Positions 1 through 64,000 of a stretch of DNA of 64,000 nucleotides are shown here, in pieces. Position 1 is the first letter of the stretch, and each line of letters begins with the position of its first letter. The stretch lies in NCBI GenBank assembly GCA_977018835.1, contig OZ361258.1, positions 248,001 through 312,000 on the forward strand, in the 5' to 3' direction. This stretch comes from Minutocellus sp. GHC0000111 (lineage: Eukaryota). Position numbers and translations under genes: made by a program. The notes beneath the pieces were generated by a model. That model made no database searches, had not been told where the DNA came from, and saw only the letters and a list, made by a program, of their open reading frames with translations.

Positions 1-718
1 TGGGTACAACTGACACACTTTCGGTTGCTTCGGCCACAGTCGATTCCTCATCCGACTTGCCACCCGCGTCCATCGACACCTTGCGCTTCGACTGTTGCTC
101 CGAATCCTCACCCGACTTGCTACCCTTGTCCATCGAAACCTTGCGCTTCGACTGTTGCTCCACCTGATTCTCACCATGCGACTTGTTGTCCTCTTCATTA
201 CGATCCATAGAACTTTTCCTCGCCCTATTGACCGCCGGTATCTCACTCTTCCGCTCAAACTCCATCATAATGTCCACCTTGGACCGCTTGGGGGCGCGCT
301 TGCTCGACCGTCTGGCCGAGGCCAGCTCCTCGTTGTAGTGCCGGTTGCACTTGCCACTCTGGCTGGAGACGCCTTGCTTTGTGCAGCCGTCGACTGCGCA
401 AATGGCCTTGGGGGGTTTGAACTTGGAATTGGAGCGCTTGGCGGAGCTAGTAGGGGTGACCAGGCCAGCGTCGGTAGTGCCGGTGGCGGAGGTCGGCGTA
501 TCATCGTCTGTTGCATCAGATGTGGTCCCGTCAAATGCACGATGGAGATCGGAGGTCGGCGTGACTGTCGTGGCCTTGATCGGGGTCTCATCGGATGGGG
601 CCGTAATGGGTGGGGAGGAAAAGATTGCAGCTGCCGCATCGGCCAGGGATGTGCGCTTGGCGGGGGTGAAGAGGAGGCGGTGGGTCCGCGGGGACGCCTC
701 CGCATCTTCCGCCAGCAT
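1..718 (-). CDS. Hypothetical nuclear protein with a C-x4-C-x10-C-x2-H zinc finger; 3' end runs off the window
   Basis: ATG at 718 opens a stop-free frame to the window edge (MLAEDAEASPRTHRLLF...). It contains CAVDGCTKQGVSSQSGKCNRH. It is absent from the ORF track because it has no stop in the window. Confidence 0.7.
   Translation of the reverse strand, partial: MLAEDAEASPRTHRLLFTPAKRTSLADAAAAIFSSPPITAPSDETPIKATTVTPTSDLHRAFDGTTSDATDDDTPTSATGTTDAGLVTPTSSAKRSNSKFKPPKAICAVDGCTKQGVSSQSGKCNRHYNEELASARRSSKRAPKRSKVDIMMEFERKSEIPAVNRARKSSMDRNEEDNKSHGENQVEQQSKRKVSMDKGSKSGEDSEQQSKRKVSMDAGGKSDEESTVAEATESVSVVP
61..161. repeat. 60-bp-period imperfect tandem repeat, coding (EQQSKRKVSMD x2)
   Basis: ccttgcgcttcgactgttgctcc recurs exactly 60 bp apart. 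Confidence 0.8.
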
Positions 719-1194
719 TTTTTCGTTCAGCATTTATGTCTTGGGATTTGGCGCAATTTTTTGTGCTCGAAAATCTCGGGTTGACTGAAGCGTCGGCCGG
801 CTGGATGATAATCAAATATATATATATTAAAAAAGCAGACAATAAAGGAAAGATACGCTTGGTGGTGGTGGATTGTCCTGTTCCGGGGGGAGATATCCAG
901 GCAGTAAGATACTGGCGGGTTCGGGAGCGGGGAGAGGATGAGAGGCCGGCCGCGTGGCGCCAAAAATGAGGAAAAGACTTCCAATACGGGCTTCGGAGTA
1001 TGTTTTTTTATCGAACCGAAATCTGGAGATTTCTTTGCTTCAAACCTTCCTCCTACGGGTAGTCAATTTTAGAATTTACAGATTCACCCTATATAAAACT
1101 TTAGATTGGTACTCTAAGCATACAATCTAATTGTTTGTTATGAAGCTCTAGCGGCTATGAATGTTTTCATTTCATTTTTTGTTCAATAAGTAAT

Positions 1195-3049
1195 TCAATT
1201 CTTTGTTGCGGCAGCATGAAACTGCAACGATTTGGTCTGGTTGTTGAAGTGAAGGAGCAACCCGACTGCATCCTCCTCATTGTTGTTTTTCTTGGGTAGA
1301 GTAGGCACCTCAAGGCCGGGAAGATCCGCCATACTCTCAGCCGATACCTCCTCTCTTCTTGGTTGGGTTGGAGTGACAGCGGTAGAGTCATCCGACGAGT
1401 AAGATATGATAAGATTGGGCTGACACAACGGGCTGGACGTGGTCAAGGTTGAGAGAGCCTCGGCGGCGATGGCATCATCGTCACTGAGATCCGACCGAAT
1501 GGACTTGATGGTGCTTGCCAACGTCGATGGAGGGGACGGAGCACTACTGCTCATCTGATTCTCCAGGGCAGGAGGTGGCGTGGCCGTCGACACCTTGCGG
1601 ACATACTCGGCCTTGGCGTAGTTGGGGGTAGTACCGGCACTCGCCGCCTCGGCACGGGCCCGCTTCCTCTCCCGGCTCTTCCGGGCGTGCATGCGGTTGC
1701 GCTCGCGGCGCATGCGATCGAGTTCGTCCGGAGTGCACGTGCTGCGATCCTTGGACAGGAGGTCGTAGTCGATATCGTCGATGGCTCGAGCCTTGGGGGA
1801 CGGCGGCTCCCTCGATCGCTTCCGGCCGACCAATCTGAGCCCACTTGCTCCCCAGCTTTTGATACGTCTCGATGATGGCATCGTCCTCGACCCTCGTCCA
1901 CGCCCCCTTGTTGATGCTGGGATCCAAATGGTTGTACCACCGCTCCCGCCACTGCTTGCCCAGCCGTCCCGAGTCGAGTTCCTTGGCCAGAAAGCTCCAA
2001 CGCTTGACCCCGTGCTCCGTCACAAGTTGGACGAGACGTTGGTCTTCTTCGGCCGTCCACGGTCCCTTGACCAGGCCGGGACGCAGCACCTTCTGCCAAC
2101 GGTGGAGACATTGGACGTCGGAGCGATTGGGGAGGGACTGGGCAATCTTCTTCCAGTTCCGGGCCGAGTGGGCGGTCACGGCCTGGCGGAGGATGGCATC
2201 CTCGGCCTCGGTCCATTTGGATGGAGACGAGGGTGAAGAGGATGTTGATGGTGGGGAGGAGGTCGTAGAGGTCGGTGTGGAGGGAGATGATTCCTCGGCC
2301 TTTGTCTCCTGGAACAAAGAGCGTGGCGGTGTGACCGGGACGGAAACGGTAGGACTTGCACTTGCCGGCTGTGGCGATGGGGTGGCCATCCGAGCCAGCA
2401 GCCGTTCCTTCTTGGACTTCGGTGGGGATGCCACTCTTCTCGTTGGAGCTGGCTTGTCGTCACACATCTTCACGGCTTCCACCTTGCTGCTCGCCGCGGA
2501 AGCTTGCGATTCGTCGTCGCATTTGCTGGCAGCAGAGGGAGCCAGATCGACCAGCTCGGAAGACGAGCTCGAGGCCGAGATGCTTGGGACGATGGGCGGC
2601 GGGGAGGCGCTGCTGGCAGTGCTTGCGCTGGTCACCGAGACAGTCGCCGAGGGCACGGCGTCATGTGACGGTGTTGATCGAGGAGGCATGTGCGACATAT
2701 GAGGAGCCGGCACTTGGCGCGGGCTGGGCGCATGGTAATGTCTATAAGCATGGTGAGGACTGCGAGGCTGATATCCGGCAGGATGATGAGGACGAGGCGG
2801 CATGCCATGATGATAATGGTGAGGGTGATGAAGGTGAGGGTGAAATCCAGCCGGAGGTGCCGGGTAGGTGGCATAGGGCGACGGTCGACGCGCCTCGTGG
2901 TGAGGAGGATGCCTCGGAGGCTCAAATTGCTGCTCGTAACCGGCGGGATGGATCTGCTGGTGGTAGTGATGGTGATGCTGCATCATGCGAGGATCGGCCG
3001 GATGGTGAGGCTGATGATGGGGCTGGTGGTGAGGAGGATATCCGTGCAT
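1195..3049 (-). pseudogene. 3R-Myb transcription factor with a C-terminal bZIP-like basic region; R3 truncated by an internal deletion/frameshift at ~1831
   Basis: ATG 3049 (MHGYPPHH), His/Pro-rich N-terminus, R1 (KWTEAEDAIL...RSDVQCLHRWQKVL), R2 (GPWTAEED...GKQWRERWYNHLDP). R3 stops at GSKWAQI. A different frame then gives DELDRMRRERNRMHARKSRERKR and ends at 1195. Confidence 0.75.
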
Positions 3050-3840
3050 GATGTTATGTGCAGTTTCGAGCGTATCTACCTTGCGGCTTTCCAAGTTGGT
3101 GGATATTTGTTCCAATTATGCTTGCTCCCAACAATATTGTGACGGTGGATTTGTGATGGATGCCGCGCGAGACGATCGAGGATTTGTTCTGTGACTTTGC
3201 GCGAAAGTAAGCGATGAATTAATTGTTGAAAGTCGGCACGAAATGCGTTGCTCTTCTTCGAGATGATCAAATGATAATACTGCTGAGATCTTTTCTTTCT
3301 CTTCCACCACCAGCGAAAAATGTGAGCGGGGGTGAAGGAAGGAAATTTGTGATCGGCACAGCGGATCGTTTGGCAGGTCCGGTAGAGGCCAACAGCGAGT
3401 ATGAGCGATGGGCGCACACTCGATCGATTGGCGCGTTGGTCGCTTGTGACTCGCAGAAGAGCTCGGCCGGCGCGCCAGATTTGCCCGGCCGGCGCGCCCA
3501 CTGTGACGTTGGACTCGATCGACTCATTGGAATAGGAGCAAAATGCACATAAAAACTCGCACCAGACAGACCGAAAGACTCCTTCGTTCTTGTGCAACAG
3601 CGATTTTGTATCAAGGAGATTTGCCGCCACCGTAACCGCCCAGCAAGTCGTCTGCAACAACAGAAAAGCGTTCGGGTCGGCAACAAGATCCGCAGGCGGC
3701 ACGACCAATAAGTGGCATTTTCCGTTCGCTCACTGATTCAAGGCATGTAGCACCTGGTCTTGATCGGCAATACATGTTGATTTTACCGTATCTATCTTTC
3801 CGCGTTAGAAGTGGCAAAAGTAGCAACCAAGAATCCAGCG

Positions 3841-4524
3841 ATGCGTTGTCACAACACATGCCGTCACAGAGTCAAAGGCGCGGCACTGTCGACCATCGCG
3901 CTGTTGATTTCGAATATGTTTGATGCATCGGTGATCGTCGCCACCGCATCAAGGAGGTCCGCGTGTGCCGTTGCTAATGCTCAAGCACCGTCAATGACAA
4001 GTTACCGCCCACAGTCGTCGATGGCCTTCGTCTCCGGTTCCAACACCAGCCGAAAGCGACCACTTCATCACACGCATGGTTCGTCATGGACGCGAAAAGA
4101 TACCATCCTGGCGCCATACTACCAAAGTACTTGGCTTCGATTGCAAAAGCTTCGATCCATAGCCACCTCCACGACACCACTTTTTGCCAAGCCCAAAACC
4201 GGATCCATCGTCGACTCGTACCAAACCGTCAGCGTCAACTGCTCGAAATGCCGCACCAGATTGTTTCGCTACAAGAAAAAGAACGGCACCAAGTCCAATC
4301 TGATCAAATGTTATATCGACCGGATATCCCAAGATTCTGCTAAGATATTGCAGAGCATGGACATTGTTGATGGAGAATATGAGGATGTCGGTAGGGCTGA
4401 GGCGTTGGAGGGGCAGGAATGGTCGTGTCCGGACTGCGGGCAGCGATTTGGACGGAGGACGCTGATCCATGGTCGCCCAGCGATCAAGCTGGTAGACGGG
4501 AAGGTACGTATGACCAAGAAGTAA
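3841..4524 (+). CDS. Small zinc-ribbon-like protein (two CxxC pairs) with a probable organelle-targeting presequence
   Basis: VNCSKCRTRLFRYKKK...LIKCYIDRI...WSCPDCGQRFG after a Ser/Ala/Arg-rich N-terminus. The exact start is uncertain (3841 or 3916). Confidence 0.7.
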   Translation: MRCHNTCRHRVKGAALSTIALLISNMFDASVIVATASRRSACAVANAQAPSMTSYRPQSSMAFVSGSNTSRKRPLHHTHGSSWTRKDTILAPYYQSTWLRLQKLRSIATSTTPLFAKPKTGSIVDSYQTVSVNCSKCRTRLFRYKKKNGTKSNLIKCYIDRISQDSAKILQSMDIVDGEYEDVGRAEALEGQEWSCPDCGQRFGRRTLIHGRPAIKLVDGKVRMTKK

Positions 4525-4734
4525 GGCATGTCAGATTGGTTAATGGATGAGCCTGCCGGCGATCAAGTTGGTGGGTGGAAAGGTGCGAATGAAAAAAAAG
4601 TAGCACAAATTGGACCAGAGATGAGCGCGCCGAGGCATCGAGTTTGAAAATTTTCAAATGAAATAAATTGTCCGCGCGAAGCTGTAGCGAGCGACGAGAG
4701 CTCACTTTTCATATCGACATCCACACCATCGACC

Positions 4735-5250
4735 ATGCAATCCCTCTCCTGGCCGACTGCTACCGCGGCAGCTCTCACACTCACTGCCGTGGCCAGCTTT
4801 CTCATCCACCTCACCACCATGGAGGATGGTCTTGGCTTCAGCAAGCTTTACGTCTACGGAGCGTATGCCCTTGGTCTCAGGAAGAAGGCTCATTATTTGA
4901 AACTATACCAGGAGGAGTCTCTGGATAAAGTCGTCGAGCACATACTCAAGCATCTCGGCGTCATCGTGGCCACCCACCTCCAGTTTCTAGTTTTTGCCTT
5001 CGCTCTAAAGAATGTCGATTCGAACGAAGATGGTACTTCCCTTGAACCTGCTGTTTTGGTCTTCTATTTGAATCTGTTGCTTGGAGCAGCCTTTGCTGTA
5101 CGTTCTGCGTTTGGAGTGTTGATGAGGGGAGAGATGAGAGTTCCCTGGAGGCACGAGATCATGGGAAATGACGATCCTTTGTCGTGTTTTGTGAAGAATA
5201 CGCCGAAAATCCCACGACGCGGTCTTGATGGCTTTACTTGTCCTTATTAA
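4735..5250 (+). CDS. Hypothetical membrane protein, 171 aa
   Basis: ATG-to-TAA ORF with about three hydrophobic segments. Confidence 0.55.
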   Translation: MQSLSWPTATAAALTLTAVASFLIHLTTMEDGLGFSKLYVYGAYALGLRKKAHYLKLYQEESLDKVVEHILKHLGVIVATHLQFLVFAFALKNVDSNEDGTSLEPAVLVFYLNLLLGAAFAVRSAFGVLMRGEMRVPWRHEIMGNDDPLSCFVKNTPKIPRRGLDGFTCPY

Positions 5251-5528
5251 GTCAAACTTGCAACCATGATGATAGATCTACTACCGCACTTATTTAGTAG
5301 TGTTGGTGTATTGAAAGTAGCGACAAAACATTATGCAAGGGTTCTTCAAAAGCACCTGTACCTTGAATCAGACGTAGCTACATTCAGCGTGGTTGCTAAA
5401 AGGGCCAACGGAGCGCAGGTGTACAACAGGCATCACGGTCGCATGCACGAACACAGCAAACGGTAGTGAATAAAAGCTAATTAAGTAGATCAGATGATTA
5501 AATTTCGAACATGTAGTATTCTCGCCCT

Positions 5529-8500
5529 CTAGGCATCCTCCTTCTTTTCATCCTCGACGGTGTCAAGCCAAGCCTCGGCCTGGTTATACTTCTTCTCCAC
5601 GAGCTTCTTCAGAGCTACGTCTCTCTTGGCAACGACGCCCCAGGTGTCCGCCTGAAAGCGCCGCTCATCTTTCATTTTCCTGAAGAAGTTGACGCTACCA
5701 ATGTGATCTAAACCTCCTGCAGCGATTGATGTTGCCCGAAGCTCGTCAAAGACATCCTCCGCCATTTGCGAATCACCGCAAATATAGTAATGACACGCGG
5801 GGTCGGACAGCAATGCCCAGATCTCGCTCCTACGCCTCGCAACGACATTCTGGACGTATTCTTTTGGCTCATCTTGAAGTCTGCTGAAAGCAACCTGCAA
5901 ATCCGTAATGATTCCATCATCTGCCCACTTTCGCATGCGAGCAGAGTGGAGGAAATCATTTTCGGCCCGGCATCCAAAGAAAACCATGCACGGCCCAAGC
6001 CTGACACCTTCTGACTTGGCATGTTCACGAGCCTGGAGGAATCCAAGCATTGGAGCAATGCCAGCACCCGGACCAATCATAAAGACAGGCGAAGAATAGT
6101 CTTTTGGAAGTCGGAAAGTACTCTTTGTGATGCCCATTCGCACATATGCCCTTGCTCCTGCTGATGGAATGTCTGCCACGATATCGTCATCACCGACCTT
6201 TGGTTCCACGGCTTCATCACTGACTTGCGCAGGAGTACTTCTGGCCAAGAAGTGAGACGAGACGCCATTTCGAAACTTATCAGTCGATTTGTGTGTGATT
6301 GTGAGCTTTCCAACCGATAGCTGTAGCTTGGTTGGAAGCATTTCGCTGGAAGAGGCGATACTGTAGAATCTTGGCTTGAGACGAGGAAGGACTTCAACAA
6401 CATCAGCGAGACCAAGCTTCGAGGTTGTTACGGGGTATTCTGACAAAAGGGAGGGTATGGTAACAAAAGACTCCGTTAGAGAGCGGACGGCCTTTTTGCG
6501 TGCCTCTTCTCTGATCAGTGCTTTCGATGTCCCTTTTTCCTCTTCTGTTGCAAGATCTGCCGACTCGACAATCTTCTCCAAAACAGCTTCCAGCGCCTCA
6601 GTTTCTTTGACTGCCGCTTCAGTGTCATCGCTTGATGCACGTGCAACCTTGACAAGTCGATCCAAAAGAGCGACATTTCCGTCATCCTGTTGCGTGGCCA
6701 AATCCAACTCAAGAGCGAACAGGTCACCGACACGCATTGTAGAAGCCGACAGAGAAGGGCCGTCTTCGATGACGATGTCAATCCATTGGCTGGGCCTGAT
6801 ACCAAGACAGCGGCACATCTCAAGAGACAAAGATGGATCATTCATCGGCATGATTCGAGCATGATCCCCGGTTTCGTAGACAAGGTCGCTCGCTCCTTTT
6901 TCTCCACATATTCCGTTAAGATCGAATTCAAGGAAGCGAGTGCTCCTAAACATTCGCTTCGATTCTTCGTCGGGAAAGCTGACGAGCTCATCATTCATCG
7001 TTACACGGCACAATTTCTAGCCATTCGCAAGGTAGCGGGCGACTGCTCCTGCGCTAGGATCATTAGGAACAAGCCTCTTCTTTTCGTCGATGGCTGCGAC
7101 GACCTTATCATCATCGTCGCCGAGCAATGATACAGTTACCGGGTCCACTTCTACAGCATCTTCTGAATCACCAGAAGCTACCAAAGCTTTCTTTTGCTGG
7201 AGGTCGAAGATGGAACCGATCGATGATATCCATTGGAGCACGGCATCTTCTTGACCGTTGACCTCGTCCCCCTTTGCAAGAGGGAAGATCTGTTTGCCTC
7301 CTGCCGCGGTGAGAGCCTTATCAAGATCGATTCCTGCCTGGCAGTAGTCTGGATAGACTGTAGAACCAATACCCATTACAGCAAAAGGCATGCCGGCCAG
7401 ATCATCGTTTGATAGAGTCTTGAGAAGGGCGAAAAAAGCTTCGGCGGATGGAGGAGGGTTGCCCTCTCCAAATGTGCTGGTTATGAAGAGTACAGCAGAA
7501 TATTCCCCGTCGCCAACAAGGGAATCCGAGAGTAATTCTTTTGGGTTATACTGTTCGCAGCTTGCGACTGTCACTCGGAGAGGTCGTAGCATCTTCTTCG
7601 CCTGATACGCATACCCTTCGGCAGTTCCGGTAGTCGAGCCATGGAGAATCAAGATCTTCTCAAAGCACATGGCATCGTCGTCAGCAGATGCTAGCAGCTC
7701 ATCTTCGGGTACCGAGCTTTCCTTGCGAACAGCAAAGATCTCGGCCTGATAATCGTACTGTGGCTCAACATAAAAGTCTCGCATCTCGTGATGCCAAATC
7801 GGCATGGTTGATCCTCCGGCAGCAGGAACGACCCAGCTCCTACAAGTAAAAAATGATGATATGATAGACGTATTGGTATTTGTTTTTGTGAGATAGGGGA
7901 TAGAAGAAAGCAAAAGATGAAATGAAGCTCGCTACAACGTAAAACTCACCATTGAGCAGGGACCTCACGGCCAAGCTTCTTCTCCCTCATGTCATGGGCG
8001 AGGAATTGAGACTGAGCAGTGACGTGGTCAACAATGGAATGGCCATCTCGGCGGAAACTGTGCATTACCGCCTTGTTCGTTTCCAACATGACATGCTCTC
8101 GCCAGAACCCATCCTCGTCAGTAGGGTCTACACCGATGGCTCTGGCGATGGCCTCCATCTTGTTCATGCGACCGGCCTCAAGCAAGTCCCTCGTAATTTC
8201 ACTTTCCATAAACCAGCCGTTGAAGGGGCAGCAGGTATATTCGAGACCACCAAGCCTTAGCGTGAAGGAGGTCACCGTAGGAACAACACACCAACGCAAC
8301 CTCAGCTTGTCAAACTCGGGATATTTAGGATGCGTAATCATCGTGACTTTATGATATTCCTTTGGCAGCTCAAACATCTTGGTAGTCCCAGTGATCGGGT
8401 CCTCAATGACAATGGGCAAAACATCAAATGCCGTTCGAGGTACGGGAGGCTTCCATCCAAAGCTTATGACTTCGTCGGTGTACTGCTTGTTCGCACCATC

Positions 8501-11208
8501 CCCCATCAAGGTGCCATCTTCGTTCTCGTAACAGGCAAATCGAACTAGCTGCGCGTTCCAGAACCGCTGTCCCATCCGCGTGCCGGGCTGGCGAGGACGA
8601 AAGACGGTCATAACAGCCTTTAGAGATCCATCGGCCGTTGCAAGTCTCTGGTGTTCCAAGCACTCGGCAAACATGTGGTCAAGATTCGTCACGTGGCGCC
8701 GATCTCGAACAAGGAGGGTATTCCAAGAGATGCGGCCGACGCACTTGGCGGAGTTTCTCCACGACACTCGAGCGCCGTGGACGATTTCCTCCTCCGTATG
8801 GGTGTAGGTGCCCCTCGTGCGGATCTCGGTCTCAATATCAATCTTGCGTTTGGCCAAGTAGGCATCGCTCCACTTGAGCTCCTCCTTGCATTGTTCGGAC
8901 CACTCGAATGCCTTGTGCAGGAGCCGTTCCGAAACGAAGGAAATGCGCGTGGTGATGAGAACTGTGCGGTTCACCAGAGCCATCCACAGCTTGGCAAGCG
9001 CCTCTCCCTCCGGCGTTCCATCGCCATACCCAGGAACAGCCTCGCGAAGGGTAGCATCCAAAACGTCTCCGATGGCGGCATAGGTAAAGACGGGAATCCG
9101 CTTGTTGTCGTGGATCTTGCCAAGATGTCTCAACACCGGCAATGCCTTGTCAAAATCATTGAACACGGACACCAGCAGCTCGACCGCATCGAACAGGTGG
9201 CCGGCGAGGAAGTCCATGTCGGTTCGGCCAAAGTACGGCAGCACCTCGGGACACTTGCGGAACAGCTTGCGATAGAAGAGCACGCCGGATCGGACCTTGT
9301 CGGCGGCCAATGGTTGGAAGGATTCCTGTAGCAGCTGACAATTCTCCTCAGACTCGAAGAGGTCGTCCACCTCCTTGATGGCCAGCAACGCGGGCTTCAT
9401 CACGTGGTACGTCCAGAAGCGGTAGGCGCAGGAGTTGGTCCCCTGCGCCAACAGCTCGGCGTCATTCTCCTCCAGATAAGGGTTGACCCGGCTCATGGTC
9501 AGCAGGAAGAGGGCCCGGGCCTCCTTCCAATGACGGGGCCTCATCCCCAGCTGGGCGAACTGCTGGAATCCCTCCTCCAGGGTGCGGAAGGGTGGCTCGA
9601 CGTCCCCCCGCAGGGGCGACGCGGCGTACGACTCTCTGGCCACCACCTCGGTCTTGCGGTCGAGATTCCGCACGGCCATGTCGATGACGGAAACGAGCAT
9701 GTCGTACGCCAGCTCGGAGGGCACCGCGCCCAGCATCTGGAGGAGGTCGGGACAGCGCAAAAAGAGACATTCGACGAAATGCTCCCCGGTCATGCCGATC
9801 CATCCCAGGCACTTGTTCCACACGTCCTTCATGGCGACGCGGTCCTGGGGGGTCATGGGGTCGGGCGTGCCGACGAGGGACGCCAGGAGGGCCTCGTCGG
9901 CTGCGACCTCGGCGGGATCGCGCTTGCGGAATTCGAACTCGGCCGCCGTGGCCAGCAGCGGCTTCTGCCTCTGGCGGGAGGCAATGTCGGCACCCTTGGT
10001 GGCGGCGAGGAGGGCATCGGTCCGTCGGTGAAGACAATGTCGGACCGGTCAAAGTCTGGATGGACACGGGTGCGGAGCCACGCCACGTCCTGATCGGGGA
10101 CGGCAAAGGCCTGGAGGGGGTGGATGCACACCGGCTGGACGAAGGAGGGGGACCACGAGGACGGCGCGTCATCGGCACTGCTAGTGCATGTAGCATGCTT
10201 GCGCTCCTGCATCTCCACGACCAGCGCCTCGTCATCTTCCAATCTGAGGTGGAGGCCGTTCCAGCTGGGCTCGCTGCGCTTGGACAGCTCGATGGTTCGC
10301 AATTGGCCGTTGCCATTTCCCTTCTTCTCATTCTTGGCACTCACGGCACATGCCATCCCACGGAAGGTGCGGACGCTCTCCCCCCTCTCGTCGAGGTTGG
10401 AACTTCGCCGTGCCGCCAGGCAGTCGAACCGGATCCCCGTCAATTCGAGCCGACACCCGTCGGGGATGGACATGAGGTGCCGCCGTTTCTCGGCCTTTCC
10501 CTCTCAGCCGCTGCCTCCTCCTCCTTCGTCGTTGCCGTCGTGATCATTCTTCGACCGGACCCGGCCGAGGTTGGCCAGATCGGTCACGTCGAGACTCGAG
10601 GCCAGGACCTCGAGGCTCCTGGCCCCGCTGAAGGGACAGACGCCCCCGCCGCCGCGGGAGTTGACGTTGTGCACGGTGCGCGTCTTGGCACTGCTACTAG
10701 CAGCAGGCGTCTTGGTCGTCGGCAACCTTTTCTCGTCGTTGGGGGCCTCCTTCTGCGCACGTGTCAATGCACTAGCACATGTGTTGTTGCTTGCCCCACT
10801 AGCAGATCTAGTGCCGCCACCCTCAACGCCGCCGCTGCCAAAGGGGCAGGAGGCTCCCACGGCAGCGGCGGCAGCGACAGCCGTGCCTTCCCTCCCGGCA
10901 TCAGCAGCATCCCCGCCATCGGCCGTCTGGCGCGTCTTCGTCGAAGACGGAGCAGCCTCGTCGTTAGTAACACCACTGCTACATGTAGCGCTGCAGCTGC
11001 GGTCGGCCCCTCCTCGTCCAGGTGCCGATTCGGGCAGGTTGTAGTTGCATGCGCATGCACGAGCATTTCGGCCCAATGCATCGCTGCTACATGTAGCAAT
11101 GGCATTGCAATTGTTGGTCCCACCTCTGGACTCCGAGGCAGCCGCAGCCGGTGCCGCCGCCAAGGGGGCAGCCGATGCGGCAGCAGTGGTGGACGCGCAG
11201 GCTCCCAT
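5529..11208 (-). CDS. NOS: Multidomain nitric oxide synthase (C2-like, pseudoglobin, globin, NOS oxygenase, flavodoxin, FAD/NADPH reductase); disrupted as assembled
   Basis: Oxygenase: WRNSAKCVGR (heme Cys 8741-8743), PFNGWFMESE, IVDH, and PAQW|SWVVP across GT-AG intron 7840-7949. Flavodoxin: HGSTTGTAE, TSTFGEGNPP, GDE. Reductase: PRFYSIASS, GPGAGIAP, FFGCR, YICGD. Lesions: in-frame TGA 10504-10506, frameshift ~10022, in-frame TAG 7017-7019. Confidence 0.9.
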
Positions 11209-11221
11209 GCATGTGCAGTGC

Positions 11222-11244
11222 GTGTGTGTGTGTGTGTGTGTGTG
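11222..11244. repeat. (GT)n microsatellite immediately upstream of the NOS start
   Basis: About 11 GT units. Confidence 0.9.
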
Positions 11245-11856
11245 CCGGTGCTCTTGTTGGCTTTCTAGCTCGAGCTAGAGCTGCGCAGTAGCAACAGGGC
11301 GGGTGAACGGCCTCGTGCGCATCTGCTTCTTGCTGTGCATGGTGGCAGCAACGAAAAGGGAACCGGCATCAGCATGTCATGCGCATGCGCATGTCGTCCT
11401 GTCCTGTCCTCGGCCGGCAGTTGAGGGGCGCTTTCCTCCTAAAATTCCGCGCATCATTTGGTCGAGCGAGTCAAAATACTGTAAGGGGTTTGAGTTTGAG
11501 CACAAAAAGGGGATCCCACCCCCATGTGAAGAAGCACATACACCTAAGCTTGCGTTTGAGACGGCCCGTGCCGCAACATAACAAGCGCCAAATCCAGCAC
11601 ATCTCGTGATCTCGTGATCGTGCCCCCTCCACCGACGGGAAGATACGCGCGGTACCGCCAGCACGGAAAAGACATAGGGCACCCCTACCTCGCAGCTGAA
11701 TTGTGCCCCATCATCCGATCCCATCCCGGGTGGCATCTGGTGATCGGGAACTTTGGTCTTCCTTGCAACGGATTCCTACCACTTGGATACGATAAAACAA
11801 TCAAAATTCAATCGGAACCGAACGAGAAGGGAAGGTCAAGGAAGAGCCTCGGAGCA

Positions 11857-14165
11857 ATGGTCAAACCCGCCACGAGGACCGGCCTGACCGCCAAGGCAAA
11901 TGCCGCGGAGGCGTCTGATGAGGTGCCAAGCACGATAAATGGCGGAGAACAGACTCGAATCACCACCGGCGTTAGCAAGAGCCAACGGCCTCCGGGCATC
12001 TATCCCAAACCGAGCGGCAGGTGGTTCGCCCAGGTCCGACGGGAGGGGAAGAACCAGTACCTCGGCACGTACGCCACGATCGACCAAGCCGTCGCTGCTC
12101 AGTCCGACTTTCTCCAGCAGCTCGACCGGGGAATTTCCGTCGACGATGCCAAATCGAACGTGTATACGCCGATCGACACTGCGAGTCAGGGGGCGAAGGA
12201 CACCTCCAACTCCAACGTCACGTCCGACCGTCCGTACCCCATGGGCATCTACAAGAAGCCCAGCGGCAGGTGGCAGGCCGGCATCCGGCACGGGGGCAAG
12301 GCTCACCATCTGGGCACCTTCGATACCATGGAGGAGGCCATTGCCGCCCGCGGCCAGGCCAAGATGCGGTTTGAGAAAAAAGACCAGGCAAAGGCCGAGT
12401 CAACCAAGATGGCCAAGGCCGACGAGTCAGTTGGCCAGAGTCGAAAGTCGGACGGAGGAGTCAAACGACCGTATGAAGATATACCCTCCGAGGATGGCTC
12501 GCAGCCCAACGATCCGTGCACCGACGCCACGTCGGTCATGAGCGACGAAAGTGCTCACAACGTTGCCAAGTCCGAGGAGGGTGGTACCACCAGCAGCATC
12601 GGCGCCAAGGCCGTTACCGACCCCGACGCGCACACAGACACATTTCCATCCGCCGACACTAACACGGCCAGGCGCCACAGCAAGCGCCGTCCGAAGCGGT
12701 CCAAGATTGACATCATGGAGGAGTTCGAGGCCAAGTCGGAGCAGTGCCAGGTGCGGAGGGTTGCTCACGCGAAAGCAGACGATGCCGAGGAGGAGGAGGA
12801 TGTGTCTACGGTCGATGATGAAGCGGGTATAATGGAGGATGCGGCTTCGGATACCAAGAGTGGTTGGAGGGAGGCCATCGATAAGTCCACCGGCAAGCCG
12901 TACTACTATAACACTGCCACGAACGAGGTTACATGGGACAAGCCCACCAGTCTGTGTGATGCAGTCAATCGCAAGTCGGTGGGCCACGGGGGCAAGCCTG
13001 TCCGTCAAGTGGGCATTACTCTGCGTCAAGATCAGGGAAAATGGGAGGCAAGGACCTCCATTGGACAGTGCAAGTCGAAATACATTGGAATGTTTGCGAG
13101 TGCCGAAGATGCGAAAACGGCGTATGATATTGTACGAAACGCCCTCTACGAATGCAATCTTCCCATGGACGATATGGAAGGACGCTACGTTATTTTTGAG
13201 GCTGCAAAAGCTGAAGCGTTGGAGGCTGTTTCCGACCAACGAGCTACGGTCCCAGCGGAGCTAGCGAAGATGGAGGAATCAGAGAACGAAGATTACAGTT
13301 CTGACGAAGAAGATATCGGCGAGGATGGCAAGTGGAGAGAAGCTTTCGACAAATCGTCAGGCAAGCCCTATTACTATCACGTTGTTACCAAGGAGGTTAC
13401 CTGGGAGAAACCCGCTTGCTTTGGTGCACTGCCCCTGTCGTCATTGAAGATGTCGGACGATGGGCGGAATCAGCATTCAGGAGCCTCTGGAAAAGGACAT
13501 CCGAAGTGCATTTATCCAAAACCTGACGGAAAATGGGTGGTGCAGGTAAAAGGTATGTATTTTGGTACCTTTTACTCCCTGGAAGAGGCATTGGTGGCAC
13601 GTGACGCTGCTTTCGCTGACACCGCTGATTACACGATGAAACGTCCGGCCACTAACAAGAAGAAGTTCAAGAAGGAGAAGATTACAGCCAGCCAAAACCA
13701 CCAAAATCACAACTCCACGTGGACTGAAGAAGAGGACCAACGCCTTCGCGACCTTGTTGCACAGCAGCAACAGAATCGGAAATCCATTAGTTGGAGTGCA
13801 GTTGCCAAGGAGTACGGCTCGTCGCGCACTTCCAAGCAGCTGCGAGAGAGGTGGCTCAATATCCTTGACCCTACTGTGAAACGCGGAGATTGGACCGAGG
13901 AGGAAACTGCCCTTGCGATTCGTCTGCAGAAAGAAATCGGAAACAGGTAAATAAATGATGTTGCCTCAATTCATGCATATTATCGAATAATGCGTTCTCT
14001 CACAAATTCATAACTTCTCTACCTTTTTCCACCTATGAATCGAACAGTTGGGCCAAAATAGCAGCTGAGCTCCCTGGCCGCACTGCCAATTGCGTCAAGA
14101 ATAAGTGGCATGGTAGCAAGAAGCTACGACGTGAGTCCCAAGGTACCCATCAGCGCGTTGCTTAG
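11857..14165 (+). CDS. Transcription-factor-like protein: 4 AP2-like, 2 WW and R2R3-Myb domains
   Basis: AP2-like GIYPKPSGRWFAQV...YLGTYAT and GIYKKPSGRWQAGI...HLGTFDT. WW GWREAIDKSTGKPYYYN...TWDKP and a second similar copy. Myb WTEEED...KQLRERWLNILDP. Removing intron 13947-14047 completes R3 (GNSWAKIAAELPGRTANCVKNKW). The 3' end could be longer if GTGAGT at 14131 is a donor. Confidence 0.85.
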
Positions 14166-14841
14166 CAATATTACTACATGTCCTTGCTCGAGGAGTCGAT
14201 GTGGTATCTGATCTATGATATTGATGATACGATGGTATTCCATTTGGGTATGAGGTTGCACGCTGTACTAGTGGTCTCATCATTCTCCAGAACCGTCGTG
14301 CTGGCATCAACGCTAATGAAAACCAGCCGCGAAGAAGATGGAGGCGAATTGGAAGTTTGGCCGGCCTTGTTACAACTTTTTCCCCTTCGACGAGCTGCAA
14401 GGATATTCCTTCATAGTATGCAATGGTGAGAAGCTACACCTATAAGATCTACGCAGTTATAACTATTTCAGATATGCATCACGGTACACGTCCCGGTACA
14501 GCTGTGTACAGTGTAGCCCTCTGCTCCTCGCGGCTGCTGCCTTCCGGCTCGGCGTCCGATTACATCCGGGTCTCTTTGTCCGTGCCTTGCCGCCTCATTT
14601 TTCAGCACATCTTGTGTCAGGAAAGGATACGGAAGTCAAATTCCTGCGCTTCAATCAATACCTCGTCGCCTTGGCCCTGCCATTGCGCATCTTTTCCTTC
14701 ATCATATTGAAATTTGCATAAAATCGATTTCGTTTGGCCAGCGCATATCAATTCGGCTCAATAATTCTCAGTTCCAAGCAAACGACGCCAACCTTTTGTG
14801 CGGAAGGTTGTAGACGCGAGGGCTGCTACTCGTAGGTAATC

Positions 14842-17245
14842 ATGGATGCTTTCGGCAAAAGCACTGGCCGCCTGCCGTCGGGGTCATTCTCAACATTGGC
14901 TGCGACGAAAGCAAGTCCCCCAGCGTTTCTGAAGGCAAGTCTGGCCGGTACTAATAATCGCGGCGGAACGTCTCAGGCTAGTGCGGGTGCCACCGGTGCA
15001 TTCGCCGACGGCTGTCAGAGCGGAGATAAAATCAGTACTGCCACCGTCGCAGCACCTAAGCAGGTGCCGGCAGTGACGGCAACGTAGCAAAAAGATACTT
15101 CGCCCCTCAATAGTGAGTGGAGGATGGCCATCGACCTCTCATCGTTCAGGCCATACTACTACCACACTGTCACCAACGAGGTTACCTGGGACAAACCAAT
15201 GACTGCTAGAAGCGGCAAGGAATTCGATCATGGAATTTGGGCCGAGGCTGTGGACGAATCTACTGGACGGTTTTACTACTATCATACCATTACTGGACAA
15301 GTAACGTGGGTGAATCCTTTTGCGTTTGCGCAGCAGAACTCTTTGAAGAAGTTGATGAAACAAATCTCTCGCAGCGTTCCTCACGGCACCTTACTCGGCA
15401 GTGATCCGTCCCAACCCAATGGCATCACTCCATTCAGAGGCATTGCGCCGATTGGAGCATCCGGGAAGTGGAAGGCAAAGACAAGTGTTCTTGGCAAGAA
15501 CCAAACGATTGGGGAATTTAAAAATTCCGAAGCGGCGTCGATGGCGTATGAATCTGTCAGGTTGGCATTGGATCGATCGGAACTTCTATCCAACGACCCC
15601 ATCCGTCTTGAAATATTTGAAGCCGCAAGAGTCGAGGCAAGAGACAATGCAATGGTGATGGGTTGTCTAGAGGTATCCAAGCCAGTAGTCCCTCTTTCTC
15701 TCCCTCTTCAGACCACTGCAGGCTCCAAGAGGAAGGTCGGGCCAGATTCCAAGTCTGAGCAAGTTCCGAAAAGGGTTTACAAGAGTAGGGCGAACAAAAA
15801 ATCTGGTCTGCCAAAAGGAGTCTACATGTTCAATTCAAAACAGGGCGCCAGATACCAGGCTAAAGTGTTTGTTGTGAAGAAGGATCGAACAATTGGCACG
15901 TACGATACTTCTAAGGAAGCCGAGGTAGCATATCAATATGTCCGCAGGATTCTTGATGAATCAGATCTGCCCCCTTTGGACGAGGATCGAATCGCATTAT
16001 TCGAAGGGGCTAAGGACAAGGTTGGGAACAAATCAACCGGCGCATTCCAGAAGGGGGTTTATCAGAACAAAACGACTGGGAATTGGTGTGCACAGATCTC
16101 AGTGAATTGCAAACTGCGGACCATTGGTACGTTTGTATCTTCCGAGGACGCTTCTCATGCATATGAAATAGTTGCGAAAGCTCTTGACAAGTCTGGACTC
16201 TCCAGACAGGACAAAAAAGCCGTGGAAATTTTTGGGATGGCGAGAATCCAGGCACGAGGATCTTTGCCGCCGGTTGAGAACTTACCACGCGGGGTTACAA
16301 AACACACATCTTCGGGCTCGATATCTGGCAAAGACTGTTACAGTGGGCCGTTCAATACTGCCGGAGAAGCTCAACGTATGAGTATGGTTCGGCCTACTAG
16401 TCTTTCCAAAAGACCTACCGGTATTTCACAAAGGAAATCGGGAAAATGGGAGGTGCAGATTAGTGTTGTTGGCAGGACCAAGCACATTGGATTGTTTGAT
16501 AGTATTGGAGCGGCTATAGAGGCGCGCGAAACTGTTCAAGCAGCCCTTGCAGAATGCGGTCTTTCACCAAATGATCCAAAGCGTTTTTGATGTCCTAGAA
16601 TCTGCAAGAAATGAGTTAGGGCCAGGTAAGCGCATCGCTTTGAAAAAGGATCAGCTACCTACTGGTGTCTTCAAAAATGGCGATCGGTTCAAGGCGCAGA
16701 TAGGTATATCCGGCAAAACCCGTTGTATTGGAAATTTTAGCACTGTTGATGAAGCTAGCATTGCTTATGAATCTGTTGCGAAGGAGCGTGTTGATGTCGG
16801 GGCCGCCAAAGATGACGAAGAATTTGATGCTAGATTCAAATCTGCTCAGACGAAAGCCATTGCTGCTGCCGCTCAGGCGAGCTCTACAAGTCTCGGTCAG
16901 CTTACGTCTGATGTTGCTGTAGGACCAAAGAGGAAGGCAGGATCCGATGTGTCCGAGCGATCAAAGAAGGAGAATGGTTGGGGTTGGAAGGCAGGTGGTC
17001 TTCCGACCGGTATTACGTACGCCGGAACAAGCAAATTCGATGCCGATATTTCTGAGAATAACAAAAAACGACACATTGGTTCCTTCGAAAAACTCGAGGA
17101 GGCTGTGGCTGCATATCAATTTGTCGAAGAAGCGCTTGAAGACTCAGGTTTTCCTCCCTCGGATGATGGTCGCATTACCGTCTTTGAAAAAACCAAAGAA
17201 AGGGTTCGAAATGCTTCAACGAATATCGCAGTGTCCGATGCTTGA
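14842..17245 (+). CDS. 2 WW plus ~7 AP2-like repeat protein; disrupted as assembled
   Basis: WW SEWRMAID...YYYH...TWDKP and WAEAVDE...TWVNP. Repeated PxGV...W/Y/F-x-A-x-I...IGxF units. In-frame TAG 15085-15087 and an extra T in a T-run at ~16586 join three ORFs into one. Confidence 0.8.
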
Positions 17246-17445
17246 ACAGGAATCGTAGACTTTTGGCTGGATGGCCGATCGTCATGACTTTGAAGAAGAA
17301 GAAGAAGATAAACAAGAAGACGATTACTCGAGCGTTTCAATCAATGAATTTTTTGTTAAGTTGCTTCAGTATTATTGTTTAGTTGATTCGGTATCATTAG
17401 AAGTCTTTATAACATATACAAGTGCAATAAGTTGCTTTGATTCAT

Positions 17446-20400
17446 CTACTTGAGCATATCCGACATATATGACTGGCTTGCCAGAATCGAGTTACTCTCC
17501 ATTGAAACCACACCATAAATGGTTGATCCCTGCGACTGGATCTGAGCCAGCTGACCCTCTAGTTCTCTGGCTTCCCGTTCCAGTGCACTCTCATCATCGA
17601 TCTCTCCGTCGTCAACATTTACAATGTGCTCCTCTTCCTCGTCATCATCATTTGCCAGACTCGTGGCATGCTTGAGCAAGCAACCCGATCTCGAAAAGTC
17701 ACTGTGATCCGCAGATTCTTCCGAGCCGTCGTGGCTACTATTAGGGCTGTCCCTGCCGGCGAGACTCGGCATCTTTCGGAGGGCAGTTTGTCCCTCTTCA
17801 ATCAGCTCTTCGGTAGTAAGGGTCTCAACTGGGACGCCGTACGGGTCCTCTGAAAAATTGTTCTCAAGTGTATAGGGCGCATCATCTCCAGTAGGAGCTG
17901 CAGGAAGGGGAGGGAGCGGAGGTTTGGAAAAGGATGATTTGATCCCACCATCAGAAGACATGCATCTAAGTGATGGGGTGTGGGGCAAAGGCTCGGTGGA
18001 GGCATCGGCCTTCTTCGGAGTCTCTGGTGCTTGAGCAGGCCCCTTAGTGTGCTCTGTTTTAGCGAGAGCTGGCGCTGACGCTTCCGATGCTTTTGCAAGA
18101 GCTCGTTCGGCCCATTCCAGTGCATCGGTCTGAGTTTGCGTCATCGAGGTCGAAGCAGGAGGAGCAGGAGTAGGCTGTGCCTGTTCAGAGGTATGACCAA
18201 CGTATGGGGACATGGGGAGAGGTACCTCGGCAGCAGCGCTTGGACGGGCTGGGCTCAAAGGACAAACAGCCGGAGGTGGGACGGCCGTCTCTTGAATGAT
18301 GGTGCCCCGAGCTGCAGTACTACTGCTACTCGACGTATTAGCGCCGGTGAGTGCGTTGATATTGACCTTGCTCCTTGAAAGAGCGGCATCTCGCTCCCGC
18401 CTTAGTTTCTCGAGTTCTGCCTTGTAATCCATTTTGTCCGAGGCGGTGGAAGTAGAGAGGGTGGGAGAAGTCGTCACTGGAGGCAATACTGGCGCCAAAG
18501 TCCGGGCGTACGCGGCCAGATCCGCCTGGGCCCTTGCCTCTCGTCCAGTAGAAGGCCTTGCTGCGCCTCCACCCAGCTCGGATTCCTTGAGCGCCCTCAA
18601 ACTCTCCTTCTGCATCCTCACACTAAGCAACAGTTCCTCCCTTCTGGCCGTGACCGCCCGCATCTCCTCCTCTTGCTTGCGAACAGCCTCCATCATGGTC
18701 CGGCGCTGCTCGTAGCTCTGCTCAATATCCTCGGCATGACGGGCCAATATCTTGACGATATCTCCCCGCTCCCTCCGGGCCTGCTCAATCTTGGCGGTTT
18801 GCGATGACGCATCCTCCACCAGCTGCCGCTGCACATCCAGCCCACGGAGCATGCTGGCCTCGTGCTCGGCAGCCGTGGCGACGATGCGATCCTGCTCGGC
18901 CACCATGGCCTCCAGGGCGCGTCCGATGCTGCTCAAGCGATACGTAAGGCGATCGACATCGACCTGAAGGTTGGACTTGGTCTGCTCCAGCTCGGCCACC
19001 TGGCGCCGGTACACCTCCTCGACCTGGCCGTTGGCGTCCTTGATCTCCATTAGCTGCCGGGCCAAATCGGTCACCTGCGCCACCAAGCTCTGCTCGGTCA
19101 AGTCGTGCGTGGCGATCTTGTCCTCCATCCTGGCCACGTCTTTGCGGGCCTGGACCAGCTCCCCCTCCATATCCAGGAGGGCCGCGTCCGTCTCGGCCCG
19201 CTCGGCGTCGTGGTCGGCCAGAACCTTGGTATGCTGCACGCTCTGCTCGAGGAGGTTCTGCCGGACCGTCTTGAGCTCGCCCTCCAGCTCCCGGCAGCTG
19301 GCCTTGAGCTGCATGTTGTCCGCCAACGCGGCGTCGCGCTCCTGCTCCAGGAAGCTGCCCCTGCCGGCCCGCTCGGCCTCCAGCTCGCGCACCTGCACCT
19401 GCAGGGCGTGGACCTGGTCGTTGAGCGACTGCTCCCGCTCCTCCTTGGCCTTGAGCCGTTCCTCCAGCTCGGCCACGTGGTCGGCCAAAACGGCCGCATC
19501 GTCGACCTTTTGATCCAGCTCATCTTGCATCGTTTGCGCCCTCCGTTCGAGGTCGGTGTTGGACTGCGACGCAAACGATTTGGCCTGGTGCAATTCGGCG
19601 GTCGACTGGTGTTGGAGGTGGGACAGCTGGGCCCGGTGGGTCTGCTCGAGGTGGGCGATGCGGGCCTCGCACGCTGTTGGTCAGTCCGGCATTGCTGCCA
19701 CTGCCATTGCCACCATTGCCGTTGGTATTCACACCGGCCGACCAGCTGGCCCCGGCCACGGCGTAGTACTCCTTGCCCCTGTCCAACAATTCCACAAAGT
19801 CCTCGCGATGCTCGCTCCGGCTCGACCTGGCCAGCACCATGGGGGTCCGTCCCTTGCGATCCTCGACGTCGACGCTGTTTGGATGCGCCACCAGCAGCAG
19901 CTTGACGGTTTGGGGGGACGAACCGTTGCGAAAGGCCAGGTGGAGGGGCAGCATCCCCTGATCGTCGGGAGAGGCGGCCCCCAGCGGGTAGGAGCAGAGG
20001 AGGGCCGAGATGACGTACGGGGGGGCGCGGAAGATGACCGCCGCGTGGAGGGGGAGGAGGCGCCACCGGAGCTTGCGCTTGGCGCTGCCGGCGGAGTCTG
20101 GAGAGGAGGCGTCGTTGGGAGGAGAGGACTTCTCGTACCGGCTGATCCAGGTGGAGCATTCCGCTAGGTGGGTTTGGGCCCGGTCGGCCGCGACGTCCCA
20201 CCGCTTGGCCTGGAGGGACAGGTACAGCTGCGTCGGGTTGACGTCAAAGTTGCACTCGAGGGAATCGTGTGGGGATCTACCAACGTCGCTACTGCTGTTG
20301 GCACTGCCGTTGGGATGGTGGGAAGTTGGGTGGCCAAACGACGATTTCAGAATGCCCGCTGGCTCCTCACGGACGTTGGTTCCTGCCGAACGAACGTGGT

Positions 20401-20608
20401 TGGTCCTCGGACGCGAAGGAATCGATGCGTTGGGATCGCTATTGGTGCCATTGATGCCCGCGCCACGAGGAGACGATGCGGGCGATCCATTGTAAGCGCA
20501 GCCCTCGTCGTCATCAGTGGTGTTTTGGGCGCTGGCGGGTCCGCCGCACCGCGCCGCCAATATGCCGGAATACACCGTCGGCTCGTCGGGGTTGACCGCT
20601 CGGACCAT
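17446..20608 (-). CDS. Ankyrin-like plus long coiled-coil protein; frameshift ~19680
   Basis: PTQLY...LRWRLLPLHAAVIF...DDQGMLPLHLAFRN...DRKGRTP, then the alternative frame reads ACEARIAHLEQ... into a 715-aa ORF with a long coiled-coil stretch. Confidence 0.8.
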
Positions 20609-21360
20609 GACTGGTATGTTTTGTTTGGACGTTTGGACCCGAGAAAGTCAATAAAGTTGTGGAAGCCCTGCGTTGAATCGACGGGGAAGGGACACGATCA
20701 ACAAATATTGTCTTTTGCGGTCGCTGTTGAGCGCGGTCGGATTCGATCAAAGCGATGCCACGATTTCACCAAAGTGAGGGGGCTACTTTGGGCGGGCAAG
20801 CGGGGCCGGCGTCTTGGCCAGAAGCAGGCGTATCTTCTGCTGCTTTTCGAACCCAAGCAAACAAACCGATGCAAATGCTCAGCCTAAGATAAGCAACGGC
20901 TGCCGAATGCAAAGGAATGGAGGCAGTTGATTCCATGAAATGAAGGAGAAAAGGAAATGAAGGAAGGGGGTGCCGTTGAGTAGGCGCATCACGTGTCCGA
21001 AATGCGTTGAGTTGCTCTGCATGCTATGCTGGCATGTCGTGGAGGAAAGGCGCGGCCGGCTCGCCTACGTAGGAATCAGTATTTATATACTTTTTCTACG
21101 CACGGATTTTTTTGAATGGCAGGGCCGGACCGACCGCAACCCGCCTTCGCTTCCCCAAGAATCCAATAATCCTGAACATCAATCTCTTGTCTCTCGACTG
21201 GCTGGCTGGCTGGCTGGCTGGCTGCTGCTGCGTCTTAGATCTACGAATTGCAACTGCCTTCTTACAGCATCCCATCTGCAATTGTTTCGCAGGCTTGCGG
21301 AAATTCCCTGTGCCTACATCGATCTACTACCAGTGACGAACGCACCGTCTCTCGCATTTC

Positions 21361-22003
21361 ATGCGTTCGTTAACAGTGCTATGCCTCGCTCTCATTGCGG
21401 CAGTACTCTCCAAGTCCACCGACGCCTTCCTCGTACCAACCGGCAGTGTTGGTGGAACCAAATCACCGACCTTTCCATCCTTAGCACACAGTCGTCGCTC
21501 CGCTTCTACCCAATCCAGCCCCATCGTATTATCGGCTGGATTCTTTGGTGGTGGCGGCGGCGGCAACAATCAAAACCAAAACAGCCAAGACCGGCAGCGA
21601 GCACCCGGCGGGGAAAAGATATCCAAGGAACGGAGGGCACAGCTGGGCATCAACGCCGACGAGGACGAATACGATCTTTACTATGCTCTCGACCAGAATA
21701 CAGATCCCATCATTACCAAGGTCATCGCCGGATCGTTCATACTCGTCATGATTGCCCTGTTGGTCTACGCGGTGGTAATTCCCAGCCTGACGGTATATGA
21801 CGAGGGTTTTTGTAGGTGAGTGGAGCTGGATTGTCGGATGGGCATTGTCTTCTGTGGGGCTGTGGCCTTCTTGATGATGTGTCTTACGTTTTGGATCTAA
21901 TCGTTTCCATAATCCTCATGTTCGGTGCTTTGTCCGTAACTTCATCATGTCCCTCATACCTCGTTACAAATGTAGCCCAATTCAGAACGCTGGACGGTGC
22001 TAG
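21361..22003 (+). CDS. Small putative plastid-targeted membrane protein, 2 exons
   Basis: Signal peptide MRSLTVLCLALIAAVLSKSTDA-F, Ser/Thr transit-like region, one TM helix. Intron 21816-21975 gives the C-terminus EGFCSPIQNAGRC*. Confidence 0.75.
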
Positions 22004-22566
22004 CTCGCCGGCGAAGTAAACCTACGTAGCTTTCTCAGTACCTCGTCCAGCGTTCCTCAAGTCTCCCCCTTCTTTACTAGTAGTATGTGAGCGCATGGGG
22101 TTTCCAATGTACAAATCACATTTTGTCTAGTATGCGCGCGTCAGCGCCAGTGTACATGTACGCAGGCGAAATGGAAATTACATTGCGAATGCGTTTTACC
22201 TGTTTTTATCTAATGTGTCGTCGATCACAAAAATTACGCGCGGGCGTCGGTAGACATACCGGCACATGCGCCAGAATTTAAACAAAGCATACCTTCAGCT
22301 GCTGCTCCTCTCCATACATGTAATGCAATTTAATTTAATCACTATCTAGCTAGATGGTTACCATGTTACCACCACTTGTAGCTCAATCCACTGCCCAATA
22401 AAACGAAAACCAAGCATGCATGACATTTGAGTTGTATGAAGATGGGCTCCAGGTTGTGAAAAAGCGTATCATCTGTAGCATTATCCGTGAATCAGTGCGA
22501 ATGCGGGTCTATGTGATGTGATGGGAGGAACACAATGGAACCATGATTTTACTCAGGTGACGAGAG

Positions 22567-23049
22567 TCATGCGCTCTTTGCAGCTTGGCATCCATCTTTG
22601 TTGAGGGCGACACCAGCAGCTTGGTCGGCTTCAGAGTCCCTTGTTGGGCGCCCTTCTTGTGCTTGTGTATCTGTTCCATTGCGGGTGTTTTCCGGAGTTT
22701 CACCTTGTTCCCCGATGGTAACATATTTGTTTCTTCGGCGCCTTCGAAGGTGCTTCTTGCTTGGGTTGCGATTTTCGTCGTTGGTACGGTCTCGTGAGAT
22801 GCAAAAGACGAGTGGCAACGTCGTGTTGAGTTTGTTCATACCGTCCTCCTGCACAAGGGGGGGCTGGAGCTCGGTGAAGTAAGCGAGATCAGATACCTCC
22901 AGTGATAGTGCTGTCACTTTTCTGTGCTTCTTCGAGGAAAGGGAAGAAGAAGTCAACGAGCTGGTGCCGTCTAGCTCCCCATAAATCATGATGTAATTGC
23001 TACCGGGTTGTGCGGGTGATGGAATGTCGTTGTTGCTGTTGCCGTTCAT
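22567..23049 (-). CDS. Possible hypothetical protein or gene fragment
   Basis: 160-aa ATG ORF with no recognisable motif. Confidence 0.3.
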   Translation of the reverse strand: MNGNSNNDIPSPAQPGSNYIMIYGELDGTSSLTSSSLSSKKHRKVTALSLEVSDLAYFTELQPPLVQEDGMNKLNTTLPLVFCISRDRTNDENRNPSKKHLRRRRRNKYVTIGEQGETPENTRNGTDTQAQEGRPTRDSEADQAAGVALNKDGCQAAKSA

Positions 23050-23955
23050 ATTCAGAGGTGTTTGATTTAGTTTGAGAGTAATGAATGTTTTTGAGCAGGA
23101 AGCAGAGAGAAGTGGGAGATGCCGGATTGCCGGTTGCGCTCATCACACCGAGGCATGAAGGAACATCAGACATCAGGCTGCGGGATGTTCTATGCCCCCA
23201 TATTTTTGCCCCCTGCATTTCTCAGAATAATACGTAGCTAGCTACGTAGCTAGCTCTAGCTAGAGACATACGTTTGAAAACAGATTTTGGCCTGAAGGAA
23301 CATCAGGCCGCGGGATGTCCTCTGCCCACATATTTTTTCCGTTCCCGTTGGCTTTCCTTGTAAGAGTTGTTCTAACTTAGTGAAGAAGTTATGCACAAAA
23401 CAGCTGCCTGATTTTTAAGCACAATATGAGCACAGATTCCCGGGAATGGACATTAATTATTGAGTGTTACTCTTACTAGTATCGAAGAACAAAAAACACA
23501 CGTCATGGGTGGAGTGAAGAACAGGCGGTTCCCCGTCACAGCACATTTCTAACAACGGGCATCTCAATTTGATAACGTCATCAACTCCAAACGTTTCTGC
23601 CACCAAACTATGAGATATAGGAGAATCAAGAAGAAATGCTGATTGTGACTGTTTATTGTAAGAAGAAAAACATATTTTGGGACATATTGTGACTCATAAT
23701 AGTTTAATGCCACGTCTTCATCACGATCAAATCTCAGCCGCCAGCACAGTGCGACAGCATTCGTTTTGGTTCCAGCGCAAACAGTGTCGGTGAGGAATGT
23801 GGCCAGGTGCAGACTTTGACAGTACTCAAATGCATGACACGAAGCTACGTAGATCTACTCACCTCTGCATAGTTGTTTCCAAAGAATCATTCATTGATCT
23901 TCTATCGTTGATCCATCCTTCCTTTGTTTGCTACACTGCCAACTTTTCTTCAACT

Positions 23956-24640
23956 ATGATCCGATACACCGCCGCGCCAAGTGCCCATCCTTTCGATGTC
24001 ACCATCGACCTTTCCTCGCAAGAGCGCGATTCCACTCTCATCAACTCATCACAAACTCGTCGCCAGTCTAACCCAAGACATTCTCGCCGCTCTGACCGTC
24101 GCGGTACCATGGGGTCCCCCAGCTCCAATTCTACAGGAGGTGGCGCCATATCGGTCGAATCGTCCGAAGATGCCTTTGCGTCTGATCTCATGGCCTTGGC
24201 CGATCAGGCAGAGGTCAACACTGCATCAACAATTAACGTGCCAGCAGAGAACAACGCCAGCATCTTCCTGGATCGTCAACTATCGAGCCTCACCATCGAC
24301 GATGGCTCTACAAACAGTGAAGGCACGAACGGCGAGCCCCTACTCATCAGAAAGGTGCAAAGCCAACTTCTCGACAAGCACATCCGCTCCGGTCGCATCT
24401 TTACGAGGTGGACGCAGTCGCGATCAGCTTGCCAATTCTGCCGCCGGTCAGCGCCGCATTCGCACCACCCTTTCCTTCGGTACCAACATTGGCCATCTCG
24501 CCTACGAGACCCAGGGCAGTTCGATGCCCCAGGCTATGAGCCGTAATGACTCGTGGAAAATAGAGGGTAGGGCCAATACTGCCAACAAGTCTACCAACAA
24601 GGCCGCCGTCTCTGCCGGGCGTGCTTTACTTGGCCGCTAA
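23956..24640 (+). CDS. Hypothetical Ser-rich protein; probable frameshift ~24340
   Basis: ATG 23956 (MIRYTAAPS...). Coding-like codons switch to the overlapping frame that ends at 24640. Confidence 0.4.
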
Positions 24641-24749
24641 TATGGATCATTCTACACGTGGCTAATACTGTCGTACTCAGGTTTTCGCCCTTTCATGTCG
24701 ATAAATAACTTAAAAATACATTTGAATTTAAAAGGCATATTCTATTCTT

Positions 24750-26612
24750 TTACTTAGACTGCCATCTATTTGCATCCCCCCAACCACTGTAGTTTCCTTT
24801 GTCCTGCACAGATCCGCTATTTCCACCTTTCTTTCCTCTAGACTTTTGTCTATGGCGCTGATATGAGGATCGTTTAGTTCCCTTTCCAGACAAGTTTTTG
24901 CTGCGGCCACCCCCGCTTCTATCGCCCCGCTCTCCTTGCTTTCTATTTGAAATATTGATTCCTGTGACACCTCGAAGACCGATGCTCTCGGCGACCTTTG
25001 CTGTGACACTTGGAGGTTCGATTAAGCCAGCTGCCTTTGAGAAACTATTGACAAATTTGACCAGTTTGTTCTTGTCTCGTACGCCAAGTGACTTAAGTTT
25101 GGATGCATAATAACCGAGCATAGAGGCGTAGGCACCTCGAGTGGCTCTGGAGAGGCTCTCGTTCCTTCCTTCTCCAATGATTCGGCGCAAGCTGGCCAAA
25201 TCGGATGTTTTGACGATGGCATCATCCCGAGCATTTGCGAGGAGACTCTCATCATGAGCAATATCAAGGCCAGACAAATCTTTTGTGAGAAATGCTTGCT
25301 CCACCTCACTCAAAATCAATATGCCTTCTCCTTCCTTACCGGCTCGACCCGTCCTTCCGAGACGATGAATATATGTTTCTCTGGAATCGGGCATGCCGAC
25401 TTGGATGACATGGCTCACGCCGCTGAAGTCCATACCTCTTGCTGAAACATCAGATGTGAACATGGTGATACCGCCTTTCTTTTCTTTGAAACGATTGCAC
25501 GCAGATGAACGATATGCCTGGCTTTTTCTCGAGTGAATTTCAATGACCGGTCTGCTGAGATGAAAGTTGAAGATCTGTGAGTAGAACGACGTCATGTTGG
25601 CCGTTGGGAAGAACGCCATGATTTTGTGATTGGGATCACTGTCCATTATGTTTCGTATGATTTGGATCGGCACATCAATTTGCATAGATTCGGGATGAAC
25701 TACGTATCGTTGGTTGACTTGGGCGTTGGTTTGAGTAGCCGGGTCAAAATCATGTATGCAGTCGATAGTCTCGAAATCAGGACGCATACAGTCGGCCATA
25801 ACTGATCTCACACCAGGTGGCGACGTCGCAGAAAATAAATATGTTTGTCGTTTCGGGGAAAAATAAGATAAAATCCGATCAATATCACGTTTGAATCCCA
25901 TGTCAAGTAATCGGTCCGTCTCGTCAAGTACCAGGACTTTTGTTCCTTTTACAAGCTTCGCAAATGGCGTCTTATGAATCGTGGTAGAATGAAGATGATC
26001 AATCAGCCTACCCGGCGTCGCCGCAAGTACCGTCGGCATTCGCTTGCAAAGTCTATCGATTTCTTGCTTCTTGGACGTGCCACCGTACATGAAATTGGAA
26101 TTCATATTGTTTCCGTGTCGAAAGAGAATGGTTCGGGCTTGCTCGTGTATTTGCATCGCAAGTTCTCGCGTTGGGCTGAGAATCAGAATGCCAATATCTC
26201 TGCCCGCTTTGAAGTCTCTTTGTTTGAGAAGCGGTTCAATGGCTGGGAGTAGGAATGCTAACGTCTTGCCAGTGCCAGTGCGTGCTCTGCCAAGAATGTC
26301 TTTACCGGACGAGGCTTCATTGAAAGTCTTTGCTTGAATTTCCGTCATCCTGGTCAGTCCGAGGTCCTTGACAATGGCTTTTTTTGACGCCGGGTGCAAA
26401 CTCTCCACATCTACAAAACGAGGCAAGTCAGTGGCATCTCCTGCCGAGTGCAGTGAAGTACATGTAGTCGATGAGTACACTCTAATGATTGAACTTGGTC
26501 TTCCTCTCACGCGAACGCACGGTGCTGGCTGCCAGCAGCAAGGAGCGAGAGGAAATTTTCGAGCATGGGGGAGTACAGCTCTTGCAATGCCATTGCGTAC
26601 CTGCGAAAACAT
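24750..26612 (-). CDS. DEAD-box RNA helicase, Mss116/RH25-RH31-like, probably organellar
   Basis: Q motif MTEIQ, ARTGTGKT, SPTRELA, TPGRL, DETD (motif II variant), SAT, ARGMD, HRLGRTGRAG, basic Gly-rich tail, Arg-rich presequence. Confidence 0.92.
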   Translation of the reverse strand: MFSQVRNGIARAVLPHARKFPLAPCCWQPAPCVRVRGRPSSIIRVYSSTTCTSLHSAGDATDLPRFVDVESLHPASKKAIVKDLGLTRMTEIQAKTFNEASSGKDILGRARTGTGKTLAFLLPAIEPLLKQRDFKAGRDIGILILSPTRELAMQIHEQARTILFRHGNNMNSNFMYGGTSKKQEIDRLCKRMPTVLAATPGRLIDHLHSTTIHKTPFAKLVKGTKVLVLDETDRLLDMGFKRDIDRILSYFSPKRQTYLFSATSPPGVRSVMADCMRPDFETIDCIHDFDPATQTNAQVNQRYVVHPESMQIDVPIQIIRNIMDSDPNHKIMAFFPTANMTSFYSQIFNFHLSRPVIEIHSRKSQAYRSSACNRFKEKKGGITMFTSDVSARGMDFSGVSHVIQVGMPDSRETYIHRLGRTGRAGKEGEGILILSEVEQAFLTKDLSGLDIAHDESLLANARDDAIVKTSDLASLRRIIGEGRNESLSRATRGAYASMLGYYASKLKSLGVRDKNKLVKFVNSFSKAAGLIEPPSVTAKVAESIGLRGVTGINISNRKQGERGDRSGGGRSKNLSGKGTKRSSYQRHRQKSRGKKGGNSGSVQDKGNYSGWGDANRWQSK

Positions 26613-28045
26613 CGGAAGGAACAACCTGCTTTGCTAAGTTGCTTCACTCTACTCTTTGGCATAGCAGCCGCTGGAGCGAGGGGACGGCCACGGGCGTCTT
26701 ACAACCCCGAAATCCACATACGAGGTCCTAACATTGCTTCCAGCCCGAAACTTTTGGTTTTTAGCAGCAGCGCGGTCAATGCTCCGCACCGGTAGTAGCT
26801 AGCTAGTACCGCTATGAAGCAAGTCAAACATTACAGGCCAGTATCACTAGGTTCAGTAGACATGAGTCTCATGCAGAAAAGACGAGATTCAAGAATATTT
26901 TTTTACCAAACCAAGAGATCTTTTTTTAAATGGACTGCTGCTGCTGCTTGCTTGTGTTTTGTGTGATGTGTGCGACGGAAGGTTGGTTTCTTCTATCTAA
27001 CACCGATTCGGATACAAACTGCAGTGGAGTGCCTTGAAACCAAGTGGGTCATTTTCACGCGGTGCACCGGTCTGCCTATCAACAATCTTTGATCCTGGCC
27101 AGCTTGCGTGTTTGCCATTCCTTGCTGCGATGGTGAGAGCTGAACCCTGGCCTCTCATTTCTCGAAGCAAAAGCATGCTTTTCCGCATTCAACCTTGGCT
27201 CCGACTTCATCTTTGGCCCTTTGAGTTTCTCTTGAATCAAATGCCCAAGCAAAACATCGTCAGGACACACAACGGTCGACGGAAAGGCGAGTTGTTGCTT
27301 TTCGCGGGCGGGTCGAGTGGCTCACCTAAAGCTGGACCAACTCACGTGTCACTTCACCATCATGTGTCGTGTCTTGCCCAAGAGCCACTAGCACCACCAC
27401 CACCAACTTCACCACATTCTCGAGAAGTGCATCCTCCACAGCTCAATGAGTTTCTCGAATTGTTCTTCATGCGACACATGGAGTTCATCGGGAGGGCGAG
27501 AGGAGGCCAAATCCGGTGTTTTTGTCGCGTGCGCATCTCGTTTACGTTCGGTTTGATCAAATAGTGACGTCACACCCCTTACTACCTTACGTAGTAGGCC
27601 TAGTACCGGGCGGCGGCACTTCCTTCATCCAGATCTCTCACTTTTCAACACTTATGCCCCAAATCAAACAAATCAAATCGACGTACAATGAACAGACCGA
27701 TTTTTCTTCTAATATTTATTTGGGAGTGGATCGAATCTCCGCGAGCCGGCCGGGCACCCAAATGGCTCGACGACACCTGTCCGGCGCGGCACTTTCACTT
27801 TTGTGTCTTTGGAGCCCTCGGAAGAAGACTCGAGGTGCACGCTTGCAAGAACCACCCCCAAGTGCTCAACACCTGCCGCTGCGCCAATTCAACGCTCGCA
27901 CCCTCACATCTGCAGGTAAATCCGGCCAACCGTTGAATAGCATTGCACTTGCCGCACCGAGCATTCGAATTAATTGAATTGCACGCCGCATCATCCTTTG
28001 CGGTTGTTATCCAGCACATCTCGTGTTTGCCGACTTTTTCGACGA

Positions 28046-28068
28046 TTCATTCATTCATTCATTCATTC
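28046..28068. repeat. (ATTC)n microsatellite
   Basis: About 6 tandem attc units. Confidence 0.85.
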
Positions 28069-28295
28069 GGCCGTCGTCCAGAACTTCTCGGCTGACTTTG
28101 GAAGTTGTCTTTTCTTTCTCCATTGGCAGACAAAGTAGGGACAGAGGAATCTCGTCATTGAACAAGCAGTTGAGATAGAATCGCATCCTTGAATAATCAG
28201 GCTGCATCTCGCTCTCTCATTCTGCATATCATCGAACCCAAACAAAAGAACAAACCAAACGAGTACCAACTACCCAGCAACCATAAAGCAGAACC

Positions 28296-30089
28296 ATGCT
28301 CGACACCGACTGCATCTGCGCCGACGGCGAGCCCGTCGTGGACCCTCCCGCCGTCCAGAAGCCCTCGCCGCCCACCGCGGAGGACGAGAAGACGGCCCCG
28401 CTCGACGAGACCTTTGACTCCCTCGCCTCGTCTGGAGTCATGGCTTCTCGCAACGTTTCCATCGAAATTGTCAACCAGGACGTCAACACGCCCGCCGACA
28501 CCGGCAAGATGATCTCGTTTGCCGACGACGTGACCAACCTCGAAGAGAAGAAGGACAACGACGGCGACGACGAGTTCGCCTCGGAGGAGGACCCCCACAC
28601 GGCCATCTCCGTCCTCGAGACCGACTACGACGTCAAGCCCACCGAACTCTACTCCCTCATCGAAAAGCGCCAGTGGGACCACGCCCTCAACCTCCTCACC
28701 AACCTCGCCAAGTTCGCCGCCCTCACCCAGGCCAGCACGTGGGTCGTCCGGAAGGAGCCCGACACCGGCAAGCTCCGGTGGCGCCTCCTCCCCCTCCACG
28801 CCGCCATCATCTTCCGCGGTCCCCTCCCGGTCATCGAGGCGCTCGTCCGGGCCTACCCGGGCGCGGGACGGTGCCGCGACGATCAGGGCATGACGCCCGC
28901 CCACCTTGCCTTTCGGAACGATGCTCCCGACGAGATTATTGGGGAGGTCCTGGGTGCGTATCCCGCCGCCATCTCCATCCAGGATCGCAAGGGACGGGAA
29001 CCGCTGACGTGCGCCGTGGGGTCCAACTGCACCAAGAAGTCCCGTGCCAAGCTTCTCGCCACCTATTCGTCCATCGCCATGGCCGGAGAACGCGAACGGA
29101 TCCTCCTCGACGAATCGTCCAAGCACGAGGCCGAGATGGCCGTCGTCCAGGATCGGCTCGACGCCGCCTCCCAGGAGGCCGGACGGGTGGCCACCCTCGC
29201 CCAGGAGCTGGAGGAGAGCGCCGCCCGGGAGACCATCCTGACGGAGAAGGTGCAGGATCTCACCAAGGCGTTGGAGGCCATGACTGCCATGCGCTCCTTC
29301 GAGGCCAAGAAGCACAGCGACGAGGCCTCCCAGTGGAGTGCCGTCGAGCGGGAGGTCATGAGGTCCCTCAACAAGGAGGGGGCCGATGCCGAGGAGGAAG
29401 GTGCCGACGAGGAGGCCGATGGCGGCGAGACCGCCACCAGCGGTACCAGCGGAAACAAGGACGTCCTCCGCTCCTCCATCGACGACCTCGTTACCTCCCA
29501 CCGCCGTCTGCAGGCCGAGCGCGACGAGCTGGCCGAGCGCAACGACGTACTGAAGAGTTTGCTTGAGAGGACCGTCGCCGAGCGGGATGGCGTCGAGGCC
29601 ATCCTGTCCAAGTTGGATCAGGACATGGCGGCCGCCCAGACGGTGCGAGAGCGCATGGTGGCGGCCATTGCCAAGCAGGAAGCGGAAGTGTATGGGTTGG
29701 CGGCCAGAGAGCACGATGTCATGCGTGGAATCCTTGAGAGACGTGAGTAGTTCCGTCGTATTTGGACTGTGATTTGGCATTGTGTATTTGCTTTTGCGGC
29801 TCTTTCAATACCTTACATTTATCTCACTTATACTGTGTCTTTGACTACTTTATATCATTATCGATCTACAGAACGCGATGAGATGGAGGCTGCCCTCCGT
29901 TGCGACAGCCTCGAGGATCAGGAGGCTCTACGTCGAACCTACTCCTCCAACAGTCTGCGCGGCCGTGGCCGCAGCGACATGTCCGAGCTGGGACTGGGCG
30001 GTGCCGAGGATGGCCGGACCCCTCCCCGCTCTCCTCGTCACGACCGATCCAAGAGCCCGTACAACCGAGCGGCCACCGCTGGATACTAA
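28296..30089 (+). CDS. Ankyrin-like plus coiled-coil protein, 2 exons; paralogue of 17446-20608
   Basis: PTELY...KLRWRLLPLHAAIIF...DDQGMTPAHLAFRN...DRKGREP. Intron 29743-29871 joins in frame to QRDEMEAALR...AGY*. Confidence 0.85.
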
Positions 30090-30116
30090 GTGCGGAACTG
30101 GATACTAAGTGCGGAA
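30079..30116. repeat. Perfect 19-bp tandem duplication spanning the stop codon
   Basis: ctggatactaagtgcggaa x2. Confidence 0.9.
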
Positions 30117-30358
30117 CATGCGATTGATCACACAGCGATGAACATGCACACTCACAACCGACCACCCTCTTTGTACAACTATGGGCCGTTGGGCCTTCAT
30201 CACACTATGAACGTTCTTATTTTTGACAATGCACAAGACAAAAAGAAACGCAGTATTGTAGACGAGATGGTATAAACCGTCAAGCTCAATTACTAAATCG
30301 TAAAAATTATTCACAACACATTCTCAACAAGACTTAGATCCACTTTGTTACTATCAAC

Positions 30359-32041
30359 TCACGGAACGCAAAGACCCGCTGTTGTGAGCTTTGCCTTGAG
30401 CTCTTTGTTTTCAGCCTCATAAAGCTCTGCCCGCTGCTTCCAGCCGTCCCGTTCCTTTTCTAATTTTGCCATGCGCTCCTCTATTTTTTCCCATGGCGAC
30501 TTAGCAATGAGACCCTTGGCAAGCAGCGGTTCCTTCCGAAGCCAACATCAAGCTGCCACTCTCCTTTATTTGTTGGGTGCCCCGACTTAACACCGACGGC
30601 CGCTAGCTGAAAGGGATACAGCTTTGTTAGTCCGTCAGGAGTTTTCAGCGCCCGCGGTTCCGCTTCGATTATTTGCTCGATAAGGTCAAGCTCTCTGTCA
30701 CCTTCAACAGCAAAGTGGAGGGGCAATCTTTCTCTCCTGTCCAGCGTTCGTAGTGCTGAGGGATCAATTTCAATCATGGTTACAATGCCATCGTCAAATA
30801 CATACGCAGAATCGCCAGTTTTGGTAGAGCAAGCCAGGCTGAGGGGTGAGCATTTTCTCTCAGGGTGACGACCTCTGACAGACCCTGGTACATTCTTGAT
30901 GATTGAAGCAATGGTACTAAAACAAAGCTCATAATCTAATGCAGTAAATTGGAGAAAGGGGTCAACCTTCTCTTGCCGCGTTTTCTGCGATTCCTCATAC
31001 CCGAGAGAAAACTGCGACTCGCTTGTACAACGAAGAAACTCCAGGAGCAAATCCAGTGCCTGCTTCGACCATTTGCGGTTCAACGTATAGATGCCACGGA
31101 ATACCGCACTGAATTCTCTGACGAAAACGTATTCTGTCTCGCTCGGTTTCCAAGTGAACAACTTTGGATACCAGTATGATGCATCACGCGTGAATTGACG
31201 CAATATATCCAAACAATCCCCGAAGCTATCGTTCGGAATTCTTTTGGACTCAAATTGAATTGAGGTCGCTAATCGAGCTACTCGTTGAAGCGGGATTCCG
31301 TCCCATGTTATGAGATTGCTCCGGTTGTATTTTTCTGGGATAGTGTTGTAGGTCATCAACGCCGATGGAAACTTTTCAAGCACAGTGGATATATCATTGG
31401 CAGAGATAAATGCGTTCTTTCCTTGTACAAGTATCTCAACTATGCCATGAAGCGGCAAAGGTTGGATTTCGCATGCCTAGGGCTGTGACTAATCCATCTG
31501 ATAATTGTACGTTTCGCATCATCATGTCAGACTCTAAACAAAAATCGAGTATGCCATGCAGAACGGATGGGTAGTCGTAGCGTTTGTTTGCATCTAAGAT
31601 AAACGTCCCTTTCGCTTCCTCTGGGAAATCCTTCATCCTCTGAAGAACGGGTGACCAATCTGTGGTGTACGGTGGCATTGTCAGCTCCTTCAGTTTGATT
31701 GAAGCGAAATGCTTAACCCATGTGATTTCATTTTTTCCTCTGTCAGTATCAGAATAAACTGATGCGTAATACTTGCGGAAGTGTGGAGGGGGCTCACGGC
31801 CCGGAGATTCGCTCACCAAATAAGTAGTGCATGTTCGCAACACACTCACAGCCATTGGTTCAGTAATATTGTACTTCCGCAGGAAATGCTTTTCGGTTTG
31901 GTCAGCCGGCCCGCCATTAGATCTATCCCCGTAGCCACCAGCGCTATGCTGGATGTCCAAAAATGCCTGCCTTATTTCCTTGATAAAATCATACATTGGA
32001 GGGAGCACCTTGGCTTTCTTGTCTCCTCCCTCGGCACTCAT
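30359..32041 (-). pseudogene. Diatom-type ankyrin-like protein with a short coiled-coil tail; frameshifts ~31460 and ~30545
   Basis: LPLH motifs and IEAEPRALKTPDGLTKLYPFQLAA. After QLDV another frame reads LRKEPLLAKG...EERMAKLEKERDGWKQRAE...CVP* (stop 30359). Confidence 0.7.
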
Positions 32042-32590
32042 TGCGTTTCTGGTTTGAGCTCGTCGCGCAATAAGTTCCAGTAGGTTCCTATACACTTGTC
32101 TGGGGCCAAATGGGAACCGATGATTCTTTGAGGGAAACGTTCCTTCAACAAAAGTTAACCAGGATAGCAGGTGTGCCAGTAATTAGCTTGTGAACGCCGG
32201 GGAACATGACCTGGACTGAAGAATGAGGCAACATAACACGAAGCTGCCGGCCTGCAGCAGCAGCAGCAGCAGCGCAAAAACCGGGTATTTATTTGTCTGT
32301 CCTTCTCCCGTTATCGTTCATAGCATGAGCCGATGGCGGATTCACTCTCTCGGCGCGCTCTCACCTGGGTTGCATTCGTTACTTGTTTGGGGCCTCTAGC
32401 TACGTAGTAGTACCGGTACCTGAATCAATATTTGTTGTCTATATATTTATGTTTACTGTTCCGTGTCTTTGATTATTCAAGATGGAACTTATTTTTTTAA
32501 TCAATGAACACATAATGAATTCCCGCAGTGAGAGTACCGGTACTGCAAAAGGATCTACCGGTACCGGTATTACTGATACCAGGCCGAAGA

Positions 32591-34667
32591 TTACCAGGCC
32601 ATGAGCATACCCCCAATGGCAAAGACTGTAAAGAAACGGATAGTGAAAGTTCCAGATGCAGCCGCAGCAGAAGTGACAGACTTGCCATTCACACCTTCCA
32701 TGGTTTCGCCATCACTGGGAATCAATGGCTCGGCACTGGCAACGGTGGCCGGAGCATCCGGGAGGTTGTTCCAAACCTCCGGGCCAGGGGTCAGCTCATA
32801 CGTTCCCGTGGTGGTACAAACATCGGTCTTGAACTCAAAGCCAGTGGGTGGCTTGATGTTCTTGAGACAAAAGTTGACGAACTCGCCCTCCCACGACGAC
32901 ATTTCATAGGTCGCCATCAACGTCGGGGTCAAATTCTCACCCCAACGATTTTCGACAAAGTTGCGAGGGCTTCCATGATAAGAGTCCTCCCGTTGACGGG
33001 TGACACTCGTCAGAATGGCATTCTGGGGAGGTGCCTCCTGCCTGACCATGTACGAGTACTTGACCTCGACGGTGCACTCGGTGGAGTTGGAAGGGAGATA
33101 CTCGTGACAAGCGGTACTATCATCGCCCATGATGGTGCACGTAACGTCCATGGTAACACCGCCGCAGTTGATACCCTCCTGCGAGATGGACAGGTTGGAC
33201 CCCTCGTCGGTGGGGATCTGCTGGAGAGGACAGCCCACGCAGGCCACACCCTCCTCCATGCATGTGCACTTGGAGCAGGCATCGTCCAAGAACCACTCGT
33301 CCCCGGGCTGACGGCAGGCGCCGCTGGGATCGGCACAAAGTCCCTCGCCGCATTCGGGCAGGACCGATGGGTTGCCACCGTCGCAGGCGGTGACGCCGCA
33401 TCCCATCATGCCACATCCGGCGGCACAGTATCCATCGGGACCGTCGGTAGCGAACCACTGGCAGGTCGAGGCACCATCGCTAAGAGTAGTGCCGGTACAC
33501 GATCCACAGTCCGACTGCATACTGCAAAGCTCATCGTCGGCACCGTCGTTCTCGGCCTGCTGGCAGATGGCTTCGGGGGTGCCATTGATGAACTCCTGAG
33601 AGTCTGTGGGTAAAGATGGAAAATTGGTACAAAAGAAGTAAAATAACACGGTGAGAGAAAGAATAGCAAAGCTGCACATTTTCTCCGTATTTGGCGCAAG
33701 CCTGATCCATACGGAATCGTATGTTCCATTCGTGAAACATCGAATACTCACAGCAAGCCACATCCTGCGGTGCCTCCATGCAGCTGGCGAAGCACTGTCC
33801 GACACTCCAGGCATCGCACCCATCGGCATTCAGACATTCTCCACAAGTTGCCAAGCTGCCACAATCCACCGGAACGGGCGTCGGCGGTGCCGGGCATCCC
33901 GCCGGATCGGTATCGCCACACTCTCCCATCATGTTGCAACCCGGCGGGGCGCAGTATCCCCCGTCCTTGAACCAGGCGCAGTTGGTGCTCCCATCTGCCA
34001 AGGGGGTGGCCGTACACCCCCCGCACTCCGTCTGGGCAGCGCAGTTCCGTTCGTTGGTCTCGTCGGATTTGGCAATGTCGCACAGCTCCTCGGGCGTCTT
34101 GTCGGCGTTGAACACCGTGTTGTAACAGGAGGCATCGGCGACGGCGCAGGTGTCGTAACAACCGAGGCCGGAGTTGTACCAGCTTCCACAGGAGGGGTCG
34201 GTCAGACAACCCAGGCAGGTGGTGTAGCCGCAGTCGTCCCGGGCTTCCTCGGGGGGTGGCACAAAGCCGGGATTGACGATGCCCGTTCCGGTCGACTGGA
34301 AGGTCGGCGGAGGCACCGTGGGGGGGACGGGCGGTTCGGTCGGGGCGGGAGTCGGCGAGACGGTGGGGACGGGCGTGGGGGCCGGGGTGGGAAAGATCTG
34401 CCGTCCGTCGCCGGAGCACACCACCTCACCGCAGCCGGGGGGTGTCAGTTCGCACGTGTAGGTGTCGCATTGCAGGGTGGGGCAGGCGCAGGTGACGCCA
34501 CAGCTTTCCAGGGTCGGAACGCACAATGTGCAAGTATCTCCGGAGGGAAGGTTGAAGGTCGAGACGTCAAAGGGACTTTCGCCGGGACATGCTGGGCCTT
34601 GGGGTGTCACCGCAGAAAGTGATGATGCCAAAATGATTAGGGCAGAGGGGTTGAAATGAAGCTTCAT
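32591..34667 (-). CDS. Secreted/surface Cys-rich protein with PSI-like modules, Pro/Thr linker and hydrophobic (GPI-like) C-terminus, 2 exons
   Basis: Signal peptide MKLHFNPSALIILASSLSA and CLGCLTDPSCGSWY...ADASCY modules. Intron 33604-33751 restores DVACYSQEF. Ends FFTVFAIGGMLMAW*. Confidence 0.85.
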
Positions 34668-35262
34668 CTTGCTTTTGCTATTGTGTGAGCGTTTGTTGCG
34701 GGCGGCAAACAAATTCGATTGGCACGATATGTGCTGGTTTTGTGTGTCTCGTATCTTTAGAAATAAGATACAACACTGTGTGTGTTCAGCCGCGAAGAGA
34801 CTGCGCCAAGATAAGAGGATACCAACACAGTTATCTGTAGATGGTCCTGCACCTCTCGCCGTTGATTGCTCGGCAATCGTATCAATTGCCGCGTTGCTTC
34901 TTCAATTCGAACCTTTTCGCCTCTCGATCGGCACATGGGAGGTAAGTTGAAAACCCACAAAATCAGTTTCTGGTTGTTTATGGAGGAAATCCCAGCTTTT
35001 CAACGGAAACAACACCTCCAATCTCTCTGAGGGTCCTCATTCTCTGCAATTTCGCACTTTTGGTCGGAGAGGATCCAAAACTCGCCGATCTTTCTTTTGT
35101 GGGAAAGCAGAGCGCATGCAAGAGGTGAGCGATGGACCGCATGGCGGAGAAGCACTCTTTGTTGGATGCTTACTGCAAGATCCGAACGAACCTCCAAGGC
35201 ACATTAACAATCTGTGAGAGTGAAAGGATTTCAGCTCATCCTCCCCCCATCCATCCAAATAA

Positions 35263-35586
35263 ATGTACGGTTACGGAGTCCACCATCGGATCAATCGTAT
35301 GGCTGGAGGCGGTGGGCGACATCGCACAAGGCACAGTTCGCATCGATCATCAAAGACATCATCATCGCCCTCCACCATATCCATCACATCCTCTTCAAAG
35401 ACTACCACAAAGGGTGGAGTATCGCTCGAGGTGCGACGACAACTGGCCTGTCGGCGGGCCTGGCGGGCTCTCGACTTTGACGATCTCGAGGAGGCCTCGG
35501 ATCCTGGTCGCGACGATGGCTTCTCCTGGTCACCCGATCGGTACGACGAGGAGGAGTTTTGGAGTCAGATCCAGCACAACAAATGA
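35263..35586 (+). CDS. Possible small hypothetical protein
   Basis: 107-aa ATG ORF with a Ser/Thr-rich middle and an acidic C-terminus. Confidence 0.4.
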   Translation: MYGYGVHHRINRMAGGGGRHRTRHSSHRSSKTSSSPSTISITSSSKTTTKGGVSLEVRRQLACRRAWRALDFDDLEEASDPGRDDGFSWSPDRYDEEEFWSQIQHNK

Positions 35587-36073
35587 ATCATTTGCCAAAA
35601 TCCAAGCGACAAATCTTCGATCGATAACGACGATATGATGTGGCGCCATCGCCAAAGAGCAAGAAAATCTACATTAACTTTCACACAGTCCACACTGTAA
35701 TAAATCCGCCCCCACATCAACAACCAAAGCCAATCCAAATCATTGCACATATATGCCATCTCCCGAGGCAGGAAGCTCTCTGCATAGCTTCTCAGAAATT
35801 TTCCAAAACACAGCTAACATGCAGCTCAAAATTCTACATAGTACACATATTTAGTTCCATATTACAAATCAGCAAAGAACTTTAGTTACTTACTTGCGAT
35901 ACCCTCCGATTACGTACATGTGAGTCGATGGAACAAGTGAGAATCGATCTTGCTATTGGGTTCTGAACACAAATACTTCTTTTGTTTTCTTTTGCCTGGC
36001 TACCCATTAGAAATGAAAGCTCTGGGCGTATACAATTGTATTAGTACGTAGTGGCTATGAACTTATCTTTTGT

Positions 36074-37102
36074 CTAAATGCCATGACAAAAGCATCCTTT
36101 GGTCAATTCTTCAGGATAGTACATGTGCCCGTAGTCACGATGGCATGCAAGAATCTCGTTGCTGCACCATTCCTGGAGGAATTTGGGATCTCCGTCAGGC
36201 GCAACCACCATGCATGATTGACCACCAGTCAACTTGTCGAAGAACCAAACCAACAACTCTCTGCGAATTTCCCTCGGAAAAGACCGAAGCTGGCGATAAA
36301 GCTTTGCAATCATAGTGTAATAGGTATTATAGAAGGCCTTTCCTTCATAACAGTCGCATGAGCACGCCTCGCCTGCCAGTTTGAATTTCATCCTTTCGCG
36401 AACCTCCTGTTGAATATCATCTCTTGGGTTTTGTAAATAAATTACCCGAACCCCCTCCATTTCGTATGCAACCTTCACAATGAGTCGATAGAGATTACAC
36501 CAAGCTCCAGCCCGCTCCGAACAACTGCATCGACAATTTGGATCGCACGCATCAGCGCAAAAGTTCTTGGGGCCGAAAAGACTTGCAAGCCAATCCTTTG
36601 ACTCTTGATCGAATTCTTCATGGTATTGCTTGCTTGTTTGTCCCGGCTGGAATCGCAGGTTGTCCCACAGCTTGCACAAGGCTGCAATCTGATTGACCTG
36701 CGAGTCATTGCAAAATCCGGTCGCAGCATGGACATATCTCCACCTTTTGGTGTCGTCGCATTCCTGCCCCCTGGATCCGATCGCCCCTGTTCCGCCCGAA
36801 GGGACCCATGATGAGTCGCCATTGTTTCGGCGGTAGTACCCCGCGCCAGTGTGCGTCCTGACGTTTGCAAAAATGGCATCCAGATCATCCAGGGCCATAT
36901 TGCGTCGAAAAAGTTGCGTCTTGCCCGACGTTGGATGTTCCATACACGTCGCCACGGTCCCTGTTGTGTAGTAGACGTTCACTCGGACGGTTCCAGCTTC
37001 GTCACGGAAGGCAACGACACGACTTGTCTCGTTGAATTGGATCTCTTCGTAACCGTGGCGCGTGGCCACAGTCCGGACTGAGCCGAGCGCAAGAGGCGAC
37101 AT
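36074..37102 (-). CDS. Conserved-looking hypothetical protein, 342 aa
   Basis: Intact ORF. N-terminal domain VRVNVYYTTGTVATCMEHPTSGKTQLFRR...RTHTGAGY, followed by a Cys/His-rich C-terminal half. Confidence 0.75.
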   Translation of the reverse strand: MSPLALGSVRTVATRHGYEEIQFNETSRVVAFRDEAGTVRVNVYYTTGTVATCMEHPTSGKTQLFRRNMALDDLDAIFANVRTHTGAGYYRRNNGDSSWVPSGGTGAIGSRGQECDDTKRWRYVHAATGFCNDSQVNQIAALCKLWDNLRFQPGQTSKQYHEEFDQESKDWLASLFGPKNFCADACDPNCRCSCSERAGAWCNLYRLIVKVAYEMEGVRVIYLQNPRDDIQQEVRERMKFKLAGEACSCDCYEGKAFYNTYYTMIAKLYRQLRSFPREIRRELLVWFFDKLTGGQSCMVVAPDGDPKFLQEWCSNEILACHRDYGHMYYPEELTKGCFCHGI

Positions 37103-37543
37103 TGATGATAGATATGTGCAAGTGCAAGGCAGTAGGAATTCCTAATAAGATGATGAGCAACGTCACGATGGACGTTGGTTGCTCTGTGCAGCTGCTTTGC
37201 TTTTGCCACCCATGCCACCATACCACCACGCAAGCGACCGAAAAAGTGTCGAGGCGAATGAGGACAAAATAGGGGAAACACCCAAGCAAGCATCGAAGTG
37301 GTCGGTAGACTCGGGCTAACAAAAATATATGTGTATTTGATTTCCACATTACCGGTAAGCAAACACCCCTAAAGAACTCTTGAATCGATTTATCTTCCAG
37401 AATTATCACAAATAACATTCATGGTTTAGATAGTAAATAAGTAAACTGCATTGGGATTCATTCTGTCGTTTCTATTCTACTATTCTTGAAGAAAATTCAC
37501 AGGAAATTATCCTGCTGCAATCAAAAGGAAAATGTGCCGCGCC

Positions 37544-40324
37544 TTACTCATCACGACTTGACTGAGTAGAGAGGTCCAAGGTATAGGAATCCTCGTCCAC
37601 GCACTGATCGGCGGTTCCAGCTGGCGTGCTCTCCACGCGGAAGGTGGTGATATAGTTGGTACTGTCGGTGCAGAAGTTAATCATTGGACTTTCCTTGATC
37701 GTAAGGAGGAAGGCCGCCTTCAACGTATACGGCACATCGAGGTCAAAGTCAAAGTCATCTCCGTGAGGGACGTCACCGGGACGGTTGCGAGTGACCGACG
37801 TCAGGATCATGTCCTTGCCTGAATCAAAGGCGGCGGTATTCTGAATCTTGTGCACATACACAGCGGTGGCGGTGCACTCAGCCGCGGTGGATGGATCATA
37901 CTCGTCGCAGGGCATCGTGGGATCGTCGTTGATGAAGCATTCGGTGCTGAGCTCAAGGGTGCAGTCGGGCTCGGTTCCTGCCTCCGTCGGTCCTCTCGTA
38001 GGACGAGGAGTGGGCGGGTCTGGATTCGGCGTCTGATCCGCCGTGGTCAGGGTGTAGAAACCAGACTTGTCGCAATCCTCGCCACTTCCGAGGGTCTTGG
38101 TGTGGAATTGGAAGCGAGTTTCGACGCTGCTGGATTGGCAAAAGTTGACAACCTCCCCCTCCCATTGGTTGATCTCATACGGATCCTCGCCAACGGTCGC
38201 AATGACTGTGCCCCACCGGCCCTCCTGACATTTACGAGGATTCCCTTTTGGATCTTCCGGCGGGTTTGTCTCCCAGTAACTTCCATCGCGGTATCGCTGC
38301 ACCTTGACAAGAGTGGAGGGGATCCCGTGAGAGACGGTGTAGGTGTACCGCACCTGCCGGGAGCAGTCGGACTGGCTTTCAGGAACGTAGTCATTGCAAT
38401 CGATGGTGTTCTCCCAATCCTTGGGGGGTCCGGTATGACCATCTGCAATAACGCATCCTACCAAGGGCATGGTCATGCCACAGCCGGCATCGGGAATTTC
38501 GGGCGTCGGTGCCGGTGGCATGGGGGTGGGCGGCGGAGGTGTCGGGGCATCCCTGACCGTCAGCTTGTACTGCTTTCGGCCCGTACAGACCGTGTTGGAA
38601 TCGCTCAATACCACAGCTTCGGCCAACGTCTTGTACTTGGCCGCCTGACAAATGTTGACCACCACCGTCTCGGTTGAGCGGAAGGTGGCCGTACCAGCCG
38701 AGGGAATGCGTGGGTTGGAAATTCCATCCGACGTACCGAGCCAGTTGTACTCCTTGGGCCGAGCCACCTGGACCGGCTCATCGCCCTGGCGGGTACGCAT
38801 CGCCCAGGTCCACGTGCTGGCCTCCGTAGTCGTCGGGGCAATGGTAAAGTTGTACCGGAGCAGAACTTCACATGGATCACCCACAACAATGTTGCTATCG
38901 CCCTGCCCGGTGGTGGGAGATACCACCACACCCTTGGAACGGACCTCGTTGGCATACTCCTGACAGTCCATGGTCGGGTCGGAATCCAAATTGCACGTCA
39001 CCTGCACGTCGATGCCGCAATGCGGTGCCTCCAGGGGGGGACACTCCGTCGCGGCGGCGTAGCACGCGCTGCCCACCTTGTCCACGCCGGACGCCATGGG
39101 GACCTTGTCGTACATGATGCAGGCCTTGTTTTGGTCGGGGATATAGCTGAATCCCATGCAGTCGTCCTTTTGGTTGCAAAAGCTCTCGCATTCCGCAATA
39201 CTTTCGAGGGGGAAAGATTTGAGCACTTCCAAGGAATCATCGCACGGCTGTCCCATCGTCTTGGTGTACTTCGGTATTACCTCGATCATGGTGCTCTGAT
39301 TGATGACATCGCAATGGTTGTTGACGTCGCACCCATAAAAGTACTTGTTGCGCTTCAAAAAGTTGTTCCCACTCAAGGTCACGTCGACATTGGTTGAATC
39401 GTCCAGCATGGTCACGGCACCGTTGAAATCGCACTGCTTGGCCCTGCCCTTCTTGTTGAACTTTTTGAGATTGTGGGTAAAACCGGCGGCGATGGAGAAG
39501 GTGACTGGTTGGCATTGGGTGATGGTGATGATGGGTTCCGGGTTGGGACCCCAGGCAATGGTTTCGGCTGCTGGTGAAGTCATATCCATATCGTCACCAT
39601 TATCGTCACCATTGTCAGTTGATTGACCAGCCTCGGGGTTGGCGGGCATGTCGACCCCCAGCAACGATGCCAGAGCCTGGCACGGCAGGTAGGTGGCACA
39701 ATTCGCCAGGCTGCACTCGGCCGAACCCAAATCGGTCTGGCAGCACTGGGCCGGTGCGCATGCCTCCGTGCATTCGGCAATACCGTCGGGAGACATCAAA
39801 CTGTCCGACGAACACACGGCAGCCAGATCGGCCGGTGCCGGACCCAGCGCCATCGTCGGATTGGGCATGGCGGGACAATTGTTGGGGTCGGATTCGCCGC
39901 ATCCCACCATGGTACATCCCGGCTTGCCGCAGAATCCTTCCCCTTCGCCTCCGCCACCCATCATGGATCCCAACCACGCGCCGTTCCCCCGTCCGCCCGA
40001 CAGTTGGGTCGAGGTGCAGTCGGCGCAATCCTGCGGCACGGCGCAGAGGGCGGCGTCGGCCTCATCTTGCGCGGCACGGGCGCACACCTCCTCGGGTGCC
40101 CCGTCGGGCTGCGGGCTGGTGCGGTAGCAGGCAATGTCGGCGATGATGCATCGGTCGAAACTGCCCGCGTTGGGGTAGAAGGCCCCGCAGGAGGGATCGG
40201 ACAGGCATGAGACGCACGAGGCGTCGTGCTGCTGGCAGGCCTGGCCGTGGGCATGATGGAGGGCGGTGGAGAGCACCAGCAGGGCCAGAACGGCGGCCGG
40301 GGTAGAGGAGGTGCAGATCTTCAT
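37544..40324 (-). CDS. Secreted mosaic protein: PSI-like module, phytocyanin-like cupredoxin, PAN/apple-like domain, three Cys-containing beta-rich repeats
   Basis: 926-aa intact ORF with a signal peptide. THNL...CDF...YFYGCDVNNHCDVINQ; ECESFCNQKDDCMGFSY...ACIMY; three C...C..Y...C...Y.Y...VNFC-type repeats. Confidence 0.85.
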   Translation of the reverse strand: MKICTSSTPAAVLALLVLSTALHHAHGQACQQHDASCVSCLSDPSCGAFYPNAGSFDRCIIADIACYRTSPQPDGAPEEVCARAAQDEADAALCAVPQDCADCTSTQLSGGRGNGAWLGSMMGGGGEGEGFCGKPGCTMVGCGESDPNNCPAMPNPTMALGPAPADLAAVCSSDSLMSPDGIAECTEACAPAQCCQTDLGSAECSLANCATYLPCQALASLLGVDMPANPEAGQSTDNGDDNGDDMDMTSPAAETIAWGPNPEPIITITQCQPVTFSIAAGFTHNLKKFNKKGRAKQCDFNGAVTMLDDSTNVDVTLSGNNFLKRNKYFYGCDVNNHCDVINQSTMIEVIPKYTKTMGQPCDDSLEVLKSFPLESIAECESFCNQKDDCMGFSYIPDQNKACIMYDKVPMASGVDKVGSACYAAATECPPLEAPHCGIDVQVTCNLDSDPTMDCQEYANEVRSKGVVVSPTTGQGDSNIVVGDPCEVLLRYNFTIAPTTTEASTWTWAMRTRQGDEPVQVARPKEYNWLGTSDGISNPRIPSAGTATFRSTETVVVNICQAAKYKTLAEAVVLSDSNTVCTGRKQYKLTVRDAPTPPPPTPMPPAPTPEIPDAGCGMTMPLVGCVIADGHTGPPKDWENTIDCNDYVPESQSDCSRQVRYTYTVSHGIPSTLVKVQRYRDGSYWETNPPEDPKGNPRKCQEGRWGTVIATVGEDPYEINQWEGEVVNFCQSSSVETRFQFHTKTLGSGEDCDKSGFYTLTTADQTPNPDPPTPRPTRGPTEAGTEPDCTLELSTECFINDDPTMPCDEYDPSTAAECTATAVYVHKIQNTAAFDSGKDMILTSVTRNRPGDVPHGDDFDFDLDVPYTLKAAFLLTIKESPMINFCTDSTNYITTFRVESTPAGTADQCVDEDSYTLDLSTQSSRDE

Positions 40325-40982
40325 TGTGTATTGGTTCTATTGATTCTATTGTCCTATTGTTCTTCGGTGGAACGACGAATATCGAAAGTAGATCCCGAAA
40401 CGCCGCACACTTTCACCTCGAGCAAGGTGGAAGATACGCCCAAAAATGAAAACTCACGGCAGCTAACTATTCAGTCACCCAGAATGATCAATGCAATGCT
40501 AAGGTTGTTGTGGAGTGCTATCGTACACGGAATGCCATTCGCGGCGGGAGGTCAAGGCAGGCATCTAATCGGATCGAATGACCAAACAGTCGACAAGATC
40601 CAAACGTTGCGCAAACCCGCCAACGGCAATCGCATGGGATTTTGGTCTGTCCTTCGTTCGCCGGAAGCACGAAACGTACGTAGATAGATACGATGTACGT
40701 ACATAAAAGGAAAAACGCGCGCTTCTGATGAGGCCAGCCAATTGCTGAGGCCAGGCGCGAGAGAGAAAAGACCGAAAGGACCTTTGCGATACCCACCCAA
40801 CGTATATCGGTAGAACATAATTCTTGATATGATAGGTAAGAGCTTATACATGAGCATTTACATCTGGTCTTGCCGTTGTCGTTTCATTTGTTCGTCGTTG
40901 TTTTCTTCTCTCGGTTGCATAAAAAAGGTGTTTTCAGATTTGTAATGTACATGTAAATCTTTACACCTTCAATTGATTCTTC

Positions 40983-43900
40983 TTAAGACCAATTCAGGCT
41001 CGAGGCATCGGTGCAGTTCTGCAGCTTGACCTTGGCACCGGCTTCGGGAGTGCTTTGGGCATACGAGATGCACAGATTGGGATCGCGAGAGCGAAGTACG
41101 CCGCCGGACTCACCCCGGAATCGTTGCTTGCGACTTCGCTTGCAGTTGGAAAGCTTGATGCTGGATCCTTGAAGGATGCCCTTAAGACGCCAGCTGTGAG
41201 TAGTTACATACATCAGCAATGCCGATATTGGAAGGAAAGAGAGAAATGATGAGATGATAAGCCATAAGTCGAATCAAAATCAAAATCAAAATAATACATT
41301 CTCAGCAAACACATGAATCAAGCAACAACTTACCAGAGGCTAGCACCGTTTTACTGCTCCTTGGTCCGAATGCGCCGTCTTCCATCCATTCTCCACAGCA
41401 TACTGTTGTTATTCTTGTCGCACTCAAACAGTTTTAGGATTTTCCCCGGCATCGGCTTGCCACCGGCAATGCCCACGCAAAGATTCTTCTCCTCGTCGAG
41501 ACTGATAAGCTTGAAGTCGTGACGTGCCGAGTCCCGTTCGACGAGAAGGCTGATGACCAAGGAAGCCCCTCCAGCATTGCTCCTTAGATAGATCATTTCA
41601 GGCATCTCTTCGTTGACGGTGAGAAGCAATGGGCCATTTTGAGCGCATCCACAATCATTGCCCGGTAAAGATAGTGCTGGAGCACCAACATCGGCGCTGC
41701 CATGAACGGAAACCATGCTGGAGTCCCTGATGGTAAATCGATATGTTACACCATGCTTCAGCTTGATGTCTTCTGGCGCTATAGGACTAGTGCCGTCAGG
41801 CTCAAAGAGATTTATATTGCCGGTAGCCGGGTCGACACGAACAATGAATTAATTGTCACAGACATATCCTTGCCACTGTACGTTTCTACAGACCCCACCG
41901 GGGTCGCACATTGCCCCGTTATTTCCTGGAAGGCACTGGTGACAATAGTAACCACCGAGAAGAAGAGCATCAAAGTTCAAGTCGCTCTCTGGCTCACAAT
42001 CAGTGCGGTTGGCTAGGAGGGTGGCAGCAGCGTCCATGCCAGCCATACCTGCTTGAACGTTTGGGTCATCGGAAGCATAGCCAGTTCCAACATGGACCTG
42101 TTCAAAGAGGGTAGAGTTCGGAGAGATCTGATTGGCGGTGCAAGTATAGTTGGTGGAAACTGAGAAGTCATTGCCGAGAGCTGCGGTGGCAGTAGCTACA
42201 GCGTCTCTGAAGCCTTCCGTCAATCGGCTAGCGTACTCAGTAGGGCAGGCTGTAGAAGGCTTGACGGCGAGCAACGCGTTGGTTTCGTCATCAACAAAGT
42301 GAAGTATCTTCGCCTTTGGTGAGAAGGACATTCCGTTGATCGTCTTGTAACCGGTGTCGATACCACCTACCATGGCACCTGACTCAACATCAAAGGCATG
42401 AATTTTTCCAGTTCCACGTTCGGCCACGAAGAGCCGAGTTCCGTCGGGAGATAGGGCCAGTCCAGTGGGTGTGTCCAAGCCCTTGGCAAATACGCGCTGG
42501 CCAACGCATTCCCAGATGCTATACTCAAATGAAGGGAGTCTGTTCGAGAAAATGGGGTACTCCTCTCTCGCGGTGCGGGCATACGTGCCGCTATCGGCGT
42601 CGACCACGAGGATCGTTCCATCTCCCGGGTTGGCAATGTAAATCTCCCGGCGGGTGGGATGAACAACCATGCCCGCATGGACTCCATCATCTCCCTTATG
42701 AAGCTTTACTTCAGGGTACCTTCGGATGGCGGCTACGGAGTGATCCATCGACCCAGGACCGTGGGGTTGCTGGAAATCGAAACGGACTAGCTGACCCTGT
42801 TTTCTATCGCCCGTGCTATCAAAGGCCCAATACACAGTACCATACGCCGTTTCCACTTCAGGGTCATGCGCGATGCCAATACAAGAAGGCGATTCATGCA
42901 ACATGTCGGCGTGAAGGAAGTAGCAAGGCTCCGCAGCCGAGTCACAGGGTTCACCTAATCTATTGACAAGGTTGCGCTTGGCGGGATCAGGGTCAGTATC
43001 ATAAAGAGTTGGGCCCATGAAGAAGTTCGCCTGCAGAGGAGGGTGGAGTCATAAAGAGATAGGGCGTTGTATTTGTGCAAACAGTGTGAGAGATGCATGT
43101 ACAAGGCCAAGACAAACCGAAAAAATTACGATATACTCACCTCCTTGGACTCCATGTAGTCGTTAATGTTGTCATTGCAGACCGCAAAATATTCAAAGGT
43201 ATCCTTTTGGGCATCTCGACCAGAGTTCGAAACCATGTTGAAGGAAAGAGCCGTGGCGTTTATCATATAATGGTAGAATCCTCTATCTCTCCGGCTGAAA
43301 TCTGTCTGAAATTCTGTACCAAGCGCAGCGACAATGCTGACACTGTGATTGGCACCGTTGGCCACCCACGCTTCTTCCCCGACGCTGGGGTTGAATTCCC
43401 TGCCCTCCGATCGTTTACCAAGATGAAGGCCGGGGGTCGGATGGAACGCAACGTCCCGCGGACTGTCGAAACCAGTCGCAACCTCCACAACCTCGGCACC
43501 ATTAAATTCTGGGATGCACACTGGAAGACACAGAGATGAACGGGCAGAATCCAGAGTGCTGACATCGACATTTGACGAGGCTAGGAGGATATTATCCTCT
43601 CCGTCTGGACGGCATGCCCGCACTTCCACGGGCGACGGGCAGGATTCCCTCTGCGCCGCTTCGGGACCCACAATAGCTTCCCCCTCGTCGGTAACCGTGG
43701 CCTCGGTGGCCAAAGCCGGGCGGTTGTCCACGACCGTCCGCCAACGGAACTGCATACCGTCGGTTATTCCACAGTCAATGCTGCACGGTGACCACTCGGA
43801 AAACTCTCCAACGATGCACTTCTGCTCGTCTTCTGGCTTCGGTTCAGGTTCGGGCTGGGTAGTAGTTTCGGTCTCGGTCTCGGGCTCTCCCGATGAAGGC

Positions 43901-44649
43901 ATATCGGCCATCTCTTGCATGATTGCATCGATGGCAGTGCTGAGCATCCCGTCCAGCTGCCTTGCAGTTTCGGGCTGACAATCGGAATAACGGATGAAGC
44001 CACAGCACGGACCGACGAATTTATCCCTTACCACCATACCGCCACTACCCTGCTCTTCCTGCTGTAGCCTCGCCGGCGCCAAGATGACGTACGAGGGGTG
44101 ACCAAACGGAGTCGTAAAGAAGTCATCCCGCATCACATAATTGATATCTGATACCGTCCAGGGCATTTCGGTTGGCTTCACAGTCGAATCGGGAAATAAT
44201 CGAACGGCATCGTTCTGGTAGATCGATGCCCAATTCTCACAAGCACTCCCGCCCTTCAATGAGGTGACGAAGACAATTTTGTTCTTGTTCGTGTTGTACA
44301 TGTCGTGATATTTTTGTGCAACATGAGCGAAAACACCCGATTCCCTCCTCCCGGCGTTGCACCCAATATAGTGGTTGGCCATGACAATCACCGTGCCCTC
44401 GTCCGCCGCCAGTTCGTCAAGCGTGAAGCTGCTCGGGGTGGACGGCACGTCCGCCGGCGAGGGGTGGCATGTGTCGTATGATTTTTGGAGATACGATTCG
44501 GGTACCTTGGAATCGACGCAGAGCGATGGAATTTCCTTCCCAGTATCATCCAAGGGAGGGCATGTGTCGGTGCAGCCTTGGCCCGAGACCTGGCCGAGGC
44601 TGCACAGCATGGCTAGCAGGACAACGGCGGCATTGCTGGAGGGCCACAT
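40983..44649 (-). CDS. Secreted mosaic protein: thioredoxin-like region, TSP1 repeat, beta-propeller, ricin-B-like lectin; 3 exons; two premature stops
   Basis: Signal peptide; CIVGEFSEWSPCSIDCG...RWR (TSP1); SPRDVAFHP and TPTGLALSPDGTRLFVAE (propeller). Introns 43031-43140 and 41194-41333. In-frame TAA at 41849-41851 and 41351-41353, each followed by continuing coding frame. Confidence 0.8.
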
Positions 44650-44961
44650 GACTTTTCCTCGGCCGATCGGCGCAGCAGCGGAAGTTCCGGTTGATCGCGA
44701 ATTGAGGGTGCGGTGTCTATTCGTTTATGCAGCGGTTGTGTTGTGCTGATCTCACTATAGGGCGCCGAGGGCTGGACTGCAGAGGATGCACGCCTACAAT
44801 GCAATAGCAGTGTGAATAGCACGGCCGAATATGGCTGAATGTCTGGCTCTGCTGACGCAGACATCGATCACGAAGAATCGATGCATCGCGGAAGCAGCAA
44901 AGGCGCTTTTCGCTTCGGCGTCCGACGCGCGTACGTAGGCCTACGTAGGGGTAAGTCCGTC

Positions 44962-46276
44962 TGTTGGACCGAAACCGAAGAATTCCCCGTTCGGCGGAAT
45001 CGGGAAGCCCACTTTTTCGGTTCGGCGGAATCGGTCCGATTCCGCCGAATGGCACTCTCCTTCCCCGAGACCAAAGAATGGCTGCTTTTCATCGGTTTCG
45101 TGATTTTTTTTTACGAAACCGAAGAATGATGCTTCGAGAGAATCTTCTTCGACGATTCTCTCGTCTCCCAAGGGCCGCAAAGCCTCCTTCTCACAAGATT
45201 GCTCCGGTAGCAAACGAAAAAAGAAGTCGAGGCTGCTTTCATCACAATGGTTCTATCGCCTTGACCACATGCTGCGACTAGTAGTAGGCACACATGTTCT
45301 GCTCTTCCCTCGCCCCACCACAACGGATGTTGGTGCCCAAGCCGATAAACCTGGATTTAAGCTGTGAGCTGCAAAAAAAGAGATACAGTAGGAATTCCAA
45401 ATAAAAAGGAAAGAACAAAATGTTGCATCTAAAAATAATGAAAATGTGTCAAGGTCGAAGAGGAACTTACTTGAATGCACATCTATCGCATGTGTTATGA
45501 AGATTGTACATAGCATACTATTATAGCAAATTATGCTACTAGTATAAGTTCATTTATTTGCTGATTTATTTGTAATCCAATCCCAAGTTACAATGTGCGG
45601 CAAATGTAATGATGATGTGAGCAATGAGCAATGTGCTGGTCTACAACATATTTTCGCTCGACATGGGATCTGTCGTACCCACTACCACTGATTTCGGCCT
45701 CTCTCCAAAAGGCAATGTCGACTTCATTTCATAACGGTGCGCTCGAACATGCGGAACAGACTTGCGTGTCTTCCACGCTGCAAGTCAGGGAATCGTTGCG
45801 GTTGGCTGCAGCGGTTCTGCTCATTTGTTTTGTTACGCACATGCAATCGAATAGCGCTCTCAACAAAGTGAAAGCCGCATTGGCACTGGCCAACGCGAAC
45901 AAAGCGCGACGTGGCACCTTCATTCTTTGGTTTCGTAATCGGAAAACCCGAGACCGAAGAATGCTCAAGTTCTTCGCTTTGGTGCGGAGAATAGCCAAAC
46001 ACTGGCAAGAAACACCGGCGAAAAGAGCGTTCATTTCGATCTTTCTTGCCAAACATTGGCAGGAAACAGACTTCTAAAAAAAATCTTCGCGGGCGACACC
46101 CAGTGAAAAGTTGGAATTTTGCAGTTGTCTCTTTTTTTGCCAAAATTTGGCTGTTCTCCGGACCAGCTTTCGCATTGTGGAGAGTGCGATTTGGCCGATT
46201 CGTTTTCGGTTCGGCCGAATGGTAAAATTGCCCCCCGATTCCGCAGAATCGGGAATTCTCCGGTTTCGGTCCAACA
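44962..46276. mobile_element. Non-autonomous DNA-transposon-like element, ~1.3 kb, with imperfect ~100-bp inverted termini
   Basis: Left tgttggaccgaaaccgaagaattcccc...gcactctcc matches the reverse complement of right ggagagtgc...gaattctccggtttcggtccaaca. The interior is partly AT-rich with no convincing ORF. Confidence 0.6.
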
Positions 46277-46323
46277 CGTCTGGTCTGCCTCCTGCCTCCC
46301 GTCCCTTTGCTGGCGCACAAAAC

Positions 46324-46529
46324 TAGGGTCGTCTGACCTGTCAGATTGGCCGGCCAATCTCCAAAAAGAAACCAAATAACTTTTGATGTGGAGGCCCCAC
46401 AGAAAAATCAAAAACACATTACTAACTTACTTTTTTGTGAGGAATGTCGCTGTGGTCTTGTTTTTGATTAAAATTGTTCTGCATGATCGTCTTAATTGGC
46501 CGGCCAATCTGACGAGTCAGACGACCCTA
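46324..46529. mobile_element. MITE, ~0.2 kb, 35-bp near-perfect inverted repeats, TA at both ends
   Basis: tagggtcgtctgacctgtcagattggccggccaat ... attggccggccaatctgacgagtcagacgacccta. Confidence 0.8.
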
Positions 46530-46539
46530 CATGAATGTA

Positions 46540-47380
46540 AGGTACGATAGTCCACAATTTTAGGCTCTTTTTGGGCCGAGGTCCACAAAATGTGTGGACT
46601 TTCGTCAACTACCTGGTTTGGCGGAAAGTCAATTAGAATAAGGAAAGGACCTACTACCCAATACGGAATCTATTTTTTTGTATTAAACTCCCGAAGGTAG
46701 TCGGACGAAAGTCCACACCGGAAGAGCCTTTTTTGTGGACCTCGTTTGGTAGTCAAGGAGGCATAAGTGATGGCGCCATGATGATCGCCTCCGAGTTTTT
46801 GCGTCGCTCGCAAAATACTAGCTAGTGCGGCAGAAATTGCGACGTTCAGAGTGGAGCAGGAGAGCATGCGCCATGAATGCTGGCCCTGACGCAGCAGCTG
46901 GGGATGGCGCCCCGGCAGTTTTGCCGGTACCAGCACAACTACCACTTTTCCCCCTTCCAAACTTCGCCAATCCCGAACAGGACGTCGGCAGTGCAAGATC
47001 AAACCCGGCGGCGGCACGATGCAAACAATTTGCTGTTCATAGCCTACCTATTTGATGTCGATGCCATCTTGGTTCATGAGCCATACCGTTTGCATTTTCA
47101 AGAAGCAGATCAATTGGACAAGACGCATCCAACAACAAGAGCTGTAGATCTATGTGCTATGCTGAAAGTAGCCTCCCATTTCATTCAAATTCCCATAATT
47201 ATTGCCAAATAAATGCACATGCATGATGCGAAAGTCGATAGAGGCGAATGCCAGGATGCTCTCCAATTGTACCATTGTTGCATTTTTATCCCCGGCATCT
47301 TGCTCCTACATTTGTGTTCATTGCACGTGATGCTCATACACACATACTACAACGTTGTGGACTTTCGTCCCGCACTCCTA
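46540..47380. mobile_element. Possible third degenerate element with repeated GTGGACTTTCGTC/GTCCACA inverted motifs
   Basis: acgatagtccacaa (~46545) versus ttgtggactttcgt (~47355); internal inverted pair at 46578-46614 and 46696-46744. Confidence 0.4.
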
Positions 47381-47600
47381 CGTAGATTTCTACTATTACG
47401 ATTATTGTAGATCTACATGTACAGCGAACAAAGACATCCGTTGCAAGCAGACTCCCTCCGTCTTCGTCGTTGTCGTCATTGTCTCAGTCACAAATTCAGT
47501 GACTCTTCTCCTCGATTGTACACGTGAAAATTGTCATAGATCTACATGTACCATGAAACGCAACTTGCCTTTAACATTCTACACCCTCGATCGTCGGTCT

Positions 47601-48979
47601 TCAAGACCAGTCCTGGCTCGAATTTCCAGAGCAATTCTGAAGCTTCACCTTCACCCCGGCTTCCGGCGAGTTGGTGGCGCACGCGATGCAAAGGTTGGGA
47701 TCACGAGAACGGAGTGGCCCACTGCCGCCCTCGGTTGTTGTGGCAATGCTGGCGAATCTCTGCTTGCGACTTCTCTTACAGTTCTTGAGCTTGATGCTGG
47801 AGCCTTGAACCATGGCCTTTGGATGCCAGCTATGATAGTATAGCAGAAGTAAGTTGTACATGTATGGGGAATGATGTTGTGAGACAGGACGAGTGAACGC
47901 ATAGAGAGATACATGTACACGTAAGGGCAAAATATTGAGGGCACTTACCAGAGGTTCGCGCCGTTGTACTGCGTCTTGGTTCGAATACGTCCCCTTGCAT
48001 CCATCTTCCACCTCATGTTGTCATTGCTCTCGTCGCAGTCTGCCAATTTTAGGATTTTACCTGGCATTGGCGTACCGCCGGCAATGCCCACGCAGAGACT
48101 ATCATCTTCGCCGAGCCTGATTAGCTTGAAGCCTTCTGCTTCAGGCTGGGTCGCCGGGCAGTTGGCAGGATCGCTATCGCCACATCCCATCATGGTACAG
48201 CCGGGTCGACCACAGTATTCGCGGCCGGCGACTCTGCCGAACCAGGCGCAATTACCACTGCCATCCGAGAGAGGAGTAGCCGTACAACTTCCACAGGTTT
48301 TCTTTGCCGAGCATATCATGTTGTTTTCGGAATCGGCATTCGCTTTTGCGCAGGTTTGTGCGGGAGTCTGCTCGGCGTTGGACTTGTAGCATGGGATGTC
48401 AGCGATGATGCATCTATTGTAGCATCCCTTACCTTGATACCAGCTGCCACACTCCGAGTCACCTAAACACTCCAGGCAGTCATCGTACGAGGAGCAATCC
48501 TTCTCTTCCGTTGAACTATTCTCTTCTTTTGGTGGCGCCGGGCATTTGTTTGGGTCGGTATCGCCACACCCCATCATGGTGCAGCCGGGTCGACCGCAGT
48601 ACCCCTTGCCAGGGATCCTGCCGAACCAGGCGCAGTTGCCGTTCCCGTCCGAAAGAGGAGTGGAAGTGCAGCTGCTGCAGTCCTGCGGGGCCGCAGAGCA
48701 TGTGGCAGCATCGGCCTTGTTTTTGTCGTATGTGGCGCACACTTGAGCCGGGGTAGTGCTGCCCTCAGCGGTGGTGGTGCGGTAGCATGGAATGTCGGCG
48801 ATGACGCAACCGTTGTAGCAGCCATTGTTTCCGTAATACGAACCGCATTCGGGGTCGTTAAGGCATCCGAGGCAGTCGTTGTGCTGACATTTCTTTATCC
48901 CCTGTCCGTTGCATAGATGTGCGCTGCTGGCCAGCAGGGTCAGAGTCAGTAAGTGAGCAGGACGAGATGCGATTTTCAT
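47601..48979 (-). CDS. Secreted protein: 2 PSI-like Cys-rich modules plus ricin-B-like lectin, 2 exons
   Basis: Signal peptide and two CL..PECGS...IADIPCY...GRPGCTMMGCGD-type repeats. LCVGIAGG...LADCD...MRW. Intron 47830-47948 splits a Cys codon (TG|C). Confidence 0.85.
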
Positions 48980-49619
48980 TTTTGCAATTGAATCGTATTT
49001 CGTCAATAGGTTCTCGTTGAAGATATCGTTGGTGAAAGTGCGTTTACGCCCTTTCGTCGGTCAGAGTTCGAATTGTTTTCTCCTTTCAAGTGGAAAATGA
49101 CGTCAAAGTAGCGGTGAACTTTTATTGGCTGTCTATTCTATTGATCTTCACCCGAGGGAAGTACTTGAATGAACGATATGATTGTAATTGATATTATGCC
49201 TGCTCCGAAGGATCGTGTCATGGTTGCGGTGAAGAGAAGATGGCACATCAGTACTTCTTGCTTGCTTGGCAACTGTGATGAGAAATGGTTTCATCGCGCG
49301 CCGCAGCAACAAACAAAACAAACGAAACCAGTTGATTTTGAGCTGCTCATTTTCAGGGTGGTTGGTATGATCGTTAGGTGCCTTGACTGCCGACCGGCCG
49401 TATGACGACCTTCCTTCGGGAGTGATAGCCCTGGCCGACCACTACGTAGCTAGCTAGGCCACACAGGGAGCGTTCTTGAAATCCAAGTGTGACTCTACAT
49501 TGTAGTGGCTCTCTACTAGATCCACATAGATCTAAGCTTTTAGTAGAGGTAAGCAACCAGAAACTTAGGAGAGTTTCTCTCCTGCCTATGCAGCCAGCCT
49601 ACATACATGTATATGCAGC

Positions 49620-51688
49620 CTATGCTACCGGTAAACGTTTAGATCTGCTGATTGGGGACAGCCGAGGGCAATAACAACACTGCTGGCAAGCACAATAAGG
49701 TCCTCCCCTTTGTCCGCTCTCATAGTTGCCAAATATATCGTACTTTTTCAGCATCACCCTCCAAGCCAGGGCATTGAACGCCGTGAGCCAAGCCCATGCC
49801 GCAACAAATAGAATAAAGGATGGAAAGACATTAAAATACATGATGAAGCAGTCTGCCGTGTCGTCAAGATCGAATGCACTGATGAGCCGAGCTACAAATG
49901 TTTGGGCCTCAATAGAGCTGCATGTAGCTTTTGGGACTGTTGCACCGGTGAGGGAAGGCAGTTCAAACATGAGCAATATTATGCAAATGAAGAATGGTTC
50001 CCAGCCAATGAAGCCGCCGGCTGTATTACTCCAATGTGCAAGCCGAATATGCCATGCAGGTGACAAAGGAAAAATACCGAGGGTTGTCAATAGCACCGAC
50101 CGAAGTATTGGCGCACCGAGCATGAAGAAACCGTATAAGACTGTAAACGTCCAGCCATATCCCGATCCATCGTTGACATTTTCAACGCAATCAATTATCG
50201 AAAAGTACAAGTTGACTGCGGAACTTTGGAACAATAAGATTTCTTCAAATAAACCAGCTATCTTCCAGTCAAACATTTCGATGTATAACGCGACAATGGT
50301 GATTGGAATGGTTCCGAAAGTGCAGGCAAGCTTGGCTAGCCTTTTCCATAAACGCCCTGTTTCTAAAAAGAAAAGTATCGCCGGCTTCCTTCCGCGTATT
50401 CCTTCTTTCTCGAGAAAGGCTTTGATTGTTGCTACACCACAGTTTCTCTGCATGGTATCACGCTCCTCGATCTTATCTACAACAATGGAAGCCACAATGG
50501 ATAGAATCACACCAAACGCAAAGGAAATGAATGCGGGATAGGCTTGAACCTTTGTATCAACCTCGATAATACCGTCCATTGAAATGGAGGAGAGGAGATT
50601 CAGTCTTCCAGACTTGGCAAAGGTGAGAACCTTTGCAAACAACATTGACACACCCTTATCTATCGCCGCTTCTTCGACACCCGCTGCTATGGCATCATTG
50701 AAAATAATACTGTTCACAATGCACTCGCACCGAGAGCATTCTTCGTCGCGTATGCGCAGACACTTGGTCATTATGCCAGCCAGACCTCCTCTCACTTCGG
50801 TGGGCTCATAGAACGGTGTCTCGGAGCAGTCGGTGCTGTAGAACGATCCACACCCCTTCTGGAGCAATGATTCGTAGAGCTCTGGATCATCATTCTCGAA
50901 TATGGATTGCGACAGGCTATCAATCTCCTCGTATGCCATTTCATCCACCTGATTTACCAGCGACTGTGTTATATTGGATAGCATTCCGTCTGTTCCATTG
51001 TTCCATTGACAATTATAGGTACAACATCTTGGATGAGCGCCGCCGCATCCGAGGTGAGAGTCCCCACGTCCATTGTGACAGTCAAATTGAGAAGCATAAA
51101 GATCATACAAGTCGCGCATATATCTGCAAGGCTTAATTTTCCCATACTCCCAAGCCAGTACAAGGCTGATCGACGCGGTATCGATGGCGTAGGGAGATAA
51201 AAGTATAGATGCAGGAGAAAGAGTTTCAGATGTGGCCACACTGCACTAAACAGAATCAGTAGGACGGCGGTAAACCTTGTTATAGGATAAGGCTGAATCC
51301 ATAGCTCGTAGACCATATCACCGTAGCTGAAGGAATCGATGAGGACCGAGGAATTGGAAGCAACGTTTGCGGGCGAACTTACATTGTTTGATCCAAATAT
51401 GGGTGATGTGATTATTGTACCCAAAGTAGAATTGATGGAGACCGTCACATTGATAGAGTCAACGGCAAAGAAACCCCACAATTCGCCCAACTGGCCCCAA
51501 ACCAGCAGCGCATGAGATAGGACGATGATAAAACTGACCGAGATGGCTACATTCTTTCCTGCCGTCGAAAACAGGCTGTAGCGGGTTGATGAGTCACCAG
51601 CGGTGCTGGATTCGCAATCGAAGCACTCTTTGGTATCGTCTACGTCTGCCAGCTCCCGCGTTGGTACAGACTGACTAGCAGTACCCAT
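49620..51688 (-). CDS. PqiA (paraquat-inducible protein A)-like multi-pass membrane protein; frameshifted by an 8-bp duplication
   Basis: FSYGDMVYELW...AVLLILFSAVWPHLKL...LGSMGKLSLADI plus a second hydrophobic half. Removing one aatggaac copy (~50993-51008) joins the two ORFs as VNGTDGMLSN. Confidence 0.7.
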
Positions 51689-52107
51689 AGCACTGTTCGA
51701 AGCGGTCGCCACTTTGCACCTCCTGCGTGGGCGCTTCGGATAATCGAGTGGAGAAGCAAAGGAGGCGCGAGTACGATCGTGCCTGCCTCGTATCTTTCTT
51801 TGGCGCCGCGTGAAGTCATTTCAGGCGGGAAAGCATATGGTGGGAGAATTCGGGAATAATCCCCCAGAAGTTACTGAAGCTTGCATCATCCATCCATAGC
51901 TGCCCTGCAGCCCCCGCTTGCCATTTATTTGCTCAATTTATAAAGGCGAATACACACATAACCGACCACATACAGCGTGTTGCGCCCCTAAGTATGTGAT
52001 CCCGGCACTAGAGACGATACCATCATCATCGAGGCACAGATACATCAAAAATAAATCAATACGCATCACGCATACTACGTAGGTACATGTAAGCTACATG
52101 TAGTAGC

Positions 52108-53130
52108 TCAAGCCCAGGACCAGTTCTGGCTTGCATCACCGGTGCAAAATTTAAGCTTCACCTTGTCTCCTTTGCTGGGCAGGCTGCTGGAATACAAAAC
52201 ACAAAGGTCTGGATCGCGAGATGTAATGGGGGCAGCAGTCCCACTAAACCTGAATCTCTGCTTGCGCTTGTCCTTACAATTTGTTAGCTTGATACTGGAC
52301 CCCTCGGTGATGGCTTTTGGATGCCAACTAAGATTGGACACAAACAAGCAGAAATATGGGGATGAGTGATGTACGACACAGTTTGAAGAAAGGTTGGTCA
52401 CAATGCGACATCGCCTGAATGACTTTTAAAGAACTCACCACAAGGCTTCATCATCGTACTGCACTTTGGTTTTGAAGCGTCTCTTTCCATCCATCTTCCA
52501 CCTCATGTTATCATTGCTCTCGTCACAATCAGCAAGCTTTAAGATTTTCCCTGGTATCGGCGTACCACCGGCGATGCCTACACAAAGACTACTATCCTCG
52601 TCGAGGCTGAGTAGCTTGAATTCGTCGTCTCCCGTCGAACCGCTATTCTCTGCCGCTCCACTATTCTCTTCTTTAGGTGGTGCTGGGCATTTGTTTGGGT
52701 CGGTATCGCCACATCCCGTCCTTCCGCATCCAGGCTTGCCGCAGAACTCTCTACCGGCAATTCTACTAAACCAGGCGCAGTTGCCGTTTCCATCTGATAA
52801 GGGAGTTGCGGTACATGTTCCACAGTCCGTCGAGGCCGAGCAAATGGCGGCATCAGCTCTTGCTTTGTCGGCTCGGGCGCATACTCCTTCGGCCGTCTCG
52901 GGATTTGTGATGGAAGGACCTTTTGAGTAGCAAGGAATGTCGGCGATGACGCAGCTTCCAAAACATCCGGCACCATCATACCACGATCCGCAAAATGGGT
53001 CTCTCAGGCAGTCCAGGCAACTGCCATCGTGCTGGGGGCATTCCGTTATCCCTTGTCCGTGACATAGATGTGTGCTGCTGGACAGCATGGCCAGTGACAG
53101 TATAAGAGAAGGAAAAGAAGCGGTCTTCAT
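52108..53130 (-). CDS. Secreted protein: 1 PSI-like module plus ricin-B-like lectin, 2 exons; paralogue of 47601-48979
   Basis: LCVGIAGGTPIPGKILKLADCDESNDNMRWKMD is nearly identical to the paralogue. Intron 52328-52438 sits at the same TG|T position. Confidence 0.85.
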
Positions 53131-53782
53131 CTTTTTGATTGAGTTGTAAAGTCGATGGTTTAGGGTTCTCGTCGTTTTCTGCTGGCAAAATAGTTTTGCG
53201 TTCGCTCTGGAAATGATTTCGATTTCAATTATCCCAGAGAAAGTCAAAGTAGCTTTGAACTTTTGCTATTCGCTTGCCTACGATTGTGTTGAATCTTCAG
53301 TCTATTGGGGACTGCTGGTCATGCAAGATTGATTGTTATTGATGTAATGGCGCCTTCGAAGAATGGCCGGAAGATGCTGAAGACCGTTGGTACGATCGGG
53401 TTGTTCGTCATGGCAACTTATCAAATCAAAACAAATGAAACCAGATGGCCAGCGCGGCAAGATTTTTAGGGTTACTGGTAATACTGTTTAGGAAGGAATT
53501 TGCCCGCCCGCCGGCGACACATTCCGCCGCCTTCTTCTCACGGGGCCGGGGGTGGGATGGTGATGGAATACTCGTAAGGGGTCGTCTAATGAATATTCGT
53601 ATACAGTATACAATTACATGTATGTTCTACAATATGATCTTCTTATCTAATTCTCTAAAATTCAGATACTTGTAGCTGACGGGCTGGGCATTGTATTACA
53701 CAGTCAAAAATGAGTGGTAGAGGCAAGCAGCGGCGGCAGCAGGCAGCATAGAAGGACCGATCACCAACTGTTTTGTTGCGTC

Positions 53783-54652
53783 TTACTTTCTTCCTCTCAA
53801 TCGATCTTTCTTGCCCTTCTTCTTTTTCTCTTTCTTACCCTTCTTTTCCTCTATCTTGGCATCCACCTTTTTGACGGGCATTATGATAGTCTTATCATCA
53901 AGTTCAGTTTCTTCGGAGGGCGAGCTTCTGGCTACTGCTCTCATGCACGCAGTTGAGGCGAACTCGTTGCCCTCCCGCTTGTAGCACGACATATCATTAG
54001 CCATGCAGTCGGCGGAGCATCCGTTGCCTAGGGACCAACTTCCGCAGGCCGGGTCATTCATACATCCAAGACAGATCTTGTGCGAGGAGCAATCCTTCTT
54101 TTCGATGACAACATTCGCTTCTTGTGCTGGTGGTGCTGAATCCTCTTCAATGTCATTATTATCTTCCACTTTCGGCGCCGGGCACGTGGTGTCACCACAC
54201 TCCCTCGCAGGTAATAGCGCACAGCCGGGACGGCCACAGTATCCACCCTCCTTGTACCACGCACAGCTGCCAACGCCGTTCGACAGGGTCGTACCGGTAC
54301 AGCTTCCACAGTCCGTCTCCTTCGAGCAAATGGCATCGTTGGCCTGGTCCGCATCGGCCCTGGCGCATACATCTTCTTTTGTCTCGTCGTTTCCGTAGAA
54401 AGCAAGGGAAATGGAAGGGCTTAATCGATAGCATGGACTTCCGTCGACGCTCGCGCAGCCATCACTGCATCCACCGGCGTTGTTCCACGAACCGCAGAAT
54501 GGATCTCGCAAGCAGTCCAAGCATGATGTGCGTGTTGGACATAGCCGAGGGCCATGCTGTGGCTCCTCGGGTTTCTCGCCGTGGCACAAATATGCACCGC
54601 TGGCCAATAGAGAGAGTGTCAGTGAAATTGCAGGGGATGAGGTGATCTTCAT
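53783..54652 (-). CDS. Secreted PSI-like Cys-rich protein with Lys-rich tail
   Basis: Signal peptide MKITSSPAISLTLSLLASGAYLCHG, CLDCLRDPFCGSW module, ends EEKKGKKEKKKKGKKDRLRGRK*. Confidence 0.85.
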   Translation of the reverse strand: MKITSSPAISLTLSLLASGAYLCHGEKPEEPQHGPRLCPTRTSCLDCLRDPFCGSWNNAGGCSDGCASVDGSPCYRLSPSISLAFYGNDETKEDVCARADADQANDAICSKETDCGSCTGTTLSNGVGSCAWYKEGGYCGRPGCALLPARECGDTTCPAPKVEDNNDIEEDSAPPAQEANVVIEKKDCSSHKICLGCMNDPACGSWSLGNGCSADCMANDMSCYKREGNEFASTACMRAVARSSPSEETELDDKTIIMPVKKVDAKIEEKKGKKEKKKKGKKDRLRGRK

Positions 54653-56138
54653 GTTTGTCTGCCCGTTCGTTCTTTCGGTGACAGGTTGAATTGAATTGCT
54701 TTCGAATAAATAAGTGAAAGTGAAAGTAGCAATGTTCTTTTACTGATGCGATCGAATCGGATTTCACTGCGATGTGCAAAAATTTGAAAGAGAGCTAAGC
54801 TATTATTCCCTTCGTGGGACCGAGCAATCAAGTGGAAGATGGTAGAGATGCATGGCACGAACATTCCTCGCCATGGAAGCAAACTAAACGACTTCGAATA
54901 AAACCAGTACGAAACGTGTGTTTTGGATTTGGCGCCTTCCGCCAGCACGATTGGTCAGAAATTAGGTCTTTGGTATCACTTTAGATCTCTACGCCCGTCT
55001 GCCTGCTCCCCGCTTTTCGTGGTGGTGTCGTCCCGCGAAGTATAGCTTAGATCTATCTAATAGAACCCTATTCGAAAATAGGTAGCCGCACTTGCATTAG
55101 CAAGAGCACACATCATAATTTCATATAAACATAAAAAGGTTGTAAATCACATGGTATCAATAGGATCAACTCACAAGTCTCGATCTCGCCAAGCATCAGG
55201 GTTGTTGGCTGGAGAACAAATCCTTCGAAAGTAGCTGCCAGATTAAGTCTGGCTGACCTGCTCCTTGTAGTTCTTCTCGGTACGGGTACTTCTGTGTCTT
55301 CGTCGACGGATGCTATTACTGCAGCTACTGTAGCATTAGTAAGAGCATTTATCATCGGAGACATGGTAGCACGCTCGACACTCTGAGTCGAACGGGGAGA
55401 CAGTTCATTGACGGCTACTTCAACATCTTCAGCAGTGAACGGCTCTGTGATGATGTCATCGTTGTCGGTGAGGAGGGAGCATTGGACATAGGTAGGTCCA
55501 TGGCGAAAATTGCAGCTCTCGCTTTTTGATTCTCTTCCTTTCCACTCTTTGGGTTGATGGGTCTAATTTCAGGATCCAATGTTTGCACTATTTCATCAAG
55601 AAAAGGAGGTGAGCGGTAAAAGAACTGGCGGACTCATCCAGTTTCTTCGGTTATGACAATAGCTTTTCTGGCTTATCTCGGCCGGACTAGATCTACACAT
55701 GTAGATCTACATCTTTCAATGAATTGGAGAAACTTACATGTGCATGTGTTTGGCATTGCAAGAAAAACTCAAGACAAGTGGTGCCGTTGATCCAAAGTAT
55801 ATGTATTTTATCACGGAAAATATGTTGAAGAGAGATGAATGCCTTTGGGCTATCGGGGGGAGAGTCAAAATGGACGTCACTTTAACAAGATACATGTATG
55901 TCCTGTTGGAACAAAATGTTCGATGATCCTTATTCGAACGATGTTCCTCTTGGTAGGTCTAAGCATGCACTGACATTGACTACTTCTCAGCGCCTTGTTG
56001 GCATGGGGCATCTTTCGTCATTGTTGATCCTAGTGCGGAGGCGTCGCTTCACGAAACAGATCTAGTGACCTACCAGTGGCCAATGGAAATATAAACAAAT
56101 GCCGGAAGTCAAAATCACGTGTATAGCTCACATTACCA

Positions 56139-56591
56139 TCATAACTGATTCATAAAGTGCAAAACGAACGCCCCAACAATGGCGGCAATCACAACCGCTA
56201 CCACGACCAATATGCCTCTGACATTGGGAACAAATTCGCCATTTTCTAATCGATGCATGTTGCTAAAGTACCGCTCAGTCGAACTGATCAGACACACCAC
56301 TCCCAATACCGCTACGAGATATCCCGCCGAATTGCTCACGGCATCCCACTTGAGTAATCCCAAACTGGCTCCGATGAGGGCCAAGGATGTGCGCATCCAC
56401 GCCAAATAGGTCCGCTCGTTGGCAAAATGATCCCGCGCAGTGGAGCCCTTGTTTTGCAGCACGGCACCGTCAACCAAGAGTGATTTGATGGACGGCAAAC
56501 GATATGTCGACGCCGGTGACCGCTCGGCTGCCAAAGAAGTCGAAGCTGCGTTTATTGGGAGCAAAGAGGTGCCTTCTCCTGCTGCTGGCAT
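56139..56591 (-). CDS. DUF202 (YidH/Vtc1-like) three-TM membrane protein
   Basis: Signature GSTARDHFANERTYLAWMRTSL followed by three hydrophobic helices. Confidence 0.9.
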   Translation of the reverse strand: MPAAGEGTSLLPINAASTSLAAERSPASTYRLPSIKSLLVDGAVLQNKGSTARDHFANERTYLAWMRTSLALIGASLGLLKWDAVSNSAGYLVAVLGVVCLISSTERYFSNMHRLENGEFVPNVRGILVVVAVVIAAIVGAFVLHFMNQL

Positions 56592-56822
56592 TTTATTTAG
56601 TGCAAGTTCCTCCTTGGAGACCGGAGTGGTGCATGTTTATTATGCCTGCCTCGTTTGGCGCCTCGTTTGCGACATGACGGCTCTCATTTCTCTGTGGCGG
56701 TTTGCGGGAAGGCATGGCAGACTCGCACTGCCGCGACAAAATTCGAAATTCGCGCCACCACGTCGTTTGTTGCCCATGACTGGCCTGCTCTTCCGGCACT
56801 GAGCCGAGCAGCCACGCACTCG

Positions 56823-56925
56823 AACCAAAGATATCTGTTGGTTGAAGCTCGTAGTTAGATATTCCATTCACTCAAACCAAAGATATCTGTTGGTTGAAGC
56901 TCGTAGTTAGATATTCCATTCACTC
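56823..56925. repeat. 52-bp-period tandem duplication in the divergent intergenic region
   Basis: aaccaaagatatctgttggttgaagctcgtagttagatattccattcactc x2. Confidence 0.9.
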
Positions 56926-56940
56926 TGCGACAACAGTGCC

Positions 56941-58229
56941 ATGAAACGTGCTCGTCTGGAATCTTCGCCGCCACCTCGCTCCTTGTGACGGGCGGCTCGC
57001 AGGCCTTCCAAATACCAATGGTAAACCGAGCACAACTTGTACGACGTAGCAGCGCTACAATTGCACCTCCCCACCAATCTCTTACGGCCCTGCAATCCAC
57101 AACGATGGACCAGACCAATGCCAACGGAGAACGGTATGATTACGACGAGCTGATGGACAGCGAGATGGAGCAGGCTAGACTGTCCAACCAGTACGCGCAC
57201 TTCGGCCACAACGATTGGCTGGCCCATCGCGCCAGCGACCGCTTTTTCAGCAACCTGTTCAAATTTGACCAATCTCCCATCATCAAGAATCTGCTCGATG
57301 AGGCGGCCATTCTGGCATTGATTTCGTTTGGCATCATTGCATGGAATGAGCTGCTGGTCGATGGATACACCGATATCAACGAGGTCCACCATGCCGCACC
57401 GCTGGCCGATGTGCTGCCGTCGTTTCTGACGTTCAAATTTTCCTTGCCCATCGACCCGTTCTTGCTATGCGGTGGTCCATTGGGCTTGCTGTTGGTGTTT
57501 CGCAACGATTGCTCCTTTGGCAGGTACAAGGACGCCTTCCATCACATGGAGGTGGCCATGTCGTCCCTGTCCAACATGCAGCTCATGGCCAGCAATGCCT
57601 CCAAGAACATCGAGGGCGTCAAGGCCATGGGCGTGGCGTCGTGGGCGCTGTATCGGACTCTGCAGCACGAGGTCAGCGGTGCGTTCGATCCGGTGGACAA
57701 GTACGAAAAGGATCTGCGGGCGAATGTTCCGGACCAAGCTGCCGTGGACAAGCTTCTGAGCGCTCGGTCCAAACTGTACCGAGCGCAGTACGATGTGCAT
57801 CGGGCGGTCGACGTGTTCTCGGACGAGGTTACCAATCTCGATAAGAGGACGTTGATCAACAACCTCAACTCTGTGGCAACTGCCTGTGCCGAGTGCGAGC
57901 GGCTGTATGCCACCCCCATCCCGTTGCTATACACCCGACACGCTCTCAAGTTTCTCACCTTCTGGATCAGTCTGATGCCATTTGCATTTTACGACGTCTT
58001 TGCCTCGTCGTGGAATCACATACTCATGGTGCCGGCAATTTGCATCATTTGCTTCCTGTTCTTTGGTATCGAGGATATTGCGGTTTCGTTGGAAGAACCC
58101 TTTAGTATTTTGCCATTGGACGAGATGGTAGAAGAGCTGCAGATGAACATTGAGGATACCAACCAATGGATGAAGGAGGAGCTAGATGCTACTGATGAGG
58201 AGAGCAATAAGAAGAAGCGACGTTGGTGA
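56941..58229 (+). CDS. Bestrophin-like (UPF0187/BST-type) anion channel, probably plastid/thylakoid
   Basis: LGLLLVFRN...GRY, CERLYATPIPLLYTRH, FGIEDIAVSLEEPF, and presequence ...IFAATSLLVTGGSQA-F. ATG 56941 is 1 nt out of frame with this. Confidence 0.85.
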
Positions 58230-58402
58230 GGCAAAAGAGCACCATATCACTTATTATGCACTTGCTTTATCATTTTTTTGGAAAGAACACAAGTAGTTGT
58301 GCTACAAATCGCCGCTACAGATGTTGCCTTGATATCGAATATTTTGCTCCAAGTAAAAGTGATTTGTAATTTGTATTACTTTTACGTAGATAAATTACAC
58401 CT

Positions 58403-61186
58403 CTACAGGCTATACCCTCCTATTTCTGTAGGCTGTACATGCTCCTCCTCATCCATCCAGGCATATTTCTTGGTTTTGGCAAGACCGGAACTTGTAAGGT
58501 AAGCAATGAATGATGCGGGATCATCTTCTTTCAAATATGTGTCGGGTTCCGATGTGATCTCGCCGTTCTTCCATTTGACTCGGAACAGATACTCACCTTT
58601 TCTCTTTCTGTCCTTGGTGTGACCGCGTATAGAATCAAACCCATATACAATCTCGTCATCTTCAGCAGCCACTTCATCGGTAGCCTGATGCGATGCATCT
58701 ACTTGCGACCGTTCTTTTTCTCTTTCCACTGCGAGCTCATCCTCGTGTTTGTGCTTGCTGGCGTTGAAATGGTTTTTCTCGATGATGATGTCACAGAGCG
58801 CACAATACCTATAGTTTTCTCGGTATATTAGGTTGTTCTGACCTCTACTTCGACAGGCAGCATTTGAACATTTCACTCGCATCCCATGCGCCGCATTTGG
58901 TGGGACTGCAACGTACGCTCTGCCGTGTTCTTGAGGTAGGGATGGATCTTTCAAATGGCAAGGGAAACGTCTTTCCCCATTCGGCATTATTTGGATCTTT
59001 TGTAAAAGAAGGGCCCTTGTGAAATGAGTGCGGCACATGTATCGACGTATCGGACCGCCAGCATTTCGTGTACAGCCAATTACAACACATCGTCTCACTC
59101 CTTTTCTACCAGGCTGAAACTGGGACTGTACTCCTGGGATCTCCTCAAAAATGCCATGTAAGTTGCCAAGCATGCGTCTTGGTCGTCTTTTTGTGCCCTT
59201 GTCTGCTGTTGTGCAGAAATTATCTTCAAGCACGGCACCAACGGCGGTGAAAGCGGCGTTGATGGCTCGGTCCTCGGAGAGTCTCTTTTCTTTGAATTTA
59301 TTCACTAACAAACAATTGGAACAGTACCATTCTCCCTCTGGGACCTCTGTTATTTTCGGGACATCCTTGGTGCAGGTAAGATGCGTGGCCGAATCACATC
59401 CATCACACAACAGCATAGGGACATCGGACGATGGATCTTCGAGTTCGTTACATTCACAGCACAGTGATAGCATATTGGCCCCTTCTTCCTGATTTGTGGA
59501 ATCAGGACGACGAAGCGTATCGGGATTGTGTAGCAAATGGTCACTCAGACCTAGTCCATCAAAAGCGGGCTTTGCCGCTGCTCCATGACAAGTCTCTTCA
59601 TGTCGGCACGCTTCCTCAAAATTTGCGAATTTAACCGATTGGCATTTATCGCACAACCAGTAGCCCTCTTCAGACCCATCTGATCCTATCACTTCCCCTC
59701 TATCAACTACACGTACAGCGGATGTGCTGCTCTTGTCGTAGACCAGACGGCCATCCTTTTCGATGATGCCAATACTTTGGCACCCATCTGCTAGAAACTC
59801 ATGATACTCTTTACCTTTTCTTTTACCTCGCCAGCTTGGAAGATTCTCTCTGAAGGTCTTGATGTGACTGGGCATTTCTTTGCATTGCATGAGGTGCTCG
59901 AGTGAATAGCGAGTTAAGGAAGAAGATATTCCGGAATAATAGTTTGGATAGGTAACCGCGGCAATGGTTCTTGCGGAAAGGGGGAGATGAGCACAATGGA
60001 CGCAGCGCAAACCGACCTGACCTAAAATGATATGGCGGCCTGTTCTCCCTTTCCGATCGGCTACATCTCTGCTGGAGGCTGCAAATCACTCGAGCTGGCG
60101 GTGGACTAGACACCTCATTGGGTTCAGGATATTTTCATCGCCGGGTTGGAAAACGGGTTTGGCAGTGGGATCGTTCAACGGATTACGGGCGCCGTGGTTG
60201 TAGTTGACATCGTTGACGAGCAGTTCGGTATCCAAATTTGTGGCAGGAGAGGTAGGTACTTGAAAGTCCCCTGAACTATGAGTAACGACGGCGATGGAAT
60301 CGGCATCCTCACCGTGATAATGCTCCGGAGCTGCGGGCATAAATACATCACCATCGTTGTCGAAAGGATGATCAACAGCCATTGCACCACCTTGGCTACG
60401 GTCATCATATTCGTCACCGCCGGCCCAAAAATTATCATCATCGTCATTATCATCAATCACCGGAGCTGCCATGCGTCCAGCGTCCTCGTCCGCGTCCTCT
60501 ACCAACTTGCGCACGAGGATATCCAGAGCAGTCTCAGTCTCGTCTTCGTCATCCGATACGACATCTGGCCCGACGTCACCGCGACGGAGGACGTCCAACC
60601 TACCGAGATCCCGAACAATCCTCTGGACGCGCCAGTCGACTGCTGGTGGTGCCGGTTTTGCCTTCTTCTTCTTTCTGAGACGATTTGTTACATCTACATC
60701 TGCGGCCGATTTGGCGCTCGAATTCTTTGTGCCGGCAACATCTTCTCGGGAAGTATCTTCGTCCAGATGATCTGCAGCTCGTTTCCGAGGGGCTACATCG
60801 TTTGGAGCAGCCTGTCTTTGCATTTCCAATTCTGTTTTTCCTTTCCTGATTTGGCTCTTGGCGGCGGCCGGCTTCTTCTTCTTCTTCTTCTTCTTCTTGG
60901 CGGTGCTGCTGGCCTGCTTGAAGATCTTCCACGCCCTGTCCTCGTCGCCCTCCACTATGCTACCTGCCAGGCCGGCGAGGATGTTCTGGAATCGTCGAAC
61001 CTCGGCCGTGCTGCGGAACTTTTTGCCAGTGAGGGGCGAGTACCAGTACCGGTCCCTGTTGCCGGCGGTTTTGGTACCCCTGCTTGCACGCGTCACCTCC
61101 TCCGTCGTCCAACCCTCGCCGACGTCGGGTGCCGGTTTGCGGTTGGCGGCGAAGCGCTGCCGGGGTTCCAATTCCAAATGGGGCAT
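58403..61186 (-). CDS. Chromatin-associated multidomain protein: MBD-like, PHD finger, extra zinc fingers, chromo-like domain; one in-frame stop
   Basis: GWTTEEVTR...DRYWYSPLTGKKFRSTAEV (MBD-like); CCECN...LLCDGCDSATHLTC...PEGEWYCSNC (PHD); SIRGH...YLFRVKWKNGEITSEP (chromo-like). TGA 60086-60088 is in frame with the downstream ORF. Confidence 0.8.
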
Positions 61187-61913
61187 GACCAGCGCCTTTG
61201 TGCTTTTGACTATGCTATCAACACTTCCCTTTTGACTCGAGACCAAAAAAAGGAATTGCGCTAGCCGGGAATCGCACCCGGGGCTCATGAATGCTCCATA
61301 ATAAGGCGGGATACCGCGAAGCGGTCCGGCTCCTTGCTGTTATGTTGGGAATCATGAATTTTACTACTAAACCACTAGCGCTTGAACGGAAACCACTAAA
61401 CTGCAAAACCAAGTCAAGGCAGTGGACTTCAATTTTTCAGCGCTACGTGCGAACATTGAAATATATAGAGGCTGCAATATAAAAAAGAGAGACCATCACA
61501 AAGCGCACACGCAAGCCGAGCGCATCAGCGCGGCAGCAGCAGGCAGCAGCAGCCGGTGGTCATCGCCTTTCACTACTCGTACAAAGGGCGTTGCATCAAC
61601 CATTAGCTGGCACCGGTATCTTTTGGACTTTGGTTGCGATTTGGAGATTCCGGCACATCCCGTGCTGGCTTTTTTGCTTTTGTGTCTGCTGAGCGGGGAG
61701 GTCTTTGCATTTGGCGCGCCCGCCACACAGCAGCAGCCAGAGCAGCAGCACAGCATAAGACCCACCGCCGCGCCGAGAGCTGCCGGTGCCAGAAACAAGA
61801 TCGTCCGCTGCTAGCATTATTGGAGCGAGAGCCCCGCCTGGCCCGGATCGCATCCAAATCGAGGCTGCATTTTTGGTTGTTGTTTTTTGCTTTGCTTGCG
61901 CCGGAGAGAAAGA

Positions 61914-64000
61914 ATGAGCGACGACGAGATGCCGCACACGGGCATCATCGGCACCAACGCCGGTGGCGAACGAGGGGATCGCCGGTCTCCGTCCCCCCTC
62001 GGCGACGACGAAGACATTGCCGCTCCCAACAACAACAGCGGCACGATCACGGGAGCCAGAGCGGGAGTCCGGCGGCGCGACGACTTGGCGCGGCCGCCCG
62101 TCCGGAGCCTCCGCGCCTCCACGAGCGCGGCGGCCAACTTGCAGCAGTCCGGTTCGGCTGGTGCTGGTACATGTAGGGGCAACGCGCCCGTCGGTTCGAG
62201 CGGCGAATTTCCCATCGGCTTCGACGGCGATTCTGGCGCCAATAGGAGTGGTAGTGGCACTGGTGGTATTATGAGGGGTATAGACGCATCGTCCCGCCAC
62301 CGCAACTCGTCGTGGAGCGACCTGGCCAACCGGGTGGAGCGACGCCGGTCGCGCTCCAACGAGAGCTTCCAGCAGCGCCTTGCCGATCGACTCGATGGGG
62401 ACGGCGATGATGATGAGGAGGGTGATTACATGCATGGCCATGGCACCTCCTCTCCGCATGCGCGCAGAGCGCGGCAGTGCCGCAGAGGATCGCTGGGGAG
62501 CAACGACGACGCGCAGAACTATGCACACCTCAGCTTGGCCCGTCCCCCGGTGCGAAGTCTGCGGACCAACCGCGGAGTTGGATCGCGACGAACCTCCCAC
62601 ACCACCTCCCAGCAGCGACGGGGCAGTGCCAACAGCGGGGAGGGATCGTTGTCGGCGGCGGCGCTGGCGGCCGCCGCGGCCTTTGCCAGGGAGCACAGCA
62701 TCGGCGAGACGGAGCGGAGGAGGAGCGGCACCCGGTTGGGCCTGGGGGGAGTGCTTCGGATTTGCTGGCCGTGACAGTGGGAGGGGAGGACGGGCTGGTT
62801 CCCCCCATGACCATATCGGTGCCGGTGGTGCAGCAGCAGCAGCAGGAGCAGCAGTCGGATGGTAAAGATGGTGCTGCTGAAGGTGAAGATGGTGGGAAGG
62901 GTGAGGAGAACGACGGAGAGGCCAACAATTCGGCAGTGTCCCTCGAAAAGAGCAGCAATCACGACAGCATGCCCTCGGTGGCATCCTCCTCGGCTCGGTC
63001 CACAAGGTCCATGTCTCGCAACAACAGCCAACGCGGTGGAGGAGGGGGTAACCTGGCTCAATCCAACCGCCGGGCGTCGGCTTCCGATACCTCGTCGGCC
63101 GGGGGTGGTGGTCGGTCGTCCCGCAGATCATCATCAGCCAGGCAGGTGGAACGGAGAAGATCCTCGGCCAAGTATGGCATATCCGTGGTGGACGACAAGG
63201 TCAAGGCCGATCTAGATTTACTGGGCAGTGCCGCCAATAGCTATAGCGACGATGACGACAATGACGACGATGATGCCTCGTTGGACGAGCAGGCCCTCGC
63301 CGACGCATCCGATCGGCAGCTCAGCGCGGCCAATACCAATAGCGGCAGCGGCGGACATCACAGCCACGGCCTCAGCCGGCGGGAGGGCACGGCCTCCAAG
63401 CGCGGGAGCTTTGCCCAGGAGGCCCTGTCGTCCCTCGTGGCGGTCTTCCAATCGAGCAAGGGGACGCTGGACGTCGATGGCTCGGCGGGAAGCAGCGACG
63501 ACGAGGGGGGTGGCAACGCCAGCCATGAGGATGCAGGCAGTCAATCGCACGGCAGTGCCGGCGGAGCAAGTCGCGCCGCCAACAGCGTCGATGCCGCTGT
63601 CGATGCGCTCGTGATAACCGACGATGAGGACGAGGACGACGGCGGGGGGCACATGACCTTGCCGGGCCATCATCACCACGACGACGATGCCGTCCCGGCC
63701 CCCATCCGCCTCGATGGGCAGCGGTCCGCCGGTATGCTGGGCTCTGGCAGCAAGAAGTTCTTGCCGGGCGCCAGCGTTCGGAGGCATGGGTCCAAGGCAG
63801 CTGCAGGTGGTGGCGGCGGCGAGGCTTCCGGCAGTCATGCGCTCGGTGCCTACGGAGCCGGTGCCGCCGAGGCGGCCGAGAGTGCCGCCCGAGCCGCGGC
63901 CGAATTTGTCACCGATCAGGATGGCATCATTTCTCCGCGAAAGAGAGGCATGCGCAGCAGTTCTCGGACCGATGAAGGCGATGACGATGACAACGAAGAC
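61914..64000 (+). CDS. Large low-complexity (Gly/Ser/Asp/Ala-rich) protein, 3' partial; frameshift in G-run 62744-62749
   Basis: ATG 61914 (MSDDEMPHTG), ARPPVRSLR twice. Adding one G continues into GSASDLLAVTVGG..., which appears to stay open toward the window end (not traced codon by codon). Confidence 0.6.

What the first reader, a model, noticed from the sequence alone, without database searches (positions are those of the whole stretch)
5529..11208. Eukaryotic, intron-containing NOS with cyanobacterial syNOS-type architecture (C2, pseudoglobin, globin, NOSoxy, reductase)
Seen: four stretches of reading frame plus one spliced junction join into a ~1850-aa chain with clear NOS oxygenase, flavodoxin and FNR motifs. 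Upstream lie two globin-fold repeats (~9856-9400, ~9360-8940) and a beta-rich C2-like segment (10473-~9920, ...ELSKRSEPSWNGLHL...LVVEMQE). Known: animal and Ostreococcus NOS have no globin, whereas syNOS of Synechococcus PCC 7335 is globin-fused, Ca2+-dependent, calmodulin-independent and oxidises NO to nitrate; as I recall it was also reported to have C2 and pseudoglobin domains. Inference: this is a nuclear, domesticated member of that class, potentially a single-chain arginine-to-NO-to-nitrate enzyme. Diatom NOS transcripts have been reported, but I do not know of this full architecture being characterised in a eukaryote.
Basis: partly seen in the sequence, partly recalled or inferred. Interest (0 to 1): 0.92.

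Follow-up and report, generated by a model that had tools for sequence, protein, structure and literature searches.

The report
Broken diatom globin-fused nitric oxide synthase
This is a broken copy of a gene, likely from a diatom, for a nitric oxide synthase built like the cyanobacterial enzyme syNOS; sequencing runs hold an unbroken version that is predicted to make nitric oxide from arginine and convert it to nitrate under a likely calcium switch, a type already reported in diatoms except for that switch domain.

Summary
Observation confirmed. The minus strand at 11208-5529 encodes C2, pseudoglobin, globin, NOS oxygenase, flavodoxin, FNR and a syNOS-type tail, with one 110-nt GT-AG intron. 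The predicted C2 fold matches syNOS residues 14-130 best (Z 12.3); the two globins match syNOS at TM about 0.8. The window copy is dead: two premature stops and a 16-nt deletion. Contigs of 3 of 3 DNA-type runs laid read through all three, giving 1861 aa; intact orthologues occur in Detonula and Thalassiosira minuscula. Whether the lesions are a real null allele or specific to this assembly is open; neighbouring genes are also broken. Novelty was overrated: cyanobacterial-type globin-NOS in diatoms is in print since 2015, and this scan found one on another genome. Not found in my searches: that centric diatoms and Tribonema keep the C2 domain, with the animal-type Val in the active site. The oxygenase tree puts them inside the syNOS-type clade but rejects a sister relation to cyanobacteria (AU p=0.016). 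New member of a known kind; no eukaryotic member appears to have been assayed.

The parts
10507..11208 (-). N-terminal 234 residues, Ala/Gly/Ser-rich, two CPF motifs (10848, 10638); start MGACAS resembles a myristoyl/palmitoyl signal (motif recalled; start codon not proven)
   Evidence: No Pfam hit; orthologues match from the second CPF on; the 3 indels listed for run X5 in this stretch are all multiples of 3
10504..10506 (-). Lesion 1: premature TGA (codon 235)
   Evidence: Contigs of 4 of 4 runs laid read CGA here
10024..10482 (-). C2 domain of syNOS type; its last strand is cut by lesion 2
   Evidence: 38-40% identity to Detonula and T. minuscula; AlphaFold model pLDDT 70.5; best of 48,161 chains is syNOS 9q05 residues 14-130, Z 12.3, rmsd 2.4, next C2 domains Z 8.7 or less
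10024..10025 (-). Lesion 2: 16-nt deletion causing a frameshift, with a 4-nt repeat at its two ends
   Evidence: 3 of 3 DNA-type runs carry 16 more bases here; with them the frame is open and aligns with orthologues
9860..10023 (-). Linker L1 between C2 and pseudoglobin
   Evidence: Aligns with orthologues; L1 defined in PMC12922734
9360..9859 (-). Pseudoglobin domain (heme-less in syNOS)
   Evidence: Aligns to syNOS 174-339; model pLDDT 90.9, TM 0.80-0.83 to syNOS over both globins
8940..9359 (-). Globin (NO dioxygenase in syNOS) with CD1 Phe (9232-9230) and proximal F8 His (9112-9110)
   Evidence: Pfam Globin E 0.0018; aligned to syNOS Phe380 and His422 (residues named in PMC6104048)
7950..8939 (-). 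NOS oxygenase, exon 1 part: heme Cys (8743-8741), Val at the Val/Ile site (8275-8273), FNGW Trp, substrate Glu (8200-8198); Phe in place of syNOS Tyr716
   Evidence: Pfam NO_synthase 1e-108; alignment to syNOS. Roles of the Cys and Glu are recalled
7840..7949 (-). Spliceosomal intron, 110 nt, GT-AG, splitting a Trp codon
   Evidence: Sequence; orthologous transcript proteins are continuous across it. No RNA contig crossed it
7662..7839 (-). End of the oxygenase and a short acidic linker with no calmodulin-type basic helix
   Evidence: Pfam NO_synthase positions 327-360; linker sequence; same layout in syNOS
7203..7661 (-). Flavodoxin (FMN) domain
   Evidence: Pfam Flavodoxin_1 7.8e-26
7017..7019 (-). 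Lesion 3: premature TAG where orthologues have Tyr
   Evidence: 3 of 3 DNA-type runs read TAC; Tyr in Detonula and T. minuscula
5640..7016 (-). FNR module (FAD and NADPH binding)
   Evidence: Pfam FAD_binding_1 1e-18, NAD_binding_1 3.6e-15
5529..5639 (-). C-terminal tail of syNOS type and stop codon
   Evidence: Aligns without gaps to syNOS up to residue 1466; Trp1440, Tyr1458, Trp1464, Leu1465 kept, Glu1454, Asn1457, Arg1460 not

Best explanation
The locus is a nuclear, intron-containing gene, likely of a centric diatom, for a six-domain syNOS-type nitric oxide synthase; the window's copy carries two premature stops and a frameshift and is likely a null allele, while sequencing-run contigs hold an open version that is predicted to make NO from arginine and oxidise it to nitrate under a likely calcium-sensing C2 switch. 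Shown: domain order, folds, key residues, the three lesions, the open reading in runs, intact orthologues. Inferred from syNOS (PMC12922734, PMC6104048): a homodimer passes electrons NADPH to FAD to FMN to the oxygenase heme of the other subunit, which turns arginine and O2 into citrulline and NO with a pterin; the FNR part also reduces the globin heme, which turns NO into nitrate; without calcium the C2 domain blocks the flavodoxin docking site, with calcium it moves to the globin, so one switch would set NO release against NO removal without calmodulin. Inferred here: the animal-type Val would favour NO release more than in syNOS. The window allele would give only a 234-residue low-complexity peptide.
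For: syNOS 174-802 at E 1e-157; C2 fold, top hit syNOS C2, Z 12.3 against 8.7 for the next, Foldseek top rows mostly C2-containing chains; both globins TM 0.8 to syNOS; a profile of 17 bacterial-type N-termini finds the C2 of T. minuscula, Tribonema and Detonula (E 2e-5, 6e-5, 1e-3 for 200 sequences); by alignment the syNOS C2-oxygenase pair Arg57/Glu523, Glu568, Lys37 (as Arg) and Arg81 are kept; tail kept; intact orthologues of 1782 and 1807 aa, 72% identical over the globins and oxygenase; runs X1, X2, X5 read through 3 of 3 lesions, giving 1861 aa with one final stop; tree: window with the two diatoms 100/100, with Tribonema 100/99, inside the pseudoglobin clade 100/99. For a real null allele: lesion types are a CpG transition, a transversion and a repeat-flanked deletion; a second window gene has a premature stop where 9 of 10 homologues checked read Trp (the tenth was not matched by the pattern); contig depth around lesion 3 fits a mixed site (159-166 expected against 173-177, observed 166).
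Against: No activity, calcium binding or transcript of this gene was tested; the only RNA run gave four short low-depth pieces, and its library may hold DNA. No contig in 4 of 4 runs shows any of the three lesions, so the null allele is not seen outside the window; contigs drop variants, so this does not decide it. The depth model missed for a second contig (147-156 expected with all 13 sites mixed, observed 162). 130 substitution rows and 7 indel rows were not shown; run X5 has two 1-nt deletions in FNR (6445, 6465), and X2/X5 have Pro at a conserved Arg. The C2 model used an alignment rich in bacterial homologues, scored pLDDT 70, and had no Foldseek hit under E 0.001; the window's C2 alone did not pass the bacterial profile. 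syNOS Lys35, Asn575, Tyr716 and tail residues Glu1454, Asn1457, Arg1460 are not kept. The host lineage rests on this gene's relatives, not on an independent marker.
Confidence: 0.72

Rival explanations
1. The gene is intact in the organism; the three lesions are specific to this assembly or to the sequenced sub-line, and there is no standing null allele.
For: No run contig shows a lesion, although X1 pieces are otherwise identical to the window over up to 1083 bases; several other window genes also look broken, as an error-rich assembly would give.
Against: The lesions are substitutions and a repeat-flanked deletion, not homopolymer slips; synonymous differences cluster beside lesion 3; half-depth contigs at lesion 1 in 3 of 3 DNA-type runs mark a variable region.
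Confidence: 0.3
2. The enzyme works, but its C2 domain is a structural relic that no longer senses calcium; regulation has moved to membrane anchoring or transcription.
For: C2 sequence identity to syNOS is 11%; no C2 was detected in 5 of 5 other named eukaryotic members (Epithemia, Sphaeroforma, Phalansterium, Rhynchopus, Paulinella), so the family can do without it; the calcium ligands are unknown even in syNOS (PMC12922734).
Against: C2 is kept in both diatom orthologues and Tribonema with docking residues; deleting C2 abolishes NOS activity in syNOS (PMC12922734).
Confidence: 0.25
3. The gene came from a cyanobacterium (plastid ancestor or later transfer).
For: Full architecture is shared with cyanobacteria (10 GTDB cyanobacterial loci over the globins and oxygenase among the first 19 rows); earlier papers call this the cyanobacterial-type clade (PMC4648414).
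Against: The same C2 architecture occurs in Spirosoma and a myxobacterium; the tree with ochrophytes and five cyanobacteria held together is rejected, p-AU 0.016; the ochrophyte clade sits with other eukaryotic and myxobacterial-type sequences at moderate support (92/87, 84/88). One domain, 41 rows, syNOS itself not in the tree, test run after I had seen the free trees.
Confidence: 0.15
4. The gene is being lost in this lineage: all alleles are under relaxed selection.
For: 19 of 34 listed coding-region differences between window and runs change the residue; X5 has a possible frameshift of its own; NOS is patchy among diatoms (PMC4648414).
Against: X1 and X2 show no lesion in the listed pieces; indels in the N-terminal part keep the frame; at changed sites the run residue equals an orthologue residue more often than the window residue does. 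The 9:3 against 10:12 split of changes is not significant (p 0.15).
Confidence: 0.12
5. The upstream frames (N-terminal part and C2) are separate genes.
For: They are separate open frames in the window.
Against: Two diatom transcript proteins join C2 to the NOS in one chain; run contigs restore one frame.
Confidence: 0.02

Closest known systems
syNOS of Synechococcus sp. PCC 7335 (PDB 9Q05, 9Q06, 9Q0X, 9Q0Y, 9Q15; PMC12922734, PMC6104048)
   Same: All six domains in the same order, no calmodulin linker, globin Phe and His, C2 fold and several C2 docking residues, two-helix-length C-terminal tail.
   Different: Nuclear gene with an intron; about 240 extra low-complexity residues at the N-terminus; Val for Ile at the NO-release site and Phe for Tyr716; tail lock residues changed; not sister to cyanobacteria in the oxygenase tree; the window copy is broken.
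Cyanobacterial-type NOS transcripts of centric diatoms (Di Dato et al. 2015, PMC4648414; T. minuscula MMETSP0737 is listed in its supplement)
   Same: Direct orthologues: T. minuscula and Detonula confervacea, 72% identical over globins and oxygenase, 57-65% over the reductase.
   Different: The passages read mention the globin only; C2 and pseudoglobin were not yet recognised. Those are intact, this copy is not.
Tribonema minus NOS KAG5192610.1 (named in PMC12922734 as the most similar eukaryotic NOS)
   Same: Sister to the diatom group (100/99); C2 detected; Val at the NO-release site.
   Different: Its record ends a few residues after the last Trp, so it lacks the tail that the diatom proteins keep.
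Globin-NOS without C2 (Epithemia; Pseudo-nitzschia multistriata PmNOS; Sphaeroforma, Phalansterium, Rhynchopus, Paulinella)
   Same: Pseudoglobin-bearing oxygenase clade.
   Different: No C2 detected, separate branch; Epithemia has Ile. PmNOS was judged only from its first 290 residues in the paper's supplement and is not in my tree.
Animal NOS (Bombina nNOS in the tree) and Ostreococcus NOS
   Same: Oxygenase, flavodoxin, FNR; Val at the NO-release site.
   Different: No globins or C2, calmodulin linker, outside the clade. Ostreococcus NOS was not among the named rows.

Membership tests
syNOS-type multidomain NOS | NOS oxygenase with heme Cys, FNGW Trp and substrate Glu | tested here: met
syNOS-type multidomain NOS | Fused flavodoxin and FNR reductase | tested here: met
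   split by a premature TAG in the window, open in runs
syNOS-type multidomain NOS | N-terminal globin with CD1 Phe and F8 His | tested here: met
syNOS-type multidomain NOS | Pseudoglobin before the globin | tested here: met
   (fold and homology; lack of heme binding not tested)
syNOS-type multidomain NOS | C2 domain at the N-terminus | tested here: met
syNOS-type multidomain NOS | No calmodulin-binding linker | tested here: met
   About 26 residues, acidic, between oxygenase end and flavodoxin; judged by eye, no motif scanner
syNOS-type multidomain NOS | Extended C-terminal tail | tested here: met
   hydrophobic residues kept, three polar lock residues changed
syNOS-type multidomain NOS | Oxygenase inside the pseudoglobin-bearing clade | tested here: met
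   100/99; 98 in the 207-row FastTree
syNOS-type multidomain NOS | Calcium-dependent NO synthesis and NO dioxygenase activity | not testable with these tools
   Needs purified protein
Functional gene (this copy) | One open frame after splicing | tested here: not met
   Two stops and a frameshift in the window; met by run contigs
Canonical animal-type NOS | Calmodulin linker, no globin, grouping with animal NOS | tested here: not met
Cyanobacteria-derived gene | Sister to or nested in cyanobacterial sequences | tested here: not met
   p-AU 0.016 on the oxygenase alone, 41 rows

The most novel reading that the evidence does not exclude
Ochrophyte algae (centric diatoms and Tribonema) keep a complete C2-switched NOS, acquired before these lineages split from a non-cyanobacterial bacterium or an old eukaryotic pool. 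It is a calmodulin-free calcium-to-NO transducer, tuned by an animal-type Val for NO release and possibly membrane-anchored by N-terminal acylation, and it could be a direct source of the calcium-linked NO stress signal of diatoms that carry it.
Probability: 0.3. Interest if true: 0.7.

Novelty: new member of a known kind. Interest (0 to 1): 0.42.

Why it matters
The enzymatic source of NO in algae is debated (PMC4648414, PMC8728061). A eukaryotic NOS that keeps the syNOS C2 switch would give diatoms a calcium-to-NO link without calmodulin and a built-in NO sink returning nitrogen as nitrate. Intact orthologues and a solved template make this directly testable. The C2, the tail and the Val refine the 2026 structure paper, which compared only Tribonema's tail. 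The class itself is known, and this copy is broken, which limits the surprise.

Tried and rejected
No whole genome is held for the window, so a second allele or paralogue in the assembly could not be sought. Pfam found nothing in the first 234 residues or the C2. A protein search with the Detonula C2 alone returned only its own cluster, 1 of 317 candidates. Foldseek gave no C2 hit under E 0.001; the wider aligner did. The protein atlas gave no answer. The RNA run does not cross the intron. An alternative intron at lesion 2 was rejected (only about 24 nt between GT and AG, and orthologues fill the gap). Stop read-through or another genetic code was rejected: runs and orthologues show sense codons. 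No complex prediction was sent, since C2-oxygenase would pass by likeness to syNOS. Literature searches: syNOS, pseudoglobin, C2 domain, NOS; diatom, NOS, globin, PCC 7335; 9 papers; 0 papers; 4 papers; NOS, diatom, C2 domain; 4 papers, two are the syNOS structure; 4 papers; none of the passages read reports a C2 in a eukaryotic NOS. Subscription papers (Picciano and Crane 2019, Santolini 2017 and 2019) were not read, and figure S11/S12 images of PMC12922734 and the bioRxiv supplements could not be seen; they may bear on the novelty claim. (null alleles in diatom haplotypes) was seen as a listing only and not used. Scan look-ups by place and by sequence were empty.
Full report
Observation. The minus strand from ATG 11208 to the stop at 5531-5529 holds five open stretches separated by a TGA at 10506-10504, a frame change near 10024, a 110-nt GT-AG intron (7949-7840) and a TAG at 7019-7017. 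Pfam finds the NOS oxygenase (1e-108), a weak globin (0.0018), flavodoxin, FAD- and NAD-binding domains. The middle frame matches syNOS residues 174-802 in one piece at E 1e-157, far above any animal or bacterial NOS (1e-68).

Domains. A model of 9862-8900 (pLDDT 90.9, 32-row alignment) matches syNOS at TM 0.80-0.83 and then hemoglobins and neuroglobins. The second globin keeps the Phe and proximal His named in PMC6104048. A model of 10491-10024 (pLDDT 70.5, 21-row alignment rich in bacterial homologues) is a beta-sandwich whose best match among 48,161 chains is the syNOS C2 domain (Z 12.3, rmsd 2.4, 115 aligned), followed by other C2 domains at Z 8.7 or less. A profile of 17 bacterial-type N-termini finds the same region in T. 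minuscula, Tribonema and Detonula, but not the window's own piece at the 0.05 cut, so the sequence link runs through the orthologues. By alignment, Arg57 and its partner Glu523, Glu568, Lys37 (as Arg) and Arg81 of syNOS are kept; Lys35 and Asn575 are not (roles from PMC12922734). The oxygenase-flavodoxin linker is short and acidic. The tail aligns to syNOS residue 1466. The window, both diatom orthologues and T. minus have Val where 5 of the bacterial C2-type rows matched by the pattern have Ile; PMC6104048 states that Ile slows NO release.

The lesions. Intact orthologues exist: Detonula confervacea (1782 aa) and Thalassiosira minuscula (1807 aa), both from transcriptomes, 72% identical over globins and oxygenase. 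Eleven of 15 listed runs hold the stretch; four were laid. X1, X2 (organism A) and X5 (a sponge metagenome) read a sense codon at both stops and carry 16 more bases at the frameshift; the RNA run X9 covers only the first stop and also reads sense. With those three differences the spliced frame is 1861 residues with one final stop. No contig shows a lesion, but contigs drop variants. For a real null allele: the mutation types, synonymous differences next to lesion 3, half-depth contigs at lesion 1, a depth fit for one contig, and more broken genes in the window, one confirmed by homologues reading Trp in 9 of 10 checked. Against: the depth fit failed for a second contig, 137 difference rows were not shown, and X5 has its own two 1-nt deletions. 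I put a real null allele at about 60%.

Relatives. 36 longer homologues were found and 150 listed from the 50% library; 79 prokaryotic loci came from GTDB. Of 250 sequences with a near-complete oxygenase, 207 went into a fast tree after dropping 43 oxygenase-only loci and 41 into IQ-TREE. The window groups with the two diatoms (100/100) and Tribonema (100/99) inside the pseudoglobin clade (100/99), apart from Bombina nNOS and oxygenase-only bacteria. Epithemia, Paulinella, Rhynchopus, Phalansterium and Sphaeroforma fall on a neighbouring branch with no C2 detected; some records may be incomplete. Holding ochrophytes with five cyanobacteria is rejected (p-AU 0.016). syNOS, PmNOS and Ostreococcus NOS are not in the tree, many rows are unnamed, and no donor is identified.

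Mechanism. By homology with syNOS (PMC12922734, parts 1-4 of 9 read), the intact protein would be a dimer making NO at the oxygenase heme with electrons from NADPH through FAD and FMN, and removing NO as nitrate at the globin, with C2 moving between the two sites on binding calcium. All catalytic and regulatory steps are inferred. The window allele stops at codon 235.

What is known. PMC4648414 (passages, supplement 1 part 5 and searches) reported cyanobacterial-type NOS transcripts in centric and pennate diatoms, T. minuscula included. PMC6104048, PMC7554344 and PMC8728061 (passages) state that globin-NOS like syNOS occurs in diatoms. PMC12922734 and its preprint define C2 and pseudoglobin and mention T. 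minus only for the tail. PMC7400543 and PMC10073611 (passages) mention Sphaeroforma NOS without a globin. Searches gave no passage on a C2 in a eukaryotic NOS. An earlier scan report on another genome filed a diatom-type globin-NOS as a new member of a known kind; my class rests on the papers.

Verdict. A correct and well-read finding, a new member of a known kind. The added value is the C2, tail and Val in an ochrophyte clade and the demonstration that the window's copy is broken while an open version exists. Interest 0.42.

Noticed in passing
window 58406-61339, minus strand: PHD/MBD-domain gene with a premature TGA at 60088-60086; homologues at 95% and 84% identity read Trp through it.
   Followed up: yes
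window 1544-3115, about 16585, about 19680, 41851-41853: More apparent lesions: Myb gene with a cut third repeat and a frame change near 1830; frameshift in an AP2/WW gene; possible break in an ankyrin gene; TAA inside an arylesterase-like gene. The window looks lesion-rich as a whole.
   Followed up: partly
window 11560-16587, plus strand: Two neighbouring genes with AP2 and WW domains, the first also with Myb repeats; the first is divergent from the NOS start, about 350-630 bases away.
   Followed up: no
window 11191-11208; P0047; PmNOS: Gly2 plus a nearby Cys at the N-terminus in the window, Epithemia and Pseudo-nitzschia NOS resembles a dual acylation signal (motif recalled); absent from the Detonula and T. 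minuscula records.
   Followed up: partly
window 10848 and 10638: CPF motifs before the C2, shared with Detonula, T. minuscula and Tribonema, and present in linkers of some bacterial members; resemble heme-regulatory CP motifs (recalled).
   Followed up: no
window 6445 and 6465, run X5: Two 1-nt deletions in T runs in a depth-9 contig: a separate broken allele or contig error.
   Followed up: no
P0025, P0030, P0064, P0195: Pseudoglobin-type NOS in an amoebozoan, an ichthyosporean, Paulinella and a diplonemid (group names recalled): the class is spread far beyond diatoms.
   Followed up: partly
L011, L012, L014, L015, L016: Alphaproteobacterial members (Amaricoccus, Rhodovulum) with both globins but no C2.
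   Followed up: partly
window 11212-11256: CA dinucleotide repeat just upstream of the start codon.
   Followed up: no
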